Notes: generated by a model from the letters alone, not told the origin. 64,000 nucleotides of DNA from Adineta vaga (GCA_021613535.1 CP075495.1:6386001-6450000); one strand, 5' to 3'; shown: positions 1 through 64,000, counted from the stretch's first letter. Translations and numbers: made by a program.

Positions 1-1
1 A

Positions 2-112
2 CCATCAGATCGAAATCTCAATAGTAAAAAGCATGGTCCATCACCTCGATTTCGTCGACGACATACACGACAAGTACATCTCGATAAGAAAACAAAACGA
101 CCGCAAGTATGA
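2..112 (+). CDS. Probable 3' end of a gene running in from the left edge (basic C-terminal tail)
   Basis: Open frame PSDRNLNSKKHGPSPRFRRRHTRQVHLDKKTKRPQV ends at TGA 110-112, has coding-like composition, and is followed by AT-rich UTR-like sequence. Confidence 0.4.
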   Translation, partial: PSDRNLNSKKHGPSPRFRRRHTRQVHLDKKTKRPQV

Positions 113-709
113 TTTATATTCTCAAATGATTTTAGTTGCGTTTACCTCTTGCGATCAATCTATATACTGAATATTGATAAAAAAAAGAATGACGAAGAAA
201 TATTCTCCCTATGTACTATGCAATCTGTTTGTGACATAATATACGAGAAAATTGTTTCTAACAAAATGTAAATGACTACATTATGAAAAAGAATTTCAAA
301 AGACAAAATTTAAATTTCCAGTTTTGAAATTAAAGAAAAGACAAACAAATATAATTGAAAAGATTCATTGTGCCTTAATAAATACAGTTATGAAACATAT
401 TGTGGCAATTGAAATTCTAAGTATTCGGTTAGTTAATAATTTTAAAATATACTTTATACATTCTCTCACTCACTCTCTCTCGCTCCGTATCTCGAAGTTT
501 TCGTTGATAAGTGTTTATTTTGATATGTCACTCATAAAACACGGTGCCATTTGTTATTTGTGAAGTGATAATCAATTGAAAAGGCTTCGTAGTCGTCATC
601 AGAAAAAATGTAAATAAACACTTTCTATCTCCTTCTTTCTCAGATGTTGATTGAATAAACTTAAAATGAATTATTACATCAGACGTTTTTCTTTTGCTTT
701 TGTATCTAG

Positions 710-2638
710 ACGGTTTCATCCTATCTCAATGTTAGTCTTCAATCAATTGGTGGTCGAACACTTAGTTTATTCTCTCGTAGTTTTAATTTTCTTCATCCAA
801 CATTGTCATCATCGTCTCCAATCGACACTCTTGAAACGACTCGTCCTGAATCACCATTAACTAATGGCAATCATCAAGAATATAACCTCGGGTCACACTC
901 AGGTGTCTATAAAAATCAATCACGTCGAAAATATCAAACATCATCTTTAAGAAATCCCTATCGACGTTCGAGTACAAATTTTCCTGTTCATGGACATGAA
1001 GCACTTTTCTTACCGGAATTTTCTATTAAAGGAAAAATAACTGAAGCTGATTTTGAAGTAATACAAATAAACATAATCGAAATTCTTTTAAAATACTTTT
1101 CTTCATACGCTATTATCTAGGTTATTGGAATTATAGCTCGTGGTGCTTTTGGAAATGTGATACAAGTATGTTCGATACATGACAAACAAATCTATGCAAT
1201 GAAAATTATGAGTAAATCACAAATTGTGAAAGATAATGCTGTTCAACAAGTCAAAGGTAATAATTCTTCTTGTTGTTTTAAAGAATTCGATTGAAATTGA
1301 TAGAAAAAAGAAAAGAAAAATTCAAAATCTATTTCAGAAGTATCCATTAAAATCATGAGGTTTGTTGTGCATTGTAGTCAGATCTATTTCTTTTCAATTA
1401 ATATACGATGCTTTCTAGTTCATCTATTTATCGATCTTAGCTATTGCTTACAATTAGAAAGTTAAAAAAAAAAATTTCTCTGATAAACTAAATTGATCGA
1501 ACGTTTATAATGAAATCAATTATTGACTGAGTATCATATTTCTATAGTAATGATTCTTTATGTCATTTTAATATATTCAACATAAACACACTTAAACTTG
1601 TCACATCTGACAACTTCATTTAATCTTAATTATAAATAGAAAGAGAAAAACTCGCGTTTTGTTTCGATGTCGAATAAGTGATAACATGTGATGATCTAAA
1701 GTAAATATTTTTTATTGATTATCTTTGTTTTGTAGACGAAGTAACAATCGCACAATCCTGTCTTTCCTATCCTTTTATTGTTCATACACATTATTATTGG
1801 CAATCTCGTCGTTATTTATATATAATTACTGATTATGTTGAAAATGGTGAATTATTATCTTTATGGTTACGTATACGTCGTTTTCCTCAATTAATTGTTC
1901 AAATTTATATTGCACAAGTTGCGATGGTGCTTGATTATTTACACAGTAAAGGTATTATTTATCGCGATGTCAAAATGGAAAATATTCTTTTGGATGAAAA
2001 TGGAAATATTAAAATCATTGATTTTGGTCTATCAAAATGGCTTGCATTAGGTCAACGAACATCAACCATATGTGGAACATTACAATGTAATGAAGATGAA
2101 TTTTTATTTATTGTTATTTTTTCTCTTCAATTTAGATATCGCACCTGAAGTACTTAGTGTTCGTCCATATGATCATCGTGTTGATTGGTGGAGTTTAGGT
2201 ATTCTTATGTATGCTTGTTTATTTGGTGAATATCCGGTGTCAGCAACAAAAGATCACGTAACAATGGCCAGTAAAGTTTTAAATCATACATTTAACTTAC
2301 CATCCATTGCACTTGAAAATAAACTACAAGTTAAAGAATTATTATTACATTTATTAGAAAAAAATCCCAATGAACGTTTATGTTCTCTTGATGAATTACG
2401 TCAATCATCATTTATGATTAAAATTGATTTCAATCGTATTTATGCAAAAACTTATTCTCCATTAGAAATTCTCATGCATATGAAATCTGAATGGCGTCAT
2501 GAACTTCAAACACATTATAATTATCGACGAAAAGATTTCAAAAATGGCAAACATCCTGTAACATCTTCATCTCCCCGATCGAAAACTTCTTGTCAAAAGA
2601 ATGTTGACAATCAAATGTTTCAGAAGTTTTCGGAGTGA
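710..2638 (+). CDS. AGC-group Ser/Thr kinase, RSK-related (RSKR/SGK494-like); multi-exon, true start not resolved
   Basis: Exons ~710-1057, 1121-1256, 1736-2086, 2136-2638 join at GT-AG sites. Motifs: IARGAFGNV, YAMK, YRDVKMEN, DFG, TICGTLQYIAPE, DWWSLG. The upstream 'FPVHGHEALFLPEF' segment is typical of RSKR-like kinases. Confidence 0.85.
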
Positions 2639-3434
2639 ATTTCATTTATTTTTGTTTTGATTTTATAAAATATACATATACATTTATATATAAATCTATC
2701 TATCTTTTTTTTTCTCTTTGTTTCATATCGAATTTTTTTCTTGTTTTGTTTTTTTGTAATATATTGAAATATTTTTCAGTTCGTTTTCTTTTCTGAATCG
2801 TAATATATATAGAAATTAGTTTTGAAAAATTTGAACTTTCTTTTCTTTTTAACTAAAACAATTTCGTCATACAATTATTATATGACTAGTTATACTTCAT
2901 TAAAAAGTTAATATTATTACAGATGTCAACAATGAAAAACCATCTGTTTAATACCTTTTGGCAAAAGAACACATAAATCAATAAATAAATATACAAAAAA
3001 TAATTGAGATTACGAATACCATACATAGTTGAACTATCAACAAGAATATTTCGTCTTTGTGTTGAAAATATTTCATGGTTTACATATCGAATCTATTTCT
3101 ATCACCTAGTTTAAAGTAGAATTTATTTCTTAAGTCTTATGTTTTTTCATATCTAAATAAAATATTGATTTATCTTGTATGATTAATGAAATTACAATGA
3201 AAAGCATATTTTTCTCTCATCTATTTTGTTTTATTAAAGAAAAATATTGACACGAGTAAATATCTATGTTCAGTCTGAAATGATAATAATAAAATCTCTG
3301 TTTTTCTCTGTCAATTGTGAAAGTTTATCTTGTTTCCTAGTAGATATTGACAAAGAGAGAAAAAAAAATAAAATGTCAAAATACTCAGAACTTGTTTTTT
3401 TCTACTTAATGTGTTTCTCTTTCTAAGCTAACCC

Positions 3435-4555
3435 ATGGTCTTAACAATTACTATTATGAAACAACGATTATTTTCCATTTGTTTTCTGTTTTCATGTTTC
3501 ATTACTGGATTTGCAATGAATTCTGATTTCAGAATAGCAATGGATTTTACCTTTATACAAGATAAACAATGGAGAAATACTCCTTTAATTGCACGAATCT
3601 GTCTTAAATGCAAACCTTCAATATTTTATTATTTGAAAGGCATCTGGAACGATGATAATAGACTTAAGGTCGAACAAGTTCAGTGCATTAGTTCTCAACG
3701 TGGTAATCCGTATTGTAAATGGCCATCTAGTAATAATATTCGTTTTCTTTGATTTTATCAAAGTTGTTTTTTATATCTTTAGATGTATTTTTCTTACTTC
3801 AATATACACCGAAATTCGATAATCTGACATTACATATAGAAAAACCAACTGAGGATCTTAAAGATTCTCTTCGTCGTTTTACTCAATCAACATTGGCGTC
3901 CATGACAGAGTACAACTTAACATGTACTCTTCGAGAAGGCTCATTTGTAACAGCAGATAGACCGCGAAATCCATATCCATATGGTTTATCGAATACAAGT
4001 CTTTTTGGCGTTATTTTTCTAGGTACATGTGTTGTTCTTGTTTGTGGCCTTTGTACAATTTGGTTTTCGGTTTTTTATTATCGTCGATTTATTCAACAAC
4101 GAAAAGAGAAAAAAACTCTTGAAGAACTTGCTAAATCAACCGAACAAATGCTTGCAAAATCGCCTATCATTATCTTTGATCTTGATAATAAAGATGAAAA
4201 ATATGGTGATGATGATCCGCTATGTGCAATTTGTTTAGAACCATTTAAAGCAAAAGAAAGAATTCGTAAACTTGGTAATTCTAAAGAATATCTCTCGATT
4301 TAATTTGATTTAACTAAATGTACGTTTTTTTTATATTTAGGTTGTGCACATTACTATCATCTTGATTGTATTGACCCATGGTTAATATCTCATCAAAGTT
4401 GTCCACTTTGTAATCGAAATATTTTACGCAGTTCAATTCCTTCGATATCATCGACAGTTATGAGAGCAATAAATGATCGAAATCATGGTGAAATAACAAC
4501 TGATATTAATAGTAATCATATTCAAGCTTTTGAAGTGGCAAATTCAAATTTATAA
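3435..4555 (+). CDS. Signal peptide + TM + RING-H2 E3 ubiquitin ligase (Goliath/RNF130/RNF13-like)
   Basis: Exons ~3435-3714, 3783-4274, 4341-4555. N-terminal hydrophobic signal, TM segment (LFGVIFLGTCVVLVCGLCTIWFSVFYY), RING-H2 CAICLE...LGCAHYYHLDCIDPWL...CPLC. Confidence 0.85.
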
Positions 4556-5835
4556 TGCAAAAATTAAGAAAAAACTATTTTCATCGATCTTTTTGTTCTC
4601 TTTTTCATTGCTTTAGAATAACGTTCTGTGATGCTCTCTCAATTTGTCTGTATGTTGTGCTATGCAATAATGTAGATATTCTCTTGTTATTCTTAACACT
4701 TCAATCATTTTCTTTTATACTTATACACAGATTTCAGTTCTATACCGTGATGTAAACAAAAAAAAAAGAAGAAGTCCCATTATTTATTTTTCTCTGTTAA
4801 AAAAAAGAAACATACATTCATCTTCATTACTCACCGTTTGTTCTATATGATTATCTCAGTTTGATCGAGAGGCGTGTTAAACAACAGCTGCATTATATAA
4901 AGTTGAATTCAATTGGTCACCTGTACAATACTCGATAAAGTATATGAAAGTGAAAGAGGAAAAAATAGTGTCCTTCATTCTTTCTCTCGTCTTTTAACAA
5001 ATTACACAGCAGCTAAAGAACATGCATCTATTTCTAATATGTCTATTTTGGTTTGTATTCAATGATCGAACTTTTGACCTTCACTGTATATGTATGCATT
5101 TTAATCGAAGTTGGAATTTTTCTTTCATTCGCTTTCATTTTCAATTGTTTCACACATGTGAATCAAATCTATATGACTATGCATGTAACTGAAAACAGAA
5201 CGAAGAGAAACTCCGACAAATATATACTATTACATCTTATGCGAATTCGTTTTTTTCTTCGCTTCCTTTTTCTTTGACATTGATGCCATACATATAATTA
5301 TTCTATACGAGAGAAGAGGAATACGAAAAAACCTGATTAGAATGGACAATATATCTTCTGTATGATTAATCGAGACGAACAAATTTAATCCATACCTATG
5401 TGTACATCTTTTTATTTTCTTCGTTCTCTCTTCTTTTTTATATTTTAGACAACTATTATATCATTCAGTCTTCTTATAACTATTGACAACAAACTTATGA
5501 TAATGGTCGATACATATTTGATTGTTAGAAAATAATGGTTAAATAGTAGGATAGGATTGAATTTTATATAACCAACAATAAAAACAAGCCGAAGAAAAAT
5601 CGTAAAAAACAAGAATTCAGTATTTTGCTTTTGCATTTGTCCACTTCAAAAACTGGATAAGGTAAGATGATAAAAACGGAGAGAAGAAAAAAAACGAACC
5701 CTATAGGTAAAGAAAACGTCAATTTTTTTCGTATACTTATGAAAGAAATAGTCGGATGTCAGAGTACATTAGTATTATTGAAAGTGATTTGAAGACATTA
5801 TGCATTATTCAAGTAGATGTAAGTCCATTGAACGC

Positions 5836-5838
<3 letters not shown>

Positions 5839-5867
<29 letters not shown>

Positions 5868-5868
5868 T
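5839..5868. repeat. (CT)n microsatellite
   Basis: Run of tctctc... visible in the sequence. Confidence 0.9.
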
Positions 5869-7465
5869 TCGGATGTAATATTTTCTTTTCGAAAGTAAAA
5901 ATGAATATGAAGAGATGAAAGTGTGAAGATTCATTTGTAATTCACACATCTAGTAAGATAGTTTTATTCTATTTTAGAATTGAATTGATAGAGAATCGAT
6001 TGCACATTTTTGTTTTTTCAATTGATAGTCTGTTAATTGTATCGGATTTTTTCAAGGTATTTTTAAGAAAACAATGAAGTTTTATTTCTTCTGTCAAGGT
6101 CTTATACTTTGCTTGTCATCGAAATATAATTTTCGTTTTTTTTTCGCTCTGTCTTCATGTTTAATTTGTTCGTCAAACAATCCAACATCGTTGTCTTGTA
6201 CGAAATGAATTGACCTTTTCCTTATTTGAATCAACGCGTATAGAGACAAAAAGAAGAAAAAGATACATAGATCCATATCTAATACAATGTCCTGTTTCGT
6301 TCGTCTTTATTTTGTGTCTACATAGACTCGATGTTCACTTGAGAGATTAGATGACAACGACAACAACGTCTGCATTGTTTAATTATTTTGTCATTGAAAT
6401 ACAATCTCAAGAGGACTAGTCTAAATCAATATTCTTATGATATCAGTTATTTTTCTTCTTATTAGAATTAAACAAGGTAAGCATATTTAATGTTCTCGTA
6501 GTTTCGAGGTCAGATACACACGTATTTATATTCATCAATGATTAGAATATAATGAGTTCATCAGTTAGATACGCATCGTTTAACATACATATGTATATAT
6601 TCCTTCATTAGAATGTCTGAATAAATATCGACTAGACAAAGAATCATGTCTGTAATGGTAGTAGTTAAATTCGATGATAAAAGAATTGTTAGCAATAAGT
6701 AAAATTGAAGAATCGTTCATTTCTTTCTCTTTCTTATGTTGATTTCAAATTGAATTAGTCAAAATTTCAAGAGTAAGTATGTAACCTTCATTTCAAGTCA
6801 ATATTTTCTTTATTAAATGGATTTACTATTTTTCTTTTGCGATTGATTTATGGAAGTATGAGGACAGATGTGAAAAGAAATGCATCATATATACATAATT
6901 ACCTAATAAAAAATATTTATATTCATTCTTATTGGTACGATATTTCTCTAGAACAGAAAGAACAGAAAAAGAAAATATCTCTAGTATAGTCTTTGAAGTT
7001 ATTACCTATGTGATTCGATAAGAACTAGAATAATATTTGCTAAATTTTTTGTTCACACAAACACATCTAAGATGTTCGACTAGTGTTAATCGAAATAGAT
7101 CCTCTAGGGTGATTTGTTTAATATATCTACACAATACAACTAATTGAGGTTCTAAGCCCCCCTTTTAGTCTCTTTTGCTCAATTTTCAAATGAGTGAAGT
7201 GAAGAAAGGCATACATAGATATGTACGTATAAAGCAGCCTTAAGACAAAAAATGAATGATCGACGACGATACTTCTCACTTGATAATATCGCTGTGTGAA
7301 TAGATCTTTCATATGCTGATAACACAATTTTACCTATCTTGACAAAAATTTAATCGCCTTAGATGGGTTGTTTCGCATAAATATTAGCACATAGCTCATT
7401 TACATAGATGCATACATACATATACAATGCCATTTCTATTCTTTTTAGTATTGAACATTTAAACA

Positions 7466-10400
7466 ATGAAAAAACAATCTGAATTCGGAACAAATATTAT
7501 ACGTTCAGATACATGTGTACGTGAAAGTATACGTAGTTTACCTCGTGGACATTTTCAACAGATAAGACAAATGTTTGATAAACCATCATGTCCAACAAAG
7601 AAGTTATCAACTATTTATGAACGACAACAAAAACCGCTTCCATCACATGTTCTACTACGATTACCTGTTACAGATGATGAAAAATTACAACATACGACAA
7701 CAAATGATGAACATCAACTGACCAATAGTAAATCAACATTGGAAGAACAATATCGTGATTATCTTGCTGAATATCACGCATTTCGTTTAAAACTTACAGA
7801 TGAATTTCTTGAACATAAAACAATATATCCAACAAAACAAGATAATCATTTATTAACACAATCAACATCCTTGCCTCATGAGAATCATTCAAAAAAAGGT
7901 GAGATAGATGTGTATGTGAGGGTGTGCTTTTTTTCTTCTCTGACATAGAACATAGACATGAAATAGTCATTTTATTGAATGGAAGAAATCTGTTTTATTT
8001 CTTTTTTTTTCATAAATCATCGGGGAACGATGAAAAATAATAGTAAAAAACACAGAGATAATCGTATGAAGGTCGTCATTTTCTTTCTCTATGCACACAT
8101 TTCAAAGCAGTTAGATGCTTTGTGTAGAGAAGAATGAGAGAAAAATGTCATAAGAATAAACATCAGAACATTTCGAGATAACGAAAAACTATATAAAAGA
8201 AAAGAAGAGGATGGCAAAGACTATAACGTTAAGCGTAGGCGTATAACATCAGTATTTCGTTAGTCACTCTCCACCTCCATACATTTTCACTTTATTCTGC
8301 TGTCTTTCTTTTCTTTATGACTTTTATATTCTTATGTGAAACAAACCGTAAATAACTATGTTTCTATTTTAGAGGCATTTTTATATCCCTCATCTTTACC
8401 TCAACAGTTATCTTCGCCTAAAATTCCATGTTAATCACACCTGAATTAACTAAACCTCGTCAATTATCCATGTCGACAGCGATCAATTATACTGACAGTT
8501 ATGATTCATTGCCATCAAATCATATGAATCGTACTGGAAGTAGTCGACAATATGTATCTAGTATACAACGAACTGGTGATGTTGATGTAAAACCAATCGC
8601 TACTACAACTCCAGCTGTATTAAGTCCATTAAAAGATAATTCCTCATCTACAATATTTCATGAAAACTATGATACTATTCAACCTTCACGACGTCTTCAT
8701 TCATCAACATCGTTATCATCTACAGGTTATGATTCAAATTCTTCACCGTCGATTAAATCTAAACGTAATTCAATTGCAACTAATAATAGTAATGATTGTC
8801 TAATGCATTCAACATATTCATCTTCTTCTTCGTCATCATCCCCATTGAGTGATGATCTTCATCAACAACATCACCAATCTAAATCATGGGTAAGTCTTTC
8901 AATGAGAAGAATCTTCACTAAAAAAAGTCATATCTAATGTTTAGATACAACAAAAATCAACTGCTACAAACCCAACATCGTTTTCGCCAACTCATGAACA
9001 CTGCGTTTTTGATAGTTCAAATGAACCATCACCATTGATAAGTCGTACACATATCAAACTAAATCCTCCAGTACTTGAACAACGTCCCGGGCCTGCTGTT
9101 CGTTATGCTATTGTTCGTAATGCAACGTTTACCGTTGATTCTCCATCAACATCATCTACGATACACGAACCTATAATAGGAAATAAAAAAGCACATAATT
9201 CATCATATACAGTTCAAACAACATCATTTCTCAATGATACAGATAGTACAGTAGATAAAAAAATTCGTCGATGGAATAATATCTATTCAGATCGTCGAGA
9301 ACTCGTCAATGCTATGCATAAGACTAGAAAATATCCGTTGATATCTACTAACTCAACAGGTTTTGCAGTTATGCAAATGAATAATGAACAACAACAATTG
9401 AAAACAGCCGTATTCGATCCTATTATTGAACATAAACAAATGGATCAACGAGAAGAAAGTCCTATATCTGTACCAAATGATCCAGTATTCGATCGATTAC
9501 CACCGAAAAAACCGCCAAGAATATTTAGAAATGAAAACAAAACTGCTCGTAAATTACCAACCAATGATCAAAAAGTTCCGACATTGTCATCATCTTCGGA
9601 TAGTAATTCACCATCATTCGATCTCGGTAAGAAATTTGCTTAGAAAATCGTTTCTTTTGAATGCACTTTGATTCTAAGATTAAAAGTTAGAAATTCGAAA
9701 TGATAAGTAATGATTCATGTAAAATACATTCTGTGTGACATAATTTACATGTTTAGGATGATATGGTATTCGTAAAATTTCATGAATAATCTTTTATTAA
9801 GTTATTTGTATAAAATTTTCATGTTTTTCTGTAATGCACGATATGGGAATCCAGTAATCGGATGTTAAATATCAACTGTCGTTCTTTTATCTTTTTTCTC
9901 TTTCTGAATGTTAAGTTGATGACACACTCAGGATCAAATGTTCTATGTTCAAATTTAAATCTAAACGTCCATGACACATCGAACTATTTATCTCTTAACT
10001 AAAATTAATACTTAAATTCCTTTGTTTTAGGTGCACGTTCAAGCAGTTGTATGAATCTAACTGCTGGTGCTTCGTCCACTGCTCTATCATCATCCTCATC
10101 ATCATCATTATTTGGTCTTCGAACACCAAAACATGAACGTTATCAAGTTCCACGTCGATCAAGTGTTACATCTGAGAAAACAACAAAGAAATCGAATTTA
10201 AATGAGAATATTTCTGCAGAAATAAAAATTGCATCATCATCATCAACGATCAAAATTACTGATTCACCACAAGTTTCAACTCATAGTTCTCAATCATCAA
10301 AAACAAATCATAATGATATTATTCTTCGTACACCATTGTCAACGACAACAAAAACAAAAATGAATCAACCACTGTCATCAATGAAATCTATTATGAAAAA

Positions 10401-12187
10401 AGGTGTTAGTGAACCAAATCTTACAAAAACATCTGGTATGAAATCACCCTTTTCTCCACGTGGTATCTTAGATCGTTTTAAACGTATGCTTCCATTAACA
10501 TCGTCAAAACAATCATTAAATGAGAAAACAAGTAATCCAAACGATAGTGATGATTCGACTAGTACATCATCTGAAACTACTAATGATCATATACGAACAT
10601 CTCGACTTGATCATGTTAGTCGCGTGAAAACTGTCTATGATTCATTGGGTAATTCCAGTCATATGTCAAGTTTATTAACTGATCCTAATTTGGATAGTTC
10701 AACCAATGAATTAACAACTTTATATGAATATGTTATACATATTGTACCTGAACAAGAGATTGGTTATTTTTCACATGGTACTGGTTGTTTATCATCATCA
10801 AATATTCATTCATCTGAACAAGTTTCAACATCAACATCGATACGTTTTAAATATCCCATGGATGCAAATGATGAAACAACATTGAAATATTTCTGTTTTC
10901 CTGATCAACATGATTCAAATAATAATCCACTATTATTAACAAAGAAGACTACACAAGAATATTTTCGTTTTATATTAACAAATATGCATGGTACAAGACA
11001 ATATGGTTATTGTTCACGATTTTTTCATAAAGGTATTCTTAATGCATTATGTATTGTTTCTCCATATGATATGATTGAAATCTATGAAAAAATTCTTTCA
11101 ACAGCAACAGAATTATTCATATCCTATAAAGATGATGATGCAAGAAGATTTTTAATAGAAATCTATCCACATCAATTACCTAGTCGTGGTGATACAATAC
11201 ATATTGATACATCAACAGTTGGATTATATACATTGAAATGTGAACAAGATCGAAGAAAAGAATTGATCGATTCAGTAACATTACTTAGTTTATCTACAGG
11301 TAAGAATTCAAATACTAATAAAATGTACAAAAAAAGACAATTTCCTATGCTTTTATTTAGAAACAATTATCAAAATATTTTCAGCAATACTTTATGAACA
11401 AAAAGTAATCTTCATTAGTAATGATCTTGGTCCATTAACACGTTTAATCAATACATTTATTTGTCTTCTCTATCCATTTTCGTGGCCACATACTTATGTT
11501 CCAATTCTTCCTGCATTAATGCTCGATATTATTCAAGCACCTACACCTTACATTATTGGAATTTTACGTTCTTGTGAACCATATCTATCAGCAAATGAAG
11601 ACCTTTTATCTCAAGATAATTCCGATATAATTATTGTTGATATTGATCATGATCGTATTCGTTCAATAAATGATTATATCACCGGTAATATTTCACGTGG
11701 TTCAACAGATAACTTGCATAATCTTCAATTGTCTCATTCTGAACCTACACGTTTTCAAATATTACCAAAAATTTTTAAAATTGAATTAAAACAAGAAATC
11801 TCGTTATTACGAAAGACAAAATTAAGTTTATCATTAGATGAATGTCAACAGCGTTTACGTGATGTTTTCATGTCAATATTTGTTCAATCATGTTATAATT
11901 ATAAAGACTATTATTATAAGAAATTTCAACGTGAAGATTTTCTTCAATCAAAACAACATACAATTGAATTATTTCTAGAATGGTTTACACGAACGCAAAT
12001 TTTTGAATTATTTATTCGACAAAAATTTGAACTTGCCCATTCGAATCAATTTGCACGAACATTTGATTTCGTTTGTGAAAAATATAGTCAAACAATGAGT
12101 AAACAAATAGCATCACAACGTATGACAGCCAAATCTGTTAAACGAAAATCTGCAACACGAACAAATAAGCAAGAAAATCGATTTTAA
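7466..12187 (+). CDS. DENN-domain Rab GEF (DENND2/ST5-like) with a long Ser/Pro-rich N-terminus
   Basis: Exons ~7466-7898, 8372-8889, 8945-9626, 10031-11299, 11361-12187. DENN motifs FCFPD, LTNMHGTRQYGYC, LLYPFSWPHTYVPILP, APTPYIIG, FTRTQIFELFI. Confidence 0.85.
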
Positions 12188-12580
12188 TCAATCTGTTTTT
12201 TCCCTACAAATTAATTAGTCAGATAAAATTCGTTCTTGTACAAAGCTATATATATATATGTGCGTGTGTATGCTCTTTGATTATGTAACAGTCATCGGAT
12301 AAATAATTAAAGCAACAAAAAAGATAATATGTATGTGTGTGTGTGTGTGTAAGTGCTGCGTTACGTTCGTTTCTTCTTTTTTTTTATTGAAAATATTTAA
12401 TTTATTTGTGTCCTTGTTTTTCTTTTTACATTAAATATAAGATAAGAAGTACAACGTTTATGATGAATGTATATCATTGAAGATAGCATCTAAAAGGTAT
12501 TATTCTCTGAAACTAAATAATTCCTTCGATTCTTAGATGTTTATTTATTTCGGAAAAAAGAATCTTTCCATTCATGAAAT

Positions 12581-13066
12581 TTATGCAGGTGCATTTGGAT
12601 TCACATTACATCTAAACAGAGAATATTTGAATATTATGATCAACAACATTTATCACAACTTACAATGCCGTATCGCAGAAGATCCATGCAGCGTCTTGTT
12701 CGTAAAGTAATGTATATGGTAATTGTCTTTGCATAAATCCATACTCCCATGAACAACCACGAAACATTTCTATAGAAGAAAAGACTTTTTTATTCGAGAG
12801 AATACAAATTTCATGAGATAACATACGATTTCCTTTGATACGAGTATAGCATTGTCCATTACATGGAACTTTATTGTATGCCAAAGCAACTGTATCAACA
12901 GTTAGTTGACAATTAGGATTTCGAGAATCACATTGATAACACCAACCAGCCGCACACCAAACTAAATCAAACTAGAAGATATAGAGTTCAATTATGGAAA
13001 AATCTTACTCGTCTCAATGAGACATATCCAAGTGATAATGACAATGAAGAAATATTTGCTAGTCAT
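12581..13066 (-). CDS. Small secreted cysteine-rich Ly6/three-finger-like protein
   Basis: Four exons reconstruct MTSKYFFIVIITWICLIETIDLVWCAAGWLYQCDSRNPNC...PCNGQCYTRIKGNQMFRGCSW...FCDTALCNVNPNAPA*. The YQC start, RGC and terminal LCN motifs fit the LU/three-finger pattern. Confidence 0.65.
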
Positions 13067-13629
13067 TGTATGATATCTTCTGAAATAAAAAGGGAAAAGT
13101 AAATGTTATTTTCGTTTAATAGCTTGATTTATTGAATCATTTTGAATTCGATCGAAAATATCCGAAAATGATATTTGATCTTTAGCCATTTAAACCTTTG
13201 CTCCCATCATCAAATGTTTTTACAAGGTTAAGAAGGTCTTAACTAAAAAAAAGTTTTCTTCAATTTCAATTATAGATCGATTTTCTTTTCTAACAGATGC
13301 AATCGATTAGTAGATAACATAGTTTGATACTATATACATTCACGATTACTCTGCATTGGCGTTATAGAAATATTTTGATGCATCATATTTTTTTAAGATT
13401 AATAGCTTGAAATAGAATATTAAACTATTGTTTTCTTCTAGAAAGTATTTTGATTAGTACTCTTATTGGTTGGAATGAAATATTATACTTTAGAAAGGTT
13501 TTTTTGATCTGAAAGATAACAAATATCAATGTAATTATACTTGACAAATAGTAACAAAACATTTAATGACTAGTACATCATCATTTATATTTTATACTAG
13601 ATATTCAAGTAGATACGATCAAATTCAAC

Positions 13630-14260
13630 CGTCTCTATGCCAAGATAAACATTGTTCGGAATCATTTTGTCTTGATTGTATGAAAGAATATAAAGATGAA
13701 ATGGAACAAAATTAAGAAGAAGTTACAATGAAGTAAAACAATTACTAATTTAACAGCAGAGAGAGAACGAATTGATTCTGAAATCGACAATGAAGAAAAA
13801 TGCACACCAGTTTGTCGAAGAAGTATATCTTTTGATTATGTTAATTTGGTTTCATTTTAGATGTTCGTTTCGGAGATCGAATCAGCATCAAAACCAAATA
13901 TTAGTAATCTTCATGACGAATATTTGGTTTTGTAATCGAGCTAGACATGAACCCACATCATTCATTGTTAATTGTATGGTAATCGATGGGCACAGGTACA
14001 GATTGCAGCTAACACTGATCATCTATGAATTGATATAACTGGGAAACTTATGATGTCAATTTTCGGATCGTACGATCAATCAATTTTATGTGATTCTGGA
14101 GCAACAAAGATTTTTTATCCTTTCTTCAAATGGTAATGAACAGGTGGTCAACTTAGGAAACTGCTGTTAATACTCATCGTATGGTTTTAATAAAATCACG
14201 TTTTGATTTAGAATTAGTACGATGTTAAATATTTGAGATAACGTTCTAATACGGCATTCA
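13630..14260 (+). pseudogene. Decayed B-box-like zinc finger/coiled-coil gene, paralogue of 24470-25580
   Basis: CQDKHCSESFCLDCMKEYKDEMEQN*...YNEVKQLL and, downstream, GNRWAQVQIAANTDHL* resemble segments of the 24470 locus. Contains in-frame stops and frameshifts. Confidence 0.55.
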
Positions 14261-17148
14261 CTGATACCATTGAAAATATGTGGTGTATCTGTTAAAGAAG
14301 TGTTATTATGAAAAACACATAGCTTTAAGTTGAAATTAGAAATCTAATGTATCACAATTTTGATCTTTCAAATAAATATTTGTAAACATTTTATCTAGTA
14401 ACTTTTCATAGTATAATCATGTTCTTTCAAAGATATTGATCGAAACATCTCTATCCAGAACTAAAATAATTGAAAATTATTATCATATCTAAACAAGGAT
14501 ATAATAAAAAGCATATGATAGATTGAAAGAAGACATCGAGTATGTGAGTATCGTATTATTATTTGACTTTTTCGATATTTTCATTCTGATGTCACATCAT
14601 GGTTGATTGCATTTTTCAATTTTTCTCGGTTATGTCTTGTGAGTACTTTTATTTTTCCTTTCAATTAATATATAAGTTTTGAATCTTTCTTGTGTACTCT
14701 TCGTTCAAGTGTTATATTACACCTAGGCATGATTTTGTTAAGATTGCATACAATAATCGAGGACTTGATGCGTCTATGTTAAATCATCTGACTACCGTTT
14801 CAGAGAAGTGGTTTATGCTTTTTAATTATTATATTTTTATTCAGTGAAATATTTCAAAGAATCGAATCAAATTGAATTTTATTCAAGAAATTTTCTTTCT
14901 TCATATTTCATTTTAACAATAATAACAATTTTCATCAATTTTTTATGTATGATTTCCTTTTTTTGAAATTCTATTAAATCTTTCGAATTCTTCTCATAAG
15001 AAAATATTAAAACGATTATTAAAAACATCAATAGAATTTTTTTAACATTTTTTGGTTCAATAGTTATTCTTTGTTTAAAAAATTCATAGAATTTATTCTT
15101 TTAATTCCAATCTTTATGAATTTTTCTCAATTATCCAATTGTCAGTTAAAACGATTTGAAGGTCACACTCGTAGTCCAATATCAAATCTTCTTGTTTCAT
15201 CTCTCAATTTAAACATATTTTACGATATCTTTCTCAAGTAAATATCGATGGAAGAATTTTTAATGATGATATTCTGATCAACAATGGTGAATCACACGAT
15301 ATAAAGATGTTTAATTGAAAGAATTTGTTTCGAAACAGTCGAATGGTATTCTAATGAATATTATTGAAGGAGAATCTTATCTTAGTTTTGATCAACATCA
15401 ATTAATTTGTATTGTTCGAACTATTGTAAAGAAAAGGAAAATTTTATCGATAATTGTTTACTATCTAAGTTATAAACAAAAAACAAGTTAGAATCTCCTG
15501 ACATTCATCTACATTATTTGATCGAATCAATGAGTAAATTATAAACAGAAGCATTTTTATTCAAGGTAAAAATGAATAACGATAAATATCGTTTTTTCTT
15601 ATGCATTTATGTACGTTATTTAATAGAAAAATCTAAATGAAATCTTCCTAATAAAAATATTCTTTGAGAGTCTCAATAATATTTTCTATTCTTAAATATA
15701 TTTTGAAATTTTTGTTCATTTTCATAGAAATTGACATAATTTTGAGCACGATGAAATTATCACCCTACTTTTGACTCTTTTCTTCACCTATATTATCATA
15801 AGAATAATGATTTGATTCAGACAATCGATTGATAATCGATTTGATCAGAAAGCTATAAAAAAAAGTATTGGTTTGTTTTTCTTGTTGCTTTTGAATAAAA
15901 ATGTCCTTGGACTTTATTGATAATTTCAAATTTTGATTGTTTATCTTTCAATGAATATGTTCAGATTGTGGAATTAGACATTTGTGACTCTCATTCGGAG
16001 TGACTCCAAAATGACACTAAGATAATCGATTATCTTGACTACAATAGATATTTTACAGACATTATGTAAAAATAGAAATTCGATTACACATTTCAAATAA
16101 CAAATACTATACAGTTATATATATTTCATATGAATTGGATTATTTTATTGAAGAATCCTGTGTCAAAAATTATATGAGTCTCATGCAATGATTCATACAC
16201 GTGAAAACGTATTCTTTTGGAATTTTCTTACAAGAATATTAGAAATTGATCAATTCCAAGTGTTGTATTGATTTCAAAAACAAACAAAAAGCTAAAATCA
16301 TTCTTATAATTGTCGTGTGATAAGAATTTGTTTTGTTCTATCCGTTGTAATATAAAATAAAAAGAGAAGTAAAAGCCCCGATTTCGTTTATCCATTATTC
16401 AGTTACAGTTCGTTAACTTTTCTTTCTTTCGCATATCCTCGTTTTATTATGAATAATTTTGTCGTTTTGTGTAAACAATACATCATTTTGTTCTAATTTC
16501 ATTAAAAACGACTTTAAAGGTCAGCAATACGCTTTTTATATAGGTTGTTTTACGTCGGGGAATTCACAATTTTACGAGGAATGGACCATTTCCCTACATT
16601 AAAAAGAAATTGTTTCAGTTCCAGGAGAAATGATTCAACCTCAAAAAGTCAAGCAGAATTTATATTAATGAATAAAATACAACTAGATATGGATTTTTTC
16701 TTAAAAAAAACATTTCCCTTTAAATTCAAACATATACACGATATCATGCAATAGATCATATGTATTCTTTCTTTCCATTTCTCCATAAATACGAACAATT
16801 TTCCGAATGACTACATACATTATCCACTGCTGAGGTTTTCAAAATACAACGATTGATCCTTATAAAAATAAAAAGACGCATTTTCTCTCAATCGTAACAA
16901 TATGCAGGTTTGAGTAGGAGGAGGGAGAGGGTCTTCCTCTCTTTAATAGGAGAAAAAACATCAATTTGCCAATTTTGTCCCTAACCCTTCCCCTGTCTAA
17001 GCAAAAAAAAGGAAGCTGTGCCTCTCACTCTCTCTGACAAATAAAACTGTGACGACGCCGTATCTTTTGCTCCCTCTCTCTCTGTCTCTCTCCCTCCCTC
17101 TCCCTCCCTCTATCTATGAAAAAAACAGAAAATATTCATTTGGACAGA

Positions 17149-17156
17149 GTATATAA
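17149..17156 (+). promoter_or_regulatory. TATA box of the hevein-domain gene
   Basis: gtatataaa lies ~30 nt upstream of an initiator-like cattcag, followed by a 5' UTR intron (gtaagt 17209 ... tttctag 17273) before ATG 17294. Confidence 0.55.
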
Positions 17157-17293
17157 ACGATCGTTTTTGCATTACAGAGACATTCAGCTTTATTTCACAC
17201 TTCGAAAGGTAAGTAATCTTATATCAAAAGTATTTCTAACATACGGTAAAATCTTTTTTTCTTATTTTTCTAGAGAAAATATCGAAACGTCAA

Positions 17294-17977
17294 ATGAAGT
17301 TGTTGGCTATTTTACTGTGTGTTGTTTTTGTTAGTAGCACTGTTGTTAAAGCAAACAGCATTGCAGATATTGACACCAATGAAAGTGATGAACAATCAGA
17401 AATGATAGCTAGAACTTCCAGCAAAACTCGACATGAAAGTGAAAGACGCGGATATATGCGATCATTAGCGGAACATATTTTAACTAACAAACGTGAACTG
17501 GGTACGTGTGCTGCTACAGGATGTCCAAGTGATAAATGTTGTTCTCAATTTGGATGGTGTGGCACAGGTGATGCATATTGTGGAGGAGGTTGTCAATCAG
17601 GATTGTGTTATGCAAATACATGTAATGTAAAAAGATCTTGCCCAACTGGTAAATGTTGTTCACAATATGGTTGGTGTGGTAGCACTGCTGAATATTGTGG
17701 CACAACCAATTCACAGTCTTCTAATTGTCTTGCTCTTGGTGCTAGTTGTACTAGCAGTGGTACTACTTGTTGTGGTGGTGCTCTTTGTATTGGCACTGTT
17801 TCTTGTGGACGTGGTGGTTGTCGTCGTCCTCCTGATATGTCAAAAGCGGTTTATACATGTAAGATTCCTTCTACTCCTCCTCCAAGTACCAACAACAACA
17901 ATAATAATAATGATAGTAACGATTTCTTTGAGTTTTTGAAAGCTCTCGGTGAAATTGGTAATGCTGTGGGAAGATAA
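17294..17977 (+). CDS. Secreted prepro-protein with two hevein (chitin-binding type 1, CBM18) domains and a knottin-like domain
   Basis: Signal peptide [20 protein letters not shown], acidic pro-region ending in KR, hevein signatures [24 protein letters not shown] and [16 protein letters not shown], then C-x6-C-x6-CC-x4-C. Confidence 0.9.
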
Positions 17978-18294
17978 TAAATCAAGTAAGTTATGTCAAC
18001 ACAATATTGAATTTTGATGATAACACAATATATTTCTTTTGTTGTCTTAGTAGGAAAAGATAACTCAAATTATTATTATCAATCCAACATTATTTTCAAT
18101 CATCGTTTAAATACATTAACATTATCAAGTAGTTAGATTCATTTTCTTCTTCTTATCATTGCAACTAATTCTCTTTCTTTTCTCATATTCTCAGCTATTT
18201 TATCATTTAATTTTCTTTTTATTAATTTCCAATAAAAATATATTTACTGAAATTGTACTTTACTTGAACTATCGTGAATCGAAAATCTGACTAA

Positions 18295-18835
18295 GATATA
18301 AACATATGACAAGACCATTTTAACTTGACTTTTTTTAAAATTCTTCACTTTCAACACAAGCGGATTCCTTTTCATATGTTCAGCACTTCATGATCATCAC
18401 TCCAATAACTACATCTAATATAACATCATAACCAGTTGAAAAACTCATCTAGTTTTCCATTTAACCGCGACCTAAATATCTACTCTATCATTCGTGGAAT
18501 GCAATCAGTATCTATTGAGTACAAATTTCATGACAAATATATGAGGGTTTGAATGATATCTAATTAAGTAGTGCGTATTTAAGTGAAGATTAGATGACAA
18601 AATTGAATCAGTTTCTTAATTGGTTATAATGTTATATTACATGTAGCTATTGAAGTGATGATTACAAAATGCTGGAAAATGTGAGAAAAAGCCTAGTTGT
18701 AATGGAAATGAAGCGTTTTAAAAGTAAAATTTATGTTCGTAAAAAGTATTCTAACATCAGTATTTACGATTTGTGCTGAAGATTGAAAATTAAAAGAAAA
18801 GTAAAGTTAAAATCGTCTCGTCATATGTTTATATC
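18295..18835. mobile_element. Foldback/MITE-like element A (long imperfect inverted repeat)
   Basis: Left end gatataaacatatgacaagaccattttaactt is the near reverse complement of the right end aagttaaaatcgtctcgtcatatgtttatatc. Inner arms (18391-18436 vs ~18618-18664) also pair. Confidence 0.75.
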
Positions 18836-19131
18836 CTACGAGGAAGCAGTTCCAATTGTTCAATAGCTTTTGAGCTGATATTTTGATCATAGATATCATT
18901 CGAATATCCTCAAGATTTCAGCCGAAAATAGTGTACCCTAGTTGAGATATTGGATCGGAAAGAAATATTTGCTTTTCTAGCACGATACGCAAAATAACGA
19001 TTTGTTTACAAATCCAATGTCCTAATGAGGGTACACTATTTTCGGCTGAAATCTTGAGGATATTCTAATGATAATTACGATCAAAATATCAGTTCAAAAG
19101 CGAATGGACCGTTGGAATCGCTCTCTCGTAG
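18836..19131. mobile_element. Foldback/MITE-like element B (inverted arms of ~105 bp)
   Basis: Termini ctacgag...ctcgtag. Perfect 38-bp inverted match between 18902-18939 and 19028-19065. Confidence 0.8.
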
Positions 19132-20008
19132 AAGAGAATAGAATAAAAGAAAAACAAAGTAATATGTAGTTGGTGATTACTTATTTCGATCGCTATTCGA
19201 TGTAACTGGTCATAATTGATACCCTTCATAAACGCCTGTGTTCTCCATCTTGTGTATTGAAATCAATCATATCTCTTGAAAGATTAGAAAATACAAAAAA
19301 ATGCAGCATTTAAAGTTCTAGAATTCACGATAACAAGTGCATTATACATATGTATTTTTAAAGTGGAACATTGATAGCTTTGCTAGCAAGAGAATTTCCG
19401 CAGAAAATTTAATCTTTGATAACGAAGTCTTTTCTTCTTATTTTTGACTTTTTGTCACTTTTATTCATATGTAAAACTACCTATCCGTTGTAAATAGTAG
19501 AGGTTTTCATGCTGTATTTTTTCAAATATATTTTAGTCTTGGAAGGACCATATCAGAGATTGAAAAGCCTAAAGAAAACACAGCTGTTTGTTAGATCGTT
19601 TACTAAAATAGTTTTCTCGTAGTTCGAAATGATATATCTTCGCTGTAGCTTGAGCTATAGGTGTGGAAATTTCGCGCAACACTCGTCTAGTATTGATTGA
19701 CAATCGCTCCGATTTTAAGCTTTTCTTTAGTTGCTATGAGTGAGACAAATTTAATCTAGTTTGTGGAACTTTATGTGAATTACTCTTTTTTTCCATGTAT
19801 AAAGTGGCAAATTAATATCCCGACAGATTCGAACTATTGACGATTGTAATCTTGTAAATAACTATATAAAAAAACGATACTATAAGATACGATGTCAATG
19901 TTATTATTACTGTTTCATTTAATGATCTTAGAGCTTCATTGATCAGTTTTTGAAAAGGAGAATCAGCTGAATATGTAAATATATTGCTGCTCTTTCATTT
20001 ATATTGCG

Positions 20009-20088
20009 TAGGGATGAGTCACTTAATATTAAGCATTAAGCGACAAAACTTAACTTAATTTTAAGCTAAGCCAAATGGCTCACCCCTA
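20009..20088. mobile_element. 80-bp mini-element with hAT-like terminal inverted repeats
   Basis: tagggatgagtca ... tggctcaccccta (11/13 inverted match). TAGGGATG resembles Ac/hAT ends. No intact 8-bp TSD. Confidence 0.45.
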
Positions 20089-21716
20089 GTTATTAGCATT
20101 GATTTGTATTCGTATCGATTGAGTGCATGCGATGACTCGGTTGAAATTCGTCGTGATGTAGATGATCAATTCATCATTACAACAGTTTGGAAAAGAGTAC
20201 ATTAACGCTGTGAGGTTCAAATTATACAGTATTAAAAAGTGTGTTTATGTTTTAGTATTTGTAATTTTCATTTCATATTTAATAATATCCTCTTATCGTC
20301 ATGATGTAGAGAGAAATAAAATAAATAAAAACTATATGTGATTCCAATTGGTTTAAAGTTTCTAAAAATCTATATAGTAGATTATTATTTATAGTCAAGC
20401 CGTACTATCTTTCATGTAAACTCAGGAAAAGATGTGATCACGGATACTTATTGAAGTTAAATACAGAACTTCTCCATAAATATCATCGATTAGTTTCATG
20501 ATATAACATAGTTGGTATGATCCGTTGATTGCTAATGTTATGACTGAAGATAAAACCTACTACAACTAAATATGATTAATAGAATCATTGATTTTCTGCA
20601 TATTTACATCATTACATAGATTCTCAACTTTCTACTAATTAATCATATAGACAACAAGTACTTATATGATCTTTGATAGTCTCGAGGGAAAAGTCGGATA
20701 AGATCAATATCTCCATAGATTCTAGTAGTATTATATGTATGTATGCTGCGTCACATCGAAACAATTTGTTATTATATTATTGTGATACAAGTAATAATGA
20801 CGGTCTTTTTTTTCGTATAAGTAATATCAGCAGGCACTTCTATTGAGTATTGTTTTGATTACTAGATAGAAAAGGATATAGGTGACAATCAACTCCGGTT
20901 GTTGTCACGAAAAATAATACGACTACATTTAAATATAAATCACAGTTCCATAAGTTATTCGTCCAACTATCAAAATCTGCATATGAATACAAATGTTGCA
21001 ACCACTGATTTCTAAAACTGATTATTTTCTAAAAATTTTCTCCCGTCCTATCGATATGATACTTTCCTTGACAATACTTGTGGTTATTCATAGAATGCAT
21101 CATCTAGACTTTTCTCTCTTAGTCATAGATACTATAGAATATAATCTTTTCGTATATTATTAGTTTTATAGCATAAAAAAACATTAAATCTTTCATCGAC
21201 CTATCAGAGTTACGGTTTAGCTTCTATATAAAGAGATGAAATTCAATTCTAAGAAATGTTTTTTAATTTTACATAACAACATTTTTACTTTTAAACTGGA
21301 GTAAAGTCATGAAGCGTTTATTTTTCGTTTCTTCACATGCGCCATGTAATAAGCATCTACGTCTAGCATAGAATATCAAGAAGTATGTATCGATTGATCA
21401 AGCGTAACATTTTTCTTTTTTTCTTTTCTTTATAACCATTTGTATCTCATAGATCACGTAATCATTGACGAACATTTGATTTGAAAAAAAATTTCAAATA
21501 TCATCGATATACTCACATGAAAATAATCTTATATTAGTTTATGAATACGGATTCGTGTCTCTTTTCAAAGAACAGTTGTAGTGAAAAGACAGTCAACTCA
21601 AAATAACTATATTATAAACAAATTTTCTTATCAACATACTCTTAATGTTTACCGACTAAAACAATCTATTATGAATTGTGTTAATGAGAAGAATCAAACT
21701 ATATTAAATTAACATA

Positions 21717-24000
21717 ATGCAATTGACCAAAATGTTCAAGATTTTATTTATAGTATTTTTAACTGGTTTTGTATTTATTCTCTTTCGATTATTACACACT
21801 AAATCATCTTCACAATCAATCGATGAAAATCGTTATTCTTATGAAAGAAAAGAACAGCATTTACATGATGAATCTACTTCGACAGTGACACATATTCGAG
21901 TTATACCGATGCCACATTATGTTGATTTAAAAAAATCAAGTATCCTATTATCACTTAGCTTTGATCTGATAACAAATCAAAAATCGTCGAAGCATCTCAA
22001 ACTAGCACTTAATCGTTATTCGAAATATATTTCTTTGCTCACAGGAATTTCAGTCAATACTGATGTGACCTCGACTTCATCCGAAAATAATTTATTTATT
22101 GATTGTACTTCAAAGAATTGCAAAAACGATAAATATCCTGAACTTGGTGAAGATGAATCTTATACACTTAATGTGACAAAAACAGGATCATATCTATCTG
22201 CAATAACATTGACAGGTATCATTCGAGGTCTTTCCACATTTGTTCAATTGATTGAACGAGATAAATCATCCGATACAAGTTTTATTCCATGTGTGCATAT
22301 TGTTGATCGACCACGATTTGCATGGCGAGGTTTATTACTTGATATGTCTCGTCATTGGATGCCAGTTGCAGTCATTGAACGAACATTAAATGCAATGGAA
22401 ATGAGTAAAATGAATGTTCTTCATATGCATTTATCTGATGATCAAGGTTTTCGTGTCGAAAGTCTTGTATATCCGCTATTACACGATCGAAAAGATTATT
22501 ATAGTCAAAAAGATATTAAACATCTTGTTAAATATGCTGAAGAAAGACGTATTCGTTTGATACCAGAATTCGATGTTCCAGGTCATACGACAAGGTAACA
22601 ATCGCAACTATTGATCCTTTTCGAAAGAATAAACGATAGTTTCTTTTCTTCATTTTATTTACATCTGAATATTTTTTAGTTGGTTTGTTGGTTATCCTGA
22701 GTTAGCTACTGAACAAGGTACATATAAAATTTCTGATGAATGGGGTGTAATGAAGGCAACTATGGATCCGACAAAAGAAAATACATATAAATTTCTTGAC
22801 CGATTCTTTCAAGAAATGACTCAATTATTTCCTGATCCTTATTTTCATATTGGTGGTGATGAAGTCGAAGGTTCACAATGGAGACAATCATCATCTATTC
22901 AAAACTTCATAAGCGAACAAAAATTAAATAGTAACCAAGGTCTACAAGCTTATTTTAATAAACGTATTCAAAAAATTCTTAAAAACTACGAACGAATTAT
23001 GATCGGTTGGGAAGAAATTCTTGAGAATCTAGCAATTGATCAAGATGCAGTTATTCAATCATGGAAAAGTCGAGAATCATTGGTAGATGCTGTACGAAAA
23101 GGTTACCAAGCATTACTTTCTAATGGTTATTATCTTGATCATCTATCATCAGCATTAAGTCATTACAAAGTAGATCCCATTCATGATGATGAATTAAGAT
23201 TACTCAATAAAGAACAACGAAGTCATATTCTTGGTGGTGAAGCTTGTATGTGGGGTGAATATGTTTCACAAGATACAGTTGATTCTCGTCTTTGGCCTCG
23301 TACTTTAGCTGTTGCTGAACGTTTCTGGTCACCATCTTCAGTTAATGATCCAAAATCTGTTTATGAGCGTATGTTTCGTATGAACCATTTACTTGATAAA
23401 CTGGAAACAGGTGTTACACATATATCATTATACAAAACTCGATTACAAAACTTAATCATTGATGAAAACAAGAGAAAAGATCTCTTCCACCCTTTTGTTA
23501 TTTTAGCGGATGTCTGTGAACCATATGGTATCAATGATCGTTCAAAAACACATAAATACAAAATGTATACACCGTTAACAACATTTGCGGATATTTTACA
23601 ATCCGAAAATGAACATGTATGGAAACTACAAAATCTTCCACTTGACGATAAAACATATGCTGATGTTTTTCGCACTTGGTCTCTAAATCATGTTCGTTTA
23701 CAAGCTCTATTTGATGATGCTGGAAGAAGTAAAAATAAACAAATATGGGGACAAGATATTGAACAACTCTCAAAGAATTTAGCTCATGTTGGTCGAATTG
23801 GTTTGAAAGTACTCGATTATAATGAAAAGAAAACATTCCAATCTGAGAAAAATGATAGTATGAACACGTGGACAGTATCACATTGGATATCGCATCATCA
23901 AGCAGCGTTAGATCAATTGGAAAATGACGTTGCTGAAATTCGTTTAGCAGCTGTTCGACCAGTTCAACGTTTACTTCGATCTATAAAATTTACAAATTAA
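21717..24000 (+). CDS. Beta-N-acetylhexosaminidase, GH20, bacterial-type sequence; N-terminal signal anchor; one intron
   Basis: Exons 21717-22594 and 22680-24000 (GHTTS|WFVGYP). Motifs DRPRFAWRGLLLD, HLSDDQGFR, catalytic HIGGDE, GGEACMWGE, WPR...AERFWS. Confidence 0.93.
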
Positions 24001-24469
24001 ATTTGTATTTCTATTGTTTTTTAATAAAAGAAGATGTTCAAAACTTTATATCATACTCACGGGAAGGTTAACACAGTTTGCTATTATTGCATGAAATAAG
24101 CATTAAGAAATTAATATGATGATATTATCCGTAATGAATCATTTAACTACATCATTATGTGTATGTAAATTGATCATTTGTATATATAATATCGTTCTCT
24201 TCATATTGTAAAAGATTCTAGTTGATAATTGAATACACAACGAAAGTATATTCTGAAACATATTTTATAGGTGTAGACTCGATGAGAAAGCAGACCAAAC
24301 ATTGCATAGGTATACCAACATAATATAGGAATAAAATTTTGTTATCACAATTACGAACGCTTTGTTTCTTATCTAAAACATTCTACATGATGTGCTCTTT
24401 CTCTTGTGGTTTTGAAAAGCTCTCAAAAAGCAAATTTATACTAAGCATTGATGTATTGAAAAATATAGC

Positions 24470-25580
24470 ATGACCGGTGCATCGGCAACATCGAATAATG
24501 AGGATAATAATGACTCTTGTTCCGTCCTTCTTTTTGTCTTGTGCAAACATCATCCCATTCCATTATGCCTTGAATGTATAAAGCAGCATCATAACGATAT
24601 CCTACAGAATGCAAAACAATTTTTTCACGAATACAATGAACTACAAGAAACCGTAATAAACAAACAAAATATGATTGTCGATGAAGTAGTAAAGACGATA
24701 GAAGATACCAACAACTATTTCGATTCTTATATCGGTGAACTTCGTGAGACGCAACGCAAAATCATCAAAGATCTACAAATAGAAAGAATAAATCGTGGAT
24801 CAAACTCAATAAAAAAATCAAACATCAGGTGAATGACTCTCAGATGACAGAAACTGAGGATTTTGTTAAAACAAAGTCAATAGTGACTATCAAATTTGAT
24901 CTTTCTTTATTCATACCACTGGAAATACTTGAGAATCATGCTGCAACTGAACGCAATAAGAGCTGTCAAAGAAACGTAGAAGAACTATTCCCTATTGTAG
25001 ATGAATTTCCTGATGTAAAAGATCATACAATTGATGCAACAAAAGTAGACGATATTGAATCTTGGACAACATGTGTTGATTTGATAACATCATTACAAGA
25101 GAAAATCGTATTATGACATTTTAAAATGTTGATCGAATGGCGAGTGATGATAAAAATATTCTATACACAGCTTATTTTATGGTAGAATAGCATTCGAAAA
25201 TTTGTTTGTATCACTGAAGATACAGTTTATACAGTAGAATACATAGATCGAACACTTACGATTGTATGTACAATTCATGGCATATGGTCTAAGACTCGTG
25301 TCACAACGAATGCTCAATCACTTTTTCTCTGGATAAATTTTACCGACAACGAATTCAATAGTATTAAAGTCTACTCGATTAAATTCGATTCGTCCTAGCA
25401 TATGCACTGATAATACTGAAATTCGCATGAATGGAGCAGATCGATTCTTTGTAACGACAGTTCGACGAAAACTACATATAATTTCCTTCACTGGTATAGA
25501 GCAAACAATTGAACTTGACAATGATGGTCAATGTATTGCTGTTGGTGATGGAAGTCGTGATATTCAAATAATAAGCTATT
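24470..25580 (+). pseudogene. Frameshifted B-box-like/coiled-coil gene with a beta-rich C-terminal region
   Basis: LCKHHPIPLCLECIKQHH plus coiled coil. The frame breaks at the A7 run (24811-24817), with further stops and shifts at ~25116-25220, while coding-like text continues (KFVCITEDTVYTVEY...GIWSKTRVTTNAQSLFLW). Confidence 0.6.
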
Positions 25581-25644
25581 GAAACTATGAATTCTTTATA
25601 ATGTACTCTGATCGAAATAGAATTAGAAAATTTTCTTTTGAACA

Positions 25645-25810
25645 TTGCAAGATCAACTGATTTTGTTAAAATACATTATAGTTCAGTTTCATAAATAAAA
25701 TTATCATCAAAAAATAGAATAAAACTTCAAAATGAAAATATATTCCGAATACAATTTTTTCTCATTCAATTCGAGACTTTCAAATTGATTCATCATCAGT
25801 CATTCATTTC
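25645..25810 (-). promoter_or_regulatory. Candidate SECIS element(s) in the 3' UTR of the deiodinase-like gene
   Basis: Minus strand: ATGA-aactgaactat-AA-tgtattttaacaaaatcagtt-GA (25692-25653; aactga/tcagtt stem) and ATGA-tgaatcaatttg-AAA-gtctcgaattgaatga-GA (25796-25760; tcaatttg/cgaattga stem). Confidence 0.55.
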
Positions 25811-25819
25811 TAAGTTATT

Positions 25820-26776
25820 CTATTCATTTGATCTACCTAATGTTTTCAAATGTTCAATAAATTCTCGTAATTCTAGCATGGTTTCACTTGGTTGTGCTTT
25901 ATAAATCAATTGATGTTCTTCATCAATAATATATATTCGTACAGGCCATGGTGCATATAATTTTTCGAATAAATTCCCATCTGTTTTATCCATTACAACA
26001 GACATTTCAATATTAAAATCACGAATGAAATCTTTGGTAACTGTTAAACGTTCTTCAATTGTTCGAGTTTGATTGTATTTAACTGGCACACATGTTGGAC
26101 TCCATCGTGCACTACAAATCGGCCATTCATCCTGCGCATGTGCTTCGAGAATATAGACAAAACGAAAATTAATTGATTTACAATAGACTTTGTACAAATC
26201 AGACAATTGAGACATGATGGCTCGTAATGGCGGTCATGAATATGAACCACTGATCAATACAGTTGGTGAAGAAGATTTCAATCCATCAAATAATTGACCT
26301 TCTTGTCCATCGAGTTGAATAATTGGAACATCAGGTGCAACATCACCAACTTGTAAATCACCATCTCTTGCTCGATTATATTTTGTATAAAGTGGAATAT
26401 CTTTTAAATCGGGATAGATTTGTGTTGCACATCTCAAACATAATATTGCATTGTCCATTTCATCGTCAAGATGAAATTCTCGTACAACTTGTTCTTGTAA
26501 TTCATTCACTACATTTAACCACGATGAAGACGAACTTTGTTCAGCTTCACTAAATCGTTTTTGGTATTCATCCGATAGACGTAATTCATTTTCTCGAATT
26601 AACATACGTTTAAGTAAACTTTTTGGAATAAATGATTGTGAACTTTGAATGATCTATTTATTAGAGTATTACAAAATAATCAATGATGATATGTATATAA
26701 GTAAGCTTACATTTGATTTGATCAAATCATCATAAGTAAAATTCGTTCGACCACTGGTTACATGTGCCATACCCAT
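25820..26776 (-). CDS. Iodothyronine deiodinase-like (DI-like) thioredoxin-fold selenoprotein, ~299 aa; Sec encoded by TGA at 26234-26236
   Basis: Exon 1 26776-26711, exon 2 26653-25820. The two track ORFs are in frame, separated by TGA+PPLRAI. Motifs GDVAPD, GSYS-U-PP, FVYILEAHAQDEW, EERL, VMD, YAPWPVRIYII parallel the deiodinase motifs GSCT-U-PPF, YIEEAHxxDGW and YGALPERLY. Confidence 0.88.
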
Positions 26777-27530
26777 TTTGACAAAGTTACTTTTTTTTTG
26801 TTTCTCATCGACTTTTATAGTGAGTACTAGTTGCTTACGTGTGCTGCAATAACATGAATCATTACTGGTTGTAGACGTGACAAAAAGTATCTAAAGAATT
26901 ATGTACCTATATTGTTCTCTGACATTCGTTAGTGAATATCGAATCAAATCACTTATTGTTATCTTTAAAAAAGTTTTTCATACAGATACTTCAATCATAC
27001 GATATGAACTTTTGTTTAGCGATGTAACAATTTTCTCGTTCTCTTCCATTCAAATGAGTTCGTGATATTCATCAATGTTTATATCAAATAAAGACCTTGT
27101 TCAAGAAATTATAATCGATGTGTAAAAGATCATAATCAATATATTTTCCTTGATTGAATATTGAATAAATTTCAAACAACTTTCTCTAACTGAAACATAA
27201 TTAATTGAAATTTTATTTATTTTTCTATTGTATCAAATCAAAGTTCATCTTGAATACGCTCACAAGACAAGACAAACGATATACGAACAATTCTATTTAC
27301 TTCTTCATTCTAAACAATAGACATGTGGCGTTATCTATGATGATCTAAACCTATGAAAAAGAAGGTCAATGAGAAAAGATGTCACTGAAAATTTTCTTTT
27401 TTTTTTCGGGAAGTCATTCATCAATAGAGCAGAATTGTGTTTTTCCATTCGATATATCTTGATAGAGATATTGATAATTGATTGTTTATATTTACATCTC
27501 TCTCGTAGGTTAATGTAAAAGAAAACGAAT

Positions 27531-33413
<5,883 letters not shown>

Positions 33414-33962
33414 AAACACAAAAAGTATATCTTATATAATCTTTTGCAATCAAATAACAAATCTCTGTCTATCTGACTGTATTTTTGTTTTCGTTTACTT
33501 TTCTCTTCATATATATATATATATAATTTAAAATTTCTTTCGTATTTCGCGTCAGATAGACAAACAATTAAACATATATTCAAACGGGCCATATGAATAG
33601 TCAACATTGATCTTGTCTTGTCTGACTTGAAAAGTAAAACAAGAGAAAAAAAATACTAGGAAGTAGAAAAAAATGTGTGTTGAATATGGATTTTTTTCTC
33701 GCTCTCTCTTCTCTTTCTCTTTTGTTGTTTTCTGTCAAGTTCATCTTCATATTTTCGCCTTTTTTGTTTGTTTGCTTTTTCGGGATATTGACACAATCGT
33801 TTCTTGTAGATAGAAATTCTTTATTTGTTTGTGTATGTATGTACGTCCCGTATATGTTGTTCAAGAAGAAATCGGAAAAAAAGGCAAATTTCTTACATAC
33901 TGAAAAACAATAAATTACAAATGAAACTTTTTTTTAAATTTATTTCACAAAAAAAAAACAGT

Positions 33963-35287
33963 TCAAGATAGTGGAATAATTTTCATTTGTTTTAATCGAT
34001 CAAAACATTGAATGTAACTTTGTTTTGTATCCACAGTTGTCGTCCAACCGAATTTTCGAGCTTTAGTCATATCGCCATGATCATCAAATGCTCTACCAAG
34101 AACGAAATCTAGGAAAAAAAGTACTATAGATCAAATAAATGAACATATTCAGCATCATTCACCAATAAAATTCCAAGTTGCATAATCGAAAGCAGATGAA
34201 TCAAGTCGATTATGTTTTACTAATCGATCCCATGTTTCTTTATTTTTTGGCATATAATCAGCAAGTGAAAGTTCTAAGATGCCGATGTTACCTGTTTGAA
34301 TCTCTTCTATTGCATCAAATGTTTGTTCATGTGGTATAAAACCGAAGTATCTAAATTTATAGAAAATAAATTAGAACAAGTAACGAATATTAATACTTTT
34401 CAAAATGTGGCCATAATGTGCAAAATCGTACTTCATCACCATTATGTATATTAAATATTTCATTTTGAATTTCATCATTTGTTGATGACCATATTTGAAA
34501 ACGTGCAGTATTGAGTGCATCTGAATGATCCACAATTGCATTCCATGACACTTCATTGCCGGGAAAAAGTAAGGGATGACCTTTTTCTTTTTGGAGACTG
34601 GCATAGAGAGCAAGACTAACAGCAAAATTCATAAAATTGCCTTTCGATACACCAATGATCACATTCGGTCTTGTAATGATATATTTCCAACTATGTTTTT
34701 CAGCATATTCTTTTATTAGATCTTCTTGTGTATAATAAAAATTAATACCCGCATGACGAGAAGCATCTTCTGAATAAGGACGTGCTGCAAGATATTCACC
34801 ACCTTTATGTACACCATAGTACTAGAAAAATAGTGATGTCTTATATAAAATTCATGAATGAGAATGAAATTCTTACTTTATAACCAGTCTGAAGTGTAAA
34901 ACATTTAATACGTTCACCAGCGACTTTTATCGAAGCATCTAATGCTTTTTGTAGAAGTATTTTATTGCTTTCATCGGATTCTTTTTCATCTTGTTTTTCG
35001 ACATATGTAAAATGATATATATGTGTTATAGTTTCTCCACCTGCTTTAATTAATTCAGCAACAATTTCATTCACGCTAGCTGTAAATATATCAATAGAAA
35101 TGAAATAAATTCGATCATCATCAACATCTAATTGTGTTGACCGCCGTGATATACATATAATTTTACTCCATTCATTTCGTGGTTGTTCAATGAATGCATC
35201 AATCATAGCAGTACCAGATATTCCATTTGCACCCCATACGCAAGCAACGTTTGCTGAAGACGAGGACGACGACGAAGAAGACGCCAT
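33963..35287 (-). CDS. PRISE-type (progesterone 5-beta-reductase/iridoid synthase-like) short-chain dehydrogenase; 3 introns
   Basis: WGANGISG, ISRR, LQTGYKYYG, family signature NFYYTQED, TRPNVIIG, PLLFPG, DMTKARKFGW. Confidence 0.88.
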
Positions 35288-36045
35288 ATTTGTTTATGAG
35301 TATACTCAATAAATTATACGTACTGCTTCATCGTCTTTATCCGCATCTTTCTTTGTTATGCCTCAATAATTTCGCTTTATTCGTTTATGTTTAATTTGTT
35401 CTTTGCTTTGTTGGATACATTTTGATAGGTAAATCTCTTCGAACAAAATGACATCTATGAAACATATATGACAAGTGATGAAAGATGACAATCTTTGACA
35501 TAGATCTACAAATCAGAAAAGTGACATACACTTCGTACTTCAAGTATCAGCATTCATAACTTAACATAAAATCATATATGTGTTACTCGACAGTTGAAGT
35601 CAAATTTCGAGTATTATCCTACTGATTTCATTCAAGAATACTTGTCGCTCAAAGAACATGAAATATATACGTTCAAATTTGATAGTATTCGCACAAATGA
35701 AAATATTTTCAATATTACAACTGGGAAATTCTAAAAGATTTTTGTATATTTATCTTTTCCTTGATTCTCACTAAGGTAAAAAACGTAATATCTGTAAAAA
35801 TAAATCAAAATTATATTTTGTTTGTAATGGAAAACAAAACGATATTCAGTCAGTCCATCGAGCAAAGTACATTCACTGTTTTACGTCTTTTGTCTACACG
35901 ACGATTCGATAAAGATAATCTTTTTTCTTCTTCTCGTTTCTCGTCTATCTGTATCTATCCATATACGTACATATCTCTGGTAGATGAATATATACACACG
36001 ATAAATCATCAGACAGAAGAAAGTGCTCTTTTTTGTCAGTTCACG

Positions 36046-38915
36046 ATGGTTCAAAGTTCGTAAATTCTTTTCATTTATATTCAAAAATCAATATGAACAT
36101 CTACGTTTGTATGAATAGGTCCAATCTTGAATAGAAATAATCATGAGAATGGAATTAAAATCGATGATAAAATCAAACATCGGTTAGAAATATCCGAGCA
36201 TAATGGAGATACAACGAAAATTTCTCCACGTAATAATTTACGTTTATTTCTTTCGTTAACAATTGGTTCACTTGGTGTTATATTCGGTGATATCGGCACA
36301 AGTCCATTGTATGTTGTTAGTACGATATTTGCTGAAAATTTGCATCCTACGCGTGAACAATGTATTGGTGTAATATCATTAATCATTTGGAATTTATTAA
36401 TAGTTGTCACAATTAAATATGCAGTTTTCATTTTGATGGCTGATAATCGTGGTGAAGGTGGAACATTTGCTCTATGTGGTTTATTAACAGGAGAACAGAG
36501 TAAATTGCGTGCTCGTGCTAAACATATCATTAGCATTGTTTCAATTCTTGCTGCTTCATTATTACTTGGTAATTTGAGCAGATTTATTTTGAAAAACTTA
36601 TAAATCTTTTCTTTTCTAAACAATTATTTTAGGCGATGGAGCATTAACACCTGCAATTAGTGTGTTATCAGCTGTTGAAGGCATAGCTACAACTTCAGGA
36701 TCACTAACGAAATGGATTTTACCAATTACAATTTTGCTAATAATTGGTCTATTCTTTGTACAAATGTTTGGAACATCGAAAATTGGTAAAAGAACTTTTT
36801 GACAAACTCTTATAATAGTTTTTTTCTTCTGAATATTAGGTTTAACTTTTGCACCAATTATGATCGTTTGGTTTGCGGTTCTATTCTCTATTGGTATATG
36901 GCGAATTACATTCGATCCAGTCATTTTACGAGCGTTCAATCCATGGGAAGCTATATCTTATTTAATTCGAGAGAAAAAACAAGGATTTCTTCAAATTGGT
37001 ATAAAAGAGAGTTTCCATAATAAGATGTAAAATATATTCTGTTGTAGGTGGAGTCTTCCTTTCTGTCACAGGCCTCGAAGCACTCTATGCTGATCTAGGT
37101 ATGATAGAATTGGACATGAGAAAAGGATAAATGAAAATTGTTTTCCTTCTTTTTCTCTTAGGACATTTTGGACGATGGCCAGTACGAACAAGTTGGTTAT
37201 TTGTTGTTTTACCATCGGTCGTGGCTAATTATCTTGGTCAAGGAGCTTTAATTATGCAATACCCTGAAACAATTACTAATCCATTCTATAATGCTGGTCC
37301 AACATGGGCACGTTGGCCATTGATTGTTTTATCCACTATGGCAACAAGTAAAGTTAATTTTTTTATACACAATCTAGATTCTATTTTAATACTCTTTTGA
37401 AATAATTAGTTATTGCCTCACAGGCAATCATTACAGGTGTTTTTTCATTGATAAGTCAAGCATCTGCTCTTGGCTATTCACCACCGTTACGTGCTATTCA
37501 TACAAATAAAAAAGTAATCGGTCAGATTTATGTTCCAGTAAGATGAATTAAAACTGGAGGATGAATTTATGTCATATTTCTTCTAATTTTTAGGGTATTA
37601 ATTGGATAATTATGCTATTAACATTAGCAATTACTCTCTTTTTTCGTACTAGTGCCAATCTATCACATGCTTGTAGGTGTATGAATATGTATAAAATGAT
37701 AATGATTAGAATTCTTTTTAGATGGTGTTACTGTTTGTTCGGTTATGCTTATCACAACCATACTTTACATGTGTGTAATGCGTTATGTTTGGAATCATCA
37801 CTGGATCTTAGTTCTTCTTTTCGGCATTTTTCTAATCATTGATGTATATTTTCTAGCAGCCAATGCAATCAAATTTTTCGAAGGTTTGTTTAATTAAAGA
37901 GATCATCTAGTTTCTTGTACAGATTCATATCCTAGGTGCTTGGGTTGCTGTCTTAATTGCCATTTTCTTTCTTATCCTTGGCTTTTGTTGGTACTATGGC
38001 CAAGGCATCCTTCGTCAATATCTTCATAATAACGCTCAAACAACTGCTTTGACACAATTAACTCGTCGTCTTGGCATGGATACTTCAGAAGAACCAATAC
38101 TACAAGCAGAAAATCATCCATTACCACATGAGAAAAGTATACCAGTAGAACATCAAACAACAAGCAGTGATGAAGACGATGAACACAGAATAGATCCAGC
38201 AAGTAATATACTTCAACCTATGATTAGTGAAAACGCTTCATCAAAAACTAATCGAATATCATTTATTAATATGAACGATCAAACAGAATTTCATACAAGT
38301 ACAGCAGGAAGTATTGCTTGTACAATTACACCTGGTCTAGGTGTTTTTCTAACAACATCATCAAGACATACACCACACGTATTCGAACGTGTATTGGAAC
38401 GTGTACATGCAGTAAGTTATTTCTGCTTTTTATGCTTTTTGATTTCAAACGATATTTTCTAGCTTCCACAAGTAGTTATTTTTCTTAAAATGGAATATGC
38501 ACGTATACCAATTGTTGATATTAGTCGACGATTGAAAATTCATACTTATGGTTCTGGACAAAGACATATCTATCATATTACAGCATGCTTTGGTTATTCT
38601 GAACATAAAATTCGATTACTTGATATGTATATTGATATAATGCATATTGGAAATCTTTTGTATTAATCATTCTTTTCATTTAGTTTGCAATTAGCTTCTA
38701 CTGAACATAATATTCCAGTTCCTGAAGATCGTAATATAACATTTTATATTCCTTCAATATCAATTCGTGTTAAACGTAAAGGATGGCGCGTATTCTTCAG
38801 TAAACATGTACTAATCATTTATTCAGTTTTGAAAAATATGTTTCCATTCGGTCAAAAAAATGTTCAATTACCACCTGATCAAACAGTTAGTGTTGGAATG
38901 GTTGTACCTCTATGA
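36046..38915 (+). CDS. KUP/HAK/KT family potassium transporter; ~11 introns
   Basis: Signatures [76 protein letters not shown]. Confidence 0.95.
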
Positions 38916-39026
38916 ATATCGTGAACAAAAACGATGTTTTTCTGTATCTTTCTCTTTATTCTTAATCTTTGAATTCTTCTAATCTTTTCTGATATTATTC
39001 TAACGAATAAAGAGTCATTTAATCTT

Positions 39027-39717
39027 TTATACTTGACCACAATCCATAATGACAACATTGGCTGCTGGTGTTCCTTCGTCTGTACCACAACTTTCCATTT
39101 TTTTCACAATATCTTGACCTTGTAAAACACGACCAAAAACAACATGTTTTCCATCAAGCCTAAAATAAAGAATAATTATAATAATAAACGGAAATTCAAC
39201 TTTACCATGGTGTTGGTGCAACAGTAATAAAAAATTGTGAACCATTTGTATTGGGACCTGAGTTTGCCATTGATAATAAAAATGGTACTTCATGTTTTAA
39301 TCGAAAATTTTCATCTGGAAATTTTGCACCATAAATACTTCGACCTAGAAACTATGCGATTATGGATGTCATTGTAGAAATATGTTTACCGCCTGTGCCA
39401 TCACGTAAATCAAAATCACCACCTTGTACCATAAATTGAGGAATGATACGATGAAATGGACAACCACGAAAACCAAAGCCCGGTGCACCTGTACATAGTT
39501 GTCGAAAATTTTCTAAAAAATGAAAACATATATTTATTTTATACTTCGATAATGAAAACAGATTACCTGCTGTTTTTGGTACAATATCAGAGAACAGCTG
39601 AAATAAAACAAATTAATGTAATGAAAATTAAATTAAAGGAGAACAAACCTCAAATAGAATGGCTCCTTGAGGTTGTCCATTTATTGCTACTTTGAAAAAT
39701 ACTTTTGGTCGTTGCAT
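39027..39717 (-). CDS. Cyclophilin-type peptidyl-prolyl cis-trans isomerase
   Basis: Five exons: [63 protein letters not shown]. Confidence 0.95.
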
Positions 39718-40194
39718 GATTCAGCGATATGAACTAGGACACAAAAGTAACGATCGTAAATTTACATTGATGCGCTCTAGTGAGTGTAATAGTCATTTTT
39801 ACAAAGTCAAAGAACATACGAAAGTATAAAAAGTAAGTCATTTGTATACGAATTGATGAGCAAGATATCGATCAGGTCAATGCATATATCTCTATATACA
39901 TATCGATGAACTACTATTTCAAACAAAGATCAGTACACTACTTAGTCAAAAAGCAATTAATCTGATAGTAACTGATTTTTCTACTGAACTCATTCCTATA
40001 ATTATCAAGAGAGTTTCTATAATAATGAAAATCATATTGAAACTGCTGAAAAAAAGATGCGAAGAAGTAGTAATCACAGTTCATAAATGATCCGATGATT
40101 TTCCATTGTTCCGATAGGATTTGTCTTTATTTGTAATTGACTTTCGTTTCTTACCTTTGGCGCTGCTCTATTTATTTGTTTAATTAATGAATCT

Positions 40195-41043
40195 ATGATC
40201 ACAACGTCTCCACAAACATCTAAACATGCTGTACGTCTAAATGTTTATTATTTAACACCTTATCGTTCGCTACATACAATATTCAATGTAATGACATTAG
40301 GTTTATTTACTCCTTGTCATTCAGCTATTGAAATAGATGGTTTCGAATATGCATATTATGGACATCCATTTGATTTTAGTGGTGTCATGTGTGATTTACC
40401 AAATAGAATAGGCATGATGTTAAATTATAGTAAAATCTATGGTTATACATTCTTATCTAAAACAGAACTCGAAATAAGGGCACATGATTTAGGTTTTAAG
40501 GGTACGAAATATAATCTGTTTCAATTCAATTGTAATACATTTGCTGATGCTTTCCTATATCATTTAACAAATAATCGTTTACCTCGATGGATTAATCGAC
40601 CAGAACGGTGTCTGCAACATATGCAATGTATGCAACGATTATTTCATGAAAATGAAGATATTAGCTCGAGAATTATTGTTGCACTGTATATCAAATCAGC
40701 AGGTGATCAAACAATAGTTTTTAATCTTTTGGGAATTGGTAAATAATTAAATCTATTACACATATTTTTATTACAGACAACTTTCTTCTTAGCTAATAAT
40801 GAACGATTAACGACAATTTATGAAGTACTGTTAAAAGATTATATATTTCGTGGAAAAATCCCAAATTTTCATCATTTACGACAATTATCTGATCTTCAAG
40901 TTCAGGATCGTTTAACCCATATTCAAAATGATTTTCATTCCATATTTTCAACAACACAATCGATTACTTTAAATAAAATCTTCGACAATCTTACTTCCCT
41001 TCAACAACAAATTCACCGTTTAGAAAAAATTCAAACATTATGA
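40195..41043 (+). CDS. PPPDE/DeSI family (deSUMOylating/deubiquitinating) peptidase
   Basis: VRLNVY, catalytic H (CHSAIEIDGFEYAY) and C (YNLFQFNCNTF), LPRWINR. Second exon ~40778-41043. Confidence 0.85.
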
Positions 41044-41471
41044 TTGTTTAATTATTGATGTAGACATCGACTTTCTTTTTCTCTTTCAAAGAAGGTTGTT
41101 ACTAAGAAACAAAATTTATAAATGGATTTTTTTTTATTTGATGTCTTGTTATTGACATACGCACAACAAGCAGCTGATTCACTCGTGTAATATGAAATAC
41201 AAATGCTACTGTTATTTCTTTTTCTCTTCATCAGATTCTCCTCAATGCAATCGAATGAGCAGAAGAGGAGAAAAATTTCGTTCTTGAGAATGAATGAAGA
41301 TTATTAAGATGAATCGAGGAGAGGAAAAGAAATTCTTGTCAGGTCGTAGTATTCATCGTTACTTATTTAGACAGACTTTCGATAAGTGTGTTCAATATTA
41401 CTTTCTTATCTATTTCGGTTTGTTGTCCTATGTTATCATTTCTTTAGATTATTTAAATTTAAGACATATCA

Positions 41472-44400
41472 ATGAAGGTTCCTGCAAGAGTAAGTCCATA
41501 TTAAAACAATCGACTTAGTTTCTTATATGGATGATATTTTCAATCAATTTGTAGGTACCATTAACAAGATATACTAATACCGAAGAAAAGAATGATTATG
41601 CCAATTTTAGTCACACAAGAATGAGTAAGAACAATTGATTTATCTTTCATCCTTGAAATTCTATGAATATAACATTTTGAAAAGTAATGTTTACGAATGA
41701 AGCTATACGAATGAAATTGATTTCCTGATTGAATTCTATCTCAATGAAATAATTCATATGAATACACATGACATTTTTACCGATTTATTCGATATTTTTT
41801 GTGATTGGGAGGATTTCGAAAGGATCTAAAATCGAGTCGAGTGATGTTATTTTAAAATAATAAAACGTATTTTTCTTCGATGTTACGTTGTACTTTTCAA
41901 GTATAATCGAAGCAATGTGCATTGTTTTTATTCGTTCAGAAAGAAAATTGATAGAATTTGAAAGTCTGTTGTTTTAATAAAAACCTTTTCTTTTATCAAT
42001 GAAGTTGACCAAATAAACAGAGTGAAGTTACAAATTTAGAAGTAGTAGAGTATGTTTATGTTCAAATAAACAATCATTGATGAAAAACTTGCACTAGAAC
42101 ACTTGCAAATACGAAATTTATTTTAATTCTAAAGGAATTATTAATCATACTCTTCTTTTTTTTTCTAGTTACGTTACTTCAAATACCTCATTATGAACAT
42201 TTACAAATTCTTATTTGTAATGGAAATTCATTAACTACATTAGCTGGTATTGAAAATTTGAAACATTTATGGAAACTGGATGTTGGAAATAATGAAGTAG
42301 CTAATTTTTGCTTTTGAAAATCCAACAAGTACACAGTTCAACTTTTTATTTTTATTTATTTATTAATAATAGATTCGAAGTCTTCAACATTTATCACGTT
42401 TCATAGCATTTGGCTCGTTAATTCTATCGAATAATCATCTAACATGGATTGAATTTCAACATATTCGTCATATGTTTATACTTGATTTGCGCACAGATGG
42501 AAATCCTATTCTGGATTCTGATCCAAATTGTAATAACTAGGAGAAAGATGCTTTCATTGAATTCGTCTTTTTTCTTTGTTTTTATAGATCGTCAACATGT
42601 CTTGGATTGTTTACCTCGAGTTTGGATGTGTGATGGTGTTTTTGTTTCAAGTAAAATCATACAAACACAACTATTGTCGACATATGTATTTGTCGTATTG
42701 TTTTAGCTGTTGAACGTAATCAAGTAGATGAATTCTTTACACAATCTTCATTAACACAGAAACCTGTGGTAAAAGATTTGCTTGAATAGAAAATGTGAAT
42801 TGGAAGATTCTTTCGTTTTGATTTTTAGCGACGGAAATTAGCTCGTGATACATTCATGCCAACGAATTTAAAAGATCGTTCAGTAAATGGTCTATTTGGA
42901 AGCAAAGTATGCAAAATGATATTTAAAAAATTCATTGACAAAGTGTGTTTTTCTAGACCACAGAACTATTAGCAAAATTCCCTTCAAATTCTTTTATTAA
43001 TTCAGGTAGAAGATAACAATCATAGTTAATTTGAATTTTGAGACTATAGGATTCTTCTTTTTGTTCGATTTTAGAACTTGATCAAAAGAGAATAAAACAT
43101 CTAGCTTCGACAATTCAAGATATATTTCTGATAGAAATGAAACATGATATTACAAAGTAAGTCAACTAACTATTCAATCTTGAATATAATTTAATTGTTT
43201 TCACTTAGAAAATACAATGAATTTCTAATAGAAAATCGTCATAATCTCTATCATATGATTGATCTTCGACAAACACATATTGAAGAATTTAATATGCTTC
43301 TCATCTTACTTTTAGTAAGTTTGATATATTGTATCTAAGCAATTGATAATCTTTAAGTTTGAAATAGACTGATCTCTTATTTAAAATTCCAAGTGAATTA
43401 TTAGAAAATATTATGAATATAACACATATTAAAACAATTGGGTATGACAAATGAATACTTTTCATTTATCTTATATTGAGTTTGTCTTAAGGAATTTGAA
43501 TGTATCTCATATCTTTTCGGCAGATGATCAACTGAAATGTTTGATTGCATCACTCGTTCATGCAGGTTCTCGAATTGATCGTGATGAAAATCATGTAAAT
43601 GACAAAAATCTTCTATTTGTATAATGGAAAGATTTTCCTTCTTTTATTTTTATCTATTATTTAGCCATCAGCATTTTATGATAAACTTTTCAATAGTATT
43701 TCGATTGTTCTTACTAATCAAATTCGACAATTATCACCATCGAATACAAATCAAACTTATCAAAATAGTGGATTGTAAGATATATGCATTAGAATATTAT
43801 TGAATTTCTTCTTTCTTTTAGAGTTTCGGAAGCAAAAGCAATGGTTTGTCTTGAAATAATGCAAGTTTTTATCATGTGTCCAATTTTTTATACACTTATT
43901 AATGATCAAAGTATGTTTTAATCTTATAAATCTATTCGATAGAATTAATTTTACTTAGATGTTCATGCCATTTTACGACAAGCATTAGGTCGATCACCTG
44001 CCTATGGAAGTATTCAAGATGTATTACAAAGCTTTGTTGCCGATCAAGTAAAAGATCGAATATTATTGTTTGATTAACTTACTATTTATAATTGCTTTAG
44101 AAAACGGCTGAAGAACAAAAAGATTTATTAAGTCCAATACTTGGTAATATAGTAAAAATGACGATTCGAACATTATCTACGAAACGAATGAAAAAAATCA
44201 AGATACCAACAGCAGCTGTAAATATGAGAGTTGAAAAACAAAAAATTATTCTTAGATAGGGTATTTTGATTAGGAATCACCATTGCGAGTAGAAAGTGTG
44301 AATTCAAATCAACGTTCACAGGAACGAAATACGCCATCACCGAGATCATCACTACGTGGAAATACTAATCGTGTAGCATGTAAGTAATCAAACGTAGTCT

Positions 44401-46139
44401 TTGATGATAAATAAGAAAGAAAGAATGTAAAATGTACTGATAATTATCTTTTAGCTATCGGTGATCGTGTTTTGACAGCTCCACAAAGTATTGGTCGTGT
44501 TGTAACGATACCAGATGCTGATATTGCGATGATTCAATTTGATCATATTCTTTCGGTGCATGGAGCAATGGTTAGTAATGGTTCACTATCTGATCATACG
44601 AGTTATGTTCATTTGAGTGATTTCCAATGGGATGCTACACATGAATATTGGAAACCAAAACGTGCATCCGGTGATAAAATTACTTTACAAATGACGACAG
44701 TAAAAAATGACACATCTCGAGTATCACCTTCACCCCAACCACCTCCAATATCACCATCATCACCACCGCCACCACGAAAAATGACTCGATCAAAAGTAAA
44801 AATTTGATTATTTAATGTATTAGTTCAAAGCATTTTTTCCGATAAATTAGACACCTGAATCGATAGAACGTGAATGTCTTACACCGAAGGTTTTTGATAT
44901 AGGTAAGATTGGTAAAATATACCTTTCTATTTAAATTTTATTTTATTTTATTATTTATGTGTATGTAGATCTTTACAGACCAACGTAAGTACATATATGG
45001 CAATATCTATTTTTCATTCTGTCTTATTTTAGAGAACCTATCATTAATATTTCGCGTGAAATTAGCCCTCAACCGTCACCCATACCAGTCGAAGATAGTA
45101 ATAACGAAGAAATACCTAATAATTATCATGAAACACAAAAATCACCTTCACCTACTCCGCCAACTCCGCCAACTCCTTCAACGCCCGAACAAAGAGTTCT
45201 CACTCCAGAAGGGTATGTACCGTTTTCTACTTCATAACATTCAATTATCATTTTTCTTCCTGCTTCAAGACCTATCATTGAACGTCCATTATCTGTTCGT
45301 ATAACAAAACAAAAACAAGATCAACAAATAAAATCTTCTTCAAATGGTGAATTAACAATGTCTCCGCCAGTACTTTTTGAATCAACACTATTTTTCATAC
45401 CTGATCAAACTCAACAATCACTAGTACCAGATAAATCAACACAGCCACCAACTAATTCAACAACAAATATAAATGAATCGAAACCATCACGTATTAGTTC
45501 AACATTTGAACATTCATCGATCGTTCGATCTACAACATCTGCTTATCCTCGATCGGCGACACATCGTGTTCATGTACCAGTACATAATGCTTCACAATGG
45601 TTTAGTGGACCTGATATGAAAAATGAACGAACTGGTCGAATGGAACGAGTGGTTGCTGCACTCGTACATCGATCGTATCGACCACGTGCTACTTATGCGT
45701 ATGATTTTATTTGAAATATTAATTTTTATTTGGATAATTCTTCTATTTTTATTGTTTTCAGAATGCCACGTGTACCAACACTAACCTCACCATCATCAAA
45801 AGATCATGCTCAATTCAAAGGTAAATATTTTTTGAAAAAATCGTCATATACTTCCAGTTTTCTTCCATATAGGAACTCGTCCAGGAATATCATATGATTT
45901 TCGTATTGAAACGCATCGAATGACACCTACTCCATTGATTATTCCTCGTCAATCTCAATCATCCAAAAAGCTTAGGTAAATATTATTTACTTTCCTTGAA
46001 ATTATTCTTAAACTTTATATTTCATAGTACTCCATCAATGCGTACAAATGGTCTCAATCGTTCTACGCCTACAAATGCAAATCTATATCGCGTTAAATCA
46101 TTGCTCAATCCACCATGTCCATCACCTTCTTGGATGTGA
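41472..46139 (+). CDS. Uncharacterised leucine-rich-repeat (SDS22-like + LRRcap) protein with a Pro/Ser-rich tail; >20 exons
   Basis: LQILICNGNSLTTLAGIENLKHLWKLDVGNNEIRSL, LILSNNHL, DGNP, YRQHVLDCLPRVWMCDG (LRRcap-like). Exon chain continues to TGA 46137-46139. Confidence 0.7.
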
Positions 46140-46502
46140 TCGATATAAGGTGCCTTGCTCATCTGTGATAGACTATAGATAAAACAAACATGCTCCTTTT
46201 TTTTACCGACTAAAAATGTATATTTTTTATCAATGGATTTAATCCATAGATATTTTGTGCCTATTTTATACCATTTTGCACATTCCTTTCTACTATATTG
46301 AAATATTGCTTCTTCGTGTTCCTCTGTTTCGAAAAATACAACTGATTCATGCTGAGAACCAGCACATAGGTTTTTCCTATATGACGAAATTACTTTCTTC
46401 CTACATGAGTCACAGCAGAGAAAAAACCACCGTCTATAAGTCTATAAAATACGTCATATAAAACATTATCTTCATATTCAGAGAATTTGTTCGTCAAAAA
46501 AA

Positions 46503-46931
46503 ATGTCTGTTACAATCATCGAACAAAATAAATGTACACATTGTTCTCAATCAATAGCAATGGAACCTCAGCAATGTGTTCATTGTTTAAGTTCATTTTG
46601 TCGTCAATGCCTCATTCAACATCACCATTATGCGGTTAAGGAAGAGTTTTTAGATATGGTCAAACAGATTGATAATATTCTCAGGCGGTTTCTTCACCAT
46701 GCACATAGTCAAACGGAATGGACTAATCATTTAACTGATGATCGAGAACGACTATTAAATTACGTAAAATATATAGAGAATTACTATCAAGATCTTCCAA
46801 TCGTTGCTCTACCAAGTTCAGAATGGATAAATCACGTTAAAAGTCTGATATATAACAGATTTTTCGCTGTACACGAAACTTGCTCAAAAATTTTGTATTC
46901 ATATGCAAAGTCTTTTATTAAAGCAGCATAA
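46503..46931 (+). CDS. Small intronless B-box-like zinc finger protein
   Basis: CTHC...CVHCLSSFCRQCLIQHHH followed by a helical region. Confidence 0.7.
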   Translation: MSVTIIEQNKCTHCSQSIAMEPQQCVHCLSSFCRQCLIQHHHYAVKEEFLDMVKQIDNILRRFLHHAHSQTEWTNHLTDDRERLLNYVKYIENYYQDLPIVALPSSEWINHVKSLIYNRFFAVHETCSKILYSYAKSFIKAA

Positions 46932-46946
46932 ATAAATAAATATAAA

Positions 46947-49275
46947 CTAAGACAAATGACTAAAATTAGGTTCATTCACCATTGATTGCTTCATTCCTAC
47001 TTCATACGAACCACAGTAGCCATTCAAAATTGGTGCAGCTGGTATACCACGTCTAGAAATTGAGAAAAGATACATATGAATTCATATTTTCAGTTGAATA
47101 ACGAATTTTATTTACCTAAGCATTCGACATCGATGAACATCGAGTCGAAATTGTGCATCTTCTGGATTATTAACTTCAATCGAACTCCACAATCGTTCAC
47201 CAACAGCAGATGCACGTGGCCAAAGACGTGATAAACTATTTGTTCCATCAACAAATTCTGCCCATAATGTTGCTTCACCGCCGATCAATCGTTCTCGAGC
47301 ACCTTCATCACCTTTATTTAAAGAAAAAAAGAAAATCAATCATTACTACTTATTTATTCAATCGTAGAATACATTACCAGTAAAGTTGGCAAATAAATCA
47401 ATATTATACCATTTAAAAAATTCTAAATTCATCACTGAATCATTGGTATTATATTTTCCATACTCAATCCTAAATAAAGCGACTTGATCATTATCAAGAA
47501 AGCGTAAAAATTTTCTTTCTATATCGTTACATATTCAGATAAAATGGAGCAGCAAGCACCGCATCATAACCTTCACTCGTTGCTTTTGATAAATAATAAG
47601 ACCATGGTAGACTTTCAGTTAAAAGTGAAGTATCTTTCCAAATTTCGATAATAGTTCCTTGAGGTAATTTCACTCCATCATCCCAAACATCTTGCCAAAC
47701 CATTGATTTAGCTCCGATTGATTTATTTATTTCTAAAACTTTACTTGAATAATAAGTCATCAAATCAGTTCCATTTGTCATATTATTATCTTTTAAAAAC
47801 TTTTGAATATTTGGATTCGATAACCTAAAATGTACAACAATGTTTTATTTCATTATTTTCAAAAAATTCATTTTAAACATCTTACCAACAAGCAGGATAA
47901 ACTTCGTCCATTCCAAGATGAATATATGGTTCGTGTTTGAAGACATATTTGACTTCTTGTAACAGACCTCTCATAAATTCATAAACTTCTGGTTTTATTG
48001 GATCAAGAATTTCTCGTTCAGCGTGAACACCATAGATAGCTTGACGAGGAATCGTACCATTGTAACAATCAGTTAAAAATTCTAGAAACAAAAAAAGGTT
48101 TCAAGATCGAAAAAATCAATCGTAGAAGAATACAAACCAGGAAATGCACGTCCAAGAGCAGCAACATGGCCAGGTGTATCAAATTCCGGAATAGTACGAA
48201 TACCACGAAGACGTGCATGTTCAATAATATTTTGAACATCTTCAGGTGTATAAACATGATCAGGTGAAAATGCTCCCTAAAATCAAATTTTCTCTATGAA
48301 AAAAAAGAGACGAATCGTCAAAATTGTTAAAGAACTTTTTTCGATAATTGTGGAAATGTTTTCGATACAAATGGCCACGATTGATCATCCGTAATATGCC
48401 AATGGAAAACATTAAATTTATTATAAGACATAGCATCCTAATAAATCGAAATGAATGATTTCTAAATGAATGTATATGTTCAAGTAACTTACTAGTTGTT
48501 GTTTTAAAATTGGAACTGGTATGTAATGACGAGCCGTATCTAAAAGCATTCCACGATAAAGAAAGCGAGGCCAATCTTGTATCTGTACAGATGCATTTGT
48601 TGCTAGCTATGAATAGAAAATTCTAGATAATTATATCAACGTCATTGTTCTTACATAATTATCTTTTGTAATAAAAAGTAATTGAGAAAATGTTTCAAGA
48701 CCATTCAGTGCTCCCCAAACATTTTCCGCAACAATTTTTCCATATGAATCTTCAATTGTAATATTATCTAAATAAATTATTTTAACAATATATACAAAGT
48801 TTCGAATAAAATAAATTCTTTACATGATTGATCATCATGAAGATCAGGATATACATCACATTTTCTTGATCGAATATTAATTAAAACTGATATAAGAATA
48901 CGATCATCATCGAATGAACTTGGACTTTGTATTGGTATTTTTCGAGGAAAAAATATTGGTTTATAACGTTCAAGAGCTTTATCGATAATATCACAATTTT
49001 TTAAATTTGAATAAATAATAAAAAAGTCAGGATCAATAAATATATAATCTGAACTAGCATTCAATTTTTGAGGTTCTGGCCATGGAGCATTTGGTGCTGA
49101 TGGTTTACCCTTAATGAACATGATTTATGTTAATCAATCAATTCAATAAAGAAATATTCATTCAACATACTCTTAAAGGATATTTCGCTTCGATATAATC
49201 TATTACTGTATATGCGTGATGTATACAAATAATCAGACCGAATAAAATCACAAAGATATGTGATGAAAGTGACAT
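46947..49275 (-). CDS. Lysosomal-type beta-hexosaminidase (animal HEXA/HEXB-like GH20); ~11 exons
   Basis: Signal peptide, [87 protein letters not shown]. Confidence 0.93.
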
Positions 49276-50436
49276 GATCGACGATAAAATAATAGTGACC
49301 AATTTGATTTTATCTTATAGTTTATATATAAATCAAACGAACGAATGAAATTCTTTCGTTGGACACGAAGGTTAGTCGTAAATTCGATCGCGCACTAGTT
49401 ATAGAAAAGAACGACAAACAATACATTTAGTATATTAATTGTGTTTACGGATTATTTGTTAGATCAATACCAGACGGCTTTTTCTTTGAATGATATTATA
49501 TTTTAATCTTAGTTTATTTTTCTTCTATGCGAATCATCATATCATATAAACGGCAAAGTGTTATTGAAGTAATTTATCAATTAGGAAATCTATTTTTTGT
49601 TGATACACAATTCTTCTTCTATTCATTTATTAATCAATTGATTTAAAATAAAACATTTCGATTGTCACGTATCAATTTGACTTCCAAATTCATTCTTTTT
49701 CTTTTCATAACGAATTCTCTTTACATTGTACTTGAAAGTATGCATAAGAAACAAATGTCTCTCGTTCATTTTCAATCATTTCGATGCGCAATCTGGTGTA
49801 TTTTTCTTTTCAATCAGAAGCAGAAAAAGAAAACTCTCTCACACAGTAACCGTATCAATTAAACATAAATCAATTTATCAATCATTGTTAAATATAAAAC
49901 AATAAAAATTGACGAGAAAGAAAGACAACGACGACGACGAGACTAGCAATCATTTCGATTGACGACGCTATAGAGTAAGTGTAATCCAATTACGTGCTCA
50001 ATCAACCGATTATATATATATACAAAGTGTTTATACAATTATTAGTATCATTTCTTGTATATTCATATGGATCGTAAGTACTAAAAACGGTTTTTCTTCT
50101 TTCTACTTAATGTCATAGATCAGCTGTTTCGATCGACATACCTATTACGAATAGTTCCAGTCAAAAAAAGAAACGAGTAATAGGTCTTTGAGTGCAATTA
50201 TTTTGTCATTGAGAATAATTCGAAATTTATTCTGATCTACATATAAATTTTGCACCAAAAACGATTACGTTCATAAGTCAGGATGACAGAGTTGATGCCA
50301 ATCGTTCTATTTTTAGTCATAGATGAGTTTTGATTCCATTCGAATAGGTTTCATCATAAGAAAGTAATGGTTATAAGATTGTATTGATCCATCTATATTT
50401 TTCTTCTTCGTCGTCTAAGGTCATTTATCAAGTGCT

Positions 50437-51044
50437 ATGTTTATAAGTGAAATACCTGTTCGTTGTATGCATAATGGTGAAAAATGTATTAAATGGATCG
50501 ATAATTTAAATCGTCATACGACTGCACGAGACATTATTACTTCGTTATTACCAGCCTGTGATTCAACAAATTATTCACTTTATATTCATATCGATCGTAA
50601 GAAACAAATTCTAAACGATTCAGCACGAATATATAAAGTCGTCGCAAGAATTAATCAAGAAAAAACGTCTGGAAAATTATTATTTGAAATTGTATCGAAG
50701 AAACGAGTGAGATTTGCAGACGAAATTATTATTCAAACCATTCATCAAGGACAAGCCATAGCATTAGAAAAACGTTTACAAATCTTGAAAGAAAACTTTC
50801 AAAAACACATCATTCGACAAGAGAATATTTCGAAGAAATTATCTTTGAATATAAAACGGTAGATGAATAGATGAAAAGTTAATCCATATTTATGCCTTTT
50901 TTTTCTTATTATTCTTGTAGATCATCGTTGAAAGTAATTAGTTCAAATCTTCCACATTCATCCAGTGAATCTGGTATAAGTTCAATATCATCGACGGAGG
51001 ATTTGAAAACATCAACAAAAGCAATCTTAGAAACACTTGTATAA
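50437..51044 (+). CDS. Small N-terminal Ras-association (RASSF7-10-like) domain protein
   Basis: EIPV...KWIDNLNRHTTARDIITSLL...YSLY matches the N-RASSF RA start. Intron 50859-50920. C-terminus SSESGISS...LETLV*. Confidence 0.6.
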
Positions 51045-51644
51045 AACCGTTGAATTGTTTTTTTTTGCATTGTTATGAATAAAATAAAAAAATTTCGAAA
51101 GAAAAACTCCTGTATGATCATATAATCATCAATGATGTAATCTCAAGAGGAAAGGTGTTTTTCTTAAGATTAATATCAAGAGTTGCATTTCAATTCGTTT
51201 TACAAATGAGTACTCAATGTTATTTGAAGTATATTCTCGAATATCATTGATTTATTTATTAAAAGAAAACAATCACTAACCGTTCAATATCTCATTCGAT
51301 CTATTCAATTGATTTAATAAGGTTAGAAAAAGAATCAGAAGATTTCTGTTCTTAATTAAACAGACAATTTAATAACAAAGACCTCTGTGCTTGTCAGTCA
51401 TCTAACCTCGATTATTTTCCTGCTTCTTGTGCTCCAGTTGGTGACGCAAAAAAACTAGTAGAGAACGTATATAAAAAAAATTGGTCTTTCTCTTGCCTTT
51501 CTCTCTCACTTACTTGATGCATTCGTTATTTATGATCAGCGGCAGCAGTAGGCAACCACGCCTTTGTCTGTTCTATCGTCTCCTAGTATATATATATATA
51601 TATAAATATAAATATCCATCGAACATAGAAGAACTATTATCAGT

Positions 51645-52508
51645 ATGGAAATGAATTCAATGGAGAATCTTATACATTTACCAATCTGTGAGAATGTAAT
51701 CAGGTGATGAAATAAAGTATAAATTAAACGAATATTTGAATGTTTTTCGTATATATTTTCTAGACGATATGGTAAATATACAAAGAAGGTCAACGGTGAA
51801 CTTGTCAAAGGTTTGTATATAGTCTTTTTCTTTTTTTCCTTGATAGTTGAATGATATAGGAATTCCATAGTAGAATTGATCATTGATGAAAACGTGCTTG
51901 ACCTTGTTCCATGATGATAATGATAATGATAATCTTCATTTAGTGATTTATGATTGGTTTGAACGTGAAAATCGTGAATACGATAAATATCATGGTCATC
52001 AATATAAATTAGGTTTAACTAAACAACAATATGATCAAATGAAAACACTCGTTTCACCAATGGGTATATGCAGATTAATTATGAGAAAGAAAAGAAAAGT
52101 AATAACTGTCATATTGTTCTTTTCTTCTTAGGTTCATTAGGAGAAGAATTAACATTTGATCAATTTTGCGATATTCTTATACCGGTGATAACCGGTGGCG
52201 AAAGTGCGCAACATGATGATTATTCCATCTGGTTAGCATTTCGTTCGTTTGATAAAAATGGTGATCATTATATTCAAACAGATGAACTTGAAACTTTAAT
52301 GTTAATTATTGGTAAATCTGTAAGCCGAGAACGTATTCGATCTTATATTGATAAAGTTGATTGGGATTACAATGGTAAATTAGATTATAATGAATTTCGA
52401 GAATTTATTGTACGTGGTTATGCACGAGAACTTCTAATGATGGATATAACAAAAGAAATTGTTTATTCACATGATCAAATGAAAATACCAATGAAAAATT
52501 ACACATAA
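51645..52508 (+). CDS. EF-hand calcium-binding (calmodulin-like) protein
   Basis: EF loops DKNGDHYIQTDE and DWDYNGKLDYNE. Five exons, including a 10-nt microexon. Confidence 0.85.
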
Positions 52509-52778
52509 TTATCGTTTGTTAAATATTTTGTATATTATTTTTTTGCAAATAAAAACCAATTCTCTCGAGATTTTCGATAGTCTTGTAACCTTATAACCTT
52601 GAGAATTTCTGTATTGATAATTGATGAAAACAACTCCTATAGAGTTGTTATTGTTTTTTTTATATAAAATAAACAATCATTCAAGAGTTATTATCTCGTA
52701 ACATACAGAGTTTGCTTTTCTGTTTTCTTAATAAATCAGAAACAAAAAAAAATACAGACGATCAGAAAAGTAAATCAC

Positions 52779-54453
52779 TTAAAGATTTGTACTTGTTTTA
52801 TTATAATCAAATAGGGAATTCGTTTGTTCTTCATTTCGACTATATAATCCCCGATTTCCTGTTGCTGTCAGAGAAACAGTTGCACCAATAGACGATTCAG
52901 CTGTTGTTTGTGATGTTGTCGTTGCTAATTTTTCTGGACGTTGAAAATTTTTCCATAAATTTGTTAATATACTCGATGTAATATCATCACCTACATTTGA
53001 ATGTATTAGACGTAAAATGAAAAATCCATCTTGTTGTAAATAATCATATACAAATGCACGCATAGTGGTACGCATTGTTGCTATACTTTGTTGTGTATTA
53101 ATACGTTGTACAAAAAATGAATAACGAAGACGTGGAAATAATAAAAATATGAACCAAGATAGAAAATCATAGACAGTTATAGCAAGAACAATATGCATCC
53201 AAATATATAGAACAGTAAAGATTTGTTCATTGTAAACATTGATTGTTAATACACCTAAAGAGAAATAGATTCACTAATTAAACTATCAGATGAAAGATCT
53301 ATTCATAAGACATATCAGTTTATCATACATTTCTTTTTTTCCCGATTAACAGATAATTTCTCTCTAGATTTCCCTGAAGTTTACGATCTTATCGAATTCT
53401 TCTTCCTTTTATACGATACATTATCGATTCATAAAACTCTGCTATCTTCAATACATGAAGAATTATTTGATTACTTACATTGTACAGTATATTTATGTCC
53501 TTCATCACTATTCGGTTCAATAATACGAAAATCACACATACTAATTTTAGGAAAATATTTCGATAATGGATTTGTTTTTAATATTCCAGCAGTAAAAATA
53601 TGTCGAAAACTTCGGATTGTTTCATCAACTGTCCATTTCTGTTCCAGTAAAAGACGAATTGCATATAATTGAACAAATGTACTGATAATAAACAAAATTT
53701 TAATAAATAAATAAAGTAAAAATAAATAAGAATTGAAGGTATTTGTTGTACCAATAATACAATGGAGAATACCTTGAATATAAGCATTAATACGACTATT
53801 TTCTTGTTTGATTTTTTTACGTGGATCACCAACATATTGATGAATTAATGAAACAAGATATGTCATTATCGTCTTCTGTTTATGAAAACGTTTGACAGTT
53901 TTTAAATTTTGTGCTGCATCCATTAGATTTCGAACATCAAGACCAGAGTGTCGACTAAACGAACGCCAACATAAACGTGGTAATAAATATAATAACGCTT
54001 GAATAAGTAATATAAATGGAACGAATTGATAATATCGTAAAACATAATGTTTCTCATTCGATCGTTGGACATTTGGTTCACTGATATTGATATGATAAGT
54101 CTAGAAAGAAAAAGAGACTTTCTTTCAATGAATTGATCTCTCTGATCCTCACTTACATTATGAATCCAACAGTAATTTGATACATAGATTTCATAATTTC
54201 GAGTGAAGATAGCTGGTACCCAACTGAATGAAAAGAAAAAAGAAAATAATAAACAATATCTCTTAAAAAACAAAAGAAATGTTTACCATTGAATATGATC
54301 ATTAGAAAATTGTTTACTAGCAATAATAATTGAAAAAAATACCAATAAACCAACAGTATATTTATAATTTAATCGATCAGCAAAATCATCATCACGTCGA
54401 ATACCAAAATAACTGATTTGTGGTAAACGATGAAATGCATTAAGAATATCCAT
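52779..54453 (-). CDS. Innexin (invertebrate gap-junction protein)
   Basis: DDDFADRLNYKYT, IQCWVP, NYCW, YYQFVPFILLIQA, FPKISMCDF, YTVQCVLTINVYNEQIF, YLQQDGFFILRLI. Confidence 0.95.
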
Positions 54454-55458
54454 TTTGTTTACAAAAAAATTTAATTAATTATTAAAAAGCAATCAAAGAA
54501 TTTTTCTTCTGCACTTCAAACGACACCAACTAATCGCACAAAATCAATCATTAAAGATTCATACCGATGAAAAGAATCGTTTTTCTCTCTTTCTTGTCGA
54601 CTTACTCTTCTCTCGGAGAAAATCAACTATACATCGACTGATAACAATAAGAACAAGAAGTACATTGCTTATTTGCCTTCGAGCTTCGAGAAATGAAGAG
54701 TAATACAACCATACATATATTGTACTATTTTCTTAGTGTTCTGTTTCCGTCTCTTTCTCATTTGCTGCATCAGTACAACTGTCTATCATAGAGCAGAAAT
54801 AGATAAATAAATCCATCTGTACAATATCACCAATGATAGACTCTTCTCTTTTGCTTTTCTTCTTGTGATTATTTCTATCAGTAGACATTAATAAGAACAT
54901 TTGCTTCTCGGTGCTTTTCTTTTGCCATTTTCTCTCTCATAATCTATGATTGGCATATAGACGAAAGAGACAACTAGGAAATGGTTTGTTTCAAAAGAGA
55001 TATGACGAGTAATTATTGTAGATGGGTCTGTTGTTTCTTTCTTTGAATTAAAACAAGTGTACTTTATATTTAACAATTATCAAATTCTTATGAATGTTTC
55101 TTGCCGTAAGCATTGATTGTATGAATGAGTAGTACATCAATTGACAGTAAGAGTAAAGAGGAGAGAATTGCTGCTATTCCTCATATTCACATCTATGACT
55201 GATGATACCCAACTGATGCAATAAAATATTGTTAATAGAAAAACTATACATTGATTATAAGAATAGAATATATTTGATGAAATCAACAAAAAAAAACACA
55301 TTTGTACATGTAGACGAAAAAATCTGTTTTGATCTATTGACTCGCTCAATTCCTGTTGGGAAAAGAAGAAAAAAAAACTACAAATGTGTAAGAAAAGAAA
55401 AATTTATCAAGTTTATAGAATTTAATCTGGAATTATAATATTTGTTTATGTTTATTAT

Positions 55459-57994
55459 TTACGCACCTAAAAAAGAAACAAATATGATTTGATTCAATAA
55501 TCGTAAATAGAAACTTACGAAGTTCACAGAAACGACCGATTCGTCCTGCTGGACAACGACATTCAGGTGTTGAACCAACATGAACACATATACCACCGGC
55601 TTGACATTTAAGTGGACAATAGTGTGCACTGTCTGATTGTTCAACTTGAATTAAAAGAAAGAAAATCTCATGTTAAACATTTCTATTCCCTAGAAATCAT
55701 AAAAACTTACTTCGTTCACATAAAACACCGGATGTACCCTTTTGACAAGCACATTGTGCACCAACACTTGTTGTAATACATCTACCATTGTTCATACATG
55801 GATTATTGGATGAACAAGATTTTGGTCGATTAACTATAGAGAAGAAAAAATTATTTAAATCAAAGTCTAATTTTGAATAGAGAAAAACGTACTAAATTCA
55901 CATTTTTCTCCATAATATTCGTTTGAACATGAACAACGAGCTTGTCCTCCACGTTGTTCATCAACATAACATTGACCACCGTTTAGACAAGTTGCATTAC
56001 AAGTTTTTGATGTTAATGATCGAGCACTACGACCTTAAAAAACGAAAAGAAACGAGTTCATTTTAAAACAGAACCCTTCTTCGATCAATTCAAACATACT
56101 ATATTGGCAATAATATCCTTGATGGCTATCAGGACACCAACATCTTGCTGCATTATTCTGTACAGCACATCCACCCATATTTTGACTAAATAAAACAATA
56201 GAAAAATTGATTTTTAAATCGAAATTAGAGAGACAACTAACCATGGATTTGGTGCACATGGATTTGTTACGACTATCATTGGACATGGAAAAACAATGCA
56301 ACAGCTTCCTCCGCATGGTGCACGCGTAGCAATAGTTGTTGCTGATGTTGTACTAATTACTAATAGAATAGGAAACAAAATATAGTAGATTAAAGCATTA
56401 CAAATCTCAGAGAAAGAAACATACTTTGTTGGCAATTAGTGCCAGTGTATGGATATGAACATGAACAAATATATCCAGTTGTTGTTTGTGTGCAGACACC
56501 ATTATTAGAGCATGGGTTAGGCATACAATAATTACGAGATTCACAACGAGCACCATAATAACCATTTTGACATTGACAGAGATATGCTATAAATATTTCG
56601 ATAAAAGTAGATAAATTTGTCTTCATTGACTAAAAACAAGAATCGTAACTTACAGTTACCAGTTGGAATACATTGGCCACCATTTTGACATGGTGATTGA
56701 GCACATGGATTGTATGGTGTAGTTGTTGTAATACGATTTTCACAGCAGTAACCATTATACATGGGTGGACATTGGCACATGAATGATGAACCTTGTGGAA
56801 TACATACACCTCCATTTTGACAAGGGGATTGTGCACATGGATTAAATGGTGTTGTTGTTGTAATACGATTTTCACAACAGTAACCATTAAACATGGGTGG
56901 ACATTGGCACATGAATGATGAACCTTGTGGAATGCATACACCTCCATTTTGACATGGGGATTGAGCACATGGATTGTATGGTGTTGTTGTTGTAATACGA
57001 TTTTCACAACAGTAACCATTAAACATTGGTGGACATTGGCATACGAACGATGAACCTTGTGGAGCACATATACCTCCATTTTGACATGGATTTGGTTGGC
57101 ATGGATTTCGAGCTAATAAGGAATGTTCCGATTGCTAAAAGATATAGATTTTATATATGACATACCTGGTGCTTCACAACGATTGCCAGTATGTGTTTCT
57201 GGACAATTACAAATAAATCCTTGTCCTGAAGATATACATTGACCACCATTGAGGCCTAAAGAAAGAAATTAGTTGTCTGACTTATTTCAATGTATAAAAT
57301 TTAAAATATTTACATGGATTTTGTGCACATGGATTACGTGGTTGAACTATAAAATCAAAATTTATACATAGATCGATGATTTTAAATAAAAATCTTCAAT
57401 TATACTTGTTGTTGGTTGTGTTACTGGTGGACATTGAGTATTACCACATATGCATTGAATTGTATTCACAATAATACCACAAACACCAGTACCACAAAAT
57501 GAACATCGATATTGTTTTGGTGTTACTATTGGTCCAAGTGCTCGAGCTTCATCCAATGTTCGAGCAACAGCAATATTATTCAAAGCATTTTCATCAGCAT
57601 CATAGATAATCATATCATTTGTTGTATCTATTTTATACATGAAAAACAATCTTAACCTAAGAAAAAAATCATTAAATTACCAATTTTACGTTGTTGTTGA
57701 ACTCGTTTACAGGCTTCAACTTGTTCTACCCATATACAAGTTTTAAGAGAATCTTCCCAAGCTGTACCAGCAGCACAGGTAAATCGAATTCGTACATTAC
57801 CAAAGCATCGTACAAATTTTTTACAATTATTGGCATCTGCTACAAAATCTTCACATGCTTCTATATATGTATATAACATCAGAAATAAAAATATATTTCA
57901 TTATTAAAATATAGTATCACTTACGTTGACCAAGAACAGTAAGGATAATTGTACCAAAGATACATAACACTAAAGATCGATGTAGGTGTACCAT
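55459..57994 (-). CDS. Secreted protein with a peritrophin-A (CBM14) chitin-binding domain and ~10 EGF-like repeats
   Basis: Signal MVHLHRSLVLCIFGTIILTVLG. CBM14 CEDFVADANNCKKFVRC...FTCAAGTAWEDSLKTCIW. Repeated NPC..PCQNGG.C...C.C....G..CE. No TM segment before the stop. Confidence 0.85.
56653..57110 (-). repeat. Coding tandem repeat, 132-bp unit x ~3.5 (EGF + TTTT linker)
   Basis: Equivalent positions recur at 56689, 56821, 56953 and 57085 with few substitutions. Confidence 0.9.
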
Positions 57995-60900
57995 TCTTGT
58001 TCTTGTCTGTTCGAAAGATGATATGAAAATCGAATGAATGAAACTCGAAATAATACTACCTTTATATAAAGTTAAGAAAAGATATGACTTTTTCAAACGA
58101 AATTTATGCGTGGTAGTAACGTTAGTCATGTGTATGTGTGTACGAGTATACTTTAAGTTTAACACCACGCAAAGATCATATTGATCCTCTCGATTTTTTC
58201 TGTGGCCGTGCTGTTTTTTTTCTTCGTTAATCAGAAATCTGTGGGCGATATTGTAATCTTCTTGTTGCCTATTTTGATGTTTTTATTACAATTCACTTTT
58301 CGTAAAGAAATCAAAGCAAAGGACAAAGATGAGGGACACGAATACAAAGAGACTTGTGGGTCGTAAGATGATATTTGATTTAGACGAACATTCAGCGTTC
58401 GATAATCCTTTCCTTTTCAATCATCAATATTATTGTATTTTTACAAATAAGATAAAGAATGTATATAACAGTATTATTCAAAACAATAATACCGCCACAT
58501 GGTGAGATTCATGTGATTAATAACAAAGCCTTTTATTTTATTAGATTTTATCTTCAAGAAAAAAAAACAAATTCGTGACATTTTGCTATATAAACTATAT
58601 TGTGAAAATAAGTCAAAAAATATTTCAGTTGAACATAATGAGATTGTAATCTTATTATACAAATGAATGTAGTGCATTTCATAGAATAATTCAATTAAAG
58701 CCATAAATTGAACGATTTATTAAACAATTCAATAATATCAAGTAAAGAAATCTCGCTATAAGTAAGATGATTTCTTGGTATGATAATTAAATTAGTTGTC
58801 AGTTTGAAAGATCAATTATTCAGCAGCACATAGAAATTTTAGAATTAACATGGATCTTTAGGAGGAAAATCAAGTCGGCAAATTTTCTAGGCATTATTAT
58901 CCTTGGAAATATGCTCTCAAATTATCACACTAATTGTATATTTGAAAGCTGATAACATCAATTTTCACAATACTTTTTAATAATAATATGAGACAGATTA
59001 TAGAACGTGCCATTTTATTTTGTATATAATTTAGCTTATTCTCTCTAGTGTTTCTAAAAAAAACACCAAAACTTAAATCATCATACTTTTTTTCCAAAGA
59101 GAAAATAATTTATTTATCTAAACTCGACGATCATCTTATCTCTCTCTCTTGTTGTTTATTAAATCATTTTCAATTCCGTCAAATTATTCTTTATCAAACA
59201 GTTTGGCAACGAAATGAGAAATCATGTAATACGATTTCATACGGCAAAACTTTTGAACAATAATCAATTAGCACTAATAATCCTTCGATCGTTTTTCAGT
59301 TCATGAACAATCGCACTGATTGTTTACATTAGTTTGAGAACGTAAAAATAATTAAACTTCACACATTGTCAATGCCGCTTTTGTTTTCTCAACTTTAACA
59401 ATCATTAATATCTTTCATATAATAGTAAATACATCTTTCTAATTATATATTCGGACGCATTCTTTCTATTTGAATAAGGGTGATTGTAACAATTCTTTTC
59501 ATTTATTATCAACGACGTTGACAGAACGGAAAACGGGGTTTTAGTGCAGACATTATAGTTGCTACTCTAAAATTCTTTTCGTGTTGTTTTCTTTTTATTC
59601 CAAGAGAGAGAGCATGCACGTCGACAGTGTTATAGTCTTTTGTCAACCAGGAGTAGTGAGCACACACACACATATATATATATATTTTTCTTTTTTTTGC
59701 GATAAAAGAGAAAAGACAGTCGAGCGAGAAGAGAGTATAAAAAAAAGATAATTCAAAAAGGCATACTCCTAACACAAGGACATCAAATGAATAATAGCTA
59801 GTCTTGTCTTTCATCTTTCTTCCTCTGGGCTGTCGTATGAGGTGTTGATGTGCATAGGTTACTAGTAAAGTGAGTGTCACTTGATTTCAAGTATATAACC
59901 GTTCATTCAATATGATAGATAAGAAGGTAAAGAAAATGCCTAAGGCAATCATCATTTTTTCTCCTTTTTCAGAGTTTTCCTGATCTTCTTCTTCCCTCTC
60001 TCTCTCTCTCCCTTTTCATCGTTTTCTTGATTGCATCAATGCACATGCACGCACAGGAAATTTGCTACTATGATCATCTATTCTGACTGTTTTTCTCCCT
60101 TTTCTTCTTTCCCTCTCTCTCTCTCTGTCTATAAGCTGTTTCACCAGCGAAGGGCATATGGGCATACAAGGTCCCTACAATGACAAGTATCATCTAATCT
60201 TCTCGATATGAGCCCCTGAGAGCATACTAGAAAAAACAATATATATAAATGTGAGTATAGAAAGTTTTCTCTTTTTCTTTCCAGTTTTGAATGTGTTGGA
60301 GTCGTTCATCTATTTCTTTATCTATTGACAAACAATTAAAAGATATTGGCTGTTTTTTTCTGTTGTCTTTTGTTATTGAAGCGGATTAGACAAGCAAAAA
60401 GAGAGACCGAAAAGACGATGGCATTCATAGAAGAATGCATAGTATATTTGTTAACTTGAATCAGGATTGGGCTTATTCATTCAAGCAAATGAAATCGAAA
60501 CCAACCGATGAACAACCTAATTGAACGCCATACGAGTAGATAGAAGGAAAAAAAGATGCAACATGACATTTTGACAGAAGTTCAGTCATCATCAACGTCA
60601 TATAAACAGAGAAACGTACTATTTATTGATGGTCATAGCATCATATATATATATATATATATGTGTGTGTAACAGCCGGCATACATCTTGATTACATGAG
60701 AGACGAAGGAAAACGAATGTTAGTATGTATATTAATGGCAATCATTTGCTTTTTTTCTCCTTCTTGATCGTGTAAGAAAACTCTTTGCGGTTATATAGAA
60801 TAGCTAACAAATAAGATCATTATCTCCGTTGTACAGTAACAAAGAAGTATGTAGACTGATGCTATTTAGTTTATACTAATACTCTGATTCTTCTAATCAA

Positions 60901-61150
60901 ATGAGAACGAGAAGAAAAAATCGGCTAACGAGAAAGAATAGAATGAAGAAAATCATTCCGACTTGTTCTTCCTCTAGCATCTCAATTACATCATGACAAA
61001 AGAAAAAAACAGATGAATTATGTTAGAAAGAACATACAAAAGAAAATGACGACGACGAAGAGAAGAGAAGCTAAAGAAAAGAAGGAAAAAATAAGTATGT
61101 ATTAGTTGATTCTTTAGATGTTCTATTGAATACGACAGGATTAATACAAA

Positions 61151-61993
61151 ATGAAACCATCACTAAATCCAACATGTGATGGAGGAAATCGAACATTACG
61201 TTGGTCGCAATTTTGTGATGGAATATTTGATTGCCGTGATCATTTTGATGAAGAAGGCCATTTTTGTAGTAAGTTTAAACTAATTACATATTTATTCTTT
61301 CCTATTCAACATTATCAATTCTTTATTTTCTTTGAAATAGAACTTTGTATTAACAATCTTTATTCATGTTCATCGAAAGATGAATTACGCTGTGATTTAG
61401 CATGTAAAGCACTACAATATGTACCTTGTCAAACCATACAAGATCGTCGTGCGTGTCTTCGTCTTCAACAAAACTGTATGAAATTTAATTGAATTCGAAA
61501 AAAGAAAAAGAAAATAATTCCTATCTACTTATAGATGATAATTTTTCCCCTTATCGATTGCTCACAGATATTAATTTCTATATTGGTAGATAAAATTCTT
61601 GATATTTTCAAGCTTATAAATAGCTTTCTCTTCTTATCATTTAGCTGTTGCAATAGCTACCATTATTATTCTTCTTGTTGCTACCGGTATTACAATACTA
61701 ATCAAATATTTTATTCGTACACAGAGACAACGTATAATGAGATTTTCTTCTAAAGTATAAAAACCTTTTATTTATTATTCAAGTTCGATTCTCTCTTCTA
61801 CTTTTTCTTTTAGACCTTACACCTTCCCACTGCTCCACCAGCTCCACCACCGCCGTATTTATCAACTCCTCATCGATCAATAGAACGAGATACTTTATCG
61901 AATCATATCTATGAACAATGTTATGAACCACCACCATATAAAGATGCACATAAATATCCAATGACAAGAACTTATTATGAACATGTATTATGA
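61151..61993 (+). CDS. Single-pass membrane protein with an LDL-receptor class A-like module and cytoplasmic PPxY motifs (LDLRAD-like)
   Basis: FCDGIFDCRDHFDE, TM AVAIATIIILLVATGITILIKYF, tail PPPPYL...EPPPYK...YYEHVL*. The 5' end is uncertain. Confidence 0.7.
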
Positions 61994-62070
61994 TATCTAA
62001 ACGTGAAGAATTCTATCGTATTTTGTTTATTTGCTACTATAAGACGACAACAACAAAAAACATCTATATA

Positions 62071-62963
62071 TCAAGAATCTAGAAATTCTTTTTCATCTGT
62101 ACTTGTAAATATTCGAATGGCATGAATATTTGGTAATTGTTTACTAAGTGCATCAGATACTAAACGATGTTGATTAACAGTACGCATACTAGCAAATTCA
62201 TCGGTGACAACAACGATTTCATAACTTGCACCACAACCAGCTAAAAAACAGAAATAAAATCACTGTCGTTTTTTTTGTACTATCATTGATTCATGTATTT
62301 TAAAATATCTTTATTTTTATTCTTCAGTCTGAATGACAATCGCAATTATCATTAGTTCTAAATGAAGGAATGGATTAAATATATGTAATTGTCTGTTAAC
62401 ATATGCAATCAGTTGGGAATAAATGAAGGTTTTTTTCTTCTTCATCGATGAATAATATGGTAACATCTATTCATCAATAGAATAGTTCTTTTTTCTGATG
62501 AAAGACAGATCTCAAACTTGAATGAATACTATTCATACCAATTCTATTTCACTATACACTTATTGAATAGATTTTTTCCGATACACTGGTTCGGAAAACT
62601 GATACAGTTGGATTAGTCGATTGCCAAAAGTAATTTCATTTCTAAAGGAAGTTTATATCGATGATTCAACTCTTACTAATTCTATTCCATATAGGCACTT
62701 AATCTCGATATTGTTGTAGTATTTATCATTCGGATTTTAGTGAGTATGAAAGAATAATTATGGAAATCAATTTCATATTTACATGAAGTATCTTTTACAT
62801 TAACAAGACGAGCATTTGGAAAACGATTTTTTAAAACATCATTTATTTGTCTTTCCCCATCTGTCTGTGATGATGTATTGACATTGGCATATCGTAAGAA
62901 ATTCAAAGTCTTTTGATTTGTTATTAAATTCGAAAGACGAAAACGATTCATATACGATAACAT
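62071..62963 (-). CDS. BolA family protein with a mitochondrial presequence (BOLA3-like)
   Basis: Two exons: ...VNVKDTS|xGCGASYEIVVVTDEFASMRTVNQHRLVSDAL...IHAIRIFT. Arg-rich N-terminus. Confidence 0.88.
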
Positions 62964-63349
62964 GATCTACAATGTAATATATTTATATATATATATATGT
63001 ATAAGATAGAAATATTTTTATATTTATTTAGCTCTTTCAAAATCCAGAAAACAAACGCAAAGGTACATGTTAACGCTAAATATATGTATAAATAAAGAAG
63101 GCTGATCAACAAGCAGAGAAGAAAAAAAAAATTAAACAACGATTTTCGTCCTTTCATTGTTGTTCTCTTTCTATACAAAATTACATAGACGCACGAAAAA
63201 TAAACTTTCTTTTATGGAAATATGAACACAAAAATCGAGATAAGAAGAAACAAAACAAATTTCAATTAAAGTTTATATGAGATATTTGGCTTGTATTTTC
63301 TTCTCTATGTTGCTAGTTACTATTTAATAAAGTATTAGAGATAGAAAGA

Positions 63350-64000
63350 TCATAATTTAGTCACTTGAACTAATGGATTGGCTGAAGATTGATTTGAATG
63401 AGTAGAATTGATGTTCGAATGAAGATGAATTTTATTCGATAATCTTCCAAAACGTAAGTCAACACATAAGTCTTCAATACGTTCATTTTCATTTTCAATA
63501 TTACGTTTAATTGCTTCGATTTTTGTCTAAAGAAGAGAACAATATTTTTTTAGTCAAAATATTATCATTTTAGATTTTCTGTCATACCTCTAGTTGATTA
63601 TTCAGTTTAATTGTATTTAATAATTCTTGTAAAATATCTACAGTTTGATTAGATGCTATTTCATTATCCGTTGTTGTTGTTGTTGTTGTTGTCATGACTG
63701 GAGTTATATTTGATAAATCTAATGGTTTTTCATTCATTTGATGTTCTAATTTTGTTAGATTTTCTTTTTCATTCATAAATGAATTGTAAATTGTTTTCAC
63801 TATGAAATAGAATACTTTTTATATATAAAGAAAAACGAATATTCTTACATTGAGCAATAAGACGGGCTTCAATGATTTTTTCTCTTAATAATTCTTCTTC
63901 TGAAATACTATTATTACTATCAATTGCTCGTTGTATTTGAGCAAGTAGTTCATCATCATCGGTTTCGACACCACTTCGTTCACGTTGCCGGATCGGTCTT
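63350..64000 (-). CDS. 3' exons of an unidentified gene (coiled-coil C-terminus) entering from the right edge
   Basis: Three GT-AG-linked exons: RPIRQRERSGVETDDDELL...; KTIYNSF...QLE; TKIEAIKRNIEMK...PLVQVTKL*. Confidence 0.65.

Follow-up and report, generated by a model that had tools for sequence, protein, structure and literature searches.

Results

Gene structure and public annotation

The stretch of Adineta vaga DNA analysed here, 64,000 nt in length (GCA_021613535.1, CP075495.1:6386001-6450000; hereafter the window), carries on its minus strand a gene with two exons and 299 codons, in which codon 162 is UGA (Table 1). From the ATG at 26605 the frame reads ...PTVLISGSYS and then meets the TGA at 26236-26234, its sole in-frame interruption, beyond which it continues with CCG CCA TTA CGA GCC ATC ATG..., translated as PPLRAIMSQLSDLYKVYCKSINFRFVYILEAHAQDEWP..., and encounters no further stop before the TAG at 25822-25820. 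The arrangement is far beyond chance. Upstream, the ATG at 26776 starts a first exon of 22 codons, which closes at a GTAAGC donor. A first-pass annotation of the window had described two open reading frames, 26234-26605 and 25820-26215, as lying in one frame and being split only by the TGA, and had estimated a product of about 299 residues. Frame, coordinates and motif proved correct, and the ATG at 26776 together with the 57-nt intron yields 299 codons. The strongly conserved start MGMAHVTSGR suggested N-myristoylation at Gly2; residue 6 is Val and not Ser or Thr, and we make no such claim.

Table 1. Features of the Adineta vaga gene and its SECIS element. Positions are counted from the first nucleotide of the window.
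Feature	Position	Strand	Support or remark
5'UTR, minimum extent	26777..26843	-	transcript contigs extend to 26830 (X1) and 26843 (X4)
Exon 1, coding, 22 codons, MGMAHVTSGRTNFTYDDLIKSN	26711..26776	-	N-terminus also in GenBank entry P0208 and in orthologues L032 and L028
Intron, 57 nt, GT..AG	26654..26710	-	skipped in X1, X3 and X4 contigs; CT..AC on the plus strand
Exon 2, coding, 278 codons including Sec codon and TAG	25820..26653	-	covered by contigs without a joint
In-frame TGA, predicted Sec codon 162, GSYS-U-PPLR	26234..26236	-	no variant in four runs; column kept in relatives
PF00837 thioredoxin-fold catalytic domain	25853..26356	-	genome match C2:6411853-6412356
N-terminal, mostly helical domain (together with exon 1) that matches no Pfam family and lacks a transmembrane segment	26357..26653	-	
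3'UTR, minimum extent, holds the SECIS	25631..25819	-	contig ends at 25699 (X1) and 25631 (X3)
Type II SECIS	25729..25810	-	fold, structural scan, weak Rfam SECIS_5 match, conservation
SECIS helix I	25810-25803 / 25736-25729	-	outer helix
SECIS AUGA	25796-25793	-	23 nt past the stop codon, 440 nt downstream of the UGA
SECIS helix II, 11 bp, one bulged U	25792-25782 / 25757-25746	-	
SECIS unpaired AAA (within GAAAG)	25780-25778	-	12 nt from AUGA
SECIS mini-stem, 5 bp	25776-25760	-	
SECIS GA	25745-25744	-	

In GenBank the gene appears as 'hypothetical protein I4U23_007776 [Adineta vaga]' (P0208), an entry of 161 residues which ends at ...ISGSYS; standard annotation truncates the gene, as had been expected. 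This entry is identical to residues 1-161 of our model and hence verifies exon 1 and the intron from a separate source. Entries from Rotaria sordida, R. magnacalcarata and Didymodactylos carnosus stop at the same GSYS, and in the models of Adineta steineri and Rotaria sp. Silwood2 the region around the TGA is instead treated as spliced out. Since the bdelloid orthologue entries are cut or mis-spliced alike, the gene is old within the Bdelloidea and has been systematically mis-annotated.

About 750 bp upstream of the gene start, in divergent orientation, the window contains a JmjN-domain exon (27531-27692, plus strand). The same neighbour is found on metagenome scaffold L032 (827-1159), and this synteny is therefore shared with a related bdelloid.

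Transcripts carry the UGA and the SECIS element

Contigs from three sequencing runs belonging to two studies (X1, X3 and X4) have the 57-nt intron precisely removed. The label of these runs as RNA is a guess, and we regard the contigs as transcripts because the GT..AG intron has been excised from them. Single spliced contigs cover 26830-25699 and 26768-25631, which places the UGA and the SECIS element on one mature transcript, and the contigs give the 3'UTR a length of at least 189 nt. A fourth run, which carries a different organism label, covers 25979-26617. At 26234-26236 the contigs of all four runs show no joint, insertion, deletion or variant. The spliced contigs from three runs cross the TGA unbroken, as the first-pass annotation had predicted for an unspliced codon; therefore, the UGA belongs to the mature mRNA, being neither removed by splicing nor an artefact of assembly.

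A deiodinase-type catalytic core without membrane anchor

The C-terminal piece of 137 residues past the TGA matches PF00837 (T4_deiodinase) with 43.5 bits at a gathering cut-off of 27. In a six-frame search of the genome, the match runs across the TGA and reaches 67.6 bits over profile positions 73-234 of 237, with one TGA inside. The ORF of 123 residues that precedes the TGA includes the opening strands of the thioredoxin-type domain and matched no Pfam family. Among solved structures the best sequence match is mouse Dio3 (4TR3), and this alignment begins exactly at the Pro-Pro after Sec170, where PPL past the TGA aligns with the PPF that directly follows Sec170 in Dio3. PMC11592359 lists the residues that make up the hydrogen-bond network and the substrate site of deiodinases, and from these we checked a core set comprising Dio3 Ser167, Thr169, Tyr197, Glu200, His202 and His219 as well as Trp207, six of which are kept, with Ser in place of Thr169: Ser159, Ser161, Tyr189, Glu192, His194 and Trp199 of the A. 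vaga protein correspond to Dio3 Ser167, Thr169, Tyr197, Glu200, His202 and Trp207. The seventh, His219, is replaced by Thr in NQTRT in the pairwise alignment. Moreover, Arg275, the thyronine carboxylate clamp of Dio3, is replaced by Pro (YQGGRGP versus YKAQPSE, in an alignment extended by eye), and the resolving Cys239 by Met (pairwise alignment, by eye). No conserved Cys was found in the alignment of orthologues, and the 299-residue protein has no transmembrane anchor, its maximum Kyte-Doolittle mean over 19 residues being 0.64.

The N-terminal domain is conserved in bdelloid orthologues as well as in more distant homologues. For the fold we modelled a full-length homologue rather than the window protein itself, namely P0053, which has the same MGM... 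start and GSYS-x-PPLR motif, the x here being a W that stands in for Sec. With a pLDDT of 80, the model comprises a beta-hairpin, a helical region at residues 26-113 and a thioredoxin fold. It superimposes on mouse Dio3 (4TR3) with an E-value of 4e-12, a TM-score by target of 0.79 and an rmsd of 1.7 A, and matches mouse Dio2 (9H48) with an E-value of 2e-11; the next fold class, ResA/Prx (peroxiredoxins), follows at 5e-7. Its best match in the ESM Atlas, with a TM-score of 0.80 over residues 10-280, belongs to a cluster of ubiquitin-like plus deiodinase-domain proteins which come mostly from Mucoromycota. This superposition indicates that the helical N-terminal domain joined to a DIO core is a shared eukaryotic architecture.

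Judged by sequence and modelled fold, the gene belongs to the deiodinase family and encodes a predicted Sec enzyme with the catalytic core of the family. Thyronine deiodination by the encoded protein appears doubtful, because a membrane anchor is missing and Dio3 His219, Arg275 and Cys239 are not kept.

A type II SECIS element in the 3'UTR

Shortly after the stop codon, the 3'UTR forms a stem-loop which has AUGA, then after 11-12 nt an unpaired AA, and finally GA, the three features by which we recognized a SECIS element. Our own structural scan, a simple and loose one, recorded seven SECIS-like sites in 128 kb, that is, on both strands of the 64-kb window, including the SECIS of the gene. The other sites, at 3179-3240 on the plus strand and at 63664-63582, 61873-61779, 48994-48904, 4451-4388 and 809-724 on the minus strand, were taken as background. 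With the same scan, eight of the nine A. vaga paralogues described below gave a site 23-93 nt past the stop codon; in the ninth, L017, a SECIS with two U-U mismatches was recognized by eye. Sites were also detected at all five homologue loci with enough 3'UTR (L028, L029, L031, L032 and L033), and none was recorded at L030, where only 69 nt of 3'UTR are available. Compared with the background density, the enrichment of SECIS sites past stop codons has a chance probability of about 1e-17.

The offset of the element from the stop codon is conserved in the orthologues L032 and L028. In the closest orthologue the offset is equal, and helix II is identical except for its closing pair, which is U-G in the window gene and U-A in the orthologue. 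Between groups, the helix II sequences are wholly different yet paired, with compensatory changes in eight of nine predicted pairs, as counted in an alignment of eight SECIS sequences. A MAFFT alignment of all 13 SECIS sequences was discarded, as its 3' strands were mis-registered; the eight-sequence subset was usable. Among strain variants, the only one in the SECIS region lies at window position 25729 (A>G on the plus strand, in X1 and X3) and changes the closing G-U pair of helix I to G-C; all remaining variants in the 3'UTR lie outside the SECIS. Furthermore, in orthologues L028 (1831-1833) and L032 (2894-2896) the true stop codon is also TGA, located 26 and 23 nt before the SECIS, and each of these mRNAs would carry one recoded and one terminating UGA.

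With Rfam, SECIS_5 matched the element at 19.4 bits against a gathering threshold of 50, SECIS_1 did not match, and nothing in the whole window reached gathering; at eight paralogue loci Rfam gave no matches. A covariance model (R1) built from five paralogue SECIS sequences with flanks retrieved neither the window SECIS nor those of the other groups, and it was dropped as a test because the flank sequence dominated the model. We read these misses as poor fit of the models to AT-rich SECIS elements and not as absence of the element.

Conservation of the TGA in orthologues and paralogues

A search of 1.8 billion representative sequences with the C-terminal piece returned 792 relatives. Among the best 150 of these, most are 110-140 residues long and start just past the Sec column, as would be expected from a gene caller meeting a stop there. 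For two such 131-residue matches, P0001 and P0166, reading the DNA upstream revealed the same TGA; one of the scaffolds concerned is L032. At all seven orthologue or homologue loci that were read as DNA (L027-L033; 56-80% protein identity), a TGA occupies the same column and is the only in-frame stop, except in L027, where the frame breaks near the 3' end. Bacteria-like homologues have Cys at this column (GSYT-C-PPFR; P0080, P0129 and P0041), and one homologue has Ser. Together with the TGA in the DNA of the homologues, this agrees with the Sec/Cys column that the first-pass annotation had anticipated. A 'W' in the Sec column was considered as evidence against Sec and rejected, since the underlying DNA is TGA in P0003, P0006, P0007 and P0053 (L027 and L029-L031). 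The W in metagenome and Logan predictions results from a genetic code that reads TGA as Trp, and it may mislead comparisons of Sec and Trp. P0027 and P0086 also show W, and a recoded TGA is assumed there by analogy, the DNA having been read for four of the six W entries.

A search of the A. vaga genome yielded nine PF00837 loci, all of which carry G-S-x-x-TGA-P-P. They comprise one canonical gene (L011, GSCT-U-PPF, 121.9 bits), two near-identical copies, a group of five, and the window gene on its own. The two near-identical copies, both deiodinase-like (DI-like), are found at C3:4161551-4162048 (plus strand) and C3:4181773-4182267 (minus strand); separated by about 20 kb and oppositely oriented, this pair looks like a recent inverted duplication.

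A newly arisen nonsense mutation or a wrong base would also appear as a lone in-frame stop, and the TGA might accordingly mark a recent pseudogene or a mistake of sequencing or assembly. We consider this almost vanishingly improbable and refuted by the conservation: the TGA is identical in the contigs of four runs, one of them under another organism label, it recurs at seven independent orthologue or homologue loci and in the nine paralogues, and the gene has no other disruption and is transcribed and spliced.

For pairs of orthologues, dN/dS ranges from 0.09 to 0.28 upstream of the TGA and from 0.17 to 0.28 downstream. In the unsaturated pair (dS 0.46 and 0.47) the values are 0.23 upstream and 0.28 downstream. 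The first-pass annotation had expected ratios below 1 on both sides, and both lie below 0.3; therefore, both halves are constrained as coding sequence. These values also bear on the view that the annotated 161-residue protein ending at the UGA is the only real product, with the downstream frame as an untranslated relic. UGA is normally a stop codon, and GenBank as well as several Rotaria annotations end at ...GSYS. Nevertheless, this view is very unlikely to be right, as the 137 downstream codons are under purifying selection and hold the conserved half of the PF00837 domain, a 161-residue product would break off in the middle of the thioredoxin fold, and a conserved SECIS follows, in an arrangement which recurs in nine of nine paralogues.

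In Rotaria magnacalcarata, the orthologue of L012/L014 exists in two near-identical copies, one with TGA (Sec) and one with TGG (Trp) at the catalytic column. The TGG is located at L037:1874-1876 (also in L038, L039 and L026) and the TGA at L034:1459-1461 (also in L035 and L036). The TGG is not an error, because one assembly contains both copies and four assemblies contain the TGG form; it is a rare Sec-to-Trp replacement. A genuine TGG at the Sec column was found only in this one Rotaria copy, which belongs to a paralogue other than the window gene. Directly upstream of the same DI-like paralogue, Rotaria has a ubiquitin-like gene (PF00240/PF11976; L034:1-954 and L037:732-1353). P0007 and P0005 are fusions of ubiquitin-like and DI-like parts, the same fusion occurs in the Mucoromycota cluster of the ESM Atlas, and what is annotated in Rotaria as two genes may be a single fusion.

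Selenocysteine machinery in the genome

The first-pass annotation had named tRNA-Sec, SEPSECS, EEFSEC and SBP2 as components to be expected in this genome; all four were found, together with PSTK and SelD. The tRNA-Sec scores 66.7 bits and is called SeC with anticodon TCA by ARAGORN, SepSecS reaches 300 bits, SelD/SPS is represented by two loci, and PSTK corresponds to an ORF for which archaeal PSTK proteins are the sole relatives of solved structure. The top matches to TIGR00475 were rejected as eEFSec, since they are mitochondrial EF-Tu, eEF1A, HBS1 and LepA; the fifth candidate is eEFSec, with human eEFSec as its best solved relative (E-value of 1e-26 versus 1e-4 for EF-Tu). Another ORF matches human SBP2 with an E-value of 4e-47. 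Apart from the deiodinase family, a GPx homologue at C6:10299115-10299459 (plus strand; full-length match to PF00255) contains one in-frame TGA and is probably another selenoprotein.

Decoding of UGA162 by a near-cognate tRNA for Trp, Cys or Arg instead of as Sec is extremely unlikely. Although the TGG in the R. magnacalcarata paralogue copy indicates that Trp is tolerated in at least one duplicate, a SECIS with conserved AUGA, AA and GA lies behind each of the nine genes, the genome has the full Sec machinery, the column is Sec in the DIO enzymes and Cys in bacteria-like homologues, and the 'W' of the databases is TGA under another genetic code.

Discussion

Our analysis indicates that the locus is very probably an intact, transcribed selenoprotein gene of A. 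vaga, with UGA162 as predicted Sec codon, a type II SECIS in the 3'UTR and a product of 299 residues. From the established eukaryotic mechanism, SBP2 would bind the SECIS and recruit eEFSec with Sec-tRNA(Sec), and the ribosome would insert selenocysteine at UGA162 rather than terminate. The product is predicted to be soluble; a helical domain at its N-terminus precedes a thioredoxin fold of the deiodinase type, in which Sec162, within G-S-Y-S-U-P-P, would lie at the start of helix alpha1. The selenolate may then attack an electrophilic substrate, either at a carbon-halogen bond or at a peroxide or disulfide, and the resulting Se-X intermediate would be reduced by external thiols. The substrate is probably not a thyronine bound in the manner of Dio3.

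A. vaga has no thyroid, unlike the vertebrates that bear DIO enzymes. The vertebrate enzymes DIO1-3 share with its gene the PF00837 domain, a UGA-encoded Sec at the same G-S-x-x-U-P-P column and a SECIS in the 3'UTR, and the Ser, Thr/Ser, Tyr, Glu, His and Trp of their catalytic core are common to the A. vaga protein (PMC11592359). However, the identity is only about 25-28%, Dio3 His219, Arg275 and Cys239 are not conserved, and in place of the N-terminal transmembrane anchor of DIO1-3 the A. vaga protein has a helical domain of about 115 residues. Sec-containing DI genes, partly clustered, have been reported from Trichoplax (11), Capitella (12), Lottia (4) and amphioxus (9) (PMC3473315, Jiang et al. 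2012). Like the nine loci of A. vaga, these are multi-copy genes in thyroid-less animals; that survey did not include rotifers, and the A. vaga gene falls into a divergent subgroup, marked by an N-terminal domain of its own, and not into the GSCT-U-PPF type. In the literature searched, we found no paper on rotifer selenoproteins.

Beyond animals, the DI-like selenoprotein reported from Dictyostelium has a SECIS of type II (PMC2375036, Lobanov et al. 2007), and a further paper describes 'DI-like' selenoproteins for invertebrates and protists as well as for bacteria and early fungi (bioRxiv 10.1101/314781). The protist and fungal proteins resemble the A. vaga gene as Sec-containing deiodinase homologues outside thyroid hormone signalling, with a type II SECIS that has an unpaired AAA, but belong to other lineages. 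DI-like selenoproteins are already established in thyroid-less organisms among other invertebrates, protists and fungi, and the A. vaga gene adds one. The ubiquitin-like plus deiodinase proteins (the mostly Mucoromycota cluster of the ESM Atlas, P0007, P0005 and the paralogues L012/L014) share the helical N-terminal domain, aligning over its 'RENELRLS...' part, as well as the DIO core; proteins of the P0007/P0005 type have an additional N-terminal ubiquitin-like domain, whereas the A. vaga gene starts with MGMAHVTSGR and lacks one. Bacterial deiodinase-like or AhpC-TSA-like proteins (P0080 and P0129; Sargasso Sea survey, PMC1088965) share the core GSYT-C-PPFR ... YIxEAH..D.W ... WP.R, but have Cys for Sec in the examples read and signal or membrane N-termini, and they lack the helical N-terminal domain.

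Overall, our analysis corrects an annotation error, as I4U23_007776 lacks the catalytic residue and 137 further residues, and provides a set of AT-rich SECIS elements which the Rfam models missed. It also shows that bdelloid rotifers have the full set of selenocysteine components and nine or more deiodinase-family genes with a predicted Sec. It is conceivable, though on balance we think it unlikely, that the gene represents a distinct, uncharacterized class of soluble DI-like selenoenzymes common to bdelloids, early-diverging fungi and microbial eukaryotes, characterized by the helical N-terminal domain, a core without Dio3 His219 and Arg275, and ubiquitin-like fusions in sister genes, and acting on a substrate other than a thyronine, for instance a disulfide, a peroxide or a different halogenated compound. 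If such a class is real, the expansion in bdelloids, where eight of the nine DI loci are non-canonical, could relate to their tolerance of oxidative stress and desiccation.
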